In this document: positions 1-64,000 of the stretch, one piece after another
Numbering within the stretch: the stretch's first letter is position 1
Layout of the letters: every line of letters starts with the position of its first letter
From: an uncultured delta proteobacterium
GTDB lineage: Bacteria; Myxococcota_A; Polyangia; Polyangiales; Polyangiaceae
Direction of reading: 5' to 3'
Assembly (NCBI GenBank): GCA_963841435.1
Contig: CAWJCS010000005.1
Coordinates: 288,001-352,000, forward strand
Length of the DNA: 64,000 bases
Made by a program: the position numbers and the translations under genes
Notes under the pieces: generated by a model
Told to the model about the DNA's origin: nothing
Seen by the model: the letters and a program-made list of their open reading frames with translations, nothing else
The model's database searches: none

Positions 1-1482
1 GCGAGCGGCACGAGCCCGAACGATCCGGTGAAGACGCTCGCGCGCGCGGCCGCTCTCGTTCGCGACGGGGAGAACGACTTCATGCTGCTCGAGCGCGGCA
101 GCACCTTTCGCGACCAGACGCTCGGCCGCTTCAAATCGGGCCGCGATGCGACGCACCCGCTCGTCGTCGCGTCGTACGGCGACTCGATGGCGCTTCCCCG
201 CGTGGAAGCCTCGGACTTTTTCATCAACCACGACGGCCAGGCGCGAAGCTTCGTGGCCGTCGTGGGCCTCCACTTCGTCGTCACCCACAGTGACCCGGCG
301 GATGCGGCCTACGATGTGGGCGCCGAGGGCGTCTTCCGCTACGTGGGCAGCGGCCAGAACCTGCTCATCGAGAGCTGCCACCTCGAATACGGCGAGATCG
401 CGCTGCAGAGCTACGGCTCGGGCACGTACCAGGACGTCGAGGTGCGTCGCAACGTGGTCGAGAAGGCGTTCCACGCGGACACGTGCTCTCCCGGCGATCC
501 GAACGGCGACTCGACCTACCGACCCTCCGGCATGTACTCGAGTCACGTCGAGGGCCTGCTCGTCGAAGGCAACCTCTTCGACCACAACGGCTGGAACGAG
601 GACGTTCCTTCCGCCTGCGCCACCATCTACAACCACAACCTCTACCTGAACGGCACGGACGTCGTCATACGCGACAACGTGCTCACGCGCGCCTCGAGCA
701 TTCACATCAAGCTGCGCTCGGACGTGACGGGCGACATGCAGGGCACGGTGATCGAGAACAACTATTTCGTCGAGGGCGAAATTGGCGTCTCGATCGGCGG
801 CAACAGCACCGAGCCCTTCCGTTTCGCGTCTTCGACCATCAAGAACAACGTGATGTCGGACATCGGCCGCAGCCAGCCGACGACGCGCACGCTCGCGTGG
901 GGCGTCGAGGTCCAGGACAACGACGGCCTCGCGATCGAGGACAACCTGTTTTTGAATCAGCACCAGAGCAGCGTCGCCAATTCGTACGCGCTGAACGTCG
1001 CGGGCGACAGCGAACGCGACATCGGCGTGAAGAACAACCTCTTTTATCGCATCCAGACACGCGCCCTGCAGGTGAGCGCCGTGTCCGGGCACGAGACGAT
1101 CACGATTTCCGGCAACGCCTTCGTCAACCCCGATCAGGACTCGTGCCTCGTCGATCACAGCGGATCGTTTGCGAGCTACTCGTATACGGGCAACGGCTAT
1201 TTCAGCTCGGCCGCGGCGGGCTCCTGGTTCTGTCTCGACGCGGGGCGCGGCTCAATCGACGACTGGAAGGCGACGAGCGGCGAGAGCGACGCGACGACGC
1301 TCGACCCTGCCGACTTCTCCGATCCCGACCGCACCATCGAAACCTACGCCACCTCCCTCGGCCTCGGCTCGACGCTCGCGAGCTACCTCGACGCAGCCCG
1401 GAACCAGACGCGTCTCAATTTCGATCCGCGCCTCGGCGCCCCCGCGATCAACGACTACATCCGGGCCGGTTTCCAGCCGTAG
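1..1482 (+). CDS. Right-handed parallel beta-helix repeat protein (pectate lyase-like fold), 5' end outside window
   Basis: Frame is open from base 1 (ASGTSPNDPVKTLARA). Repeated VxIxxNxF/xxNN beta-helix coils and YNHNLY. Confidence 0.75.
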   Translation, partial: ASGTSPNDPVKTLARAAALVRDGENDFMLLERGSTFRDQTLGRFKSGRDATHPLVVASYGDSMALPRVEASDFFINHDGQARSFVAVVGLHFVVTHSDPADAAYDVGAEGVFRYVGSGQNLLIESCHLEYGEIALQSYGSGTYQDVEVRRNVVEKAFHADTCSPGDPNGDSTYRPSGMYSSHVEGLLVEGNLFDHNGWNEDVPSACATIYNHNLYLNGTDVVIRDNVLTRASSIHIKLRSDVTGDMQGTVIENNYFVEGEIGVSIGGNSTEPFRFASSTIKNNVMSDIGRSQPTTRTLAWGVEVQDNDGLAIEDNLFLNQHQSSVANSYALNVAGDSERDIGVKNNLFYRIQTRALQVSAVSGHETITISGNAFVNPDQDSCLVDHSGSFASYSYTGNGYFSSAAAGSWFCLDAGRGSIDDWKATSGESDATTLDPADFSDPDRTIETYATSLGLGSTLASYLDAARNQTRLNFDPRLGAPAINDYIRAGFQP

Positions 1483-1505
1483 CCGGCGATAGGCGGTCCG
1501 GCCTG

Positions 1506-2468
1506 CTAGCGCCGCCGTGTCGGGTGCGCGGCGAGCAGCAGGCGGTAGCAGGTGTCGAGCGTCGGCATCGCCACGCCGAGCTCGGCGGCGCGCGAGAGAG
1601 CGAAGCCGAGTGTTTCCTCGATTTCGAGCGGGCTGCCTCGCAGCGCATCTTGCTGAGCCGACACGCGGTGCTCGGGCGCGCCTTCTCGGTAGCGCTCGCC
1701 GACGCGGCGCACCAGCTCGATGGCTTCGTCGTCGGTCGCCCGCGCGATGCTGGCCACCGGCAACGGCGACGCGTCCTCGATCGCGATGCGCTCGGCATCG
1801 GCCAACGCCTTGGCCTCGCGGGCCATCCGCACGATGACGCCGGCGCCCGCCTCGTCGGTCAAGAACTCCCAGGTGTAGCGCCCGGTGAGCACGGCGAGCG
1901 GCAGCTGGGCGATCCAGCCGACGAACTTCGACCATTCGCGTGTGCGGATGTCGGGCGCCACGGCCGAGCGCACGCCCGCGGCGTCGATGAGTAGACTGAG
2001 AGCGCTCGTTCGCTCGCTCGTGCCACCCCCGAGCTCACCGAGGTGAAGGCACACGTTGCGCGTGAACTTGACGGCACCGCCCGGCAAGAGCTCCCCGCTG
2101 AAGTCCGCCATGCAGCCGAGCACGCGCTCGGCCCCGAACGCTTGGGCGAGCAGCTCGTCCTTGAGCACGCCGTTCTGGACCGAAAACGCGCAGCCGAGCT
2201 CGACGTGGGCGAGCGCCGCCAAGCTCTCGGCGGAGCCAATCGCCTTGGTGGCGACAATCAACGTGTCGGTCTCGCGAAGCTCGCGCGGATGACGCAAGAT
2301 GTTGGGGCGTGCCTCGATCGCGGCGAGGCCCGTCACGATCACACCGTCGCGCTCGAGCGTCGCTACGCGCTCACCGCGCGCGAGAAGCGTCACGTCGTGG
2401 CCGGCGCGGCAAAGGTGCGCGCCGAGAATGCTCCCGAGGGCACCGGCTCCGAGGATGGCGAAGCGCAT
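1506..2468 (-). CDS. panE: 2-dehydropantoate 2-reductase (ketopantoate reductase family)
   Basis: MRFAILGAGALG Rossmann start, VATK, SVQNG, WSKF lysine, SAQQD...LEIE. Confidence 0.85.
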   Translation of the reverse strand: MRFAILGAGALGSILGAHLCRAGHDVTLLARGERVATLERDGVIVTGLAAIEARPNILRHPRELRETDTLIVATKAIGSAESLAALAHVELGCAFSVQNGVLKDELLAQAFGAERVLGCMADFSGELLPGGAVKFTRNVCLHLGELGGGTSERTSALSLLIDAAGVRSAVAPDIRTREWSKFVGWIAQLPLAVLTGRYTWEFLTDEAGAGVIVRMAREAKALADAERIAIEDASPLPVASIARATDDEAIELVRRVGERYREGAPEHRVSAQQDALRGSPLEIEETLGFALSRAAELGVAMPTLDTCYRLLLAAHPTRRR

Positions 2469-2593
2469 GCCGGCAAATGTCCGTCTCGGGACGGCGAAGT
2501 CAACCGCGCGCGCGTCCGTCGCCGTCGGTCGTTCGGCCGTACACGCTCCTGCGCCTTGCAGCGCGCCGACGGGCATAGGACGCTACGCTTCGG

Positions 2594-3289
2594 ATGGCGC
2601 TTCGAGCGGGGCTCTTCGTCGTTGTCGGGCTCGGTGTGGCCTGCGGTGGGGGCGCACCTTCGAAATCCGCTGCCGACTCGGCAGGCCCGCGTTCGTCGCA
2701 CCACCAGGATCGCGCCGCCGACGCGCACGCGGCTTCCACGGAACGGACCGACGAACCGATGAGCAACGCCGTCGTCGAGGCTCGCCTCAGGAAGACACTG
2801 GCGGAGCTACCGAAGAACGCCCGCGTGGAGCGCATCGCCCTCGCCGACATCGCGTACCCGGAAAGTGCCGAGGAAAATCACGCGCTCGGGGGCTTCGCGT
2901 TCATGATCGTCACGGCCCTCGCGCAGGATCCGGCCGATTTACCGCTGCGCCGCGTGCACTTTCACAGCACGCGGGGCGAGCTCGATCTCCCGGTGCTCTT
3001 CGAGCGGGTGGGAACGGTCGAGCCCGAGGATCTGCGTCGAGCTTTCGGCGCCACCCGAACGGACGGCCTCTATGCCATCCCGCTCGGTGCGGCGTTCCTC
3101 GAGGGCTCCGTGATCGCGAATTTCAAGGCGGCACAGGGCGACTTCGAGATCCTCGCCTTTCACGGCGGGAGCCCGCCGACGAACGTCGAGCCGATCGAGC
3201 CGAGTGAGCCCGACGCCGACGCCCTCGACGCCTTCGTCAATCGCGAATTTCCCGTGGCCCGCGAGCGTGAGCTCGGGAGCACTCGCTAG
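2594..3289 (+). CDS. Hypothetical lipoprotein
   Basis: Signal peptide ending LGVAC-GG; GC3-rich codons. Confidence 0.7.
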   Translation: MALRAGLFVVVGLGVACGGGAPSKSAADSAGPRSSHHQDRAADAHAASTERTDEPMSNAVVEARLRKTLAELPKNARVERIALADIAYPESAEENHALGGFAFMIVTALAQDPADLPLRRVHFHSTRGELDLPVLFERVGTVEPEDLRRAFGATRTDGLYAIPLGAAFLEGSVIANFKAAQGDFEILAFHGGSPPTNVEPIEPSEPDADALDAFVNREFPVARERELGSTR

Positions 3290-3323
3290 TCGGGCACGTG
3301 CTCACCTCGACGAGCGGCGCGCG

Positions 3324-4037
3324 ATGACGGCAGGCAAGGCAGGCGCTCTGGGCGGGGTGCTCTTGGCGCTCGTCGTGCTTGGAGGGCTCGCTCTCAGGGC
3401 ATCGCAACGTGCCCGCGAGGGCACGCATCGCCCGCCTGGCGCTCTCTCGGCTTCGCCGGCGAGGGGCCCCGCCTCTGGCAACGTGCCCATGGCCTCGCCG
3501 AGTGCGAGCGCCACGGCGAACGCCCCACCGAGACCCGCGCTGCCGCGCTACACCGAGCCGGTCCGCGACCGGGCGCGCGCCGACGCGCTGAGGAAGCTCT
3601 TGCTCACGCTCTACGCGGCAAAGCCCGAGCCTCGCGACGGTGGCCGACGAGCGCTGCCAAAGCCCGCGCACGCCGGTGCCGCAACGCAGGGCATGCCCGC
3701 GCCCGAGGGGACGGGAAACCAGGCGAACGAGGCGCTCGGCCGCTACGTGGGTCGCGTCATGCGGGAGCAGTTCGTGCCGCTCGCGGGCTCCTGCTACGAG
3801 GAGCTGCTCTCGCGACACCCGGAAGCAAAGGGCAGCGTGACGCTGAAGTTCTCGATCATGGGAGACGAAAGCGTCGGCGGCGTCGTCGTCGACGCCTCGC
3901 TCGGCAAGGGCGCGGACCTCGGCGACGAGCTCTTCTCGGTGTGCGTCCAGGAGTCGCTCTATTCGGTCGTGTTCGAGCCACCCCCACCCGGCCACCCCAC
4001 GGTCACCGTCAACCAGTCGCTCGATCTCGCTCCGTAA
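3324..4037 (+). CDS. Membrane-anchored AgmX/PglI C-terminal (TonB-C-like) domain protein
   Basis: N-terminal TM helix, Pro/Ala linker, CYEELL...GSVTLKFSI...CV...F.PP domain typical of myxobacteria. Confidence 0.7.
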   Translation: MTAGKAGALGGVLLALVVLGGLALRASQRAREGTHRPPGALSASPARGPASGNVPMASPSASATANAPPRPALPRYTEPVRDRARADALRKLLLTLYAAKPEPRDGGRRALPKPAHAGAATQGMPAPEGTGNQANEALGRYVGRVMREQFVPLAGSCYEELLSRHPEAKGSVTLKFSIMGDESVGGVVVDASLGKGADLGDELFSVCVQESLYSVVFEPPPPGHPTVTVNQSLDLAP

Positions 4038-4379
4038 AGCTCCGATTCGATGACACCTGTCGCGCGATGATCGGCCTTGCTCGAGGCGACGCGGTCGCGC
4101 CCGCCGTTCGCGCCGGCCACGGCGACGAACGGCCCCTCGACCAGCCGACGACACCAGGCGCTCGAAGCCACTCGCGCGCTCTCCTGGCTTCGACTCGGCC
4201 TTGCGCCGTGTCCATGGGATCGGAGCGTCATGTCGGAGCGTTCGCTCGGCTCGCACCTCGCCGAGCAGTGCCAGCGCGCCGCGCGGGTTCCGCGGCCTTT
4301 CGTTCGGCTCGGCCGAGCGTTGCCGCGAAAGCGGCCACGTGGTAAATTTATAAGCCGAGTTGACGGCGAAAAGTTCCGC

Positions 4380-4631
4380 ATGAGCGCCTACGCCTCCATC
4401 CAGAAGGACATCGCCGAGTACCTGGCCGCGAATTACGACATCAAGCTCGATGCGGTCGCTCCCGAAGCGACCCTCGAAGAGCTCGGTTTCGATTCGCTCG
4501 GCCTACTCGGGATCGCGACGTTGCTCGAGAACAAGTACGGGCTCAAGTTCGACACGGCCTCGATGTTCCGGGTCGAGACCGTCACGGACCTCATCGAGCT
4601 CGTAAAGAGCAAAAGCGCGGAGATCGCCTGA
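4380..4631 (+). CDS. acpP: Acyl carrier protein
   Basis: 83 aa, acidic, LGFDSL phosphopantetheine serine motif, ETVTDL helix; adjacent to a ketosynthase. Confidence 0.9.
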   Translation: MSAYASIQKDIAEYLAANYDIKLDAVAPEATLEELGFDSLGLLGIATLLENKYGLKFDTASMFRVETVTDLIELVKSKSAEIA

Positions 4632-5902
4632 TTCTGCCGAGTGAGCGCGCCGAGCCCGATCGGACGCGGGTCGCCATCACCGCGATCGGGCTCGTCACGC
4701 CGCTCGGCATCGGCACCGATGCGTTTTTCGAGAAGCTCGTCGCCGGCGTCAGCGGCGTTCGCCGCATCACGCTGTTCGACCCGAGCTCGAGTCGCGTGCA
4801 GATCGCCGCCGAGGTGGACGGCTTCGAGCCCCGTCGCTGGCTCGACTTCAAGGATACAAAGCGCCTCGCGCGCGTCGCCCAGCTCGCCGTGGCAGCATCG
4901 GAGCTTGCGCTCGCGGACCAGAGCCTCGACGGCCTCGACCGCGACGACGTGGCGACCATCGTGAGCAGCGGCCTCGGCGGGCCGGACTCCATCTTCACCG
5001 CCGTGCGCGCGCACCTCGCCGACGAGGCCGTGTCGCCGCTCTTCATTCCCATGGCCATGGCGAACCTCGCCGCGTCCGTGATCGCCGACCGCTTGAAGCT
5101 CGGCGGTCCGAGCTACGCGCCCGTGAGCGCCTGCGCTTCGTCGGCCGACGCGATCGGGCAAGGCTACCGGCTGATCCGCGGCGGCTATGCCACGGCCTGC
5201 GTCGTGGGCGGCGCCGAAGGAGGCATCAATCCGGTCGTGATGTCGGGCTTTGCGAGCATGCGGGCCCTGTCGCTTCGCAACGACGACCCCGCACGAGCCG
5301 CTCGCCCGTTCGCCGCGGATCGCGACGGTTTCGTGCTCGGCGAGGGCGCCTGCGTGCTGCTCCTCGAGTCGCTCGATTCGGCGAAGCGGCGCGGGGCTCA
5401 CGTCTACGCCGAGGTGTGCGGCTACGGTCAGACGAGCGACGCCCACCACCTGACGGCGCCGCGCCCCGACGGAGAGCGCGTGACGCGCGCCATGCTGCTC
5501 GCGCTCCGTGAAGCGGGGCTCGAGCCTTCGAGCGTGGACTACATCAATGCCCACGGCACCGGCACGCTGCTCTCGGACCCCGCCGAGACGCGCGCCATCC
5601 GCCAGGCGCTCGGGGAGCACGCTGCAAGGGTCGCCGTGAGCTCGACGAAGTCGATGCTGGGGCACCTTCTCGGAGCGGCCGGCGCCGTCGAGGCAGCGAT
5701 CTGCGCGCTCGCCATCGATCGCGGCGTCATCCCGCCGACCATCAATCTCGACATCCCCGATCCGACCTGCGACCTCGACTACGTGCCGAACCAGGCACGA
5801 AAGCAAGCCGTGAAGGTCGCCCTGTCGAACTCGATGGCGTTCGGCGGGCACAACGTCACGCTGGCGCTCAGAAACCATGCGCTACCGCTCGCTCGCGTGT
5901 GA
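4628..5902 (+). CDS. fabF: Beta-ketoacyl-ACP synthase II (start codon unclear)
   Basis: RVAITAIGLVTPLG in frame from 4661; SACASS Cys, NAHGTGT His, KSMLGHLLGAAG His, SNSMAFGGHN. No in-frame ATG/GTG/TTG before the N-terminal motif. Confidence 0.88.
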   Translation: MILPSERAEPDRTRVAITAIGLVTPLGIGTDAFFEKLVAGVSGVRRITLFDPSSSRVQIAAEVDGFEPRRWLDFKDTKRLARVAQLAVAASELALADQSLDGLDRDDVATIVSSGLGGPDSIFTAVRAHLADEAVSPLFIPMAMANLAASVIADRLKLGGPSYAPVSACASSADAIGQGYRLIRGGYATACVVGGAEGGINPVVMSGFASMRALSLRNDDPARAARPFAADRDGFVLGEGACVLLLESLDSAKRRGAHVYAEVCGYGQTSDAHHLTAPRPDGERVTRAMLLALREAGLEPSSVDYINAHGTGTLLSDPAETRAIRQALGEHAARVAVSSTKSMLGHLLGAAGAVEAAICALAIDRGVIPPTINLDIPDPTCDLDYVPNQARKQAVKVALSNSMAFGGHNVTLALRNHALPLARV

Positions 5903-6203
5903 CTACGACGGGACGCTCGCGAGCAACGGCGCCGTTTCGGCCTCGACTCGCGGGGCAGGCGTGGAGGAGCTCGTCGAGCGTTTGCTCTCCGGCGGCAAGC
6001 TCCCGCCGCGACGCGCCTGACGAGAGGCGACGGCGAACGAAAACGACGCACGCACCACGCCCTGGTCCTCCGTGGCGGGATCATATGCCCCAGCGTGCGC
6101 CACGCTGGGCTCGCCGTGGATTGTTGCCGCGCCTGTAACCGGTGACCTTGCGCGGCTTACTCGCACCGGGCCGGCACCCGGCCAACTTGCAACAGGAGGA
6201 GCC

Positions 6204-7148
6204 ATGCGTTTCATGGGAGCAGTTTGTCTCGCAATCGCCATGCTCACCGCCGGATGCGGCGGTGACGACGACGCGCCCGTCGTGCCGTCGGGCGACCACG
6301 CAACGGATCCCGACACGGCGCCGCGCGCGGCGGTGGATCGTTTCAGCGCCGATGCGGGGATGTTGATGGTACGCAGCGACGAAAACGACCTGCCGGGGCC
6401 GAACGAGCCCATCGACTTCGATTCGGGAGAGCCGTTCGTCACGCAGGGGCTCGGTCCCGATGGCGAGGTCGTGAAGTACTACAACTTCGACGTCCAACCG
6501 ACCGCGCCGGCGCCCATCTACGCCTTGTTCCGAGCCGGCGAAAGCTCGCCGGTTTCGGGGCAGCTCAACATCGTTGATGTCGTACCGGGCGACAAGGGAT
6601 ACAACGACTTCTGGCAGGTGATGAAGGTGACCGTCCCCGCCGACTACGTCACCAACAGCGTGACGAGCGCTTCGGCGCTCCGCGCGGCCGGGTACCCGAT
6701 CGACGAGACCGACATGCTCGTCAATTGCCCCATAGTGCCCGACGGCTCGACGGCGACGATGAGGCTAGGCGACGAGGATCCCGGGCTGAGCCGCGGATGG
6801 TACCGCGACGGCGTCGTGTTCTACTTCAACTTCTCGGAGGCCATGCTGACGACAACGGGGGGCAACGTGCCGGTTTCTCCGATCTTCGTCACCTTCAACG
6901 TCAATCCCGATCCCAACGACCCCATGAGCGGGCCGGCCTCGGGCTTCGAGGTCGAGCCCAACAGCGCGCAAACTCACAATGTCCCCGCCACGTTGCCCGA
7001 CGACGCTGGCTACTCACCGCTCTGGGGCGTGCAGATCTACGACAACGCCGATTTCGAAACCGTGATGGACCTCGCGTCCGTGGAGCACGCGTCGATTCTC
7101 GTGGACGATGGGCCCACCGTGAACTGTCCGATCGTCTCGATCGAATGA
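6204..7148 (+). CDS. Uncharacterised lipoprotein with two tandem repeats ending VNCPIV
   Basis: RBS AGGAGGAG, lipobox LTAGC, two copies of PI.....Q.N.....P.D.GY...W.V...VNCPIV. Confidence 0.8.
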   Translation: MRFMGAVCLAIAMLTAGCGGDDDAPVVPSGDHATDPDTAPRAAVDRFSADAGMLMVRSDENDLPGPNEPIDFDSGEPFVTQGLGPDGEVVKYYNFDVQPTAPAPIYALFRAGESSPVSGQLNIVDVVPGDKGYNDFWQVMKVTVPADYVTNSVTSASALRAAGYPIDETDMLVNCPIVPDGSTATMRLGDEDPGLSRGWYRDGVVFYFNFSEAMLTTTGGNVPVSPIFVTFNVNPDPNDPMSGPASGFEVEPNSAQTHNVPATLPDDAGYSPLWGVQIYDNADFETVMDLASVEHASILVDDGPTVNCPIVSIE

Positions 7149-7238
7149 TCCCCGAGTCAGGCGCGCGCTTCGACGCGCCAGGGCCTGTGAAATCGATTCC
7201 GCATTCGTGCTCGGCGGCTCGGCGGCGCCAGCCGGAGC

Positions 7239-9821
7239 GTGCGTGGTCTCTGGCCCACGCCTGCCAATGTTGCGGAAAAGTTTGGGATCGAACGGAACCC
7301 GAGCGGCATTCACCACTCCGTGGTACCGGCGAGAGCGACAGGGTCTTCGACAGGCGTCAGGGCGCTCGGCGCGGTCGTGCTGGCGTGGGCGGTGTCGTGT
7401 GCCGTGCCGGACTACACGTTTTCCGGTGACTCGCCGGATGGCGGCGCAGGGGTCGGCGGCACCGAAGCGAGTGGTGGCGCGAGCGGCGAGGGCGCCGGCG
7501 GAGAGACGCCGACGAGCCACTGCGACAACGGCGTCGTCGACACGGACGAGGGCGAGACGGACGTCGACTGCGGTGGCGAGTGCCGGCGCTGCTCGCTGCT
7601 CGGAAGGTGCCGCGCCGAGGATGGTTGCGAAGAGGGGGATTGCATCGAAGGAGTTTGCCAAAAGCCCGACTGCGACGACGGCGTAAAGGACCTGAAGGAG
7701 ACGGCGGTGGATTGCGGGGGCGGCGACTGCCGGCCGTGCGCCGCGGGCGAGGCATGCAGGCAGGCGCGCGACTGCGAGAGTGGCGTGTGCGGCGACGACG
7801 AAACGTGCAGCCCAGCCGCGTGCGACGACGGCGTGACGAACGGCGACGAGACCGCTCGCGACTGCGGGGGCACGCGGTGCCCCGGATGCAAGACGGGCGA
7901 CGCCTGCGAGAAGAACGGCGACTGCGCGAGCGCGCACTGCGGCGACGGCAGGTGCCAGGTCTCGTGCTTGCCGGGAACCGCCGAGTGCGATGGCGACCTC
8001 GCCGAGGAGTGCGAGACGAACACGCTGACCGACCCCGACCACTGCGGCGGCTGCGGCATGCGTTGCAATCTCGCGCACGGCGCGGCGAGCTGCGTGGGCG
8101 GGACGTGCCAGGTGTCGAGCTGCGACTCACCCTACGAGGACTGCGACCGCGACCCGACCAACGGTTGCGAGGTGAACCTCGGCAAGGACGCCGACAATTG
8201 CAGCGCCTGCGGCGCGGCGTGCCCCGCGATCAACGGTGTCCCGTCGTGCGAAGGGTCACGCTGCCTCATCGAGTGCGAGCCTGGCTTCGCCGATTGCGAC
8301 GACGACCGCGGCAACGGCTGCGAGAAGCGCGTCGCCGCCGACGCGCAAAACTGCGGAGAATGCCGCAACGCCTGCACGGCGAACGCCGGCGAGACGCCGT
8401 TCTGTCTCGACGGGACCTGCGGCTCGACGACGTGTGAAGCGGGCTTGGGCAACTGCAATGGCGACCCCATGGACGGCTGCGAGCAGCCGCTCGACGACGT
8501 GGACAACTGTGGGGCATGCGGGAGCCGCTGCGTCGCCGCGCACGGCGTGGCGGCGTGCAGTGCGGGGAAATGCATCGTCGAGAGCTGCGACGCCGGCTTC
8601 GGCAACTGCAACACGGGAGACGCCGACGGCGGCTACTCGGACGGTTGCGAGACGAACACGAACGCGAGCCTCTCGCATTGCGGCGCCTGCGGGGCCGCCT
8701 GTTCGATCACGCACGCCACGGCGCGCTGCGAGAGCGGCCAATGCCGCGTCGGCAGCTGCACGGTTCCGTACCAAGACTGCGACATGGACGGCACGAGCTG
8801 CGAAACGGACACGAGCACGAGCGTGATGAACTGTGGCGGCTGCGGCATGGCCGGACTGCGCTGCGACACACAATTTGCGCATGCGACGGGCAAGTGCGTC
8901 GCGAGCACCTGCCAGCTCGGCAGCTGTGATCAGAGCTTTGGTGACTGCGACGGTGGGGCCCAAAACGGCTGCGAAACCGCATTGTCGAGCGACGAGCTTC
9001 ACTGCGGCTCCTGCACGACACAATGCCTCGCCGTGGGCGGCACCAACACGTGCACGAGCGGCGCGTGCATGCCGAGCTGCGATGCGACCCACCTGAGCTG
9101 CAACGCATCGACGAGCGACGGCTGCGAGGTCGATCGCACGACGGCGGCCCACTGTGGCACGTGTGCCAACAGCTGCGGCGGCGCGGCGCCCTACTGCGTG
9201 AACGGGGCCTGCGCGTCGATGCCCGCCACCATCTGCGGGCTGCCCGGCTGGGCGTTCTGCGACGACTTCCAGGACGGCAACGCGAACGGCTGGTCGCCCA
9301 CGGCGGGCAGCTGGTCGGTCGTGACCGACTCGAGCCTCGTCTACCGCTACGCCGGCGAGTCCGGCTCGCAGCGTTCGGTCGTCGGCTCTGGCAGCTGGAC
9401 GGACCAGACCATCGTCGCCAAGGTGAAGGTGCTCCACTTCGACGGCTCGAGCAGCTCGTACCGCGCCGGCATCCTCGGGCGCTACGCCGGTTCCACCAAT
9501 TACTACGCGCTCATGCTCGACGGCACGGGAGCGCTCACGCTACGCCGCGGAACGAGCTCGATCAGCGGCTCGGGCTGCGGCTCGGTCTCTCCCTCGCCGT
9601 CGCTCTCGGGCGGCGGCTTTTTCTGGCTCGAGCTGCAAATCTCGGGGCCGGCGAGCAGCACGCGCCTCGTGAGCTCGTACAGCACGAACGGCACGTCCTT
9701 CAGCGCGGCCCACAACTGCACGGTGTCGGGCGGCACCCTGGGCGGCGGAAACACGGGCGTGCTCACCGTCGGGCAAAATACCTCGACCGAGTTCGACGAC
9801 TTCGCCGTTTCGACGCCGTGA
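7239..9821 (+). CDS. Cys-rich repeat surface lipoprotein with C-terminal concanavalin/LamG-like beta-sandwich (true start probably somewhat downstream)
   Basis: AVSC lipobox-like site; ETDVDCGG and D..NGCE...HCG.CG..C repeats; FCDDFQDG...TEFDDF domain. Confidence 0.8.
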   Translation: MRGLWPTPANVAEKFGIERNPSGIHHSVVPARATGSSTGVRALGAVVLAWAVSCAVPDYTFSGDSPDGGAGVGGTEASGGASGEGAGGETPTSHCDNGVVDTDEGETDVDCGGECRRCSLLGRCRAEDGCEEGDCIEGVCQKPDCDDGVKDLKETAVDCGGGDCRPCAAGEACRQARDCESGVCGDDETCSPAACDDGVTNGDETARDCGGTRCPGCKTGDACEKNGDCASAHCGDGRCQVSCLPGTAECDGDLAEECETNTLTDPDHCGGCGMRCNLAHGAASCVGGTCQVSSCDSPYEDCDRDPTNGCEVNLGKDADNCSACGAACPAINGVPSCEGSRCLIECEPGFADCDDDRGNGCEKRVAADAQNCGECRNACTANAGETPFCLDGTCGSTTCEAGLGNCNGDPMDGCEQPLDDVDNCGACGSRCVAAHGVAACSAGKCIVESCDAGFGNCNTGDADGGYSDGCETNTNASLSHCGACGAACSITHATARCESGQCRVGSCTVPYQDCDMDGTSCETDTSTSVMNCGGCGMAGLRCDTQFAHATGKCVASTCQLGSCDQSFGDCDGGAQNGCETALSSDELHCGSCTTQCLAVGGTNTCTSGACMPSCDATHLSCNASTSDGCEVDRTTAAHCGTCANSCGGAAPYCVNGACASMPATICGLPGWAFCDDFQDGNANGWSPTAGSWSVVTDSSLVYRYAGESGSQRSVVGSGSWTDQTIVAKVKVLHFDGSSSSYRAGILGRYAGSTNYYALMLDGTGALTLRRGTSSISGSGCGSVSPSPSLSGGGFFWLELQISGPASSTRLVSSYSTNGTSFSAAHNCTVSGGTLGGGNTGVLTVGQNTSTEFDDFAVSTP

Positions 9822-9862
9822 CGCGCCGAAAGGCGAGCCGCACGGCGAACGGACTTCGGTAG

Positions 9863-10051
9863 CGTCCGCTCGAAGCGTTCACCATGGCCGACTGCGCCGC
9901 CGCACCCGCCCTGTTCTACGCAAACCGCGTCGCGCCCTTCACGAAGGACCACCCAGAGCTTGCCCGCTACTTCGCACGGCTCATGGAGCGCCCCTCGGTC
10001 GCACGCGTCTTCGCGGAGGCAGAGCCGTATTTTCACCTTTTCCCGGGGTGA
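9863..10051 (+). pseudogene. 5'-truncated glutathione S-transferase (C-terminal fragment only)
   Basis: Reads EAFTMADCAAAPALFYANRVAPF...LARYFARLMERPSVARVFAEAEPYFHLFPG*, a GST C-terminus. In-frame TAG at 9860 and no N-terminal domain. Not in the ORF track. Confidence 0.75.
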
Positions 10052-10067
10052 AAGAGCTCGGACGCCG

Positions 10068-10559
10068 TCACCGCTTCCGGGCTCGCGGCGGCTTCGCACC
10101 CTGCGCTTTCGTCGCGGCTCGTCCCTGCGTGGGCGCTTTCGGCTTCGCGGCTCGTCCCTTCGTGGGCGCTTTCGGCTTCGCGGCTCGTCCCTTCGTGGGC
10201 GCTTTCGGCTTCGCGGGCGCTTTCCGCTTCGTGGGCCGGTGCGACGCAAGGCCGGCGATGCCGAGGTCGACCCAAACGTCGAGCTGCCGCGCCGTGCGGA
10301 TGGCGTCCGCGCCGACGTACACCATGCCCGCCGAGGGTCGCCCGGTGAAGTCGAACGGCCTCACGTGCGGCTTGGCGAGCGCGGCCGGCTGCCCTTCCTT
10401 GCCCACGCGAACGATGAGCTCGTCGGCAAGCACGCCGCAGCACATGCTTTCGCTCACCATGAAGCAGACGCCGCCGAACATCTTCTGCTCGACGACGCGC
10501 CGCGGCCGCTTCTCGAACGCGCGGCGCACGCGTTCGGCGAGCTTTTCGTCGTAGGGCAT
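10068..10559 (-). CDS. TfoX N-terminal domain protein with Lys/Ala/Pro-rich tail
   Basis: MPYDEKLAERVR...KMFGGVCFMV...L.VRV...FTGRP..G.VYV...WV motifs. Confidence 0.85.
   Translation of the reverse strand: MPYDEKLAERVRRAFEKRPRRVVEQKMFGGVCFMVSESMCCGVLADELIVRVGKEGQPAALAKPHVRPFDFTGRPSAGMVYVGADAIRTARQLDVWVDLGIAGLASHRPTKRKAPAKPKAPTKGRAAKPKAPTKGRAAKPKAPTQGRAATKAQGAKPPRARKR
10112..10216. repeat. 33-bp coding tandem repeat, about 3.2 copies
   Basis: Unit tcgcggctcgtccct(g/t)cgtgggcgctttcggct; encodes AKPKAPT(K/Q)GRA on the minus strand. Confidence 0.9.
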
Positions 10560-10599
10560 GCTTTGCGTCCCTTCGGTGACCGCGATCACCGCCCGGCTC

Positions 10600-11040
10600 T
10601 CAAGCACCCTGGCGAAGATCCACGAACTCGATGCGCTCCGAGACGGAGCCGGCGAGGGCGCGCAGAACATCCATGGGGACGACGATGCCCGCGAGCGTCC
10701 CGTCGTCGTTGACGACGAGGACGCGGTGGATGTTCTCGTCGAGCATCAGTCGGACCGCGGCGAGCACGGGATCGCTCGGTCGCACGCCGTAGGCGACGCG
10801 CGTCATCACCTCGCCCACGATACCGCCGGCGTCAGCGCCGCGGCGCCTCGGATCGGCGAGGTCGGAATTGGAGAGCACGCCGAGCAATCGACCCTGAGGG
10901 CTCTGCACGGGCGCTCCGGTGAGGCCCGCTTCGTGCAAGCGCTGCCAGGCCTGGTCGAGCGGCTCGTCCGCTTGCAAGACCAGCACGGCCTCGGTCATCA
11001 CGTCCTTCACTCTCAACGTCTCGAGCATCGCGACCTTCAT
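10600..11040 (-). CDS. CBS domain pair protein
   Basis: VKDVMT...GAPV...LLGVLS..DL...VMT...HRVLVV...LAGIV...D; GGAGG RBS. Confidence 0.9.
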   Translation of the reverse strand: MKVAMLETLRVKDVMTEAVLVLQADEPLDQAWQRLHEAGLTGAPVQSPQGRLLGVLSNSDLADPRRRGADAGGIVGEVMTRVAYGVRPSDPVLAAVRLMLDENIHRVLVVNDDGTLAGIVVPMDVLRALAGSVSERIEFVDLRQGA

Positions 11041-11139
11041 GGAGCCACCTCCGCCGAGCAGTCTACTCCCCGACCCGTCTCGCACGGGCGCGCAACGATT
11101 GCGCCCTCGCGCACGCTCGTCGTGACGCCGCGCTGACGG

Positions 11140-11877
11140 CTACTTCGGCACGCGTCGCAGCGCTTCGCCGTTGACCCAGAAGACGCTCGCGTCGTCGAGC
11201 GCGATGTCGAAGAAATGGGTGTCGTAGGCGATCTCGGTGGGCTCGCCACCGTCCTTCGACACGCGCGACAGGCTGCCGAGGGCCCCCGCGAAGTAGACGT
11301 TTTCGTCGTCGAGCGCGCTCACTTGCAGGTTAAGGCCGCCGGAAAAGAGCGCCACACGCGCGCCGCCGTCGAGAGAGAGCTTCTCGACGGTGCCGCCGGA
11401 GTAGGTCGTGAAGAACAGATCGGTGGCATCGACCGAAACGCTCGACGGTAGGGCGAGCTCGGACGCCAGCGTCGCCATCGGCCCGCCTTGTTTCGGCACA
11501 CTGTGGATCGTTCCGACGCTGCCCTGCCCACCGCGCCTCGCGAAGTACACGTCGTCAGGGCCGAGCGCGAGCGCGGTGACACCGACGCCGTCCGTGACGA
11601 GCGGCGTCACGGGCCCGCCGTCGAGCGCAACGCGGCTCGGCTCGCCGAACTGGCCCGCGAAGTAAACGTCCGTCGCGTCGATGGCGACGAGGTCCGCGCC
11701 GGTCGCGAGCTCGGTGGGCGGCGTGCCGTCGAGTGGGATCTTCAAGAGCGAGCCCCAGCTCGCGCTCGCGAGGTAGGCATTCGTCGCGTCAACGGCAAGC
11801 TCGCACGTCCAGGGAAAGTGCAGTCTCCACCGGCCACGCCGGCCACGCCGACAGCGCGCCGGGGCGACACGCCCCAC
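11140..11877 (-). CDS. Beta-propeller-like repeat protein, probably 5'-truncated
   Basis: About six repeats of A(L/V/I)DxxxVYF...vpkdGG from about 11800 down. No credible signal peptide or start upstream. Confidence 0.55.
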   Translation of the reverse strand: MGRVAPARCRRGRRGRWRLHFPWTCELAVDATNAYLASASWGSLLKIPLDGTPPTELATGADLVAIDATDVYFAGQFGEPSRVALDGGPVTPLVTDGVGVTALALGPDDVYFARRGGQGSVGTIHSVPKQGGPMATLASELALPSSVSVDATDLFFTTYSGGTVEKLSLDGGARVALFSGGLNLQVSALDDENVYFAGALGSLSRVSKDGGEPTEIAYDTHFFDIALDDASVFWVNGEALRRVPK

Positions 11878-12038
11878 CGGAGAGCCAGGGCGCCGCGGCG
11901 GCACGGGGCGCGGCCGGCACCGTCTCGGCGCGGGACAAAGCCGTCTCACCGCCCTCGTTTGCGGCCGGAACCTGGAAATGTGCAGGCGGCGCGAACCGTC
12001 TGGGTGCACGCTGGCTCCAACCGGCAAGGAGCAACATC

Positions 12039-12242
12039 ATGTGCCAGCGGGTTCAATGTTCGAGCTGTGGAAAGCCAACCTACGCCGGCTGCGGCCGCCA
12101 CGTGGAGGCGGTGCTCGGCGACGTTCCGACAGAGAAGCGCTGCCGCTGCCGCGAAACGAGCCGCGAAACGCGCGAGTCGCAGAGCGCCGCGCCCAGAGGG
12201 AGCCGGCTCGCCGCCATCCTCGGCGCCCTGCAGGGAAGGTAG
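12039..12242 (+). CDS. Small Cys/His-rich protein (67 aa)
   Basis: AAGGAG RBS; MCQRVQCSSCGKPTYAGCGRHVEAVLGDVPTEKRCRC. Hidden inside a longer ORF in the track. Confidence 0.8.
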   Translation: MCQRVQCSSCGKPTYAGCGRHVEAVLGDVPTEKRCRCRETSRETRESQSAAPRGSRLAAILGALQGR

Positions 12243-12244
12243 TC

Positions 12245-12673
12245 GTGAAAGCGAGCATCGAGTCCGCGGGCGGCGTCGCAAGTCGCGTTCGCGTGGGCTC
12301 GCACGAGCTCCTGTTCGACCAGGCGAGCCCGGTGCCCGGCGGAGAGGACCGCGGGCCATCACCCCTCGATGTGATGATCGTCGCCGTCGCCGCGTGCGCG
12401 CACTACTACGCCGCCGCGTTCCTGTTTGGGCGGCAGCTCTCGACCGAGGGCCTCCGCGTGGACGTCGAGGCCGAGAAGACTCGCGACCCGGTCCCCCGCA
12501 TCGCGTGCCTCACCATGCAGGTGAGCCTGCCCAGCGGCTTTCCCGAGCGCTACCTCGGCGCCATCGAACGCGCCATCCGCCACTGCCCTGCCTACGGTAC
12601 CCTGACTCACCCGCTCGAGGTAAAGCTCGAGATTCGCGCCGACGCGAGCGGCTCGGCGGCCAACGTCGCGTGA
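12245..12673 (+). CDS. OsmC/Ohr-like family protein
   Basis: DQ...GGEDRGPSP.D.....VAAC...CP two-Cys pattern; GTG start 2 bp after the upstream stop. Confidence 0.88.
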   Translation: MKASIESAGGVASRVRVGSHELLFDQASPVPGGEDRGPSPLDVMIVAVAACAHYYAAAFLFGRQLSTEGLRVDVEAEKTRDPVPRIACLTMQVSLPSGFPERYLGAIERAIRHCPAYGTLTHPLEVKLEIRADASGSAANVA

Positions 12674-12717
12674 GCTAATCGAGCGGCTCTGAGCCGGCCC
12701 GGGCATGTTATGGCCGG

Positions 12718-13286
12718 GTGGTGGGCGCGCGGGCGTGGTTGGTTCGGCTCCTGTGGGGAGCGCTGTCGGCGACGGTGGCCCTGCCTGCAGCGCGGGCTGA
12801 CGAGCCGGCACCGCCCAGCATCGTGCCACCCGCGCCGCTTTCGCCCATCGAGGTGCCGTACCCGAAGGGCGCGCACGGTGACGCCGAGGTCGTGCTCGAG
12901 GTCGTCGTCGCCGAGGACGGCAGCGTGTCGCGTGTCGCGCTGCGCCGCGGCGCGGAGCCGTTCGCGGCGGCGGCGCGCCGCCATGCCGAAACGCTGCGCT
13001 TCGTTCCGGCAACGCGGGGCGGTTTGCCCGTGCGCGCGCGCATCGCCGTACGCATCGCATTCCACGAGCCGCCGCCCGACGAGCCCGCGACGCCCGCCGC
13101 CGCGCAACCACCCGCCGGGCCGCCGAAAGCCTCTCGAATGGACTCTTCGTCACGGCCACGATGGAGTGGTTCAACACGCTGCTCGCGACCGAAGTCGTCG
13201 ACGCGAATTACACGCCGTCCGGGCTCGTATACGAACGGCAGTCGGCACTCACGGTGCCGAGCGTCGGCGTGGAGCTCGGCTGGTGA
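12718..13286 (+). pseudogene. TonB-dependent receptor with large internal deletion
   Basis: Signal peptide plus TonB-C domain (YP..A.GDAEVVLEVVV..DG.V...F.PA.RGG.PV.ARI). From about 13131, in another frame, a barrel C-terminus: NGLFVTATMEWFNTLL...LTVPSVGVELGW*. Confidence 0.75.
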
Positions 13287-13346
13287 CGCCGGCGCGGCCC
13301 ACCACGCACCTGGCGGCGGCGCGCGGGCGGCGCCGCGCGTGAGGAG

Positions 13347-14333
13347 TCAGCGACCGAGCGCCGCCATCATCGCTTCGGGGTAGCGCAAGCCAGAAGCCGC
13401 CCCCGGAGAAAATACCCGATCGATCTCGGCGAGCTCATCGTCGTCGAGCACAACGTCGAGCGCGCGGACGTTCTCTTCGAGGTACTTTCGGCGCTTGGTG
13501 CCCGGAATCGGCACGACGAATGGAGCGCGCGACAAGAGCCAAGCGAGCGCGACCCCCGACGGGGCCACGCCCTTCGCCTTCGCGAGCTCACCCACCTTCG
13601 CCACGAGATCGAGGTTCTTCTGGAAGTTTTCGCCCAAAAAGCGCGGTGAAAAGCGCCGGTAGTCGCCCTCGTCGAAGTCCTCGAAGCGTTTGATCTGCCC
13701 CGTGAGAAAGCCCCGACCGAGCGGGCTGTAGGCGAGAAAGCCCACACCGAGCTCGCGACACTTTTCCAGCACGCCGTCGGTCTCCGGATCGCGCGTCCAG
13801 AGCGAGTACTCCGATTGCACGGACGCGATGGGGTGCACAGCGTGCGCCTTCGCGAGCGTCGCCGCGCTCACCTCGGAGAGGCCGACGTAGCGCACCTTGC
13901 CCGCCTTCACGAGATCGGCGAGCGCGCCTACCGTGTCCTCGATGGGCGTTTCCGCATCGACGCGGTGATACTGGTAGAGGTCCACGTAATCGACGCCCAG
14001 GCGGTAAAGGCTACCGTCGATACAGCGCCGCACGTGCTCGGGCTTGCCGTTGAGCCCGCGACCGGCCGGGGTCGGTCCCCGGATCACGCCGAACTTCGTC
14101 GCCAGCACGATGCGGTCGCGCGGCCTGCCCTTGAGCGCACGGCCCAGGAGCTCTTCGTTCGTGAACGGGCCGTACGCCTCGGCGGTGTCGAGCAGCGTGA
14201 TGCCGAGCTCGAGCGCGCGGTCGAGCGTCGCGAGCGACTCGGCGTCGTTTCGCTGCCCGTAAAATTCGCTCATCCCCATGCAGCCGAGGCCGAGCGCCGA
14301 AACCGTGAGCCCGCCGAGCTTCCGAGCTTGCAT
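13347..14333 (-). CDS. Aldo/keto reductase
   Basis: [56 protein letters not shown]. Confidence 0.95.
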
Positions 14334-14345
14334 GCGAACCTCCTT

Positions 14346-14383
14346 CAGGGACCCTAGGGGCATGCAGGGACCCTAGGGGCATG
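14346..14383. repeat. Perfect 19-bp tandem duplication in divergent intergenic region
   Basis: CAGGGACCCTAGGGGCATG twice; each copy contains the palindrome CCCTAGGG. Confidence 0.9.
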
Positions 14384-14470
14384 ACCGTCGAGGTCAAGGG
14401 CCGACGGCGCGCCCGGGCAGCGCATTTCCAGGTGATCGAGCGGCCTGCGGCGCGCATTTAGCCATTCGCC

Positions 14471-15874
14471 ATGGCATGCCCCCGATTTTTCGCGATTTTG
14501 CTGCTCTTGCCCGCGCTCGGCTGCGGCTCGAACGAGCCCGCGGCGGAGCAATCGGCGCCCCCGAAGGACCTGATGCTCGCGCTGACGGGCGAATTCCCGG
14601 CCGCCGGGGCGAGGGACGTCTGCGCCGACGCGTCGCTCACGCTGAGCTTCACTTCGCCGCCCACCCTCGGCAAGAAAGGCAAGCTCCAGGTGTTCGACGC
14701 CGCCGCGCCCGACGCGGCGGTCGTCACCATCAATCTCGAGGCGACGTTCTACAGCGCCGTCATCGGCGGCCAGAACCGCCAGCTGCTGCAGCCGGTGAGC
14801 ATCGACGGCTCCGAGGTGTCCGTGTACCTCGCGGGCACGCCCCTCGAGCCGGACCACGACTACTTCGTGCATGTCAACGACGGCGTGTTCCTGGACGAAA
14901 ACGAGAAGTCGCTCGGCGCGATCACGGCGCGCGACGCGTGGCAGTTCACGACCGTCTCGCCCAGTTTGGCGACCCCCGGCGAGCTTCGCGTGGCCGGGGA
15001 CGGGACAGCCGACTTCTGCTCCATCCAGGGTGCGATTGACTTCGTGCCCGCCGGCAACACCGAGCGCGCCACCATCTCCGTCTCGCCCGGAACCTACCGC
15101 GAGATGCTCGTGCTGGTCGGCAAGCAGTTAATCACCCTTAGCGGTGAAGACCGCGAAACGACGATCGTCTCGTACCCCAACAACGACGACCTGAACCCCG
15201 GCACCCACGGCCGCGCCATGGTGAACGCCGAAGGCTCGAACGACCTCGTGATCGAGAGCATCACGCTCGAAAACCCCACGCCCGAGGGCGGCTCCCAGGC
15301 CGAGGCGCTACGCGTCGAGCCCGGCCAGCGCGTCGTGCTCCGCAACGCGACCTTCCGGAGCCGGCAAGACACGCTGCTCCTCAGCGGCCAAGTCTACGTG
15401 GCCGACTCACTCGTCGAGGGCAACGTCGATTTCATCTGGGGCAAGGGCGGCGTGTTCTTCGAGCGCACGGAGCTCAAAACGATCGGCCGCGCGGGCTACG
15501 AGGTGCAGGCCCGAAACCCCCCGGGCCAGTACGGCTACGTGTTCGTCGACTCGAAGCTCACGGCCGACGAGGGCATCGCGGGCCAATGGCTCGGACGCAT
15601 CGACGTGACCGAGTACCCTGGCAGCCAGGTCGCGTACATCGACTGCGAGCTCGGCGCGCACGTGAACCCGGTCGGCTGGCTCATCACGCCGAACGGTGCC
15701 GAGGCGCCCGCGGACCTTCGCTTCTGGGAATACGGCAACGTCGACACCGAGGGCCTGCCCGTCAACCGAAGCCGGCGCGCTTCGTTCTCGAAAGAGCTGA
15801 CGGAGGAGGAGGCGATGCCGCTCCGCGACCCGTCCGTCGTGCTCTCGGGCTGGGATCCCCTGAGCGTGCCCTAG
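14471..15874 (+). CDS. Pectinesterase-family (CE8) lipoprotein with N-terminal Ig-like domain
   Basis: ALGC lipobox; SIQGAID, GTYRE, QAEAL, QDTL, GNVDFIWG, LGR. Confidence 0.88.
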   Translation: MACPRFFAILLLLPALGCGSNEPAAEQSAPPKDLMLALTGEFPAAGARDVCADASLTLSFTSPPTLGKKGKLQVFDAAAPDAAVVTINLEATFYSAVIGGQNRQLLQPVSIDGSEVSVYLAGTPLEPDHDYFVHVNDGVFLDENEKSLGAITARDAWQFTTVSPSLATPGELRVAGDGTADFCSIQGAIDFVPAGNTERATISVSPGTYREMLVLVGKQLITLSGEDRETTIVSYPNNDDLNPGTHGRAMVNAEGSNDLVIESITLENPTPEGGSQAEALRVEPGQRVVLRNATFRSRQDTLLLSGQVYVADSLVEGNVDFIWGKGGVFFERTELKTIGRAGYEVQARNPPGQYGYVFVDSKLTADEGIAGQWLGRIDVTEYPGSQVAYIDCELGAHVNPVGWLITPNGAEAPADLRFWEYGNVDTEGLPVNRSRRASFSKELTEEEAMPLRDPSVVLSGWDPLSVP

Positions 15875-15933
15875 GCTCGACCTAGGCAGTCTCGAAAGGC
15901 GCCCGCTCGCGTCCTCGGCACGCCACGTTGGCG

Positions 15934-17148
15934 TCACGTCGCAGCCGTGCACCCCTGGTGAAACCAGGGCGGGCCCAGAACCCACCGGGAATCATTTCGA
16001 GACGCGGGCCGTTGACAAGGGAAACGCTCGTCCTCAAATGAAAGAGCGGACCGTGGAAAACGAGACACACGTGCACTTCGTGGAAGAGGGGGCGGACCTC
16101 GCGGCAGTCGAGAATCGACCAGCCGCGGCGGCGTTCGCCGGTCATCTCGCGACTGCATGGCGCGTTCTTCGCGCTCGGCATCGTGGTCTCGAGCTACCAC
16201 GTGCGCGCGCGCGGCAACGGTATCGTCGAGCGCCTCGTGATCCATCGCCGCGACGGCACCATGGTGAGCGGCGAGCTCGGTGTGCAAGCGCGCGCCGCGG
16301 TGCTGCCCGTTGCGCTGGAAGTGCAGGGCTGACGCTCCGTCGGTCGTCCTCGCTCCGTAGAATCCGAATAGCAGTGCGGCGAGCAGCAGGGCGTGGACGG
16401 CCCGAAAGAGGGCGCGCTCGGACGACGCGAGCGGAGGCTCCACGACGAACAGGCCGTCGTCGCGCGCGATGCGAAAAACGAGCACGTTGGCGGCGTCCAT
16501 GGCGAAGTGCAGCGCGGCTGGTACCCAGAGGCTCCCCGAGAGCAAGTACGCGGCGACGAGAACGAGGCCGCCGAGCGTCCAGCTCGCGATCTGCGGCCCA
16601 TCAACCCGATTGGTCGGAAAGTGAGCGAGCACGAAGATCGACGTGCTCAAAACGGCGACCCACACGGGCGCGGCGCCCACCAACACGAGCGCCAGATAGC
16701 CACGAAACAAGGTTTCTTCCTGGAGAGCGACGAGCAGCAGCACGCCGAGGGCCAGCGCGAGCATCGACCCACGTTTCGGCACCTCGAAGCTCGACCCGTC
16801 GGGACGCGCCGCTCGCACGAACACCGCAGCGGAAAAGAGCGTGAGGAGCCCCGCAGTGAGTGCGAAGGCCCCATCGCGCTGCGACAGCCCGAGGCCGAGC
16901 GCCGAGAGCGGGCGCCCGAGGAGCCAGTGAGTCAACCCGAGCACGCCTCCCAGGACGAGGACGTTCGCGGCGCCGCCAACGAGCAGCACGGCCGGGCGCG
17001 AGCGACTCTCGAGCTTCGACAGGTCCTCGCCGAGGCGCTTGACCAGAACGAGCGCTGCGACGGCACCCACGAAGTAGGCGCCGAGCCCAGCAAGGACCGC
17101 ACCCACGCGCAGCACGCTGCTCACGGCGAACCTTCCGGCAACGGGCAA
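15934..17148 (-). CDS. CPBP (Abi/CAAX) intramembrane metalloprotease; last about 130 codons are probably read-through
   Basis: QEETLFRGY, FVLAH and ALHFAMD motifs with TM helices. Family-like sequence ends near 16340. Confidence 0.8.
   Translation of the reverse strand: MPVAGRFAVSSVLRVGAVLAGLGAYFVGAVAALVLVKRLGEDLSKLESRSRPAVLLVGGAANVLVLGGVLGLTHWLLGRPLSALGLGLSQRDGAFALTAGLLTLFSAAVFVRAARPDGSSFEVPKRGSMLALALGVLLLVALQEETLFRGYLALVLVGAAPVWVAVLSTSIFVLAHFPTNRVDGPQIASWTLGGLVLVAAYLLSGSLWVPAALHFAMDAANVLVFRIARDDGLFVVEPPLASSERALFRAVHALLLAALLFGFYGARTTDGASALHFQRNGQHRGARLHTELAAHHGAVAAMDHEALDDTVAARAHVVARDHDAEREERAMQSRDDRRTPPRLVDSRLPRGPPPLPRSARVSRFPRSALSFEDERFPCQRPASRNDSRWVLGPPWFHQGCTAAT
16038..16332 (+). CDS. 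Small hypothetical protein (about 95 aa, weakly ACT-like), one +1 frameshift at about 16113
   Basis: Removing one A from GAGAATC gives ...HVHFVEEGADLAAVEIDQPRRRSPVISRLHGAFFALGIVVSSYHVR...ERLVIHRRDG...VQG*. TTGACA at 16012. Start is 16038 ATG or 16053 GTG. Confidence 0.6.
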
Positions 17149-17189
17149 GCAAAAGGGGACACGAGCCGAGATGCCCTGCCGTCGCTCGC

Positions 17190-17915
17190 TCAGCGCGACG
17201 GAGCGTGCGCGGCGTGCTCGCCCAGCGGGTGGCCGTGGCTCCGCGCCTCGGCCGCCGCCGACGGGTTGCGATGGTGATCGATCCAGGCGGCAACCACCGC
17301 GAAGACGAGATACGACACCAACGCGGCGGCGGCCGCCTGGTTCGCGCTCTCGGGTGGGCGTCCGAAGAACATCGTGACCTGGACGGCGCAGAGCGCCGAT
17401 GCAAATACCCAGGGGCCGATGCGCCCGATCGCATCACGAGCGCGCGTGGCCCCGAGATAGAGGAGCATGCCGCCCAGGAGCGACCCCACTTCGAGGGCGA
17501 GCGCGAGCGCGGGATAGTTCCAGAGGCCGAGTCCGACTTTCCCGACGCCATCGACGATCGGCAGATCGGGTCGGTGGACGAGCAGGTCGAGAACCCAGTG
17601 GGAAAATACCGCTACGGAGATGGCCGCGAAGACCCGTTTGAAGGACGAGCGCGGCTTCGCGAGCGCGTACAGCGCGCCAAACCCGAGCGCCCAGGCGAGA
17701 GCCCCGACGAGGCTGTGCGTGTACGGCATGTAGTAGAGATCGAGCGGGTTCGTTTTGGTGATGCCGGGCACGATGCGCACCTTCTCGATCCCGAGGGGCA
17801 CGAAGATCGCCCAGGCAACGTCAACGAGCTGCACGGCGAGGAACAGCACGAAGATCGGAATGCGAGGCTGCCACCGTTTGACGGCGTATGCGGGACCATA
17901 GTGACCGATGAACAT
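17190..17915 (-). CDS. Membrane-bound metal-dependent hydrolase-like protein
   Basis: MFIGH...QLVD...PYTHSL...SHWVLDLLVH motifs. Confidence 0.8.
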   Translation of the reverse strand: MFIGHYGPAYAVKRWQPRIPIFVLFLAVQLVDVAWAIFVPLGIEKVRIVPGITKTNPLDLYYMPYTHSLVGALAWALGFGALYALAKPRSSFKRVFAAISVAVFSHWVLDLLVHRPDLPIVDGVGKVGLGLWNYPALALALEVGSLLGGMLLYLGATRARDAIGRIGPWVFASALCAVQVTMFFGRPPESANQAAAAALVSYLVFAVVAAWIDHHRNPSAAAEARSHGHPLGEHAAHAPSR

Positions 17916-18062
17916 GCCCGCGACACGGCAATCATCGTTCCATCCGCAGGCCCGCGTGAGCCGCCGTACGCCCGGAACGAGCAAGCAACAATGCCACGCC
18001 GAGGCATATGGCCGCGGCGCTCTTCCCCAATCGTGCCTTTATTCGGTCAGCTCCCGCTGCGA

Positions 18063-18266
18063 TCAGTAGTGCGGCGGCTTCTCGTTCGGCGCGTCGCGCG
18101 GCTCGAGCTCGGCGCGCACCCAGCGTTCGAGCGCGTCGAGGCGCCGCTTGAGGTCGGAAACGGCTCGGCTCAGATCGACCGTGACCTCGTTGAGGTCGAG
18201 GATGGTCTTTTCCTGATAGGCGAGCTTGGTTTCGAGGGCCACGATCGCGCTTTCGGCATCGGACAT
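18063..18266 (-). CDS. slyX: SlyX family protein
   Basis: LETKLAYQE.TI.DLN coiled coil and C-terminal EKPPHY. Confidence 0.9.
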   Translation of the reverse strand: MSDAESAIVALETKLAYQEKTILDLNEVTVDLSRAVSDLKRRLDALERWVRAELEPRDAPNEKPPHY

Positions 18267-18338
18267 GCGGAAAGTCTTGGCCGCGATCCGCGCCACTGTC
18301 CACGGCATCGAGGCGAATCGTTCGCCAGGGTCCGACGC

Positions 18339-19109
18339 TCAGGCCGGGGGGTCGCCGAGCTTTTCGAGCTCGGCCTCGAGCGCTTCGACGCCACCCCGCG
18401 CGGTCTCGGCAGCCTGCTCCGCCGCGGCGGCTTGGCGGCGCGCGTCGGAGAGCTCCTGGGTGCGTGCCTCGAGCTCGCCCCGCGCGAGCCTGAGGCGCCG
18501 CTCGACTCGCTCGCGCTCCGCTCGAGCTTGGGCGCGCTCCTGCTCGAGGCGGCGGCGCTCGGCCTCCACTTCCTGCTTTCGCCGTGCCGCGGTCTCCGCG
18601 TTCGCCGGGGCAGCGCCGCGCGGTTTGCTCGGTGCGCCCACCGACAGGCCCGCGACGTCGAAGCCCGGCGGGTCGCGATCCGTCTTCAGGGCTCCCGGCG
18701 GATCCGGGTCGAAGCCGCCGGCAGCCCCGAGCGCCGTGAGCGTCGTCGTCGCGCGCCTGAGCGTTGCTTCGCTCGCCGGCTTGCCCGCCTCGGCGAGCAG
18801 CGCCGCCGCACGCTCGCGGAGCTCGCCGAGTGCCTCGCGGTACGCGGTGCTCGCCGCGGGGTCCGGCTCGCCGTGCCGCAACCAATCGGCCGTCGCGAGC
18901 AGCGCGTCGAACGCCGCGCGTTCCTTGAAATAGAGCTGATTGACGACCCACGCCGACACCGGCGGTCGCCGGTGCTTCTTCAGGTCCGACGCGCTTTTGG
19001 CCTCGCCCTGCTTCGCGAGCTCCGCCGCGAGCCGGTCGCGCTCGTTCACGAAGGCCTCGAAGGGCGCCGCGTGGAGCTTTTCGAGGGCGTCGTCGTACGC
19101 CGTGGTCAC
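18339..19109 (-). CDS. Conserved hypothetical protein with C-terminal coiled coil
   Basis: F..ER..LA.EL...RRPPVSAWVVNQL pattern; heptad-rich tail. Confidence 0.7.
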   Translation of the reverse strand: MTTAYDDALEKLHAAPFEAFVNERDRLAAELAKQGEAKSASDLKKHRRPPVSAWVVNQLYFKERAAFDALLATADWLRHGEPDPAASTAYREALGELRERAAALLAEAGKPASEATLRRATTTLTALGAAGGFDPDPPGALKTDRDPPGFDVAGLSVGAPSKPRGAAPANAETAARRKQEVEAERRRLEQERAQARAERERVERRLRLARGELEARTQELSDARRQAAAAEQAAETARGGVEALEAELEKLGDPPA

Positions 19110-19210
19110 GGGCGCATGATAGCCGTTCGTCGCTGGCGACGGTGACGGCGCGCGCTCGTCCCGCGCTGGCGCCGCGCCCACGCCCCTCGACGATCGTCGG
19201 GGAGCTCGCC

Positions 19211-20650
19211 CTACTGGCTGTAGCTCGGCGTCCAGCCGCCGAGCACCTTTTGAATGGTATAGTTCCCGGCCTCGCTCGAGCTCATTTGGTAGCCGGAGTG
19301 GGCGCTCGCGTTCGCGCCGGGGCCCGTGCTCTGGTACTCGCGGAAGCGCGCGTTCGCGGGGTCGTTGCTGCTCATGGGGACGAAGCCCGCGGACGCGATG
19401 TGCGTGCCGAGATTCACGTTCAGGTAGGCCCCCGCGCCGTCAGCGCCCCAGGGCCTGCCGAGGGCCACGGAGTTCGCCTTGACGGAGGAGACGGCCGTGA
19501 AGTTGCCGCCCAGGAAAACGATGCCGTATGGCAGCGATACGTCGGTGTTCGGTGCGGCGACGGCCGAGCCGCCCTCGACGTTGCGTACCTCGCAATTCTG
19601 GAGAATGGCCGTGGCGCCGCCGAAGACGTAGTCGGTGTTGCCCTGCACGTAGCAGTCGCGAAAATACTGGAGCCCGTGGTGCGTGTAGAGGGTGTCCTGG
19701 TAGCCGACGAAGCGGCAGCCCAAGAACTGCTGGCGATCCCCGTTGGTTCTGAGCGCAACGGCCTGCGAGCCACTCCCGAAGCTATTTTCGATGGTGAGGT
19801 TCGCCGCTGAAAAGTCGTCGGCGCTCACGTAAACGCTCGCGGTGCCGCTCGTGCTGCCCACCTTGGCGTTGTCATCGTCGTAGGTGAGCACCGTCAACAT
19901 TACGTTCTCGCCGACGAGGCAGAGGTTGCTGCGGCTCGCGATGGTGATCTTTTCGCGATAGGTACCCGCGCGGATGTCGATGCGGATGTGAGTCGAGCTC
20001 CCGCTCGAGATGGAATCGATCGCCGCTTGCACGGTGCTGAACTGGCCGCCGCTCTTCGCCACCGTGATGGTCTGCGTGATGCCGGGCGGGCACAGGGCCG
20101 AGCCCGAGCCAGCCGCGCCTGCGCTGCCCGACGAGCCAGCGGTTCCACTGCTGCCGCCCGCGCCGCCTGCGCCCAACCCTCCGCCTCCCATCGACCCCGC
20201 AGTACCCCCCGCCGACGACCCCGCGCCGGAGGCCCCTGATGTGCCCGCGCCGCCGGCGCCACCTGCGGCAACGCCGCCAGCGCCCGAAGTCCCGCTGCTG
20301 CCGCTCTCTCCCGCAGCTCCCGCACCGGCCGCTCCAGCACCGGACGTCCCCGCGCCGAGACTCCCCGCGACACCTGCCCCCCCGGTGGTTCCCGATTGTC
20401 CGCCGCCCGCCACGCCGCCCGTGGCTCCCCCCACGCCCGCCGTTCCGGCTCCGGACGCACCGCTCGTGCCGCCCACCCCCGCCCCGGCGAAGCTCGCACC
20501 GGCCGACCCACTACCTCCCCCCGCCGTGCCACCGGCTGGCGCGCCGCCCGACGCAGACACGGCTTCCTCGGAAGGCTCCGCACCCGAGCAGGCCACGGCG
20601 CCCAACAGGAGCAAGAGCTGGGGAAGCGAGTGCGCGCGCTTTGCGATCAT
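19211..20650 (-). CDS. Pectinesterase (CE8) lipoprotein with long Gly/Ala/Ser linker
   Basis: AVAC lipobox; TVQAAID, GTYREK, QAVAL, GYQDTL, GNTDYVFG, LGRPW. Confidence 0.92.
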   Translation of the reverse strand: MIAKRAHSLPQLLLLLGAVACSGAEPSEEAVSASGGAPAGGTAGGGSGSAGASFAGAGVGGTSGASGAGTAGVGGATGGVAGGGQSGTTGGAGVAGSLGAGTSGAGAAGAGAAGESGSSGTSGAGGVAAGGAGGAGTSGASGAGSSAGGTAGSMGGGGLGAGGAGGSSGTAGSSGSAGAAGSGSALCPPGITQTITVAKSGGQFSTVQAAIDSISSGSSTHIRIDIRAGTYREKITIASRSNLCLVGENVMLTVLTYDDDNAKVGSTSGTASVYVSADDFSAANLTIENSFGSGSQAVALRTNGDRQQFLGCRFVGYQDTLYTHHGLQYFRDCYVQGNTDYVFGGATAILQNCEVRNVEGGSAVAAPNTDVSLPYGIVFLGGNFTAVSSVKANSVALGRPWGADGAGAYLNVNLGTHIASAGFVPMSSNDPANARFREYQSTGPGANASAHSGYQMSSSEAGNYTIQKVLGGWTPSYSQ

Positions 20651-20772
20651 GCGGACGTCGTTGCCGTGCGCGCGCGGCGCCCGTCAGGAAAGTGAGCGCC
20701 CAGAGCGGAGGTGCCGGGTGCCGGAAGCTCCGCGCGCGCATCCGGCAGGAGAGTCTCCAGGTACGGCGCGCG

Positions 20773-21222
20773 CTATTCGAGGACGGCCGAGGCTGCGGGC
20801 GGGGCGGCGTGCGGCTCGGAGGCTGACGGGGGCGGCGCTGCTGGCATGACGGTCGCGCCGGCGATCTCGAAGGCGTGCTTCGTCTTCCGGCAGGTCGAGG
20901 TCTTCGTGTAGCCGTAGATGGCCGAGCCGGCGAACAGGGTGGCGAAGGTCAGGCCGAGCGCGATATCGGCCTCGCGACTGATCGGGAAGTCCTTGTAGTC
21001 CTTGTCATCGGCGCTGGCGGCGTACGCCATGCGCACGACCTCGAGGCCAGCGGCGATGCTGTCGAGCGCCGGCGCGGCCTTCGAGGTGGTGCAGTCGACG
21101 GGCGCTGGGCGCGACCCTTCCGCCACTTTTGGCGGCGGCTCGACGAACACGAGCGAACAGCCCGCCGTCGGGGTGAGCACGAAAATGCCGAGAACGCCGA
21201 GGAAACGAGAGGGTGATTGCAT
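20773..21222 (-). CDS. Hypothetical membrane lipoprotein
   Basis: TAGCSLVFV...CTTS..AP.LD...SAIYGY...C pattern; GGAGG RBS. Confidence 0.7.
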   Translation of the reverse strand: MQSPSRFLGVLGIFVLTPTAGCSLVFVEPPPKVAEGSRPAPVDCTTSKAAPALDSIAAGLEVVRMAYAASADDKDYKDFPISREADIALGLTFATLFAGSAIYGYTKTSTCRKTKHAFEIAGATVMPAAPPPSASEPHAAPPAASAVLE

Positions 21223-21486
21223 GGGATGTCCTCCGGTCCCCCGCCGTATCGGCGCGGCGGCGTCGGCGGTTGCGTCGGCGGCGATGCGGTCGCGTCTCGG
21301 GGGTGATGCGCCCCCCGCCCACCGCCCGACGCGCCTCGCGTGAACCAACCCCGGACCGCGACGACCGGGTGCCCCGGTCGAGCGAGAGAGGAAGATTCCT
21401 CTGTCGCGGATTGGGGCGCGTCCGGGGTGCATTTTCAATCGAAACCCGGCCGCTGAGGGCGCCTGTACAGATGGAGGATCTCCACG

Positions 21487-23415
21487 ATGTCATTCGTCTC
21501 CCCCACCCAGGTGACAGGCCTACTCGGGACCGCGGGTCTCCTGGCCGGCCTGCTATCGGTAGGCTGCACCGGAGAGGTCGGCGGCCCCAACGGGCCCGGC
21601 AATCCGATGGGCACCGGCGCATCCCAGGGAGCCGGTGCCACGGGCACGGGCGGGAGCGGCACGGGCGGTAGCTCCGGTGTGGGTGCGGGTGGCAGCTCCG
21701 GCGTGGGCACGGGCGGCAGCTCCGGCGTAGGCACGGGCGGTAGCGCCGGCACGGGTGGCACGGGTGGCACCGGGGGCTCGAGCGGCGCGGTCGGTTGCGT
21801 GGGGACGCACGTCACCACGAGCAAGCGCGTCGTGCGCCTCACGGAGTACCAGCTCTACAACTCGTACACCGCGCTGTTCGGTTCCACCGCGGCCGCGACG
21901 ATCGCAAAAGACGAGGATCCTCCGTCGCTCCTCGAGCGCGAGTTCCCGCCCATCAGCGGTGAGATCAGCGTGAGCGAAGGTCTGTTCGCTCTTTACGATC
22001 GCCTCGCGCAAGCGGCGATGAGCTACGTGTCGGCGAACTCGGCGACCGTCACCTCGTGCGGCGCAACACCGTCCGACACGGCGTGCGTCCAGCAGTACCT
22101 GCTCACGTTCGCCGAGAAGGCCTTCCGCCACCCTTTGAGCGCGGAAGAGCAGAGCGCCATCACGGGCCAGTTCTGGACCGAGATGACCGCCGCGGGGGCA
22201 ACCGCTGCGGAAGCGCTCGCGTATGGCGTCTACGGCGTCTTGAGCTCGCCGAGCTTCATCTATCGCACCGAGTTCGGCAACGACGTGGCGAGCGACGGCG
22301 CGCTCACCCCGTACGAGCTCGCCTCGACCGTCTCGATGTTCCTCACCGATCAGCCGCCGGACGCCGAGCTCTTGACCGCGGCCGCTGCCGGTCAGCTCGC
22401 CACGCCCGACCAGGTGCGCGCTCAGGCCACGCGTCTGCTCGCAACGCCCCAAGCACGAGCAAACCTCGAGATTGCCCTGATCCGCTACTTCAAGCTCACC
22501 AACGCGCCCAACGTCATCCTCAACCCGGAAACGGTGCCGGGCATCACCGTGACGGGCGGCCTGCTCGCCTCGATTTATCACGAGAGCGAGCTCTTCATGA
22601 AGAACACGCTCTGGACGGGGCCGCTCGACGCGCTGCTCACGTCGCGCGACACGTGGACCACCTCGCAGGTCGCCACGCAGATCTACGGGGTCTCGGCGCC
22701 CACCAACACCGACGCGGATGGCTTCGGGCTCGTCCAGCTCCCCGCCGATCGGTCCGGTCTGCTCACGCTCTCGACGTTCCTCACGTCAACCGCGCGCTCC
22801 ACGGGGACCTCGCCGGTCACGCGCGGCCTCGCGGTCAATGGCTCGATCATCTGCGAGGTGAACCCGCCCTTCCCCGAGGTGATCAACCCCGACACCGGTC
22901 AGACCGAGCCCGACCCCGAGGTCGCGGCGGCGATCGCGTCGCTCGCGAACAAGAGCGAGCTCGAAAAGACCCAGTTCCGCGCCATGACGCCCAAGTGCGC
23001 GGGCTGCCACTCGCAGTTCGACGCGTTCGGCATGGTGCTCGAGCCGTACGACTCCGTCGGCCGCTACCGCACCACGGACCTCGAGGGTCGCGCCATCGAC
23101 GCGACGTGGACCACGACGACGCTACCGGACTCGGTGGGCGGCGCGATGGTCACGAGCGCCGCCGAAACCGGCCAGGCCCTCGCCAAAAGCGGCGCGCTCG
23201 ATCGCTGCATGGCCATGAACTTCATCAACTTCGCGCTCACCGAAGTCTCGAAGGGCGGCGCGAACAACACCGACCTCTCCCAGGGCCCGCAGACGGCAAG
23301 CTGCGCCGTGCAAGGGGTCCTCGACAGCTTCGAAGCGACGGACAAGAGCTTCCCGTCGCTCATGCGCGAGATCGCGGCGTCGGAAACGCTAGCCGCGCGC
23401 TCGAAAGGACAGTGA
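21487..23415 (+). CDS. DUF1592/DUF1588/DUF1595 multidomain lipoprotein
   Basis: RLT..QL.N; FAEKAFRHPL; LSSPSFIYRTE; LTPYELAS; RSGLLT; TSPVTRG; CAGCH...D..GRYR. Confidence 0.9.
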   Translation: MSFVSPTQVTGLLGTAGLLAGLLSVGCTGEVGGPNGPGNPMGTGASQGAGATGTGGSGTGGSSGVGAGGSSGVGTGGSSGVGTGGSAGTGGTGGTGGSSGAVGCVGTHVTTSKRVVRLTEYQLYNSYTALFGSTAAATIAKDEDPPSLLEREFPPISGEISVSEGLFALYDRLAQAAMSYVSANSATVTSCGATPSDTACVQQYLLTFAEKAFRHPLSAEEQSAITGQFWTEMTAAGATAAEALAYGVYGVLSSPSFIYRTEFGNDVASDGALTPYELASTVSMFLTDQPPDAELLTAAAAGQLATPDQVRAQATRLLATPQARANLEIALIRYFKLTNAPNVILNPETVPGITVTGGLLASIYHESELFMKNTLWTGPLDALLTSRDTWTTSQVATQIYGVSAPTNTDADGFGLVQLPADRSGLLTLSTFLTSTARSTGTSPVTRGLAVNGSIICEVNPPFPEVINPDTGQTEPDPEVAAAIASLANKSELEKTQFRAMTPKCAGCHSQFDAFGMVLEPYDSVGRYRTTDLEGRAIDATWTTTTLPDSVGGAMVTSAAETGQALAKSGALDRCMAMNFINFALTEVSKGGANNTDLSQGPQTASCAVQGVLDSFEATDKSFPSLMREIAASETLAARSKGQ

Positions 23416-23416
23416 G

Positions 23417-25009
23417 ATGAAATCGTATCGCTTCGCTCGACGCTCGTTCCTCGCCGGCATCGGTGGCGCCGTCGGTCTCGAGATCCTGCTCAGGAACATG
23501 GAGGCCGCAGCGATGGGCGCCGGCGCGCCGCCGCGCTTCTTGATGATGCACTGGCCCGTCGGCACGATCAGGAACCAGTTCATCCCCACGGGCACCGGCA
23601 CTTCCTACAGCACGTCGAAGACGGCTCAGGGTCCCGGCTACATCATCTCGCCGTTCGATACGCCGGAGCTTCGCCCGTACACAATCGCGATGCACGGCTT
23701 CAACATGAACGGCATCAGCGGCCAGGGGGGCGGCCACGAAGACGGCACGCCGTTCGCCACGACGGGCTCGAGCTCGCCCGGGACGCGCGCCAACGGCGGC
23801 GAGGCCGACGACGGCTGCGCCGGCGGGCCGTCGTGGGATCAGATCATGCTGAAGAACGTGCCCGAGCTCTCCCGCAAGGACGGCATGGGTACGATCATCG
23901 GCAAGGGGTATTACAACACGATCTGCGACAAGCGCATCGACTCCTACGAGACGTCGACGCGCTGCCTTTCGTACAGCTACGAGAAGCAGTCGATCAACTC
24001 GGCACGTCCCGGCGGCTCGATCACCGAGAACAAGCCACTCCCGCCCGAGCTCAGCCCGCTCCGCGCCTTCAACGACCTCTTCAGCGGCTTCATGCCCGGC
24101 GGCACGATGAGCGATCCGCAGGCGCTCAAGATCCTGAAGCTCCGAAAGAGCGTGCTCGACTACTCGCTGCGCGAGCTCGACCGGCTCAAGACGCTCGGCC
24201 CGGCAAGCGAGCGGGACAAGATCGATAGCCACGCGGCGGCCGTTCGCAAGCTCGAAGCCCAGCTCACCGATCAGATCAGCAACGGCGGCACCGGCACGAC
24301 CGGGGAATGCACCCTGCCCCCGATGCCGGATTCTTCCCTCACCGGCAAGACGGGCGACACGCTCGGCGGGGACTACAACAATCCGGTCGCCAACCAGTCC
24401 GACGAGACGACCCACGAAGCCGTGGGCAAGGCCCATGCAGCCATCATCCGCGCCGCATTCGCCTGCGACCTCATCCGCGTGGCGACCTTCCAGTGGTCAC
24501 CCGGGACCAATCACGTCTCGTTCAAGGGGCTCGACCCGAACAGCCCGAACACGATCTACATGCACCACCCGCTCAGCCACCGCGTGGGCGACGCGAACTT
24601 CTACAACGGCGCGCGCCCCTCGACGAACGCGTACATCTGGGACGCCATGGTGAATGCCAACCGCTGGTACTTCCAGAAGACGGCCGACATCCTCAACGAG
24701 TTCAGGCTGCAGATCGATCCGCTCGATCCGATGGGCGGTAGCCTGCTCGACACCACGGTGATCCCCATGATCACGGAAGTGGCCGAGGCCGCTCACACTC
24801 GAAACGGGCATGGCGCGTTCATTTTCGGCGGCACCAAGCTCGGCATGCAGGGCGGCCAGTACAAGAGCGTCTCCGGCATCCACAATCAGTTCTGGGTGAC
24901 GGTGGCCCAGGCGTTCCTCGGCTCGAACGCCGTGAGCGCGCTGTCGGGCGAGAGCTACGTGAAGAACGGGGCGAACCCCATCGCGGGGATCTGGTCCGCT
25001 CCGGCCTGA
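23417..25009 (+). CDS. DUF1552 family protein with twin-arginine signal
   Basis: ARRSFL Tat motif; SVLD; AFACDLIRVATFQ; HHPLSH; usual partner of DUF1592, 1 bp downstream. Confidence 0.9.
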   Translation: MKSYRFARRSFLAGIGGAVGLEILLRNMEAAAMGAGAPPRFLMMHWPVGTIRNQFIPTGTGTSYSTSKTAQGPGYIISPFDTPELRPYTIAMHGFNMNGISGQGGGHEDGTPFATTGSSSPGTRANGGEADDGCAGGPSWDQIMLKNVPELSRKDGMGTIIGKGYYNTICDKRIDSYETSTRCLSYSYEKQSINSARPGGSITENKPLPPELSPLRAFNDLFSGFMPGGTMSDPQALKILKLRKSVLDYSLRELDRLKTLGPASERDKIDSHAAAVRKLEAQLTDQISNGGTGTTGECTLPPMPDSSLTGKTGDTLGGDYNNPVANQSDETTHEAVGKAHAAIIRAAFACDLIRVATFQWSPGTNHVSFKGLDPNSPNTIYMHHPLSHRVGDANFYNGARPSTNAYIWDAMVNANRWYFQKTADILNEFRLQIDPLDPMGGSLLDTTVIPMITEVAEAAHTRNGHGAFIFGGTKLGMQGGQYKSVSGIHNQFWVTVAQAFLGSNAVSALSGESYVKNGANPIAGIWSAPA

Positions 25010-25077
25010 GACGTTTCCCCGCACGGACGAGCGCCGCATTTGCGCCTCACCGACGCGTGAGGGGCGTCGAGCACGAC

Positions 25078-25104
25078 TCGAAAGCCGTTGAGTAACGGCT
25101 TCGA
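25078..25104. other. Inverted repeat (hairpin or operator) between DUF1552 and ompA-like gene
   Basis: AAGCCGTT-GAGT-AACGGCTT flanked by TCG(A)/CGA. Confidence 0.5.
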
Positions 25105-25335
25105 AAGAGGGGGCCCCCGGCGTCCCGAAGCCTGGAAACCGTGCGGCGGGCATGGGGTCGCGCGACGTCCGCGGAAGATTTCGGTGTGGGCACCGAGGGG
25201 CGGCCCGACGTAATTTGCGGCCACCGCCGACATATTCTCCGAAAACTCGTCGCCGCGGCTCCACGTTTCTGTTACTTGACGGCCGTTGCTAGGGAACCAA
25301 GAGGCTCCCCGGGGAAAAGCAGAGGGTTACGCACG

Positions 25336-26779
25336 ATGTCAAAGCAGACCATGCGCTTTCGAATTTTTAGCTGTGCCGTGCTTGCCGCGGGCAGCGCGAT
25401 GGCACAAGAGGCGCCGGCGGCCGGTGGCGGTGCCTCCCTATCGACGGGTGACGGCGCCAAGGCCAGCATGGAGACGAGCGGCGCGGCTCCCGCGGACGGG
25501 TCGGCATTCGAGCCCTACGAGGAGGGCTACCCGCCGGAAGGCAACGTGCTCGAGATCGGCATCTTCGGCGGCGTCCTCTTCCCGAGCCCGATCCACCAGC
25601 TGCGCAATCACGAGCTTTACCCCACTCACTACAAGTACAACTCCGGGCTCGAGGGCGGCGGGCGCCTCGGATACTACCCGCTGTCGTGGGTCGGCATCGA
25701 AGGCGAAGGCATGGGCGCAAGCTCCAAGGTCAAGGGCGTGGGCGACCTCGCCGTGCTCTTCGGGTACCGAGGCTTTCTGGTCGTGCAAGCACCGACACCG
25801 TACGTCGCCCCGTTCCTCGTCGGCGGCTACGGCAGGCTCGGCGCCGTGAGCCACGCCATGGGCGGCGACGTTGATCAGGGCTGGATGTTCGGCGCCGGCG
25901 CGAAGATCCCGATGACGCACATCCTCGGCCTGCGTGTCGATTTCCGCGACAACCTCACGCCGAACAAGCACCTCGGCAAGGGGCAGGGGCACAGCTTCGA
26001 GCTCCAGCTGGGCCTCTCCGCGACGATCGAGCGGTCGCGCAAGGAACCGCCGCCTCCGCCGCCGGATTCCGACCACGACGGCGTCGGCCGATCCGATGGA
26101 CAAGTGCCCGAACGACGCGGGCGTGGCGCCCGATGGCTGCCCGACGGACATGGACGCCGACGGCGTGCTCGACCGGGACGACTTCTGCCCGCGTGAAGCC
26201 GGGCCCGCTCCGAAGGGCTGCCCGATCATCGACCCGGATCCCGACAAGGACGGCGTGCCGCTGCCCTGCGATCAGTGCCCGGACGAGGCGGGGATCAAGC
26301 CCGACGGCTGCCCGGTGCGCGACAAGGACGGCGACGGCATTCCCGACGACCGCGACAAGTGCCCCGACGCTGCCGAAACCAAGAACGGCTTCGAGGACGA
26401 CGACGGCTGCCCCGACAAGATCCCCGAGGCGGTTCAGAAGTACTCGGGTGTCGTGCCGGGCATCTACTTCGAGAAGGGCAAGGCCGTGATTCGGCCCACC
26501 TCGAAGCGTGTGCTCGATGCCGCGGTCAAGGTTCTCGAGCAGTACCAGAGCATCTCCTTCGAGATTTCCGGGCACACGTCGAGCGAAGGCGACCCGACCG
26601 TCAACGACGAGCTGTCGCTCGCGCGCGCCGACGCCGTGAAGCAGTACTTCGTCGACAAGGGCATCGCCCCGAATCGCCTGAAGACGCGCGGCGCCGGCTC
26701 CTCGGAGCCCGTCGCCGACAACAAGACGCGTTCGGGCCGCGAGCAGAATCGCCGCATCGAGTTCAAGGTCCTGCAGTAG
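25336..26779 (+). CDS. OmpA family protein with thrombospondin type-3 repeats; +1 frameshift at about 26087
   Basis: Beta-barrel N-domain, DxDxDGVxDxxDxCP repeats, OmpA-C (ISGHTS...N.ELS.ARADAVK...NRRIEF). Frame changes right after DSDHDGV. Confidence 0.9.
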
Positions 26780-26790
26780 GCGCCCTCGGC

Positions 26791-26827
26791 GGCGCCGTGC
26801 CGGCGGCATCTCTGCCGGCGCGGCGCC
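26791..26827 (+). terminator. GC-rich 16-bp stem-loop after ompA-like gene (no U-tract)
   Basis: GGCGCCGTGCCGGCGG-CATCT-CTGCCGGCGCGGCGCC with two G-U pairs. Confidence 0.5.
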
Positions 26828-26869
26828 CCGTGGCTCGACACGGGGCCCGAGAAGCCGCAGCATTCGGCC

Positions 26870-27880
26870 GTGGACGCCTCGGGACGAGCCGAGCACGACG
26901 AGCGTTCCGCGTCGGCGCGCGGCTTCGCCTGGACCGAAGCGCCCGAGCCGCACGCCGAGCGGCGCCGCGCCATGCTGCGCGACCATCCCGAAATTCGCGC
27001 CCTCTACGGCCCTTCGACGCGCACCAAGTACGTCTGCACCGCGCTCGTCGCCGTTCAGCTCGCCGTCGCATACCTCCTCCGCGACGCTTCGTGGGTGTGG
27101 GTCGTCATCGTGGCGTACGCCTTCGGAGGCGTCGTCAACCAGTCGCTCCTGCTCGCGATTCACGAGCTCAGCCACAACCTCGCCTTCCGGCGGCCTGCGT
27201 ACAACCGTCTGTTCGCGGTGTTCGTCAACCTGCCGATCGGCGTGCCCGTGGCGGAGACGTTCCGCTACTACCACCTCCTGCATCACCTCAATCAAGGCGA
27301 CGAGCGGCTCGATACCGATCTACCCACCGAGCTCGAAGGCCGGCTCACGCGCGGGCCCGTCGGCAAGCTCCTCTGGCTCAGCGTGCAGGGGCTCGCGTAC
27401 GCCCTTCGCCCGCTCATCGTCCACCCGAAGCGCCCGAGCCTCGCCGAGCTCGGCAACCTCGTCGTCGTTTTCGCCTTCGACTGGGCGGTGCTGCACTTCT
27501 GGGGCGTGAAATCGCTCGCGTACCTGCCGATCGGCTCGCTCGCCGTCATGGGTCTGCACCCGATCGCCGGCCACTACATTTCCGAGCACTACGTGTTTCG
27601 CCCGGGCCAGGAGACGTACTCGTACTACGGGCCCCTCAATCTCATCGCCTTCAACGTGGGCTACCACAACGAGCACCACGATTTTCCGTACGTTGCGGGC
27701 GCGCGGCTGCCGGAGCTCCGACGCATCGCGCCCGAGTTCTACCGCGACCTTTTGCACCACGGATCGTGGACGGCAACGCTCGTTCGCTACGTCACGCGCC
27801 CGAGCCTCGGTGGTTTTAGCCGCGTCAAACGCCGCACGCGCGGGGACGCGTCGTCGCGCACGACGCCCGCCACCCGCTGA
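26870..27880 (+). CDS. Sphingolipid delta-4 desaturase (DES1/DEGS-like)
   Basis: F.W....EPH..RR..ML..HPEI N-domain; His boxes HELSH, HLLHH, HNEHH; ETYSYYGPLN; SRVKR tail. Confidence 0.9.
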   Translation: MDASGRAEHDERSASARGFAWTEAPEPHAERRRAMLRDHPEIRALYGPSTRTKYVCTALVAVQLAVAYLLRDASWVWVVIVAYAFGGVVNQSLLLAIHELSHNLAFRRPAYNRLFAVFVNLPIGVPVAETFRYYHLLHHLNQGDERLDTDLPTELEGRLTRGPVGKLLWLSVQGLAYALRPLIVHPKRPSLAELGNLVVVFAFDWAVLHFWGVKSLAYLPIGSLAVMGLHPIAGHYISEHYVFRPGQETYSYYGPLNLIAFNVGYHNEHHDFPYVAGARLPELRRIAPEFYRDLLHHGSWTATLVRYVTRPSLGGFSRVKRRTRGDASSRTTPATR

Positions 27881-27897
27881 GGCCCGAGGCTCGCGCC

Positions 27898-28266
27898 ATG
27901 GTCCGGTCGAACCTCGCCGCGGCGCTCTTCGCGCTGGCGCTCGCCCACGCGTGCGGCGGCGAGTCGAGCCTCGTTCACTCGGGCGATGCCCGTGGGACGA
28001 ACGCCGAGGACGCCGGCGCCGCCGGCGAGGGTCCGGCGTGCGACCCGTCGAGCGAGCACCAGCGCCGCTACATCGGGCTCGGGGCCGAGTGCCCCGGCGT
28101 CGAGTTCCGCTGCTACGATCCGACGACCGTCTTCTGGAACGACTGCGGCTGCGGCTGCGAGGAAGACCCGAATTGCCCCGAAGTCTTCGACTGCTCGCCG
28201 CGCGCGAGCACGCCCTGCACGCCCGAAGAGCTCGCTCACTGTCCGTTCAGCCGGGTGCTCGAATGA
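27898..28266 (+). CDS. Small Cys-rich lipoprotein
   Basis: AHAC lipobox; RYIG...C....F.C.....F.NDCGCGC. Confidence 0.7.
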   Translation: MVRSNLAAALFALALAHACGGESSLVHSGDARGTNAEDAGAAGEGPACDPSSEHQRRYIGLGAECPGVEFRCYDPTTVFWNDCGCGCEEDPNCPEVFDCSPRASTPCTPEELAHCPFSRVLE

Positions 28267-28278
28267 GCGAGCACGCGG

Positions 28279-28791
28279 TTACTTCTCCATGAACCGACGC
28301 AGCGCTTCGAACCACACGAGCTTGTGCCGGAAGCCCGGAAAGCTCGCGTTGAGGCCGCTCGGGTTCGGCACGACGAAAACGCGCGCCCCCGCGATCGTCT
28401 CGGGCTTCTCGCCGGCGCCGCCGCTTCGCGGCAGGCGGAAGTACGTCTGGTAGAGGCTGAGGCCCACGAACGCCACGACGCGCGGCTCGAGACGCGCGAT
28501 CTTTCGCGCCAGCGTGCGCCTGCCGCGCGCAATCTCGTCGCTCGTGAGCTCGGCCGCCGAGCGCGTGGGCCGCGGGCAGAGGTTCGTGAGCGCTATGCCG
28601 GACTCGGCGAGCCTTGCGTCGTCTTCGTACGTGAGCCGCTTCGGAACGAGGCGCGCCTCGTCCAGGAGTCGCCAGAACGGGTTGCCGTTCCCCGCGAAGT
28701 GGTGCCCGAGAGCGGCCGAGCGCAGCCCCGGGTTGATGCCGACGAGCAAGAGCCGTGGGCGGGCGACGATCACGTCCTTGAGGCGCGGCAT
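28279..28791 (-). CDS. mug: G/U mismatch-specific uracil-DNA glycosylase
   Basis: VGINPG, GHHFA..GN.FW, TNL..RPT, PNPSG. Confidence 0.92.
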   Translation of the reverse strand: MPRLKDVIVARPRLLLVGINPGLRSAALGHHFAGNGNPFWRLLDEARLVPKRLTYEDDARLAESGIALTNLCPRPTRSAAELTSDEIARGRRTLARKIARLEPRVVAFVGLSLYQTYFRLPRSGGAGEKPETIAGARVFVVPNPSGLNASFPGFRHKLVWFEALRRFMEK

Positions 28792-28815
28792 GGCGGACGA
28801 AGGCGCCTCGCGGGC

Positions 28816-29229
28816 TCAGCCGACGACGGACACGACGACGCGCCGCGTGGGGCGTGGCCCGTCGAACTCGCAGAAGAAGACGTTTTGCCACGTGCCGAGC
28901 CCAAGCTCCCCGGCCGCGACGGGGATGGTTTCGGACGGACCGACGAGCGCGCTCTTGATGTGCGCAGCGGCATTGTTGTCGATGCGATCGTGCAGCCAGC
29001 CGTCGTGCTCGACGACCATTTTGCCGAGGGCGCGCAAGAAGTCCTTTCCGATGTTCGGATCGTCGTTCTCGTTCACGGTGATCGCGGCCGTGGCGTGTGG
29101 TGTAAAGATCGATATTTGACCGTCGCGCACACCGGACTCGCGCAAAACACCGCGCACCTGGTCCGTGATGTCGACGATTGCCTGCTTGTCGCGCGTCGGG
29201 AACGTGAGGGTGCGAGCGAAGTAGGTCAT
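28816..29229 (-). CDS. yjbQ: YjbQ/UPF0047 family protein
   Basis: PHATAAITVNEN.DP, NAAAHIKS, LGTWQ..FFCEFDGPR. Confidence 0.92.
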   Translation of the reverse strand: MTYFARTLTFPTRDKQAIVDITDQVRGVLRESGVRDGQISIFTPHATAAITVNENDDPNIGKDFLRALGKMVVEHDGWLHDRIDNNAAAHIKSALVGPSETIPVAAGELGLGTWQNVFFCEFDGPRPTRRVVVSVVG

Positions 29230-29401
29230 GCCGAATCCTTCCCCGTTCTCGGAGCGGCGCAAGGGTTCGGCGCCGGCCCCCCGAGCCCCGAGCGTCTCCG
29301 CCCAGCGCGACGCGCCCCGGTGAAGCGTCTCACAGGGTCGGCCGAAAAAAGCACCGGCACCGCGATGCGCGCCAAGCAATCGTCCAAAAACCGCGGGAGC
29401 T

Positions 29402-30997
29402 TTGACCGTCCGAGCCGGGCGAGAGCGTCCATGGAACGAGCCCCGGCTCGCGTCGAGCACCGTGGCGGGTACCGCCAGATTGAAGAACCGCTCGGTCGAT
29501 TCCAGACGATCCCCCGCACGGGGCCGGGCCCGTACGGCGCGAGGGCTTCGCCGCGCCGCCGCCTGCTCGGTCTTCGCCCTTTCGACGGTCCTGGCTGCTC
29601 CAGCAAAGGCGCACCGCACGGGCATCGTGGCCAACAACTGCAGTGGCTGCCACTCCAACGAAGGGGCATCCGTCGAGGTGAGCGCGAGCCCGCAGACGTT
29701 CGAGCCGGGCGACGACGTGACCTTCACGGTGACCGTGGCCCGTTCGCAGGGGACTGCGGCCGTCGGGGGCGTCTTCGTCGGACAGCCCGCCTCGGGTGAG
29801 CTTCGCACGATCGCCGGTGAGGGTCTGACGCTCGTTCCGGGCTCGGGCCTCACGCACTCGCAGCCGAAACCCGCGGTTTCCGGTGTCGTGACCTTTCGCT
29901 TCGGCTGGCGTGCTCCTGCCGAGCCCGGCGGTGTCACCCTCGCGGTCGCCGCGCTCGCTGCGAATGGCGATGGTCGATCGTCGGGCAACGTCGCCGGCGT
30001 GGCACGCTACCTCGCCGCGTTCGGCTGCACCGCCGAGCTTCTGTACGGCGACCTCGATCTCGACGGACACGGTACCGATCTGTTCGAGACGAGCATCGGT
30101 TGCGCGGGGGCACCGCCTCCCATGGGGTTTTCGCCGCTGAACGACGACTGCAACGACAACGACGCCGCCATCCACCCCTTGGCGGTCGAGAAGTGCAACA
30201 AGAAGGACGACGACTGCAACGGCGAGACGGACGAGAACGCGGAGCTCCTCGAGCTCTGGCCCGACGCCGATGGCGACGGCTACTATCGCGATCGGACGGG
30301 CACGCCGCTCGTCGGCTGCGTCGGCACGGTGGGGTACGCCGCAGAGCCGGGCGACTGCGCACCGGACGACCCGAACATCCATCCGGGCGCGACCGAAATC
30401 TGCAACATGCTGGACGACAACTGCGACGGCCGCATCGACGAGCGCGTGCGCCCGCAGTGCGGCATCGGCTTTTGCCTGCGTGAAAGCTACGACTGCGATC
30501 CGGCGCACTGCACGCCGGGCGCGCCAAGCCCGGAGAAGTGCAACTACCTCGACGACGACTGCAACGACAACGTCGACGACGGCGAGACCTGCGCCGCCGG
30601 AAGCGCGTGCCTCGCGGGCAGGTGCATCGAAAGCGAGGGCGTCGGCGCTGCGGGCGGGGGCGGCGCGCCACCCGGCGGCGGTGGCTCGGGGCTCGGAGCC
30701 GACAGCTCGGGTGGCGTGGCGGGCGGCGACGCTGGCGCTCGGGGCGGCAGCTCATCCACCGCAGGCGCGGCGGCGGGCGGCGGGACGGGCGTCGGCGGCT
30801 CGTCGCCGGGCGCCGCGAGCACCGAGGGCACGGCGAGCGGCGGCGCGCGAGCGACGCCGGTTAAGCCGAGCACGAACGCTCCGTCCGGATGCAGCGTGGG
30901 CCATGGCCGAGCCTCTCGGCGCTTCGGCCTGGTCGCCCTGCTCGCGCTCATGGCTGTGTTCGGAACGCTCAGCGCGGGCCGTCGTCGCCGCCGATGA
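29402..30997 (+). CDS. Secreted reeler-like domain plus MopE-type metal-binding repeats with MYXO-CTERM-like tail (start uncertain)
   Basis: CSGCH...HSQPK...F.W.AP...AANGDG; DC.D....IHP.A.E.CN..DDDC.G repeats; SGCS-TM-RRRRR. Confidence 0.8.
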   Translation: MTVRAGRERPWNEPRLASSTVAGTARLKNRSVDSRRSPARGRARTARGLRRAAACSVFALSTVLAAPAKAHRTGIVANNCSGCHSNEGASVEVSASPQTFEPGDDVTFTVTVARSQGTAAVGGVFVGQPASGELRTIAGEGLTLVPGSGLTHSQPKPAVSGVVTFRFGWRAPAEPGGVTLAVAALAANGDGRSSGNVAGVARYLAAFGCTAELLYGDLDLDGHGTDLFETSIGCAGAPPPMGFSPLNDDCNDNDAAIHPLAVEKCNKKDDDCNGETDENAELLELWPDADGDGYYRDRTGTPLVGCVGTVGYAAEPGDCAPDDPNIHPGATEICNMLDDNCDGRIDERVRPQCGIGFCLRESYDCDPAHCTPGAPSPEKCNYLDDDCNDNVDDGETCAAGSACLAGRCIESEGVGAAGGGGAPPGGGGSGLGADSSGGVAGGDAGARGGSSSTAGAAAGGGTGVGGSSPGAASTEGTASGGARATPVKPSTNAPSGCSVGHGRASRRFGLVALLALMAVFGTLSAGRRRRR

Positions 30998-32114
30998 AGC
31001 CCTTCTTGCGAAAGTAGACGACCATGCCGACCGCCGTGGCCAGCATCATGAGCAGCACGAGCGGGTAGCCGAGTGGACGACGCAGCTCCGGCATGTCGTC
31101 GAAGTTCATGCCGTAGATGCCGGCGATGAACGTCAGCGGAATGAAGATGCTCGCCATGATCGTGAGCACTTTCATGACCTCGTTGGTCCGCATGCCGACG
31201 AGCGAAAGGTACGTGTTGAGGAGGCCGTTCGCGAGGTCGCGGTGGGACTCCACGACGTCGGCGAGCTGCGCGCAGTGATCGTAGGTGTCCCTGAGATAGA
31301 GCTGCACTTCGGGCGTGAAGCCCGAGGCGTCGCCCCGTTGCAGCCGCGAGAGCGCCTCGCGCTGCGGCAAAATCGCGCGGCTCGTGCCGGCGAGCGACGC
31401 GCGGATGCGGTTCAAGCGGTCGAGGTCGGTCCGCTGCGTGCGCTGCATCATGCGTGTCTCGAGCTCGGCCAGCTCCTCGCCGAGCCGCTCGATGATGGGA
31501 AAGTAGCCGTCGACGATGGTGTCGAGGATCACGTAGGCGAGGTAGTCGGCCCCCTGCGTCCGGATCGGTCCGATCCCGTCGCGGATGCGACGCCTCACGG
31601 GATCGAGCACGTCACCGTATCGCTCCTGGAACGAGAGCACGTAACCCTGATCGAAGAGCAGGCTCACCTGCTCGAGCTCGAGTGCCAGGTCGGCTCGGAG
31701 CTTTAGCATGCGGGTGATGAGCAGGTGCTGGTCGCCGTAAGCTTCGACTTTCGGCCGCTGGGGAATGTTCGCGACGTCCTCCAGGGCGAGCGGGTGGATC
31801 CGGAACGCGGCCGCCATCCCGCGGAGCAGCGGCTCGTCACCCAGTCCCTGCACGTCGATCCAGGTGACGCTCCCTTCACGCACGAGGGCGCGAGCATCCT
31901 CCGACGAGAACACCTCACAGTCCTTCACGCCATCGCGATCGTAGCGATAGGCGTGCATCCTCGGCGGCACGGCGTCGCTCCCGAGCACCAGCGTGCCCGG
32001 GCGCGACCCGACCGGCGGGTGGCGCTTCTTGAAGACGGGGATCAGACCCCGATGATAGCGGATTGCGGCGCGACGTCTCGCCTGCCTCTCTGCGCGGTCG
32101 CGGACATTGCTCAT
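30969..32114 (-). CDS. corA: Magnesium/cobalt transporter CorA
   Basis: WIDVQGL, HPLALED...QRPKVE, NEVMKVLT, GIYGMNF, MPEL. Confidence 0.95.
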   Translation of the reverse strand: MSNVRDRAERQARRRAAIRYHRGLIPVFKKRHPPVGSRPGTLVLGSDAVPPRMHAYRYDRDGVKDCEVFSSEDARALVREGSVTWIDVQGLGDEPLLRGMAAAFRIHPLALEDVANIPQRPKVEAYGDQHLLITRMLKLRADLALELEQVSLLFDQGYVLSFQERYGDVLDPVRRRIRDGIGPIRTQGADYLAYVILDTIVDGYFPIIERLGEELAELETRMMQRTQRTDLDRLNRIRASLAGTSRAILPQREALSRLQRGDASGFTPEVQLYLRDTYDHCAQLADVVESHRDLANGLLNTYLSLVGMRTNEVMKVLTIMASIFIPLTFIAGIYGMNFDDMPELRRPLGYPLVLLMMLATAVGMVVYFRKKGFIGGDDGPR

Positions 32115-32175
32115 GATCCGCCGCGACGAAGCGCCCGGCGGCGCGGCGACCTGACCCGAGCTAAGCTCGGCGCGC

Positions 32176-33096
32176 ATGGAGATCGAAGGGCGACGCCGTT
32201 CCAGCAATTTCGAGGATCGCGGCCGTGGCAGTGGGGGCGGCGGAGGCGGCGGGCTTCCCATCGGAGCGCTCCTCTCGGTGGCCCGGCTGCTCGGTCCGAA
32301 GGGGATGCTCATCGCCGGTGTCGTCGCGGCGGGTGGCTACTTCCTACTGCCGTCGAGCCTCCGGCAGCAGCTGTTCGGTGCGGTTTCGGGTACAGAAGGC
32401 TCGGGTCAGGGCGCACAGGGCGCCGGCAGCGTGTGCCAGGCGTCACCTGCGAACGGCAAGGCGTGCGATTTTTCTCGCGTCGTGCTCGCTTCGACCGAGG
32501 ACGTCTGGACCGCCAAGTTCGCGAGCGGCGAGCTGCCGAGGTACGGCGCAGCGCCGGGCGCCTACGCTCCACCGACGCTCGCCGTGTTTTCCAACGCCGT
32601 CTCGACTGGCGGCTGCGGCAGCGCGACCTCCGACGTGGGGCCGTTTTACTGCCCGGGCGACAAGAAGCTCTACATCGATCCGAGCTTTTACGGCGTGATG
32701 GAACAGAAGCTCCGCGCGCCGGGCGACTTCGCCCAGGCCTACGTCATCGCGCACGAGGTCGGGCATCACGTGCAGAACCTGATCGGCTCGAGCAGGCTGC
32801 CCGTGAGGGGCGAAACCAAGAACCAGGTCTCCGTGCGCGTCGAGCTCCAGGCAGATTGCTTCGCCGGAGTCTGGGGCCACAGCGCGCGCGCCTCGCTCGC
32901 CATCACCGACGACGATCTCGCCGAAGCCCTGACGGCCGCTCACGCCATCGGCGACGACACGCTCGGTCATTCGAACGCCGACGACTACACGCACGGCACG
33001 AGCGCCCAGCGCATGAAATGGTTCCGCCGCGGCTTCTCGGAGGGCGACGCTCGCCAGTGCGACACGTTCGCCGTTACCAAGCACGCCGAGCTCTGA
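32176..33096 (+). CDS. ypfJ: Neutral zinc metallopeptidase (YpfJ family)
   Basis: RRSSNFEDR, GPFYCPGD, AHEVGHHVQ, ELQADC.AG.W, THGTS.QR..WF. Confidence 0.92.
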   Translation: MEIEGRRRSSNFEDRGRGSGGGGGGGLPIGALLSVARLLGPKGMLIAGVVAAGGYFLLPSSLRQQLFGAVSGTEGSGQGAQGAGSVCQASPANGKACDFSRVVLASTEDVWTAKFASGELPRYGAAPGAYAPPTLAVFSNAVSTGGCGSATSDVGPFYCPGDKKLYIDPSFYGVMEQKLRAPGDFAQAYVIAHEVGHHVQNLIGSSRLPVRGETKNQVSVRVELQADCFAGVWGHSARASLAITDDDLAEALTAAHAIGDDTLGHSNADDYTHGTSAQRMKWFRRGFSEGDARQCDTFAVTKHAEL

Positions 33097-33357
33097 TCGC
33101 GAGCGGCACCGCCGAGCGGCGCACCGGCCGCCCACGGCAGAGGTGCGATGGAGTCCTACACGGTCGCGGTAATGAGCTCCGAAGACGCCTCGTTCGGACG
33201 AGACACCTCGTGTTAGGATGAGGGCTTCTGGAATGTCGAAGTGGCGACCTCCTTCGACTGCGAGGCAGCCACTGCCTTGCCGACACTCCCGGGACTATCC
33301 GGGTCGTTTTGGACATGGGCGATCCCGAAGCGATTGGCCATTTTGGAGGATGAGGAA

Positions 33358-33786
33358 ATGACGAGCGAAGAAGCTGTCTGCGCGGCAGCGAAACGTTTCT
33401 ACGAGGGTATCGAGCAGATGGTGAGCGGCGGGGGCATCGGCCTCGTCGAGGAGTGCTGGGACCACTCCGATCGCGTCACCGGTGGCCATCCGAGCGGTGA
33501 ATGGTCACAGGGCTGGGACGAGGTGCGTGCCACCTGGGAAGTGTTCTCGGGGTTCGGCCGGCACGATCGGGGCGGAAGCCAGGTGAAGGGGATGCGGGCC
33601 CACGTTTACGGTGACATGGCCTACACCACCTGCCTGTTCGTGGCGTCGCCCGGGTTTGGCGGCGAGACCCTGGCGTGCACGAACGTGCTCGTGAAAAAGG
33701 ACGGTGCCTGGAAGGTCGTCCACCATCACGCCGACAAGTCGCCGGCCATGGGCGCAGCGCTGGAAAAGATCGCACACGGCGGTTGA
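33358..33786 (+). CDS. SnoaL-like/NTF2 family protein
   Basis: FY......W....HP.G....GW..VR..W...GDMAY...TNV....G.WK.VHHH. Confidence 0.85.
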   Translation: MTSEEAVCAAAKRFYEGIEQMVSGGGIGLVEECWDHSDRVTGGHPSGEWSQGWDEVRATWEVFSGFGRHDRGGSQVKGMRAHVYGDMAYTTCLFVASPGFGGETLACTNVLVKKDGAWKVVHHHADKSPAMGAALEKIAHGG

Positions 33787-33840
33787 TCCGGAGCGGCGCG
33801 ACGCGGGTCGCGTCTTTCGAATGTCACTTGCGCCCTTTGC

Positions 33841-33856
33841 TTCGAGAATATTAGAA
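33841..33856. promoter_or_regulatory. Candidate ArsR operator
   Basis: AT-rich imperfect palindrome TTCGAGAATATTAGAA, 7 bp before the arsR start. Confidence 0.45.
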
Positions 33857-33863
33857 CAAGACC

Positions 33864-34178
33864 GTGGCCTCGAAGCTCGAGCGGTGTGCCGAGAAGCTGG
33901 CAGCGCTCGGGCACCCCGTTCGCCTCGCCATCCTCAGCTACGTCGTCCAGGCAGGCCGTGGCGGCAGCCCCGCAGGGGACATTCAGACGCACGTGGATTT
34001 GCCGGCCTCGACTCTGAGCCAACACCTCAAACGGCTGGTCGAGGCCGGCGTGCTCGTGAGCCGACCCGAGGGCACGTTTCGTTACTACAGCGCGGACTAC
34101 CGGGACCTGCGAGCGCTGACCGACTACGTCTGGGAAGACTGCTGCCAACGTGGGCAGGACAAAGAGGCCTGTTGCTGA
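33864..34178 (+). CDS. arsR: ArsR/SmtB family repressor with C-terminal cysteines
   Basis: LAALGHPVRLAI...AG.I...ASTLSQHLK.L..AG; EDCC...ACC. Confidence 0.92.
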   Translation: MASKLERCAEKLAALGHPVRLAILSYVVQAGRGGSPAGDIQTHVDLPASTLSQHLKRLVEAGVLVSRPEGTFRYYSADYRDLRALTDYVWEDCCQRGQDKEACC

Positions 34179-34850
34179 CGAAGCCGTCGCTCGCGCGCCG
34201 GTATGTCGCCGAAGGGCTGGGCACGGCGTTCCTGCTGGCTGCGGTGATCGGCTCCGGCGTGATGGGAGAGCGACTCTCGGGCGGGAGCGTCGGGCTCGCG
34301 CTGCTCGCGAACACGCTCGCCACGGGCGCAGCGCTCGTCACCCTCATCCTCACCTTCGGGCCCGTATCGGGCGCCCACTTCAATCCCGGCGGTCACGCTG
34401 GCGGAGGCGACGCAGGGTGGCATCGCTTGGCGTGACGTGCCGGGCTACCTGCTTTCGCAGGTGCTGGGAGCTCTTGCGGGGACCGCAGCGGCGCACGTGA
34501 TGTTCGGTGAGCCGCTGTTCTCGGCCTCGACGCACGTGAGGTCGGGGCCGGCGCAGCTCTTCAGTGAGCTCGTGGCGACCTTCGGGTTGCTGTCCGTGAT
34601 CTGGGGTTGTGCGCGGAGCCGGCCGTCGGCGGTGCCGTTCGCCGTCGGCGCGTACATCACTGCAGCGTATTGGTTTACCTCGTCAACGTCGTTCGCGAAC
34701 CCCGCGGTGACGCTCGCCCGTGCTCTGAGCAACACCTTCGCGGGTATTCGTCCGGTCAACGCGCCCGCCTTCATCGCCGCGCAGCTCGTTGGGGCCGGAG
34801 CTGCCACGGCGCTGTTCCGCTGGCTCGTGCCCGCTCCGCCGGAAGCATGA
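34172..34850 (+). CDS. MIP family aquaglyceroporin (arsenite channel, AqpS-like); +1 frameshift inside the first NPA
   Basis: AEGLGT, SGAHFNP[AVT restored by deleting one base at 34385-34389], TSSTSFANPAVT. Confidence 0.88.
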
Positions 34851-35264
34851 AAGCCAACCCGCCGACGGTGCTCTTCGCCTGCGTGCACAACGCGGGGCGC
34901 TCGCAGATGGCGGCCGCCTGGTTCAACCGGCTGGTCGATCCGGACAGGGCCACGGCCGTGTCCGCCGGTACCGAGCCCGGAACGCGCGTCCACCCCGAGG
35001 TCCTCGCCGCCATGCGCGAGGTCGGCATCGAATCTCGCGGCAGCCACGCCGCGCTTCTTGTCGGACGAGCTCGCGCGGTCCGCATCGCTGCTCGTGACCA
35101 TGGGTTGCGGCGAGGCCTGCCCCTTCGTTCCCGGGCTGGAGCGGGACGACTGGCCTCTCGAGGATCCGAAGGGCAAGCCCGTCGAACGGGTTCGGGAGAT
35201 CAGGGACGAGATCCGGGACCGGGTCGCCGCGCTGCTCCGCGAGCGCGGCTGGCAGCGCCGCTGA
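34847..35264 (+). CDS. arsC: Arsenate reductase (LMW-PTP type); +1 frameshift at about 35031
   Basis: CVHNAGRSQM P-loop, SAGT, TMGCGEACP, DW.LEDP; ATGA overlap with the channel gene. Confidence 0.9.
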
Positions 35265-35516
35265 CCCGACATTCCCCCGACGGCTCAGGTCGGGCCGCCC
35301 AGCGGGCACTCACTTTCGAGCCTCATGCGACTACCCGCCAGACTCCGTGGTGGAGGCGCTGCGTCCCCCGCGTTTCGCAGGGCTGAAGTCCATGGAGTTG
35401 CTGGGAAATGCCCGCCCTCGCGCCCGACCACCCATTGCGCGACCCGCCGACGACCTGCATCGTTGAACCGAGCTTACGAACGTGCCCGCGCCGCGGGCGC
35501 CCGTGGGCGACTCGCC

Positions 35517-36522
35517 ATGAAGGGTCCGCGAAACGCCCCCGCTCTGCTCTCGTCGGGGCTGCTCCTGCTCGCCCCCGCGGTGCGAGCGGCACCGACGATG
35601 TGCGCGGACACCCTCGAGGTCGACGCGCCGCCCGGGGCGGCTGCGGCGCTCCGCCAGGAGGTCGCCCGCGGGCGCCTTGCCTCGATTCCGAGCGTGGAGT
35701 GCCAGGACTCCGTCGCGGCGCTTTCCCCACGCGGTGGCGGTTGGAGGCTCACCCTCGACCGCGGTGGTCAGCAACTCAGCCGAGACGTCGACTCCATTCC
35801 ACTCGCTGCCGTGTGGCTCGAGAGCTGGCTCGACCCCGGCTTCGAGGCCGCCCGGCCCGCCCCGGAGCCGGCCCCGGCACTGCCTCCACCCGAAAAGGAT
35901 CGGGGAGCGCTCCCCACGACGACGTCCGTCAGGAAGCCCGGAGGGCCCGGTCTGGTCGTCCTCGCCGGCGGCGCCACGTCACTTGCGACGAACCGCGCCT
36001 CCTTCACGGGGCCCGAGCTCGTGGTGGGTCTGCGGCCAGCGCGCGCGCTGTTCTTGGGGCCGGAGCTCGGCGCTTCGTTCCGGCTGCCGGCGGCCCAAGG
36101 AGCCGGTGAGCGGCTGGTGCGTGGCGGCCTCGCGGTCGGCGTCATGGCGCCCCTGCCGGCAAAGCTGGCTCTGGTGGGCACCGTGGCGGGCGGCGTGGCC
36201 TCGTTCAGCGCGCCCGACACGGCGAAGGGAGTCTCGAGCACCGGCGGGTACGCTGGCTTCCGCGCCGCGCTCGCGCGAGAGATCGCCCGTCCGCTCTGGG
36301 TTTTTGCGGGGGTAGGCGGGACCTGGGTTGAACGCGCCGGCGGTGCGATCGGGTCCCGCAGCGAGCCCGGCGATGCCCGTGACGGCGGCCGACGGCGAGG
36401 TCGAGATGGACGGCGAGGACGGTACGACCGTTCCCGTCACCGCGCCCGAGACGACGGCCACCTTCCCTCGTCTTTCGGGAAGACTCGAGCTCGGTCTCGC
36501 ACTTTCGTTCGGGGGACCATGA
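35517..36522 (+). CDS. Secreted or outer-membrane hypothetical protein; +1 frameshift at about 36326
   Basis: Signal peptide and amphipathic strands. Repaired end ...RLSGRLELGLALSFGGP* overlaps the sigma start (ATGA). Confidence 0.65.
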
Positions 36523-37109
36523 CCGCTCGCGTCGTGGCGCTACGGGCCCCGACCCGACAGGAGTCGAGCCTGAGCGACGAGGCGGTCGCGCTCGCGTGCG
36601 GCAGCGGGGATCCCGAAGCGATTGCCGAGCTCTACGATCGGTTCGAGCGCTCCGTCACTCGCTACGTCTCGAGGCATCTGCGCGACCTATCGGACTGCGA
36701 GGACGTCGTGCAAGCGACGTTCGTCGAGATCGCGCGCGGGCGGGCACGTTTCCAGCAGCATTCGAGCGCGAAGACGTGGGTCTTCGGGATCGCCACCAAC
36801 GTCATCCGCCACCACCTGCGGTCGGCCTCGCGGCGCCGCAAGCTCTCGCTCGCCTTCGGTTTTGCGCGCTCGGGTAGCACGGCGCCGCCGCAGAGCGCCG
36901 CCGTCGAGGCTCGCGCCGAGCTCGCGCGCGTCGAGCGGGCGCTTGCGGCGCTGCCCGAGGCGAGACGCCTGGCGTTCGTGCTGTGCGAGGTCGAGGGGCT
37001 CAGCGCTCGCGAGGCGGCCGAGGTGCTCGGCACCAGCGAGACCGCCGTCTGGCGCCGCGTCTGCGACGCTCGCCGAGCGCTATCGCTTGCAATCGCGGAG
37101 GACGCCTGA
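36519..37109 (+). CDS. ECF RNA polymerase sigma factor
   Basis: EDVVQATF...TWVFGIA.N (region 2); LP...R.AFVL.EVEGLS..EAAEVLG (region 4). Confidence 0.92.
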   Translation: MTARVVALRAPTRQESSLSDEAVALACGSGDPEAIAELYDRFERSVTRYVSRHLRDLSDCEDVVQATFVEIARGRARFQQHSSAKTWVFGIATNVIRHHLRSASRRRKLSLAFGFARSGSTAPPQSAAVEARAELARVERALAALPEARRLAFVLCEVEGLSAREAAEVLGTSETAVWRRVCDARRALSLAIAEDA

Positions 37110-38293
37110 TGGCCCGCTGCGCCGAGCTGCCGCGCATCGAGGCGTGGGCCAAGGCCGGCGCCGCCGCGGGCGCCCCGCCCCGCGAGCTTTCGGAGCACGC
37201 CGAAGGCTGCGCCGCCTGCGGACCGCTCTTGTCCGAGGTGCTCGCCGTGCGCGGTGCCGTCCGGGGCCTCGAGGCTCACACGATGAACGAAGAGCGTCGC
37301 GACGCCATTCGGTTCAGCGTCACTGCCGAGGCCAGGCGAGCTTCACAGGGACGCGCGGCCCGTCCGCTCACCGGGCTCTTTCGCCGTGTCGCCTGGGGTA
37401 TCGGCCTCGCCGCCTCCCTGGCGCTCGCCCTCTACGCCTTCCAAGCGCGACGCGAAGCAACGAGCGGGACACCCACGCGCGGGCGCTCGCTCGCGGCGAT
37501 CTCCCTTTTGCCGGGGGCCCTCGGTCACCACGAGCGCAGCGCTCCGGACGAGATTTATCGGCTCGAGCAGGGCGAGGCCACATTCCGAGTCACGAAGCTC
37601 GAGAAGGACCAGCGCTTTCGGGTTCTCGCCGGTGACGGGAGCATCGAGGTTCGAGGGACGCGCTTCCGCGTGCACGTCGAGCAAGGTCACCTCGAGCGCG
37701 TCGACGTCGACGAGGGTGAGGTTCTCGTCTGGCTCGGGAATCGCCCGGTCGCGGATCTTCTTCCAGGCGACGGCTGGGTCCGTCCCGCCGCCCCGCCCGC
37801 GGCGGCTTCGGCGAGCGGCGCCGAACCCGAGGGACCGGCCCCCGTACCGACCGTCGACGACCGCGTGACGCCACCGAGCACGCGAGCGACCACGACAGCG
37901 AGTGCTCCGGAAAGGCCAGCAGACGCCGCGTTCGCCCACGCCTGGAAGCTCCTCGGCTCCGGGCAACCAGCCGAGGCCGCCGCGGAGCTCGATGCGCTCG
38001 CGCTCTCCCCCGGTCTCGATCGCGCGCGCCTGGCCGATGTCCTTTATTGGACGAGCCAGGCGTACGCTCGATCGGGCAATCGTGCGGCGGCAGAGTCTCG
38101 GGCGCGCCGGCTGCTGCGCGATTTTCCGAGCTCGGTCCGGGCCCCCGACGCGGCACTGATCGTGGGGCAGACGGCGCGTGCGCGCGGTGACCGTGCGGAG
38201 GCAAAGTTCTGGCTCGACCGCGCCGTGACCTCGGTCCATCCGGCGGTCCGGTCGCGCGCTCTCGCAGAGCTTTCGGCGCTCGGCCCGCCCTGA
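37109..38293 (+). CDS. Anti-sigma factor: zinc-finger-like N-terminus, TM helix, FecR domain, TPR
   Basis: HAEGCAAC, TM helix, L.QG.A.F.V...IEVRGTRF.V...V.V.EGEV, C-terminal TPR; TGATG coupling to the sigma gene. Confidence 0.85.
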   Translation: MARCAELPRIEAWAKAGAAAGAPPRELSEHAEGCAACGPLLSEVLAVRGAVRGLEAHTMNEERRDAIRFSVTAEARRASQGRAARPLTGLFRRVAWGIGLAASLALALYAFQARREATSGTPTRGRSLAAISLLPGALGHHERSAPDEIYRLEQGEATFRVTKLEKDQRFRVLAGDGSIEVRGTRFRVHVEQGHLERVDVDEGEVLVWLGNRPVADLLPGDGWVRPAAPPAAASASGAEPEGPAPVPTVDDRVTPPSTRATTTASAPERPADAAFAHAWKLLGSGQPAEAAAELDALALSPGLDRARLADVLYWTSQAYARSGNRAAAESRARRLLRDFPSSVRAPDAALIVGQTARARGDRAEAKFWLDRAVTSVHPAVRSRALAELSALGPP

Positions 38294-38331
38294 GGCAACA
38301 CGGCGCGGCCGACCAAGACCTCGACCTGCCA

Positions 38332-38343
38332 GCGAAATTTCGC
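38332..38343. promoter_or_regulatory. Perfect 12-bp palindrome upstream of the transglutaminase operon
   Basis: GCGAAATTTCGC, AT-cored, 92 bp before the ATG at 38436. Confidence 0.4.
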
Positions 38344-38435
38344 GATGAGCGGCGTTCCCCTCAGGATCTCGGGGGGCGGGGCACCCACGAGAGAGCTGCT
38401 CCGGGTGACGAGCCCGGGTGTGGCCACCTCCCGTC

Positions 38436-40016
38436 ATGGACGACCCCCGCAGCCGGAAAGCTCTCATCGGTACGTTGGCCTTGCTGGCGATCGCGCTCGG
38501 CCTCGCCGGATACAAGCTTTTCGCGCTCGACTATCGCCTGAGCGACGTCCTGCCGCGCTCGAAATACACGGTCGAGTACCAGCTCTCGGTCGACGGCCAC
38601 GGCGACGAGGCCACGGTGCGCTCGTTCTTGCCGGTGACCGACCCCCGGCAGACGATCGGCGACGAAACCGATTCGTCGCCCGGGTTCGCGTTCGCATCGG
38701 ACGTTGATGCCCAAAATCGCAACGCGACCTGGAGCGGTGATTCGATCCGGGACGGCGCGGCGATCGTTCATCGCTTCTCGGTCCTCTCGCGCGCCGTGCG
38801 CTACGAGATCGATCCTGCTGTCACCGTTCCTGCAACGTACCCCGACGACGCGGCGATCGCCCTGCGCCCCGAAAAGGACATCCAGGTCGACGACCCGGCC
38901 ATCACGACGAAGCTCAAGGCACTCGGTGCCGAGCACGGCACGGTGCGCGAACGGCTCGAGCGCATCTACGCGTTCACGTCCAAGTTGCCGAGCCGGCCGT
39001 TCAAGGGAACGACGGACGCGCTCACGGCGCTCAGGCTGGGCGAGGCGAGCTGCAACGGCAAGAGTCGCCTCTTCGTGGCGCTGGCGCGCGCCGCCGGCAT
39101 CCCCGCGCGGCTCGTCGGCGGTCTGATCCTGGAGACAGCGACCAAGAAAACCTCGCACCAGTGGGTGGAAGCCTACGTCGCGGGTCACTGGGTTCCGTTC
39201 TGCCCGCTGAACCATCACTTCGCCGAGATCCCGCAGCACTACCTCACCCTCTATCGCGGTGACGAAGCGCTCTTCACGCACACCGCGAGCATCAACTTCC
39301 AATACGAATTCCGCATCAGCAAGGAGCAGGTCCCTTCGGAGCAGGCAAAGCACGTCTTTCAGGCCGTCAACGTGTGGGCGCTCTTCGAACGGCTGAAGCT
39401 CCCGTTCTCGTTGCTCGGCACGGTGCTGATGCTGCCCGTGGGCGCGCTCGTGGTCGTCTTGTTCAGGAACGTCGTCGGCCTGCCCACGTTCGGCACGTTC
39501 CTGCCCGCGCTGATCGCCGGTGCCGCCGCGGAGACCGGCGCCCTGTGGGGCCTCGTCGGAGTGGGCATCGTCGTAGCGGTCGTCGGCACGGTCCGCTTCG
39601 TGCTCGAGCGCTTCGAGCTGCTGCATTCACCCACGCTGGCGATCCTGCTCGCGGTCGTGACGACCACCCTACTCGCGACCAGCCTGCTCGCGGAGCGCGT
39701 GGGTCTCACCAACCTGTCGCACGTCACCTTTCTCCCGATCGCCGTCCTGGCCATCACGGCCGAACGCTTCTACCTGTCACTCACCGAGCGGGGGTCGGCC
39801 GTTGCCGCCGCGGAGCTCGGCGGCACGCTCGCCGTGATCCTCGCTTGCTACGTGGTGATGAGCTCGCTCGCGCTCCGCGTGCTCGTCGTCGGCTTTCCCG
39901 AGGTGCTCCTGGTCGTGGTGGCGCTCAATCTGTATCTCGGGCGCTGGACGGGCATTCGAATCTCGGAATACATCCGCTTCCGCGGCGTGCTGGGGCTCTC
40001 GAGGGCGCGCGCATGA
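38436..40016 (+). CDS. Transglutaminase-like domain fused to 7TM domain
   Basis: ASCNGKS..FVALARAAGIPARLVGGL...HQWVE...WVPFCP; then RNVVGLPTFGTF.PAL...ITAERF...FPE...LGRWTG.R.SEY.RF. Confidence 0.9.
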   Translation: MDDPRSRKALIGTLALLAIALGLAGYKLFALDYRLSDVLPRSKYTVEYQLSVDGHGDEATVRSFLPVTDPRQTIGDETDSSPGFAFASDVDAQNRNATWSGDSIRDGAAIVHRFSVLSRAVRYEIDPAVTVPATYPDDAAIALRPEKDIQVDDPAITTKLKALGAEHGTVRERLERIYAFTSKLPSRPFKGTTDALTALRLGEASCNGKSRLFVALARAAGIPARLVGGLILETATKKTSHQWVEAYVAGHWVPFCPLNHHFAEIPQHYLTLYRGDEALFTHTASINFQYEFRISKEQVPSEQAKHVFQAVNVWALFERLKLPFSLLGTVLMLPVGALVVVLFRNVVGLPTFGTFLPALIAGAAAETGALWGLVGVGIVVAVVGTVRFVLERFELLHSPTLAILLAVVTTTLLATSLLAERVGLTNLSHVTFLPIAVLAITAERFYLSLTERGSAVAAAELGGTLAVILACYVVMSSLALRVLVVGFPEVLLVVVALNLYLGRWTGIRISEYIRFRGVLGLSRARA

Positions 40017-40903
40017 ACCGCTTTTCGGCCGCGCTCGGCGAGGCGCTCGTCAGGCGCCGGCACCTCTTCGGCCTGAACCGCCGGAACCTCGAGCTCGTTC
40101 ACCACGAGAACCCACGGCGTTTCTATCCGTTGGCGGACGACAAGCTGCTCGCCAAGGAGCGCCTCGTCGAGGCGGGCGTGCGCGTGCCCGAAACGCTCTG
40201 CGTTTGCACGGGGCTCTTTTCCGTGGCGTCGGCGCTGCGCTCGCTCTCGGCCTGCGACGAGTTCGTCGTGAAGCCCGCGCGGGGCTCGGGCGGTGACGGC
40301 ATCCTCGTCGCGACGGAGCGCTTGCGAGACGGCGTGTGGCGGCGGGCAGGCGGCGGCGAGCTCGACCTCGGCCAGCTCAAGAAGCACTTCGCGGACATCG
40401 TCTTCGGTGCCTTTTCGAATCAGCTCGAAGACCGCGGTTTCGTCGAGCGACGGGTCAGCGGCCATCCGTCGCTCCACGAGCTCTGGCCCGACGGCCTGTG
40501 TGACATCCGCGTGCTCACCCGTCGTCGCGCGCCCTTCATGGCCATGCTCCGCGTGCCCACGCGCGCGTCTCGCGGTCGAGCGAACCTGCACAGCGGGGGC
40601 CTCGGGCTCGCCGTGGATCTCGCGACCGGCCGCGTCACCCGTGGCGTCAAAGATGGCCAGCCCATCGTTCGCCACCCCGACTCGGGCGCCGCGCTGCTCG
40701 GGCTCGAGCTGCCGGCGTGGGACGACATCCTTTCGCAAACCGCGCGTGCCGCGGCAAGCGTTCCGCTCGGGTACCTCGGTGTCGACCTCGTCGTCGATGC
40801 GTCGGCGAGCGCGCTCGTGCTCGAGATCAACGCGCGCCCGGGGCTGGAGATCCAGAACGTTCACGGCCTGGGGCTCGGCGAGATGTTGGCGAGGATCGGA
40901 TGA
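40013..40903 (+). CDS. ATP-grasp ligase (alpha-L-glutamate ligase-like, ATPgrasp_ST type)
   Basis: GLNRRN, ADDKL.AK, FVVKPARGSGG.GI, D.RV, AMLR.PT..S.GRANLH.GG, YLGVD.V, LEINARPGL.IQ; ATGA coupling. Confidence 0.92.
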   Translation: MNRFSAALGEALVRRRHLFGLNRRNLELVHHENPRRFYPLADDKLLAKERLVEAGVRVPETLCVCTGLFSVASALRSLSACDEFVVKPARGSGGDGILVATERLRDGVWRRAGGGELDLGQLKKHFADIVFGAFSNQLEDRGFVERRVSGHPSLHELWPDGLCDIRVLTRRRAPFMAMLRVPTRASRGRANLHSGGLGLAVDLATGRVTRGVKDGQPIVRHPDSGAALLGLELPAWDDILSQTARAAASVPLGYLGVDLVVDASASALVLEINARPGLEIQNVHGLGLGEMLARIG

Positions 40904-42807
40904 TGGAGGCGACCGGCGATCGCCTCTGGCCCGTGCTCCTCATGGTCTCGGCGCTGTTGGGCGGTGGCGCGACCCTCGAGTGGTACGCGCGCCACAGCGA
41001 GACCGTCGCGAGCGTGATTCACATCACGCAAAGCTCGAAGAGCGGCGCCTCGAGCACCGAGGAAGACGAGACGGCGAGGGCTCCGGAGGTCGACCGAAGC
41101 GTTCCGGTCAACGACAATCACGCGCAGGCGCGCGTCGCGGCCAAGCGTGGAGAGCTCGGCGCCGCGCTCCAGCACTTCGGGCGCACCGTCACCGCGCATC
41201 CCGACGCAGCCCCCTTGCTTTCCGAATACGGCTACTGGCTGCTGCGCGGCGCGAAGGCCAAGGAAGCGGTCGCGACGTTGACGCGCGCGATCGAGCTCGC
41301 ACCCGACGCCTACGTCACTCGCTACAATCTCGGGGTAGCCGCCCGAAAGGCAGGCGACGCCGCGGCATCCGAGGCGGCTTTTCGCGCGACGTTGAAGGTC
41401 AACCCGGCCTTCTCACCGGCGAGCCAGGCGCTCGGCTCGTTGCTCCTGCGCCGCGGAGCGGTCGAGGAAAGCATCGCCGTGCTCGAGGCCGCGACGCGCT
41501 CGGGCAGCAACGAGGAGCGCGCGGCCAGCTGGGTCGCCTTGGGGCGCTCCTACCTCAAGGCGGGGCGTCGCCCCGACGCCGTCAAGGCGTTCGACGAAGC
41601 CATCTCTCGCGCGCCGTCGCTCGTTGACACGCGCGTCCGCATCGTGCAGGCCTGGCTTTCGACGGGGAAGGCCGAGGACGCGAAGCCCGCTCTCGAGGCG
41701 GCGGAGCTCGTCGCAAAGCTCGCCCCGGATCAGGCCTTTTCGCACATGACGCTGGCGAAGGCCCGAGAACGCTCCCAAGACTCCGGCGGAGCGCTCGACG
41801 AGTATCGCCAGGCGCTCGAGCTCGATCCGACCCTCGCGCTCGCCTTGCGGCGCATGCTGAGGATCACGCTAGGACGTCAGGAGTTCGAGCAGGCCCGAAG
41901 GTTCGCGAAGCAGCTCGTCAAGCTCGACCCCGAGGACCCCGAGCATCACTTCCTCGCCGGGCTCGTCGCGGCGCGGGAACGTCACTTGGACGACGCGCGA
42001 GCCTTCTACGGAGCGGCGATCGAGCACGCCAAGGGCGATTACCCTGAGGCCTACTTCAACCTGGGTCTCCTGGAGAAGCGCGCCGGAAACTACGACGCAG
42101 CGGTCCAAGCCTACCAGCGTGCCATCGAGCTTAGACCCAAGTACCTCGCCGCGCACAACAACCTCGGGTTGACGTTTTCCGCGATGGGGCGCGCAGCCGA
42201 CGCCGAGGAACGGTTCCGCGCCGCCGTCGCGATCGACGCGGGGTACGCACCCGCCTGGCTCAATCTGGCGGAGCTCTCGATCGCTCGTGACCAGAAGGAG
42301 GAGGCCGTGGCCGCGCTCGGCAAGGCGCTCGAGGCGCGACCCGACTATCCGGCCGCGAGCTTGATGCTGGCGCGCCTCGAAGGCGACCTCGGCCGCGCGA
42401 GCGACGGGCTCGCCAGGGCGATGAAGGTGGCGGCGGCACACCCGCGCCACGCGGAGGCGTTCCAGGCGGCGGCGTCACTCGCCGAAAAGGCAGGCAAGCT
42501 CACTGACGCCCGCTCGGCCTACGAGCATGCCATCACCCTCGACCCGGACAACGTCGCGTACCTCGCGGGCCGTGCGGCGCTGCTCGGCAAGGCCGGGGAT
42601 CTCGCGGCCGCGCGCACGGCGTACGAGGACGTTCTGGAGCGCGCCCCGGCGGATCGCGACGCCCGGCTCGCGCTCGCCGAGCTCGCGCGCCAGAGCGGCC
42701 AGCTGGACGAGTGCCTGCGGGAGGCGGAACGCGTGCTCGAGATCGCGGCCGGTGACGCGCGCGCCGCCGAGCTTCGCGGCCTTTGCGGACGGAAGGCGAC
42801 GAATTGA
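40900..42807 (+). CDS. Membrane-anchored multi-TPR protein
   Basis: N-terminal TM helix, then more than 12 TPRs (e.g. AYFNLGLL...AVQAYQRAIELRP); ATGA coupling. Confidence 0.9.
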   Translation: MMEATGDRLWPVLLMVSALLGGGATLEWYARHSETVASVIHITQSSKSGASSTEEDETARAPEVDRSVPVNDNHAQARVAAKRGELGAALQHFGRTVTAHPDAAPLLSEYGYWLLRGAKAKEAVATLTRAIELAPDAYVTRYNLGVAARKAGDAAASEAAFRATLKVNPAFSPASQALGSLLLRRGAVEESIAVLEAATRSGSNEERAASWVALGRSYLKAGRRPDAVKAFDEAISRAPSLVDTRVRIVQAWLSTGKAEDAKPALEAAELVAKLAPDQAFSHMTLAKARERSQDSGGALDEYRQALELDPTLALALRRMLRITLGRQEFEQARRFAKQLVKLDPEDPEHHFLAGLVAARERHLDDARAFYGAAIEHAKGDYPEAYFNLGLLEKRAGNYDAAVQAYQRAIELRPKYLAAHNNLGLTFSAMGRAADAEERFRAAVAIDAGYAPAWLNLAELSIARDQKEEAVAALGKALEARPDYPAASLMLARLEGDLGRASDGLARAMKVAAAHPRHAEAFQAAASLAEKAGKLTDARSAYEHAITLDPDNVAYLAGRAALLGKAGDLAAARTAYEDVLERAPADRDARLALAELARQSGQLDECLREAERVLEIAAGDARAAELRGLCGRKATN

Positions 42808-42830
42808 GTCGCGTTCATCACGGAGACCTC

Positions 42831-43784
42831 ATGCATCGCTCGATCACCACGACGATACCCAGCCCGCTCGACCTCACCTCGCGACTGCTCGCTGCATTCG
42901 TGCTCGCCCTACTGGCGGCGCCGGCGTGTGGCCACTCCGAATCTCCGCTCGCGGGGTCGAACCAATCGCTGGCGCCGGACGAGCGGCTCTTCCAGGACGG
43001 TCTCGCGCTCTACGACCAGAAAAGCTACGCGCCGGCTCAAGCCAAGTTCGACGAGCTGCTCGCCACGTACCCCTCCTCCAAGCGCCGGGACAACGCGGGC
43101 TACCTCGCGGGCCGGTGCCGCTACGAGCTCGGCGCCTATCAGGACGCCATCGTCGTGCTCGAAAGCATGCTCGTCGAGGCGCCAGGCTCACCCTTCGCCG
43201 ACGCCGCGCACTATTTCGTCGGTCGTTCGCGCTACCAGCTCGGTGCGTACGCGGCGTCAACGGCCGATTTTCGAGCCTCTTTGAGCGCGGATCCCCAGGG
43301 GGTCTTCGCCGACAACGCGCAGTATTACGTCGGCCGGTCGCTCTACGAAGCGATGGACTACGTGACGGCCAAGGCCGAGCTCGCCAAGGTCGAGGTCGCC
43401 TACCCCCAGAGCTCGTACGTCAACAACGCGCGCTACTACCTCGGTCGCTGCGACTACGATCAGCACAGCTATCAAAGCGCGGCGACGGCGCTCGCGCGAG
43501 TGCTGGAAGTCCCGGGGTCGAGCTACGCGGACGACGCGAGCTACTACATCGGCCGCTCGCACTACGCGCTCGGGGACCTCGCGACGGCTCTCGCTGACTT
43601 CGAAAAGCTCCTCGGCGACTTCGCCTCCAGCCAGTATCGCGACAACACCGAGTACTACCTGGTCCGCATTCACGTCGATCGGGGCGACTGCGCTGCGGTG
43701 GACGGCCTCGTGCAGACGCTCGCATCCGAGGGCAGCCCCTACGAACAACAGGCTCAGGACTACGCGGCGGTGAACGGGTGCTGA
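42831..43784 (+). CDS. TPR lipoprotein (BamD/CpoB-like repeats), paralog 1
   Basis: APAC lipobox; about 7 repeats of 37 aa, P.S.Y.D.A.YY.GR..Y. Confidence 0.85.
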   Translation: MHRSITTTIPSPLDLTSRLLAAFVLALLAAPACGHSESPLAGSNQSLAPDERLFQDGLALYDQKSYAPAQAKFDELLATYPSSKRRDNAGYLAGRCRYELGAYQDAIVVLESMLVEAPGSPFADAAHYFVGRSRYQLGAYAASTADFRASLSADPQGVFADNAQYYVGRSLYEAMDYVTAKAELAKVEVAYPQSSYVNNARYYLGRCDYDQHSYQSAATALARVLEVPGSSYADDASYYIGRSHYALGDLATALADFEKLLGDFASSQYRDNTEYYLVRIHVDRGDCAAVDGLVQTLASEGSPYEQQAQDYAAVNGC

Positions 43785-43839
43785 CCCGAACCGTCGCCAA
43801 CCAACGTTTCACATCGACCTTGTCTTCGGAGGAATCTTC

Positions 43840-44967
43840 ATGAAAACCACCATCAATACGAGCTCGGTCATCATCTTGGGCCTCGCGCTGCTTCGCTGCG
43901 GCGGCGACGGCTCGGGCGGCGGTGCCTTCTCGAACCCGGTCGCAAGCGGCTCGGGTGCCAGCGCGGGCGCCGGGGGCACGGGCGGAGCCGGCGGCAGTCA
44001 GGCAGGCAACGCCGGGAGCGGCAACGCGGGCTCGTCCGGTCAGGCGAGCGGCGGCGCTTCCGGCTCCGGCGGCGGGGGAGCCGGCGGCACCGCGGGAACG
44101 GGTGCTGCAGCGGGAACGGGTGCGGCCGCAGGCGCGGCGGGGAGCACCGCAACGACGCCCGACGAAGCGCTGTTCCAGGAAGGGCTCGCGCTCTACAACG
44201 CCGGTGACTACGCCGGCGCGCAGGCCAAGTTCGACGAGCTCCTCGCCACCTACCCGGATTCCATCCGACACGACAACGCCGGGTATCTCGCCGGACGCTG
44301 TCGCTACGAGCTCGGCGCCTATGCGGACGCCATCACGGCGCTCGAGGCCATGATAGCCGCCCATCCGACCTCGCCTTTCGTGGATCAGGCAGACTACATC
44401 ATCGGTCGATCGCGCTTTCAGCTCGGCCAGTACGCCGAAAGCACGGCTGACTTTCGGGCGAGCCTCGCCGCCGACCCGGCGGGCGTGTTCGCCGACAACG
44501 CACAGTACTACGTCGGTCGCTCGCTCTACGAGGCCATGGACTACGCGGGCGCGAAAACCGAGCTCGCAAAAGTAGAAACCGACTTTCCGACGAGCAGCTA
44601 CGTGGACAACGCTCGCTACTACATCGGACGTTCCGACTTCGATCAGCAAAACTACGCGGCCGCGGCGACCGAGCTCGCGCTGGTGCTCGATATCGCGGGC
44701 TCCAGCTACCTCGACGACGCCTCTTACTACATTGCGCGCTCGCACTACGCCCTCGGCGACCTCGGAACGGCGCTCACCGAGCTCGAGGCGCTCGTGTCCG
44801 ACTACCCGACGAGTCAGTACGTTGACAACTCGCAGTACTACCAAGTTCGCATTCACGTGGACCAGAATGCCTGCTCCGCCGCGGACCCCCTGATCAGCAC
44901 CCTCACGAGCTCGGGAAGCTCGCTCGCCGCGAACGCGCAGAGTTACTACACGGCCGGTGGCTGCTAG
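43840..44967 (+). CDS. TPR lipoprotein with Gly-rich linker, paralog 2
   Basis: Cys after a hydrophobic signal, Gly/Ala/Ser linker, same 37-aa repeats; GGAGG RBS. Confidence 0.85.
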   Translation: MKTTINTSSVIILGLALLRCGGDGSGGGAFSNPVASGSGASAGAGGTGGAGGSQAGNAGSGNAGSSGQASGGASGSGGGGAGGTAGTGAAAGTGAAAGAAGSTATTPDEALFQEGLALYNAGDYAGAQAKFDELLATYPDSIRHDNAGYLAGRCRYELGAYADAITALEAMIAAHPTSPFVDQADYIIGRSRFQLGQYAESTADFRASLAADPAGVFADNAQYYVGRSLYEAMDYAGAKTELAKVETDFPTSSYVDNARYYIGRSDFDQQNYAAAATELALVLDIAGSSYLDDASYYIARSHYALGDLGTALTELEALVSDYPTSQYVDNSQYYQVRIHVDQNACSAADPLISTLTSSGSSLAANAQSYYTAGGC

Positions 44968-46333
44968 CTCGCGCCACGCGCGGCTCTTCGGCCTCGCGGT
45001 CGCGGTGCTGCTCGTGACGGGGAGCGCGCGGGCCGAAACAGCCGAGCCTGCGTCCGCCGAGAGCCCGGCCGGCCAAGCCGCACCCACGGCATCGGACACG
45101 AAGACCCACTCCAGCAAGAAACCGCATCACAAGCCGCACCGTGGGAAGAAAAAAAAGCCGACCTCGGCCAAGCCGCACCGCGTCCGCCGCAAGCGTCAGA
45201 CACTCGGATTCGTCGTGCGGACACGCGTGACGAGCGGATGGCTCCACGGTCGCGGGATCCGGCGCTTCGACGCGGCGTTCCTCGAGACGAGGCTCTTCGC
45301 CATGCCGAAGTTGCGTTTGAAGAACGTCTCGTTGTGGGCGCCGCTCGCTTACAGTCAGCGCACGACGGCCCCGTCCGTCGTGCCGGAGACGCGTGGCAGC
45401 GCCGGGTTGGAAGGACAATGGCGAGTGGTTCCCAGCGTCGCGCTATCGGGCGGGGCCGGCGCGCACGGCGCCTTCCGACCGAGCTGGCCCGACCCCTATC
45501 AGCCGCTTCTGGACGGCAAGCTCGGGACGAGCAACCGCGCCAGCTACTTCGCGAGGGACCTCGAGGTCGGCACGGCGCTCGGACGACGCCGTACGGTCGA
45601 GCTTCACTACGAGTACACCCTGATCGACGGCACCGACGACCCGACCTTCGAGCCCATCGAGCGACCTTCCCACCTGGTTCCCGCGGACCGCGACGAGCAT
45701 CGGGCGGGAGCGGAGCTGCATCTCCGCGTCGGCGCGTGCACGCTGGAGCCGTCGTTCGAGTTTTCGCGGCGACACTACTTCTTCGAGTTTGCGCGCGACC
45801 GCTTCACGGGTGCGACGCACGCCGCCGCGGGTGGCCCGCCTCCGAACCCCCTGCTCGTCCTCGATCGCTTGCAACCCGCCGCCGAGGCCACCTGCGGCGA
45901 GCGCTCCCGAGAGCTCGCCGTGCGCTTCGTGTACGACGTGATGATCGACGAGTTCGAGGGCTACGCGTCGTACCAGGGGCCACGCGCCACCCTCCGGGGC
46001 AGCACGCGCGTCACCCACCGACTCGAGCTCGAGGGCACCGTCAACGCAAGCTACTGGCGCTACGGGGCAGGCAGCTACCGCCCCGAGCCCCACGAGCCCC
46101 CACTCGAATACGGCTCTCGGCGTAGCGATCGACGACTGCGCGCGTCGCTCGACACGGCCCTCGATCTAGGTGCAGGTTTCACTGCGTTTTTCGAAGCGAA
46201 CGTCAGCGCTCGACGAACGAACTTTCCGGACTACGTTCCCGGCGTGTTCCCGCGCGGCGCCGCGTATCGCATCGACTGGGACTACGTCAACTACGGCCTC
46301 GGCATCGGCCTCCGCTACCGCGCGGCTCGCTAG
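44957..46333 (+). CDS. Putative outer-membrane beta-barrel protein
   Basis: Signal peptide (SARA), Lys/His-rich stretch, many alternating strands, terminal YGLGIGLRY; 11-bp overlap with the upstream gene. Confidence 0.7.
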   Translation: MAASSRHARLFGLAVAVLLVTGSARAETAEPASAESPAGQAAPTASDTKTHSSKKPHHKPHRGKKKKPTSAKPHRVRRKRQTLGFVVRTRVTSGWLHGRGIRRFDAAFLETRLFAMPKLRLKNVSLWAPLAYSQRTTAPSVVPETRGSAGLEGQWRVVPSVALSGGAGAHGAFRPSWPDPYQPLLDGKLGTSNRASYFARDLEVGTALGRRRTVELHYEYTLIDGTDDPTFEPIERPSHLVPADRDEHRAGAELHLRVGACTLEPSFEFSRRHYFFEFARDRFTGATHAAAGGPPPNPLLVLDRLQPAAEATCGERSRELAVRFVYDVMIDEFEGYASYQGPRATLRGSTRVTHRLELEGTVNASYWRYGAGSYRPEPHEPPLEYGSRRSDRRLRASLDTALDLGAGFTAFFEANVSARRTNFPDYVPGVFPRGAAYRIDWDYVNYGLGIGLRYRAAR

Positions 46334-46356
46334 CGAGGCAATCCGATAATCGGCGC

Positions 46357-46557
46357 TCAGAAGAGCTTGCCGGCGAGGCCCTTGATCTGGTCGACGGCGC
46401 CGGAGACGGCGTTGCCGGTGAGAGCACCTTCGACGGGGCCCTTGAGAGGCTCGGGGAGCTTCTCCGCCAGAAAGCCACGGACCACGTCCGCGACCTTCTT
46501 GGCCTGGTCCTCGTTCAGATTGGCCTGAGAAATCAACCGCGTGATGAGCTCGCTCAT
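46357..46557 (-). CDS. Small conserved helical hypothetical protein
   Basis: ELI......ANL.EDQA.K....V.GFL.EKLP..L...V.G.L.G pattern. Confidence 0.75.
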   Translation of the reverse strand: MSELITRLISQANLNEDQAKKVADVVRGFLAEKLPEPLKGPVEGALTGNAVSGAVDQIKGLAGKLF

Positions 46558-46678
46558 GCGTCGGGCCTACGCGCGTCTCGCGTCGCGGGCAACCCACTTT
46601 CGAAAGGCACCCACGACCCGGTCGTCACGTGTGCGTCAAGTGAGGCCCGCGCGGCGCTTTCAGCCGCCCCGTGCGCCG

Positions 46679-46930
46679 CTACGAATCTTCACGCTCGTGC
46701 GCGTGACGAACCGCTTCGAGCAGCGCCGGGGCGAGCTTCTTTTTTTCGAGCACGAGCTTGCCGTCGTGAGCCGAGTGGATCTCGGGAGCGGAGAGAGTGA
46801 AGTCTCCCGTGCCCTCGACGTAGACGACGACGTAGTCGGCCCCCACCTCGCGCACCGCGCCAACCTCCTCGCCGCCCTCGTCGAGGTAGACCTGGGAGCC
46901 GACTGCAACCTGAAATTTCGCGTGTGGCAT
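46679..46930 (-). CDS. Small hypothetical protein (83 aa)
   Basis: VG.QV....GGEE.GAVREV...VVYVE..GDF...H.GK..L...HAH.RE; GGAG RBS. Confidence 0.75.
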   Translation of the reverse strand: MPHAKFQVAVGSQVYLDEGGEEVGAVREVGADYVVVYVEGTGDFTLSAPEIHSAHDGKLVLEKKKLAPALLEAVRHAHEREDS

Positions 46931-47064
46931 GCTTCTCCGTCGATGAAGGGGGATCGTCGCCTCACTCGCGCGGGGCGTTGGCGGCAGACAAGCGCGGCGG
47001 CGGCACGAAGGGAAGCGCCAAGCACCGCGAGCGAGACGGCCGCTCCCATCTCGCGAGACTTGGG

Positions 47065-49876
47065 CTAAGGGGCCGTTCCCTCGAAGTAGAGTCGCGCGCG
47101 GTCGAGCGCCTCCGTGCCGACCTCGGCGCCCACACGCCGTCCGTCGAAGTCGTCGGGGCGTACGTGGATGCCACCCCAGAGCCGCGACTGCCCGGCCTGG
47201 TCGGAGGCGTCGAAGTAGGTGGCCCACCGAAGGTCGAGCGGGGCGCTCGGACCGCTCTCGAAGTAGAGGTAGCCGGGCTCGAAGTGGTAGCTGCCGAGCC
47301 CGCCCGGAAAGGCGTCCGAGCCCGTGATGCCCGCGAGGACGACGGCGGCCGCACGGCTGAAGGTGCTGTGCCCCGAGATGTAGCCGGGGAAGGCAGGGGT
47401 AACGAAGGTGCGGCGCTGATACGGGATCCACTCCAGGGCACGCACCCAGCCGACGCCGCCGATTTCGGTGTTGCGATCGCCGGGCTCCCCGCGCCACGAG
47501 CGCACGGCGATCTCCCCGACGTAGCGCCGGAGTGCCGCGTGGCGCTCACCGGGCGCCGAGCTTTCGTCGGTGATGACCTCGATCAAGCCATCGATGAGCG
47601 GGAGGCCTTCGGGGTCGTAGGAGGGGCCGCCCGGGTCGGTGCGCTGCCCGCGCTCGGCCATGTAGCGGATCAGCGTGATGGGGCGCGACGACAGGTACGT
47701 GCGCTTGAGCTCCCAGGCCGCGATCGCGGCGTCGTGCACCGCGCCGTTGAGCGCGAGGTAGACGTGCACGTCCCAGCTCAGCGCGTCGACCTCGTCGCCT
47801 TTCCCGAACAATCGCCGGTGAAGCTCGGGCGAATCGGCGACCAGGTTCGCGATGGTGTTCCAGTGCCCTGGCGGGGTCTCCGAGGTGGGACCGTCCGCCC
47901 AGAACTCGGCCATCACGCGGCCGAAGTCACTGCGGGGCACGAGCTCGGGCGGGTAGGGCTCGCCCGTGACGGGGTTTTCGGCACGGCCGTGGCCGTCGTT
48001 CTGGCCGAGGGAGTTGTTGCCGAGAGCACCGGGCGAGATGTCGATCTCGGTCGGGTCTTCGGTGTCGAGCTCGGAGGAACGGCGGATGGTTTCGACGGCG
48101 GCGTCCACGAGCGTGTCGTCCAGCTCGAGCGGCGGCGTGCCGATGTCGAGGTAAGGCTCGCCCTCGGCGGGGCGCTGCATCGCGAAGGGAGTGACGCTTC
48201 GCCAGTGCGCTCCGATGTACGGCTGCGCGCCCGCGTCGGCCGGGATCCCGTTCTGGGTCTCGGCCTTCGCGAGCACGAGCCGCTGCCAAACGCTCGGATC
48301 GACCGCGTCCGTCCCGGGGCGATCGATCACCAGGTTCGGCGTGTCGGGGAAGTAGTCGTCGGGATCGGCGTAGTCGTTCGCCTCGTTCGCGCCGTCGTCC
48401 GCGAAGGCATCGATGACGGCGAGCCCGACGCGATTGCCGAGCGCGCGCGGCGTGTCGCCCTGGTCCTCGAGGTCCGACGGGTCGTAGCCGAGGCGCCGCA
48501 TGAAGGCGTCGAAGCAAGCCTCGGAAACGGCGCCGCCGACGGCCGTGGCGTAGCGGTGCGAAAGAACGCGGTACGCGGCGTAGGAAATCGCCTCGCGCCG
48601 CGCGGCGTCGAGGTCGCCGGCGTCCGCGTGCTCGTCGACGACGTAGCCCGAGGCCTGCGAGTCGTAGGCGGCCCACGCGTCCCACATGGCCACGGAAGAG
48701 TGAAACAGATTGCGGGCATGAACCGTCGGGCGTGGGGTGTCGCGACGGATCGCGTTCAGGACCTGCTCGTTCCAGCGCCGAGCGATGGAGCCCTGCGGCG
48801 CCGGGTCAACCGCTTCTTCGGGGCACGTCGGCGGCGCCGGGGGATCGGGCTCGATGACGATGGCGCCCACCGCTTTTCCGAAGTGCAGAGCGACCCCCTC
48901 GTCGAGCTCGGGCGTCAGAACGTCGCCGCCGACGGTCCACACGCCTCCCGAGGGGTCGACCCAGACGCTGTGCAGCGACTGCGCGGCCGTGAAATCGATG
49001 CCGGTGTCGAGCGGCTCGAAGGCGCCGCCTTGGCCCCTGTAGACGCTGCCGCCATAACCGACGGCCCACACCTCGCCGTCACCCGCCACCGACACGCCCT
49101 GCAAGAGCGGGGCTCGCTCGGGCGTCTCGTCGGTCAGCGTGTCGCCGGTCGCCTCGAAGAGCACGCCCCCGCTCTCACCGCCGACAATCGCCACCTTGCC
49201 GTCGGCGCAGTGCACCGTGAAGAGCGTCGCGTCGGTGCCCGATTCCACGCGCTCGAAGCCGTCGGCTGCGTTGCCCCGCAGCACGACCCCGCGCGCTCCC
49301 ACGACCCAGAACGTCAGCCGGTGACTCGCCGGATACCTTGAAGAGGCCGGGCGTGTCGCGATATTCGTCGAGCGGCAGAGAATCGGGCAGCGGCACGTCA
49401 ACGAACTTTTCGCCGTCGTAGTGCCAGACGAAACCATTTCGCGCCGCGACCGAGCCCACGAGGTAAACGTCGTCCGGCGCCGCCGCCCAGACGCCGTACA
49501 CCGTGTACCTACCGAGCCCCGGCGTGTGCACGCGCTCGAACTGCCCGTCCTCGTAGCGTAGCAGCGTGGCCCCCGACCCGCCGAAGAACACCGGCCCACC
49601 CTCGACCGCGTGGACCCACCAGAGGTCGCCGCGCATCCCGGTGTCGCGTCGCTCCCAGCGCCGCCCGTCGTAGTGGAGCACCACGGGCCCCTTGCCGTCG
49701 TCGCCGCCGCTGACCCACACGTCGTTCGGCCCCGTGCCGTGAACGCCGAGCAGCGCGGCACCCTCGGCGCGACCGACCACGCTCCAGCTCGCGGTGGCGG
49801 GCGACGACGCAGGCTCACCGTCGCCACAACCCGCCGTGGCGAGGGCCACGATCAACCCCACAAAAAGCTTCTGCAT
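47065..49876 (-). CDS. Vanadium-dependent haloperoxidase/PAP2-superfamily lipoprotein with N-terminal beta-propeller; +1 frameshift at about 49310
   Basis: ATAGC lipobox; L..VW....DVW.VG repeats; WELKRTYLSSRP, TPAFPGYISGHS, SRLWGGIH. Removing one base restores ADVWVVG. Confidence 0.88.
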
Positions 49877-49886
49877 CGCATCCTCC

Positions 49887-50447
49887 TCAAAGATCAGCCG
49901 TGCTGAGCACGACCTGGCTCGTGTCACTCCCCGTGACCCCGTCCTGATTTTCCACCGTGACGGCGAGCAGCACGTGCAGGCCGTCGCGTTCCTCGTCGGG
50001 TCCGGTGAGCCCGCCGGTCATGACCGTCACGGGCACCAAATCGCACACCCCGTTGTCGTCGCAGAAGAACAGCTGTGGGCGAACCGGCGGCGGCGCCACA
50101 ATCTCGATGCCCGTCGTCTCGTTCGTGAGCGAGAAGCCAACGAAAGCGCGTGAGCCGAACCCCACGGTGTGCACGCCGAGCAGCACGTGCGTGCCGCCCT
50201 GCCCGAAGGTCTTCAGGCGAAGCTCGGCGCCGTCCTCGAGGGGTGCGAAGTCGAGGCCGTCGGGCCCCGCCGGGACTCCCAGCCTGACGCTCGTCAGCTC
50301 GCCTTCTCCGCCCGCACCGCCCGTGTCCTGCATTTGGGGCGCGGCCTCAGGCGGCGCGCCCGCACAACCGACGAGCAGCCAAGAGAGAAGAAGGGTGCGA
50401 GCGTGCAACACGGCAGCAGCCCAGAGCAGCAGCAGAAACCGTACCAC
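49887..50447 (-). CDS. Hypothetical lipoprotein (start uncertain)
   Basis: LVGC lipobox; F.PL.DG..L...GQGG.H motif; ends 10 bp before the haloperoxidase start. Confidence 0.7.
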   Translation of the reverse strand: MVRFLLLLWAAAVLHARTLLLSWLLVGCAGAPPEAAPQMQDTGGAGGEGELTSVRLGVPAGPDGLDFAPLEDGAELRLKTFGQGGTHVLLGVHTVGFGSRAFVGFSLTNETTGIEIVAPPPVRPQLFFCDDNGVCDLVPVTVMTGGLTGPDEERDGLHVLLAVTVENQDGVTGSDTSQVVLSTADL

Positions 50448-50448
50448 C

Positions 50449-50464
50449 TGGCACCTTCCTTGCT
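50449..50464 (+). promoter_or_regulatory. Sigma-54 (-24/-12) promoter
   Basis: TGGCAC-CTTCC-TTGCT, exact consensus spacing, 112 bp upstream of the DUF2330 ATG. Confidence 0.75.
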
Positions 50465-50576
50465 CCTAGAGCCAAGCGTGGGTTTTTCGAGCGGATCCTG
50501 TGCCGCAATGTGCCAAACGCGGCAGGTCCGCGCCTTGGATGTCCGGGTGGATCCGGTTTCTGGAAGGACTTGAGTC

Positions 50577-52449
50577 ATGAACCTCGGAGTCAAATCGCTC
50601 TTGGTCGGCTCGGCGCTCGCCGGTGTCCTTTCGAGCGGCACGACCGCCTCTGCTTGCGGCGGATTTTTCTGCAATCAGGCCCAACCCGTGAATCAGGCGG
50701 CCGAGCGCATCATTTTCGCCGACAACGGGAACGACACGCAGACGGCCGTCATCGAGATCATGTACGAGGGCCCCTCGGAGAGCTTCTCGTGGCTGCTCCC
50801 GATCTCGTCCGTGCCCATGGGCGACCAGATCGGCGTCGCCTCGAGCGCAGCGTTCCAGAGGCTACAGAACGCGACCAACCCACAATACACGCTGACCGTG
50901 CGCGTCGAAGGCACGTGCCTGACTCCGGGGGCGCCATCGGGGTCCGGAGGCAGCGGCGGCAGCGCGGCCATCGGTGGCAGCGCCGGTATCGGGCGGTATG
51001 AGCGGCGGCCCGCCCCCGGTCACCGTCGAAGCGAGCGGCATCGTCGGCGCGTTCGACTGGGTGGTCATCTCGCTCGACGATACCCTGACGAACCCAGCCG
51101 ACGCGGCCGCCACCTGGCTCAACGACAACGGCTACGACGTCCCCTCCGGCGCTCCCGCCCTGCTCCGCCCCTACCTCGAAGACGGGCTCTATCTGCTCGC
51201 GCTCAAGCTCACCAAGGGCTCCGACGTGGGCTCGATTCGCCCCATCATGCTCACCTACGACGCCACGCGGCCGATGATCCCCGTGAAGCTCACCGCCGTC
51301 GCCGCCAACGACGACATGGGCGTCATGACGTGGGTGCTCGGTGAAACGCGCTCGGTGCCGCAGAACTACCTCGCGCTCGAGCTCAACGAGGCGCGCATCA
51401 ACTGGTTCAACGCCTCGCAGAACTACAACTCGGTCGTGACGGCCGCGGCCGACGACGCCGGCGGGCAGGGCTTCGTCACCGAGTACGCCGAGCCGACCAC
51501 GGCGCTCGCCAACCTCATCTGGTCAACCGGCGAGGACGCTCAGTGGACGGCGTTCAGGACGGCGATTTACTCGAGCTTCAGCGAGCTCTTTCTGGCTTCC
51601 TACTACGCTTACGGCCCGTACGAAGGCTACTGGGACGCTGTGCGCACGGCGGTCACCCTGCCGGACGGCGTGCTCTTCGAGGATTTCAAGCTCTGCCCGA
51701 GCTGTTACGCCGACAACATCCAGTTCAGTCCCTCCGCGTTCATGGACTCGCTCGAGAGCGGCGTGATCGAGCCGATGCGCGCGGTCCAGAAGCTCATCGA
51801 CGCACACCCGATGATCACGCGCCTCTACACGACGATGTCCGCCGATGAGATGACGCTCGATCCCCTCTTCACGTTCAATCCCGACTTGCCCCCGGTGAGC
51901 AATTTTCACACCGCCGAGCGCATCATCGAATGCAATGCGAACGTGACGCAGTTCGAAGCTCCGTGGCGCATCGAGCTCCCCCAGGGTGGCGTGGTGCGCG
52001 GGACGGGCGCCACCGTGGGCACCTGGCCGGCGGAGTTCGCGGATCAGCCGCCGAACCGCACCATTTTGCGTCTCGGTGAGAGCGGCGAGGGCAAGGTGAT
52101 CGAAGACAACGGCGACGAGATCGACGCAGCCATCGATGCCTACAACGGCACGCTGCCGGACCCGACCGGCGAAGCGGGAGCGCCGGGGACGGGCGGCTCG
52201 ACCGCGGGGACGGGCGGCTCGAGCGGAGGCAGCGGTGGCACCACCTCGAGCGGCGGCTCCGTGAGCAAGGGCGGCTCGAGCGGCTCTAGCACCGGTGGGT
52301 CGAGCACGGGCGGCGCCGGGACGGACGTCGTCGCAGGGCCGTCCGGAGACGGCTGCTCTTGCCGGACCACGTCGCGGGGCGGCTCGAGCGGCTGGCTCGC
52401 GGCGGCTCTCGCGCTCGTCGCCGTGGCGCGCCGCCGACGTCGGCGGTGA
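50577..52449 (+). CDS. DUF2330 protein with MYXO-CTERM tail; +1 frameshift at about 50990
   Basis: ACGGFFC...V.QAAERI.F, FSW.LP, WL.DNGY, ALKL, PMIP.KLT.VAA, TRLYTT.S..EM..DP.F; GCSC-TM-RRRRRR. Confidence 0.9.
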
Positions 52450-52451
52450 GC

Positions 52452-53204
52452 ATGCGGACGAGCGAAGGTTCGGACGAGCAGCGTTTTCGCAGCGTTGGTT
52501 CCGTCGCTCGGCTCGGGCTGTCCCTGGCGACCGCTTGCCTTGCGGTCGCCACGGCGTGCGGTGGTGGAGGTCGAGCCGTCGAGAATTCGCCCGCTCCGGG
52601 GGATGGGGGCTCCGGAGGATCCGGCGGGGGCAGCGCAGGTCACGGTGGCGTTGGTGGCACGACGGGTGGCGCCGGAGCCACCGGAGGGACGGCGGGCGGG
52701 GGAAGCGGGGGAAGCTCGGGGAGCAACACGGGCGCGTGCCCGAGCACAGCACCAGCGGTGGGTGCGGCATGCGACCCCCAAGCGCTCGTGTGCACCTTCG
52801 GGGCATCACCCTTTCCAGAATGCCGCGACCAGCGCGTCTGCTTCGCAGGGAAATGGTCGGACGGAGTCGCTCCCGGCACCTGTCGGGAGACGCCCGTCAG
52901 CGTTTGCCCGCCGTCGGTTCCGTCAGGCAACCCCGCGTGCGAAAGCGAAGAGCTCGGCGCGCGGTGCGCTTACGACCCGGGCACGCTCTGTACTTGCGTG
53001 AGTGAGCTCTGCGGTGGCACGGGATGCACCCAGCTCCCCTCACCTCAATGGTACTGCCAGAGCGTCTCCGCGGGTTGCCCGCCCCTCGCGCCCAACGCTG
53101 GCACGGTCTGCGACGGCACGCATCCAACCTGCGAGTACGAGTACTGCGGGCTCACGGCGCGGTGCGTCGACGGAGCTTGGATCTGGCTGTTCGGCTGCGC
53201 TTGA
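52452..53204 (+). CDS. Cys-rich repeat lipoprotein
   Basis: ATAC lipobox, Gly linker, three CP...P..G..C......C.Y...C...W repeats. Confidence 0.75.
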   Translation: MRTSEGSDEQRFRSVGSVARLGLSLATACLAVATACGGGGRAVENSPAPGDGGSGGSGGGSAGHGGVGGTTGGAGATGGTAGGGSGGSSGSNTGACPSTAPAVGAACDPQALVCTFGASPFPECRDQRVCFAGKWSDGVAPGTCRETPVSVCPPSVPSGNPACESEELGARCAYDPGTLCTCVSELCGGTGCTQLPSPQWYCQSVSAGCPPLAPNAGTVCDGTHPTCEYEYCGLTARCVDGAWIWLFGCA

Positions 53205-53237
53205 GTCCCGCGCTCGGCGGCGGCTCTGGCGCAATTT

Positions 53238-53660
53238 TCAGGGCGGTGGAGCGAGCTCGACCGCCGCGCGGACGAGATCGCTGCTCGTGACGATGCCGAC
53301 CAAGCGGTTGGAGGCGTCGACGACCGGCAGGCATCCGATGCGCTTCTCCAGCATCAATCGACCGGCATCGCGAATCGACGTGCCGGGTGCCACGGTGGCC
53401 ACGTCGCGCTGCATGACGTCGCGGACGTGAAAGCGCTGCTGCAGCGTGCGGTCGGCCTCCTCGCGGTGAGGGAGCAGGTTGCTGGCGGAAAATCCGAGCA
53501 CGTCGCGCTCGGTGAGCAGCCCGACCAAGGCGCCGTCGTCGGCGACCGGCAGGTGGCGGTAACGCAAGGTGTGCATTGCCTGCAAGAGGTGCCAGAGATC
53601 CTCGTCCTCGCCAACGGTCACCACATCGCGAGTCATGATGTCTTCGACGGTCCGAGGCAT
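53238..53660 (-). CDS. CBS domain pair protein
   Basis: VEDIMT.DV.TV...RHLPV...LVGLLT.RD...VRDVM...IGCLPVV...LVGIVT.SD. Confidence 0.9.
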   Translation of the reverse strand: MPRTVEDIMTRDVVTVGEDEDLWHLLQAMHTLRYRHLPVADDGALVGLLTERDVLGFSASNLLPHREEADRTLQQRFHVRDVMQRDVATVAPGTSIRDAGRLMLEKRIGCLPVVDASNRLVGIVTSSDLVRAAVELAPPP

Positions 53661-53803
53661 TGCTTGAGCCATCACGCTACGAGCCATGCAAGCCGCGCAC
53701 CAATGCAGGGGGCGGCTACGGTGGGGGGCGACCTCGCTCGACAGAGCTCCCGCGCGCAAGCGATGCACCCTGGCCCGGATGCGCCGCAAGCTCTGCGCGC
53801 GGC

Positions 53804-54737
53804 TCAGTTTCGCTGATCCAGGTTGCCACCCGACAGCAGGATGTCAGCAAGCGCGTTGACGACCGTGACGTCGTCGATGTCCGTGTTCCTGTCGAAGTCG
53901 CGGTAGAGCGGCACGAACGCGAAACCCCCGAAGCGATTGTTCTGAAAGACCAGCGGGTCCGCATTCGCGCTCGGCTCGGAGACGTGCACGGTGCGGCCGA
54001 CGCGGATCAGGTTGTCGAGGTAGATCCCCCCGCCGAGGACGATGCCGTAGCCGACGTTGGAAAAGCCGGACCACGCGATGTCGATGACGTTGCCGTCAAC
54101 GTATTGAGCGCCCGTGATGCCGGTCTCGAGGTTCACGGGCGGGCGCGGCGGAAAGTTGCCTGGCGCGAAGAGCGGGCAGGTCGCCTCGTCGTAACCGGAC
54201 ACCCTGTTCAAAGAGACGCGACCACCGTTGGCGATGCCCGTGGAGGTCGGCGTGCAGGAGCCGCTGATCGTATTGCGATCGACGTACCTCCCGCCGACAA
54301 CGCCGGTTCCCCTGCGAGAGCAGGCGAACTCACAGTACGTGGCAGGGCTCAGTGGCCGCGCGTAAATCGTGTTGCGACTGACCCGGGCGCAGGTCGTGGA
54401 GGAGCACTCTACCCCGTAGAGCTTCGGCCGCGACGGGACCAGAGGGTTCAACACCTCGGCGCTGATGGAGCCATTCTCGGATACCGTGCAGCGACTCGGT
54501 GTCCCGCCGTAAGATTCGCAAACGATACCCACCGTCGGAAAGTCGATCTGGGCGGAAGCCCAGGCCGAGATCACCGCATTCGAATCCCGCTTCGCCGCCA
54601 TCCGGTCCCTTACCGGCACCGCCAGCGACGGCCGAGGGCGCGGCGGGGCCCGTGACCTGGTCGTCACCGCAGCCGAGCGCGAGCGCCAGGCATACGGCCC
54701 CAAAGGCGACCAGCCTGCCAGGCGGACTCAACCTCAC
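53804..54737 (-). CDS. Lipoprotein with beta-helix-like domain; +1 frameshift at about 54583
   Basis: LALGC lipobox in one frame and V..N.I repeats in the next. One deleted base gives GGEAGSNAVISA. Confidence 0.6.
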
Positions 54738-54934
54738 GAATACTCAATTGTACGCCCGCGTCGCGCATGATCACAGTGGGTTTCGGGAGCCGGGCCAGGC
54801 TGGTGCTCGACCGCGGTGGCGCCCCCTGGGACAGTCCCATGGGACAGACGCGCCGGGCCTCCCCGATCCGTTGAATTTCAGGGCGAATTCGTGCGGCGGC
54901 GGGCGGCGCGGGACTTGCACCGAGCTCGGTCGCC

Positions 54935-56425
54935 ATGAGTCATCCCACTCTGATTGAAAGCGAGCCCCTGACACCGCGCAGGCGAACGTACCGAGAAATC
55001 GAGAGCGACGGCATCGACGTCCAAGCGGTTCGACGGCACTTCCCGTTCGTCGAGCGGGGCCGCATCGCGACGAACAACGCCGCGAGCACGCAGGTACCTC
55101 TCGAGCTCGTCGAGCTCCTGCAGTCGCTCGCGCCCGGCTACGAGAACGTCCACCGCGGTCAGTCGGCGGCGTCACGAAACATGAGCGCGCTGCTCGACGA
55201 TGCGTACGAGACGATGGCGCAGTTCGTCAACGCGGAGAGCCGCAAGAGCATCGCCATTTATCGCAACACCACCGAGGCCATCAACGCGGTCATGTACTCC
55301 CTGCTCGGCGAGCTCCGCGATGGAGACAACATCGTTACCACCTTGCTCGAGCACAACTCGAACTACGTGCCGTGGTACGCCCTCTGCCGCGAAATTCTGC
55401 CGCGTTTCGGCATCCGGGTCGAATGTCGGCTCGCGCGCTTCGATCAGCGAGGCAAGCTCGATCTTTCGCATCTCGCCGAGCTAATCGATTCGCGAACGAA
55501 GCTCGTCAGTGTCACGGGGGCGTCGAACTTCTTCGGCAGCAAGACGCCGCTTCACAGCGCCGGCGAGCTCGCACGCGGCAGCGGCTATCGCCAGCCGAGC
55601 GGCGTCCGGGGATCGCTGTTCGTCGTGGACGGCGCGCAGCTCGCACCGAGCTCGGCCGTCGACGTGCGAGCGCTCGACGTCGACTACTTCGCCTTCTCGA
55701 TGCACAAGATGCTGGCACCGTTCGGCGTGGGCGTGCTCTACGGCAAGGAAGAGCTCTTGCGCGACGCTCGCCCGTTCTTGTACGGCGGCGACATGATCGC
55801 GGAGGGGCAGGTCTCGCCCGAGCGCGTGGAGTACGGCCCGCTACCGTGGAAGTTCAGCGCAGGCACCCCCAACATCCTCGGTTCCATCGTTTCCGCAGAA
55901 GCGGTGCGGCTCTTGCTCGATCTTTCGCTCCACCCCACCGAGCATCGCTACTTCGGCACACGGGCCCGCCTCGAGCGCGCCGCCGTGGAGCGCGCCATGG
56001 ACCGCATCGGCAAACACACGCGCGCCCTCACCGCGCTTGCGTTGACCGAGCTCGGAAAGATCCCGGGTCTCACGGTGTACGGCCCGGCCGATGCGTCGCA
56101 ACGCACGCCGCTCGTGGCGTTCAATGTGTCGGGCCTCGATCCGATCCGGCTCTCCGAGGCCCTCGATGCGCGTGGCGTCGAGGCGCGCGGCGGCTGCCAC
56201 TGTGCAACGCTCGCCCACCGCGAGCTCGGGCTCGATCCGCCGGCGAGCTGCCGCCTGAGCTTCTATCTTTACAACACGACGAGGGACGTGGAGCTCGCGG
56301 TCGAGGCGGTGCGCGACGCCGTGGCCGAAGCCCGGCGCGGTTCGGGTCCGGTCAGGTCGCTCCGCCAGCACGGCACGCGGCAACGCCCGCCGTCCGTCGC
56401 CTTCGCTCGCGCGCAGGAACGCTGA
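54935..56425 (+). CDS. Class V PLP aminotransferase, SufS-like cysteine desulfurase
   Basis: VR..FP, NAASTQ, NVHRG, NTTEAIN, EHNSN..PW, DGAQ, SMHKM, AGTP, RGGCHCA, R.SF.LYNT. Confidence 0.88.
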   Translation: MSHPTLIESEPLTPRRRTYREIESDGIDVQAVRRHFPFVERGRIATNNAASTQVPLELVELLQSLAPGYENVHRGQSAASRNMSALLDDAYETMAQFVNAESRKSIAIYRNTTEAINAVMYSLLGELRDGDNIVTTLLEHNSNYVPWYALCREILPRFGIRVECRLARFDQRGKLDLSHLAELIDSRTKLVSVTGASNFFGSKTPLHSAGELARGSGYRQPSGVRGSLFVVDGAQLAPSSAVDVRALDVDYFAFSMHKMLAPFGVGVLYGKEELLRDARPFLYGGDMIAEGQVSPERVEYGPLPWKFSAGTPNILGSIVSAEAVRLLLDLSLHPTEHRYFGTRARLERAAVERAMDRIGKHTRALTALALTELGKIPGLTVYGPADASQRTPLVAFNVSGLDPIRLSEALDARGVEARGGCHCATLAHRELGLDPPASCRLSFYLYNTTRDVELAVEAVRDAVAEARRGSGPVRSLRQHGTRQRPPSVAFARAQER

Positions 56426-56467
56426 CACTTGTATCGGCAGGTCGGCGGCGGGAGACTCGCCCGAGCG

Positions 56468-57872
<1,405 letters not shown>

Positions 57873-57963
57873 GCTCGACCACCGACGGCCTTGCGGGCGA
57901 GCCTCCGTGAGGCGAGGTTGACGCGCCCGGTCCGCTCAGGTCCCCTGCCCTCGCCCTCGCTCC

Positions 57964-58719
57964 ATGCAAGAACCCGACGCTCCTTACGAGCTCATCTACT
58001 GGCCGGGCATCCCCGGGCGCGGCGAATTCGTGCGGCTCGCGTTCGAGCTCGCTGGCGTGCCGTACACCGATCTCGCGCGCCGCGGTGAGGATGAAGGTGG
58101 AGGTGTCGCCGCCGTGAGAAAGGCCCTCGCACCCTCGAGCGCGACCCTCACTCCGTTCGCCGTGCCCGCGTTGCGCCACGGCGAACGGCTGATCGCCCAC
58201 ACCGCCGCCATCTTGCAGTACCTCGGACCGCGTCTCGGCCTCGTGCCGGGCGACGAGGACAGCCGGCTCCGCGCCCATCAGCTGCAGCTCACCATCAGCG
58301 ATTTCGCCGCCGAAACGCACGACGTTCACCACCCGATCGCGGCGTCGCTTTACTACGAAGACCAGAAGAAAGAAGCGCTCCGCCGCGCGCCCATCTACGT
58401 GAACGAGCGGCTCCCGAAATTCCTTCGCTACTTCGAGCACGCGCTCGACTCCAACCCGGCGGGCGGCGGCGTGCGGCTCGTCGGGTCGAAGCCGAGCTAC
58501 CCGGATCTCTCGCTCTTTCACCTGATCGGGGGGCTTCGCTACGCGTTTCCCCGCGCCACGGCGCGCCACGAGGCAGCGTTGCCGCGTCTTCTGGCGCTCC
58601 ACTCCGCCGTCGCGGCGGAGCCGCGCATCAGGGCGTATCTCTCGGGGGAGCGGTGGCTCGGGTTCAATCAGCACGGCCTGTTTCGCTACTACCCCGAGCT
58701 CGACGCCGACCCCGCGTGA
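57964..58719 (+). CDS. Glutathione S-transferase
   Basis: YEL.YWP..PGRGEFVRLA.E, PFA.P.L, TAAIL.YL, SY.DLSLF. Confidence 0.9.
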   Translation: MQEPDAPYELIYWPGIPGRGEFVRLAFELAGVPYTDLARRGEDEGGGVAAVRKALAPSSATLTPFAVPALRHGERLIAHTAAILQYLGPRLGLVPGDEDSRLRAHQLQLTISDFAAETHDVHHPIAASLYYEDQKKEALRRAPIYVNERLPKFLRYFEHALDSNPAGGGVRLVGSKPSYPDLSLFHLIGGLRYAFPRATARHEAALPRLLALHSAVAAEPRIRAYLSGERWLGFNQHGLFRYYPELDADPA

Positions 58720-58771
58720 CCCTGCTCGGCGGCGCGGGCGCGCGGAGCACCCGCGTGCGGCTCCACCGAGG

Positions 58772-59353
58772 CTAGCGCTTCGTTCGGACCGGCGGGGCAC
58801 GCGGGGGAAGGTCGCTGCGAATTGCGGCCAGCAGCGCGTGCCGCGTGACCTTTCCGGGCGCGCTGCGGCTCCGCTTGCCGGGCGCCGTGACGTCGTTGAC
58901 CGGGACGGACGCTGGAGCCTGCTTGGCTGGCGTGGGCTTCGCGGGCGGCTCGTCGAGCACGCTTTCTTCCACGAGCGAGGCCAGTGGGCCGACGGCCTCG
59001 TCCTCGCAAGGCGCGACGGATTGGCGGGGGCGTGTGCCCGACGCTGGCTCCGCGAGTGCTGTGCTCGATGGGGGGAGCGCCCCCGCCGTCGCCGTTACCT
59101 CGTCGATCGGCGAGCGATGAAACCACGCCGACGCGAACACGAGGGCCGACACCACCGCGAGAGCCGTGACGCCCATCGCCACGGGGGGCAAGAAGCGGGC
59201 ACGCCTGTCGGCGCGGAGGTCGTCAATCGCCGCGTCCGCGTGGTCCGCCTCACCCTCGAGCGTGACGGGGCGCAAGCTGTTGGCGCCCTCGAGCCCGTCG
59301 GTCCCGCGGAAGAAAGTCTCCTCCGTTTCGTCGAAGGCAGCGTCCGGCTTCAT
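58772..59353 (-). CDS. Hypothetical single-pass membrane protein
   Basis: Acidic E..FF N-terminus, one TM helix, Pro/Ala tail. Confidence 0.6.
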   Translation of the reverse strand: MKPDAAFDETEETFFRGTDGLEGANSLRPVTLEGEADHADAAIDDLRADRRARFLPPVAMGVTALAVVSALVFASAWFHRSPIDEVTATAGALPPSSTALAEPASGTRPRQSVAPCEDEAVGPLASLVEESVLDEPPAKPTPAKQAPASVPVNDVTAPGKRSRSAPGKVTRHALLAAIRSDLPPRAPPVRTKR

Positions 59354-59481
59354 CCCAAGGGAGTGCCCTCTTGGCGGCTCGAGCAGGCAGGCTCAGGCGC
59401 GTGCTGCTCGCCCGCCCAGTGCTCGGCGTCGGGAACCCATTCGTGACGCAAGCGCGACACGAGCGGCGACGACGCTTGCAT

Positions 59482-60012
59482 TCAGACGGTTGACGCGTCC
59501 GCTTGCCGATGTCGGCGCTCCAACCGCAGCGCATCGACCAGGCGGTCGACGAGCGCCGCCACCTCGCGCTCGAAGCCGGGACCCAGCGCGATGGGCTCGC
59601 CGCCGACAATCACCGCGCTCACGGCGCCGAGCGTCTGGGCCAGCGCCTGCAAGCCGCGGCGCCCTCGCTCGCTTGCAGGCACGGCGGCCGTGATGGCGAC
59701 GACCTTGCCCTCGAGCTCGCCGGAGCCGATCACCCAGTCGATCGCGTTCTTCAGCACACCCGGCAGGCTGTGACCGTATTCGGGACAGGCGATGAGGACC
59801 GCGTCGCTCGCGGCGAGCTCACGCCGCCAGGCGACGACTGGCTCGGGCGTTTCGCCCCGTGCTTCGAGGTCGGGATCGAAGTGCGGGAGCAAGCCGATGC
59901 CCTCGAACACTCGCACTTCGACGGAGCCTTTTCTTGATGCCGCCGCCACGCGCAAGAGCGCACGGTTCTTCGAGCCCTGTTGCAGGCTCCCGGAAAGAGC
60001 GAGCAGTCGCAT
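59482..60012 (-). CDS. NADPH-dependent FMN reductase
   Basis: LALSGSL..GS.N, LPHF.PD, PEYGHSLPGVLKNAIDW. Confidence 0.92.
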   Translation of the reverse strand: MRLLALSGSLQQGSKNRALLRVAAASRKGSVEVRVFEGIGLLPHFDPDLEARGETPEPVVAWRRELAASDAVLIACPEYGHSLPGVLKNAIDWVIGSGELEGKVVAITAAVPASERGRRGLQALAQTLGAVSAVIVGGEPIALGPGFEREVAALVDRLVDALRLERRHRQADASTV

Positions 60013-60145
60013 GGGCAGAGGTGTTGGTCCCTGGGCGAGATTGTCAATCCATCTTGCCGTGAAACCAGCACCCGACGACCCGCGTAAACCACCTGAAGCA
60101 TCGTTCGCTCGGCCGACTTTCGTCTCGAGGAGCCCACGTGAAGTC

Positions 60146-61808
60146 ATGCTGAGCCGTTTGGCGCTGGTTCTGTCCCTCGGGGTGGTTCCGTTCGGTTGCG
60201 GTCAGGACCGACAGGACCACGGGGAACCGAGCACGGGTGGAAGCGGGGCGCGCGGCGGAACGTCCGGGGGCGACCGGAATTCGCAAGGGGGCGTCGCCGG
60301 GGGTGGCAAGGCGGGGGCTGCGGCAACGGCGGGCGGTGGCGATGCGGACGCAGGGATGGCGGGCGAGGGCGCGGCGGCAGCGGGAGGCACGGCAGGTAGC
60401 GCCGGCCGCGGCTCGTCCGGCGGGGGAACGGGTGGGAGCGATGGCGGTGCTTCCGGATCCGACGAGGGAGGGTCCGCCGGCGAGGATGTCGCCGATGCGG
60501 GAGCTTCCGGAAGCGCCGACAACGCGACCGCTCTGATCCCGGGTTGGTCCGTTCGTAAGATCGTGCGGACGGAGCGCGGGAAGGAGCTCGTGCTCGAAGA
60601 GGTGCTGCAGAGCTTCCTCGAGGCAGCCGCCGGCAAGACGCGCATGCGCGAGCTCGGCGTCAACCTGCAAGACGTGCACGTCTGGACGGCGCCGGAGGGC
60701 AGCTACATCTCCGATTTCGCGCGGCATCCCTCCGGTGACATTTCGGCGGTGCTCATCGCCGACGACAGGACCCTGGCGATCGTGAGGCTCGGTCCGGACC
60801 TGTCGCTGCGTTCGACCGCGGCTCTCCACGACCCCGACATGGCGGACGACCCTCACCACCTCGTGGACGTAACGGATATCGTGGCGAGCGGATTTCCGCC
60901 GGACGCGGCCCGAGTCGGCGCTGTCGGCGAAACGGCAGCGGTCGCGGTCCTCTCGTCCGAAAATTCCCTGATTCTCTACCGCTCGAGCTTCGACGGCCTC
61001 GGCTGGTCCGCGCCGGCACGCACCTTGATCGAGCCTGCGACTGGGCTCACGCCGTTCTTGCCGATCGGTGGCAGCTTCGACACCTTCAACGCGATCACGG
61101 ACTGGTTCCGCCCTGCGCTCAACGTCGACGAGGCGGGGAACGTCTACGTCGCGATCTGGGCCGGCCAGAAGCGGCTGCCGTCGCACGAGGACGTGTTCCA
61201 TGACGGGCTCGTGCCGCTGCCCCCTGACCCCGCGGCGCCGCTCTTACAGCATTCGGATCTCCTGCTCACCAAAACGACCCCGGAAGGAGAACGCCTCTTT
61301 TCGCGCGTCGTTGGCACGGAGCACGAGGACGAGCCCTACGCGATCCGCGCGCACGGCGGATTCGTCGCGGTCGTGGGGCGCGCGCGGCGGTTTCCCGGCC
61401 AGGACAACACGATCTGGGACGCGCTCTTCAGCGTGAGCACCGCCGACGGCAACCTCGTCGGCACGCGCACCATCCCACTGAACGCGTCGGGCATCCTGCT
61501 CGCCGTCGACGCGCTCCCGGAGGGCGGCTGGCTGCTCGGGGGGAGCGACGGCTGGTCGCAGAACCCGGACGGGCTCAGCGTGCTCACGAACGGAACCAAG
61601 CTCCTTCTGGAGCTCCCTGCCTTCGACGCCGTGCCGCTGCGAGACGGGCTCCCGGCGGGCCCGCGACACAACGAGAATCCGCGCCGTCGTCGCGGAGCCC
61701 GGGCGGCTCTTTTTCGGCGGCCACGAAGACGGTCCCATCATGCACACCGGCGACGGCGACCGGAGCCAGATCCACTCGACCGGCGTGCTTGGCTTTTCGT
61801 CACGGTAG
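60146..61808 (+). CDS. Hypothetical lipoprotein (beta-propeller-like); +1 frameshift at about 61676
   Basis: PFGC lipobox and Gly linker. Repair gives PRHNEIRAVV...GGHEDGPIMHTGDGD...GVLGFSSR*. Confidence 0.7.
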
Positions 61809-61835
61809 GTGCCGCGCGGCGGGTATAAGAGGCCC

Positions 61836-62333
61836 ATGGCCGACGCGGCGAACCGTCAGAAACCCGTCGTTCGGGGTGTGCTCGGCGCGAGTCACTTTGC
61901 GCTCGCTGCGGCGATTCCAGCGATGCGGGGCGCGCCGCTCGCCACGCTTGGCGCGCTGTCCTCGCGCTCGCTCGACAAGGCTCGGCAAGCGGCGGCTCGA
62001 GCCGGCGCCCCGCGTGCGTACGGCTCCTACGAAGAGCTCGTGGCCGATCCGGAGATCCCATTCAACGCCCCGCACGACCGGCCGTGTCGCGTGTTCGTCA
62101 ACGGCGGCGTCGCCGAAGCGCCGGACTTCACGGGCGCAAAGAGCTCGGACGAGCGGCGGGAGCTCTTGCCGCTCGAGCGTGCGAACCACTACACGCTGCA
62201 GTGGCAAGCCTTCTCGGAAGCGATCCGCAACGGCACGTCCGTCGAGAACGACATCGAGAGCGCCGTCGCCAACGCCCGCGTCACCGAGGCGGTCTTTCGT
62301 TCGGCCGATTCCCAGCGCTGGGAAGCCGTTTAG
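61836..62333 (+). pseudogene. Gfo/Idh/MocA oxidoreductase with in-frame internal deletion
   Basis: N-terminal ...AYGSYEELVADPEI is joined directly to C-terminal PFNAP.DRPCR...Y.LQ..AFS.AIR...AN.RV..A.FRSA. The EKP motif is absent; only 165 aa. Confidence 0.85.
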
Positions 62334-62626
62334 GAGAACCGCTCGGGAAGCCAGGATGTCTCGCGACGAGCGACGCAAACCGGAACTTCGGCCTGCCGTT
62401 TTCGGACTTTCTTCGGGTCCGGGTCGCGATCGGCGGGAGTGGGGAGGCCTGACCCGTGCGGTGCGCCGCCCGTTGTTTTGCCGTCTGGTGATCGGCGGCT
62501 GACTTCTCGGGAATCGCGCTCTGTCCCGCTGTTCCGGGCGACAGTTGATCTCACTTCGCCGACCGGCGCAACTAGAAGACCATGCTGATCGGCACGCGGC
62601 GGCACCCGCCTCAGAGGAGCTCCTTC

Positions 62627-64000
62627 ATGAGTCAGGTTCGACGCCCTGCCTTCGGTGGCCTTGCCGCATCCATCGGTCTCCTTTCGGCGGCGCCCGCGCA
62701 GGCCGCCTCGTTGCAGAAGGTGAACAACTGGGGGGCCAGCGGGGTGCCGGCGACCGCCAGCATGTACATCTACGTGCCAGACCAGGTCGCCGCGAAGCCG
62801 CCCATTCTGGTGGTCGCGCACTATTGCGGCGGCACAGCATCTGCCGTTTTCGGTCAGGCGCAGGGCGGCGGCATCGTCAAGGCAGCCGACCAGTACGGCT
62901 TCATCATGGTCGTCCCACAGACGACCAACAACTGCTGGGACGTCGGTTCCACCAAATCCCTGACGCATGACGGCGGCGGCGAAACGCAGGCCGTCGCGCA
63001 AATGGTAAAATACGCGATCACGACGTACCAGGCGAACGCCGATCGCGTCTACATCACGGGTGACTCGTCGGGTGGCATGATGACGGAGGGGATGCTCGCC
63101 GTTTATCCGGACGTCTTCAAAGGCGGCTCCGAATTCGCGGGCGTGCCCGCCGGGTGCTGGGCGGTCGGCAACCCGGACGGCTCGTGGAGTGGCCAGTGCG
63201 CCGGCGGTCAGGTCACGCACACCGCTACGGAATGGGGCGACATGGTTCGCGCCATGTACCCGGGATACACCGGACATCGCCCGCGCGTGCAGCTCTTCCA
63301 CGGCGACGCCGACGGGACCATCAACTACAAGAACCATACGGAAGCCATCAAACAGTGGACGAACGTGCTCGGTCTGGGCACGGACCCGACTTCGACCGAC
63401 ACGGTCACTCTCGGGTCGCACCAAGCTACGCGACAGAGGTGGCAAAATTCGTGCGGCTACGTGGTTCTCGAGGCCTTCACGTCGATGGGTGGCGATCACG
63501 GGCCGTCCGACGCCATCTTCAACGCTTCGTTCGTCGTGCCCTTCCTGGGCCTCGACAAGACCGATGCCACGGACCCGGAAGTGGCAGCGTGCGACACGGG
63601 TGGAACGGGTGGCGCTGGAGGAACGGGCGGCGTGGCAGGCTCCGGAGGCGCCGGCAACGGCGGCGCGACGATGGGCGGCGCCACGAGCTCGGGTGGCACC
63701 GCCGGCAATGGCGGCGCGGCGACGGGAGGCGCCGCTGGAGCGGCTGGACTATCCGGCACGGGCGGCACCGTCGCGATGGGCGGCATGTCCGGCAACGGAG
63801 GCGCCGGCGCGATCGGCGGCAACCTCGGTGCGGGAGGAACTGCCGCCGCGGCTGGTGTCGGCGGTGTCGCGGGCACAACGTCCGGCGTGGGAGGAAGCAG
63901 CGGAAGTGGGTCCGGCGGCATGGCAACGGGCGGCTCGACCATGAACACGGGCGGCAGCAGCAATGCAGGCGGCCCCTCGGGAGCTGGTGCCGAAGGCAGC
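62627..64000 (+). CDS. Secreted CE1 acetyl xylan esterase/PHB-depolymerase family esterase, 3' end outside window
   Basis: GAGGAG RBS; AQA-ASLQKV, MYIYVP, HYCGG, CWDV, TGDSSGGMMT (GxSxG), FHGDAD, then a Gly-rich linker. Not in the ORF track. Confidence 0.9.
   Translation, partial: MSQVRRPAFGGLAASIGLLSAAPAQAASLQKVNNWGASGVPATASMYIYVPDQVAAKPPILVVAHYCGGTASAVFGQAQGGGIVKAADQYGFIMVVPQTTNNCWDVGSTKSLTHDGGGETQAVAQMVKYAITTYQANADRVYITGDSSGGMMTEGMLAVYPDVFKGGSEFAGVPAGCWAVGNPDGSWSGQCAGGQVTHTATEWGDMVRAMYPGYTGHRPRVQLFHGDADGTINYKNHTEAIKQWTNVLGLGTDPTSTDTVTLGSHQATRQRWQNSCGYVVLEAFTSMGGDHGPSDAIFNASFVVPFLGLDKTDATDPEVAACDTGGTGGAGGTGGVAGSGGAGNGGATMGGATSSGGTAGNGGAATGGAAGAAGLSGTGGTVAMGGMSGNGGAGAIGGNLGAGGTAAAAGVGGVAGTTSGVGGSSGSGSGGMATGGSTMNTGGSSNAGGPSGAGAEGS

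Follow-up and report, generated by a model that had tools for sequence, protein, structure and literature searches.

How should one interpret a gene that resembles the eukaryotic sphingolipid delta-4 desaturases but resides in the genome of an uncultured member of the Polyangiaceae: is it a genuine member of the DEGS/Des1 family (referred to below as the DES family, reportedly defined by Ternes et al. in 2002), could its product modify ceramides made by the bacterium itself, and does it bear on gene transfer between myxobacteria and eukaryotes? The gene lies in a stretch of 64,000 nucleotides, which is called here the window; it corresponds to C5:288001-352000 of a genome of 7.78 Mb in six contigs that is 95% complete. 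The gene (window DES) and the features of its product are listed below, in positions of the window.

26870..27880, plus strand: DEGS/Des1-family gene, 336 aa, GTG start, stop codon included; Pfam PF08557 and PF00487
26924..27016 (C5:314924-315016), plus strand: N-terminal Lipid_DES domain, residues 19-49; PF08557, E 1.3e-13
27095..27748 (C5:315095-315748), plus strand: FA_desaturase domain, residues 76-293; PF00487, E 7.5e-24
27161..27175, plus strand: histidine box 1, HELSH (H98, H102), both His invariant in the 11-sequence and 50-sequence alignments
27272..27286, plus strand: histidine box 2, HLLHH (H135, H138, H139), invariant in the 11-sequence and 50-sequence alignments
27557..27589, plus strand: additional histidine cluster, HPIAGHYISEH (H230, H235, H240), invariant in the 11 sequences
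27665..27679, plus strand: histidine box 3, HNEHH (H266, H269, H270), invariant in the 11 sequences and at least 90% conserved in the 50

Identity of the DES Gene

Both Pfam domains score above their curated cut-offs (50.5 vs. 23 bits for PF08557 and 85.3 vs. 29.7 bits for PF00487), and no NCBIfam model was found above its cut-off in the scan of the protein. According to the profile search, Lipid_DES is present in a single copy genome-wide: among the eight FA_desaturase genes of this genome, the window DES is the only one that possesses it. The three histidine boxes match the HX3H, HX2HH, HX2HH pattern (HELSH at residue 98, HLLHH at 135, HNEHH at 266). All the sequence motifs on which the original prediction was based were found in the translation, namely FAWTEAPEPHAERRRAMLRDHPEI, AYAFG, LAIHELSHNLAF, NLPIGVP, DTDLPTELEG, YALRPLIVHPK, GLHPIAGHYISEHYVF, ETYSYYGPLNLIAFNVGYHNEHHDFP, and SRVKR.

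The end-to-end colinearity with animal and fungal DES1/DEGS1, first noticed by eye, was confirmed by alignment of the window DES with ten named eukaryotic proteins: Amia DEGS2, Sitophilus DES1, Haematobia ifc, C. briggsae TTM-5, Toxocara DES2, and proteins of Saccoglossus (a hemichordate), Diaphanoeca (a choanoflagellate), Lipomyces, Chlorella, and Picochlorum. The colinearity extends from the Lipid_DES domain at one end to the SRxKR motif at the C-terminus, the identity to the window DES being 44-52%, and 65 columns are invariant in the 11 sequences. These columns include all 11 conserved histidines (H98, H102, H135, H138, H139, H230, H235, H240, H266, H269, and H270); in the 50-sequence alignment H230 and H240 of the additional cluster are invariant, and H235 is at least 90% conserved. 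Judging by sequence, the similarity of the ORF to the DEGS family is far beyond chance, and we are practically certain that it is a genuine and intact member of this family. The codon usage was also correctly described as host-like, since the GC3 of the DES ORF (0.88) resembles that of the adjoining ORFs (0.84-0.93).

The AlphaFold2 model of the window DES, built from the 50-sequence alignment, has a mean pLDDT of 91.4 and a pTM of 0.88. Foldseek comparison of the model with PDB gave three matches at E ≤ 0.001, including AlkB 8sbb (E 6.3e-4), which were followed by AlkB 8f6t (5e-3) and SCD1 4zyo (0.08); the only PDB matches at E ≤ 0.01 were AlkB and desaturase-like subunits of the algal Ycf2/Orf2971-FtsHi complexes. 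The sequence search of PDB revealed nothing relevant, and no DEGS structure was found there. The predicted fold is that of a membrane di-iron desaturase.

Distribution of DES among Bacteria

The original prediction had implied that such a gene is a rarity in a bacterium. This was overstated, since the family is widespread, occurring in hundreds of bacterial species of several phyla, and is already named automatically in public pipelines. The word-indexed protein search, in which 8000 candidates were scored, gave at least 5033 matches at E ≤ 1e-3; the best 120 of them are all 66-82% identical to the window DES, and many of these 120 bear the JGI names "sphingolipid delta-4 desaturase" or "4-desaturase/C4-monooxygenase." The NCBI names of the Polyangiaceae MAG relatives are "fatty acid desaturase" and "sphingolipid delta(4)-desaturase family protein." When the 50%-identity representatives were searched exhaustively, 2686 clusters were retrieved at E ≤ 1e-3 and 453 at E ≤ 1e-30. 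Among bacterial and archaeal contigs taken at one genome per species, at least 598 stretches matched, and at least 570 were confirmed as relatives.

The best 80 of these at least 570 confirmed loci were kept for locus analysis. Cystobacter fuscus and MAGs of Polyangiaceae are represented at 61-75% identity, strain Cbf 10 of the former being the only named isolate in the 18 closest of the loci listed; at 39-50%, there are Saprospiraceae, Cyclobacteriaceae, Ekhidna, Aureispira, Ignavibacteriota, Balneolota, Acidobacteriota, some Pseudomonadota MAGs, and one Marinamargulisbacteria MAG. The Polyangiaceae-type DES as a whole comprises more than a hundred 90%-identity clusters, 61-82% identical to the window DES. 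In the titles and the beginnings of abstracts retrieved from the literature, we found no work on a bacterial member of the family. Thus described, the bacterial DES is a known, widespread, and automatically annotated branch that appears to be experimentally uncharacterized, and the window gene is mainly a confirmation of the existing automatic annotation.

Genomic Context of DES

The neighbors of DES in the window are as follows.

Genes for a DUF1592/1588/1595 protein and a DUF1552 protein
Gene for an outer-membrane beta-barrel/TSP3/OmpA protein, apparently frameshifted
Small ORF for a Cys-rich secreted protein, unannotated, 18 bp downstream of DES
Genes for a UDG-family glycosylase, a UPF0047 protein, a MopE-repeat protein, and CorA

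None of these listed neighbors is lipid-related. When the window ORFs located at 14-42 kb were compared with the 18 closest of the loci listed, no neighbor was found to be conserved beside DES, and only DES itself was common to all 18; for this reason, an operon reading of the region was dropped. A scan for promoter-like and terminator-like sites around DES detected none. Since the neighbors are neither lipid-related nor conserved and no such sites accompany the gene, DES should be regarded as standing alone. The claim that the window is devoid of a serine palmitoyltransferase (Spt) gene proved correct: there is no class I/II aminotransferase match inside C5:288001-352000.

A different arrangement is observed in some other bacteria. 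In the best 80 DES loci, analyzed with up to 8 kb of flanking sequence on each side, an Spt-like gene is present in 11, a homologue of the GNAT-type gene in 12, and an SDR homologue in 7, all of them located 4-7 kb from DES; the 11 Spt-like genes are 40-46% identical to the Spt candidate of the window genome, described below. None of the Spt/GNAT/SDR-bearing loci among these 80 belongs to the Polyangiaceae clade. In the Ekhidna locus (L079), one strand carries, in this order, the genes of a DUF3108 protein, a PLD-like protein, DES, and a CDP-alcohol phosphatidyltransferase, while the opposite strand carries those of KAS, a FabA-like protein, an SDR, a GNAT protein (matching PF00583, E 2e-7), an Epimerase-type SDR, and Spt. 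This locus resembles a cluster of phosphosphingolipid genes that includes DES, and linkage of this type is the best independent evidence that a bacterial DES acts on sphingolipids.

Candidate Ceramide Pathway and Its Co-occurrence with DES

The search of the genome for spt and ceramide synthase genes, proposed along with the original prediction, revealed an ORF whose best model is of the Spt type, with a score below the cut-off of that model, together with GNAT-like and SDR candidates. The genome contains 11 class I/II aminotransferase matches, nine of which were scanned against NCBIfam, the two weakest being left out. The best model for C3:1062729-1064273 was serine palmitoyltransferase NF047600, at 448.7 bits with a cut-off of 640; NF047599 scored 383, BioF 345, and Kbl 318 bits, and all the equivalog cut-offs for Spt were missed. 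A second aminotransferase match was BioF-like according to NCBIfam. The Spt candidate is followed downstream by two genes of the same orientation, a 375-aa ORF and an Epimerase-type SDR. The 375-aa ORF has no Pfam or NCBIfam match; its nearest ESM-Atlas clusters are named "N-acetyltransferase family protein" (scores 0.98-0.99), and PF00583 is present on 33-47% of their members. The bacterial ceramide pathway consists of Spt, bCerS, and CerR, the last two having been characterized in Caulobacter. We consider these Spt-like, GNAT, and SDR genes to be a candidate pathway of this kind; they and DES are located on different contigs (C3 and C5, respectively). The work of Padilla-Gomez et al. fits the similarity of the Spt/GNAT/SDR sets of the window genome and Ekhidna. 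The model PF13444, tried for the bacterial ceramide synthase, had no match in the genome and was judged wrong because the Caulobacter control was negative as well.

To see how DES is distributed relative to such genes, we used a sample of 401 Myxococcota genomes. Lipid_DES was found in 18 of them. In the family to which the window genome belongs, 4 of the 29 other genomes have it, so that about one member in six carries DES. The threshold of 1e-90, initially applied for Spt, was too lax and was abandoned because Kbl/BioF paralogues also pass it; the results were re-read at ≤1e-120, and the GNAT marker (E ≤ 1e-15) was then adopted. At ≤1e-120, Spt-like genes were found in 92 of the 401 genomes and in 9 of the 18 that are DES-positive, although this strict score splits the genomes imperfectly, as only 15 of the 30 members of the window's family pass it, even though 28 of the 29 others have the GNAT marker. 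The latter was present in 166 genomes in total. In many genomes, Spt directly adjoins the GNAT gene (e.g., G190:C213, G295:C87, G100:C12, G390:C5, G026:C169, and G087:C36).

The GNAT marker was detected in 13 of the 18 DES-positive genomes (G000, G190, G195, G280, G295, G026, G087, G136, G147, G196, G256, G272, and G336) vs. 153 of the 383 DES-negative ones, an enrichment in the expected direction but modest, and not to be taken as a significance test because the genomes are kin. Five DES-positive genomes lack it (G208, G259, G333, G339, and G354). When either marker is counted (GNAT or Spt at ≤1e-120), the number of DES-positive genomes with a marker rises to 16, neither being found in G259 and G354. 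The picture is that of an accessory, patchy modification gene and not of a part of the core pathway, its carriers making up a minority of lineages, nearly all of which have a candidate ceramide pathway.

Phylogeny and the Question of Gene Transfer

Outside the clade of the window DES, the best 50%-identity representatives are 47-51% identical to it, and those of them that are named are eukaryotic (Auanema, Gnathostoma, Picochlorum, Diaphanoeca, and Lipomyces). In three sets of ten unnamed clusters, names placing them in eukaryotes were found for 4, 1, and 0 of the ten, respectively, and one more bore the name "archaeon" (a MAG). Many named DES1/DES2 sequences of Metazoa, as well as sequences of Lipomyces and Chlorella, came from a profile search. 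Three trees were built. The FastTree tree had 221 rows: the window DES, 78 loci of the 80 (L007 was left out as partial, and L045 because its contig already contributed a copy), 134 representatives no shorter than 290 aa, Picochlorum, and seven paralogues from the same genome as the window DES. The "quick" IQ-TREE tree (LG+C20 PMSF) had 81 rows, and the "careful" one 72 rows, without the outgroups, P0204 (long branch), and P0152 (odd composition).

The original prediction was open to refutation by a grouping of the protein with ordinary bacterial fatty-acid desaturases. The window DES is instead located inside the DES family: in the "quick" tree, 74 DES rows are split from the seven FA_desaturase paralogues of the same genome (SH-aLRT 85, without a star; the branches of the outgroup are very long). 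The main groupings coincide in the three trees. One of them is the Polyangiaceae-type clade (100/99, starred), within which Cystobacter fuscus is nested although it belongs to a different class. Its sister is the Marinamargulisbacteria MAG (97/91, starred), and this pair falls into a 34-row group together with Metazoa, a choanoflagellate group, and unnamed sequences (88/88, not starred). Metazoa form a clade (99/94, starred), while the choanoflagellate-containing group also holds a MAG contig labeled "Alphaproteobacteria." Separate clades are formed by Bacteroidota/Ignavibacteriota/Balneolota (100/100, starred) and by Acidobacteriota/Pseudomonadota/a Myxococcales MAG (100/99, starred). Fungi and green algae are placed elsewhere, on an unresolved backbone.

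The relevance of the gene to transfer between myxobacteria and eukaryotes, also put forward in the original prediction, was overstated as well. The nearest labeled neighbors of the Polyangiaceae-type DES are indeed holozoan (88/88), the bacteria formed one clade in none of the 200 bootstrap trees, and the starred branches force at least four label changes. On the other hand, the AU test (34 bacterial, 16 eukaryotic, and 7 outgroup rows, the unnamed ones being left free, with the groups set by domain and a tree viewed beforehand) did not reject bacterial monophyly at 0.05 (delta lnL 36.1, p-AU 0.078), and for this reason we infer no direction of transfer. The trees are no more than suggestive of an exchange of DES between myxobacteria and eukaryotes. 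A stronger proposal would be that, among prokaryotes, the Polyangiaceae-type DES is the nearest kin of the holozoan (animal and choanoflagellate) or of the ancestral eukaryotic enzyme and that DES was exchanged between early eukaryotes and some lineage of myxobacteria; this seems to us rather improbable. Still less credible is a recent acquisition of the gene from a eukaryote, e.g., prey or host, with no established role in the recipient. Its patchiness in Myxococcota (18 of 401 genomes, 4 of the 29 others in the family) and the fact that the nearest labeled non-bacterial neighbors are Metazoa and a choanoflagellate would be in line with such an event; the host-like GC3 and the fact that the Polyangiaceae clade is both deep and broad (100/99, starred; more than a hundred 90%-identity clusters at 61-82% identity) make it unlikely. 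In addition, the window DES is nested in no eukaryotic clade, and its catalytic residues are all intact.

Published work on the origin of eukaryotic lipid metabolism touches upon the neighboring pathways. A 2026 preprint puts at about 20 the number of potential contributions of Myxococcota to the lipid metabolism of eukaryotes; in the passages considered, DEGS is not among the genes listed, and the sphingolipid genes named (GBA2, SGPL1, and SGPP1) are attributed to Asgard archaea. A 2026 Nature paper reports a global association of sphingolipid metabolism with Asgard archaea. In a 2026 PNAS paper on the myxobacterial origin of plasmalogen synthesis, sphingolipids appear only in the reference list. 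The word "desaturase" is absent from the Black Sea sphingolipid paper and from the paper on spatial organization.

Proposed Function of the Window DES

Bacterial sphingolipids are usually described with saturated dihydro-bases, and in the titles and abstract beginnings retrieved, no bacterial enzyme for the C4 modification of sphingoid bases was found. In our opinion, the most probable target of the window DES is C4 of the sphingoid base in dihydroceramide made by the bacterium itself; its domains, histidine boxes, predicted fold, the candidate pathway in the genome, and the DES-Spt linkage elsewhere support the original reading of the protein as a bacterial ceramide desaturase or C4-hydroxylase. 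The enzyme would be an integral-membrane, oxygen-dependent di-iron protein, and its substrate would come from a pathway encoded on contig C3 by three genes, those of the Spt-like protein, the GNAT-type N-acyltransferase, and the SDR reductase. Abstraction of hydrogen at C4 would lead either to a 4,5-trans double bond (ceramide) or to a 4-hydroxyl group (a phytoceramide-type lipid). The electron donor should differ from the eukaryotic one, since no cytochrome b5 domain (PF00173) was found in this 95% complete genome. The substrate, the regiochemistry, and the assignment of a desaturase or hydroxylase activity are deduced here from the above comparisons.

Two other readings have to be weighed against this one. 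The protein might have the DEGS fold but act on a different amide- or ether-linked myxobacterial lipid or on a fatty-acyl chain. In favor of this, DES is linked to no sphingolipid genes either in the window or at the 18 closest of the loci listed, and of the 18 DES-positive Myxococcota genomes five have no GNAT marker and two have neither marker; yet the family-specific N-terminal Lipid_DES domain is intact in the window DES, its full-length identity to enzymes named DES1/DES2 reaches 44-52%, and where the bacterial DES is clustered, it sits with Spt-type genes, so that we regard a different substrate as unlikely. The second reading is a variant of the preferred one, C4 modification of dihydroceramide, and concerns its outcome: the enzyme may be a DES2-like C4-hydroxylase producing phytoceramide-type lipids and not a delta-4 desaturase. 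The window DES is as similar to the DES2-named proteins (48% to Toxocara DES2 and 50% to Amia DEGS2) as to those named DES1 (52 and 49%), and the JGI label "4-desaturase/C4-monooxygenase" is borne by many relatives. The sequence does not separate the two activities; hydroxylation is a possibility to be kept in mind, though we would not put it first.

If C4 modification by DES is functional in myxobacteria and in many Bacteroidota, eukaryote-style ceramides or phytoceramides would be made by common soil and marine bacteria, and the soluble-pathway context would be at hand for studying the medically important DEGS family, for which there is no solved structure. The evolutionary weight of the gene depends on whether a better-sampled phylogeny resolves the link between myxobacteria and eukaryotes; if the transfer proposal is true, sphingolipid desaturation would join the genes for sterols, plasmalogens, and fatty acids for which a derivation from Myxococcota was recently proposed. 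The significance of the family would be greater if either the proximity of Polyangiaceae to Holozoa were resolved or the chemistry demonstrated.

Comparison with Known Systems

The systems closest to the window DES in design are the eukaryotic DES1/DEGS1 and the bifunctional desaturase/C4-hydroxylase DES2/DEGS2, with which it shares the two-domain architecture, the three histidine boxes, the HPxxGHxxxEH cluster, and a similar length. Unlike the animal DES sequences of the alignment, which begin with Met-Gly, the window DES has no N-terminal Met-Gly. The eukaryotic enzymes are preceded by an ER pathway, whereas the window DES would be fed by a bacterial soluble pathway of the Spt/GNAT/SDR type. 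Eukaryotic DES1 takes electrons via cytochrome b5, which is a trait of the eukaryotic system and does not define the family; in the window genome, a domain of this kind was not found.

Other membrane di-iron desaturases and hydroxylases (SCD1, AlkB, and fatty-acid desaturases of the DesA type) have the fold and the histidine-box chemistry in common with the window DES but lack the Lipid_DES domain, and the sequences of the SCD1 and AlkB structures are only 13-17% identical to it. The bacterial DES-like proteins belong to the same family and have the same architecture, the closest of those listed being the proteins of Polyangiaceae MAGs (75-82% identity) and Cystobacter fuscus (72%), while the Bacteroidota branch, 39-47% identical to the window DES, constitutes a separate clade (100/100, starred). 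Genomes of the Ekhidna type carry DES beside an Spt cluster, whereas in the window genome the gene stands alone.

Genomic surroundings of the desaturase gene

The gene of the DEGS/Des1-family desaturase (DES) is flanked, on its own strand, by two features of the window:
25141-26779, plus strand: OmpA-family gene with an apparent frameshift (break near 26083-26090), directly upstream of DES
27898-28266, plus strand: small Cys-rich ORF of 122 aa, 18 bp 3' of DES

The OmpA-family gene appears to be frameshifted, as the open reading frame 25141-26196 (+), encoding a signal peptide and an OMP beta-barrel, ceases to read sensibly at DSDHDGV, and the TSP3 repeat resumes in the next frame, as ADPMDKCPN, within the open reading frame 25934-26779 (+), which encodes the TSP3 and OmpA parts. 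Either the gene is a genuine pseudogene, or the break stems from an indel in the assembly. The N-terminus of the Cys-rich product resembles a signal peptide; the protein has no match in Pfam, and no counterpart adjoins DES in the 18 closest loci among the bacterial matches listed. Farther upstream (21487-25009, plus strand), a DUF1595/DUF1592/DUF1588 gene and, next after it, a DUF1552 (HXXSHH) gene form an adjacent pair of planctomycete type.

Candidate ceramide cluster in the same genome

G000:C3:1062729-1068043 (L093:9730-15044 in the numbering of the extracted locus): candidate ceramide-synthesis cluster of a serine palmitoyltransferase (Spt)-like gene, a gap of ~1.7 kb, a GNAT-like gene and an Epimerase-type SDR gene

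The cluster, with truA upstream, begins with an Spt-like gene whose product, when read from the first start, has an N-terminal extension of ~115 aa. The ~1.7 kb separating it from the GNAT-like gene (375 aa) carry no annotation and, since Spt and GNAT genes are direct neighbors in several related genomes, may represent an insertion.

Desaturase homologs in other organisms

Three DES sequences group within clades of other taxa, which reflects either horizontal transfer or mis-binned contigs. That of Cystobacter fuscus Cbf 10 (class Myxococcia; L003) is nested in the Polyangiaceae clade, that of an 'Alphaproteobacteria' MAG (L021) is grouped with a choanoflagellate-containing clade, and that of a 'Rickettsiales' MAG (L037) lies inside the Bacteroidota clade as a sister to Marinoscillum, with the same Spt and GNAT genes in its neighborhood.

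Some eukaryotic DES proteins among the profile-search hits are about twice the usual length:
P0302, Thraustotheca, 658 aa
P0303, Brevipalpus, 686 aa
P0316, Panagrolaimus, 715 aa

Such lengths may come from fusions or from errors in the gene models; one of the overlong proteins carries an extra PF00687 domain, and the oomycete P0302 scored 905 bits, as if tandemly duplicated.

On the Ekhidna chromosome, DES is part of a compact cluster:
L079:5980-16734, both strands: lipid cluster

One strand carries DUF3108, PLD-like, DES and CDP-alcohol phosphatidyltransferase genes; the opposite one carries KAS, FabA-like, SDR, GNAT, Epimerase-SDR and Spt genes, after which comes a nucleotidyl transferase gene. 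The cluster looks like a complete phosphosphingolipid pathway, its own acyl-chain module included.
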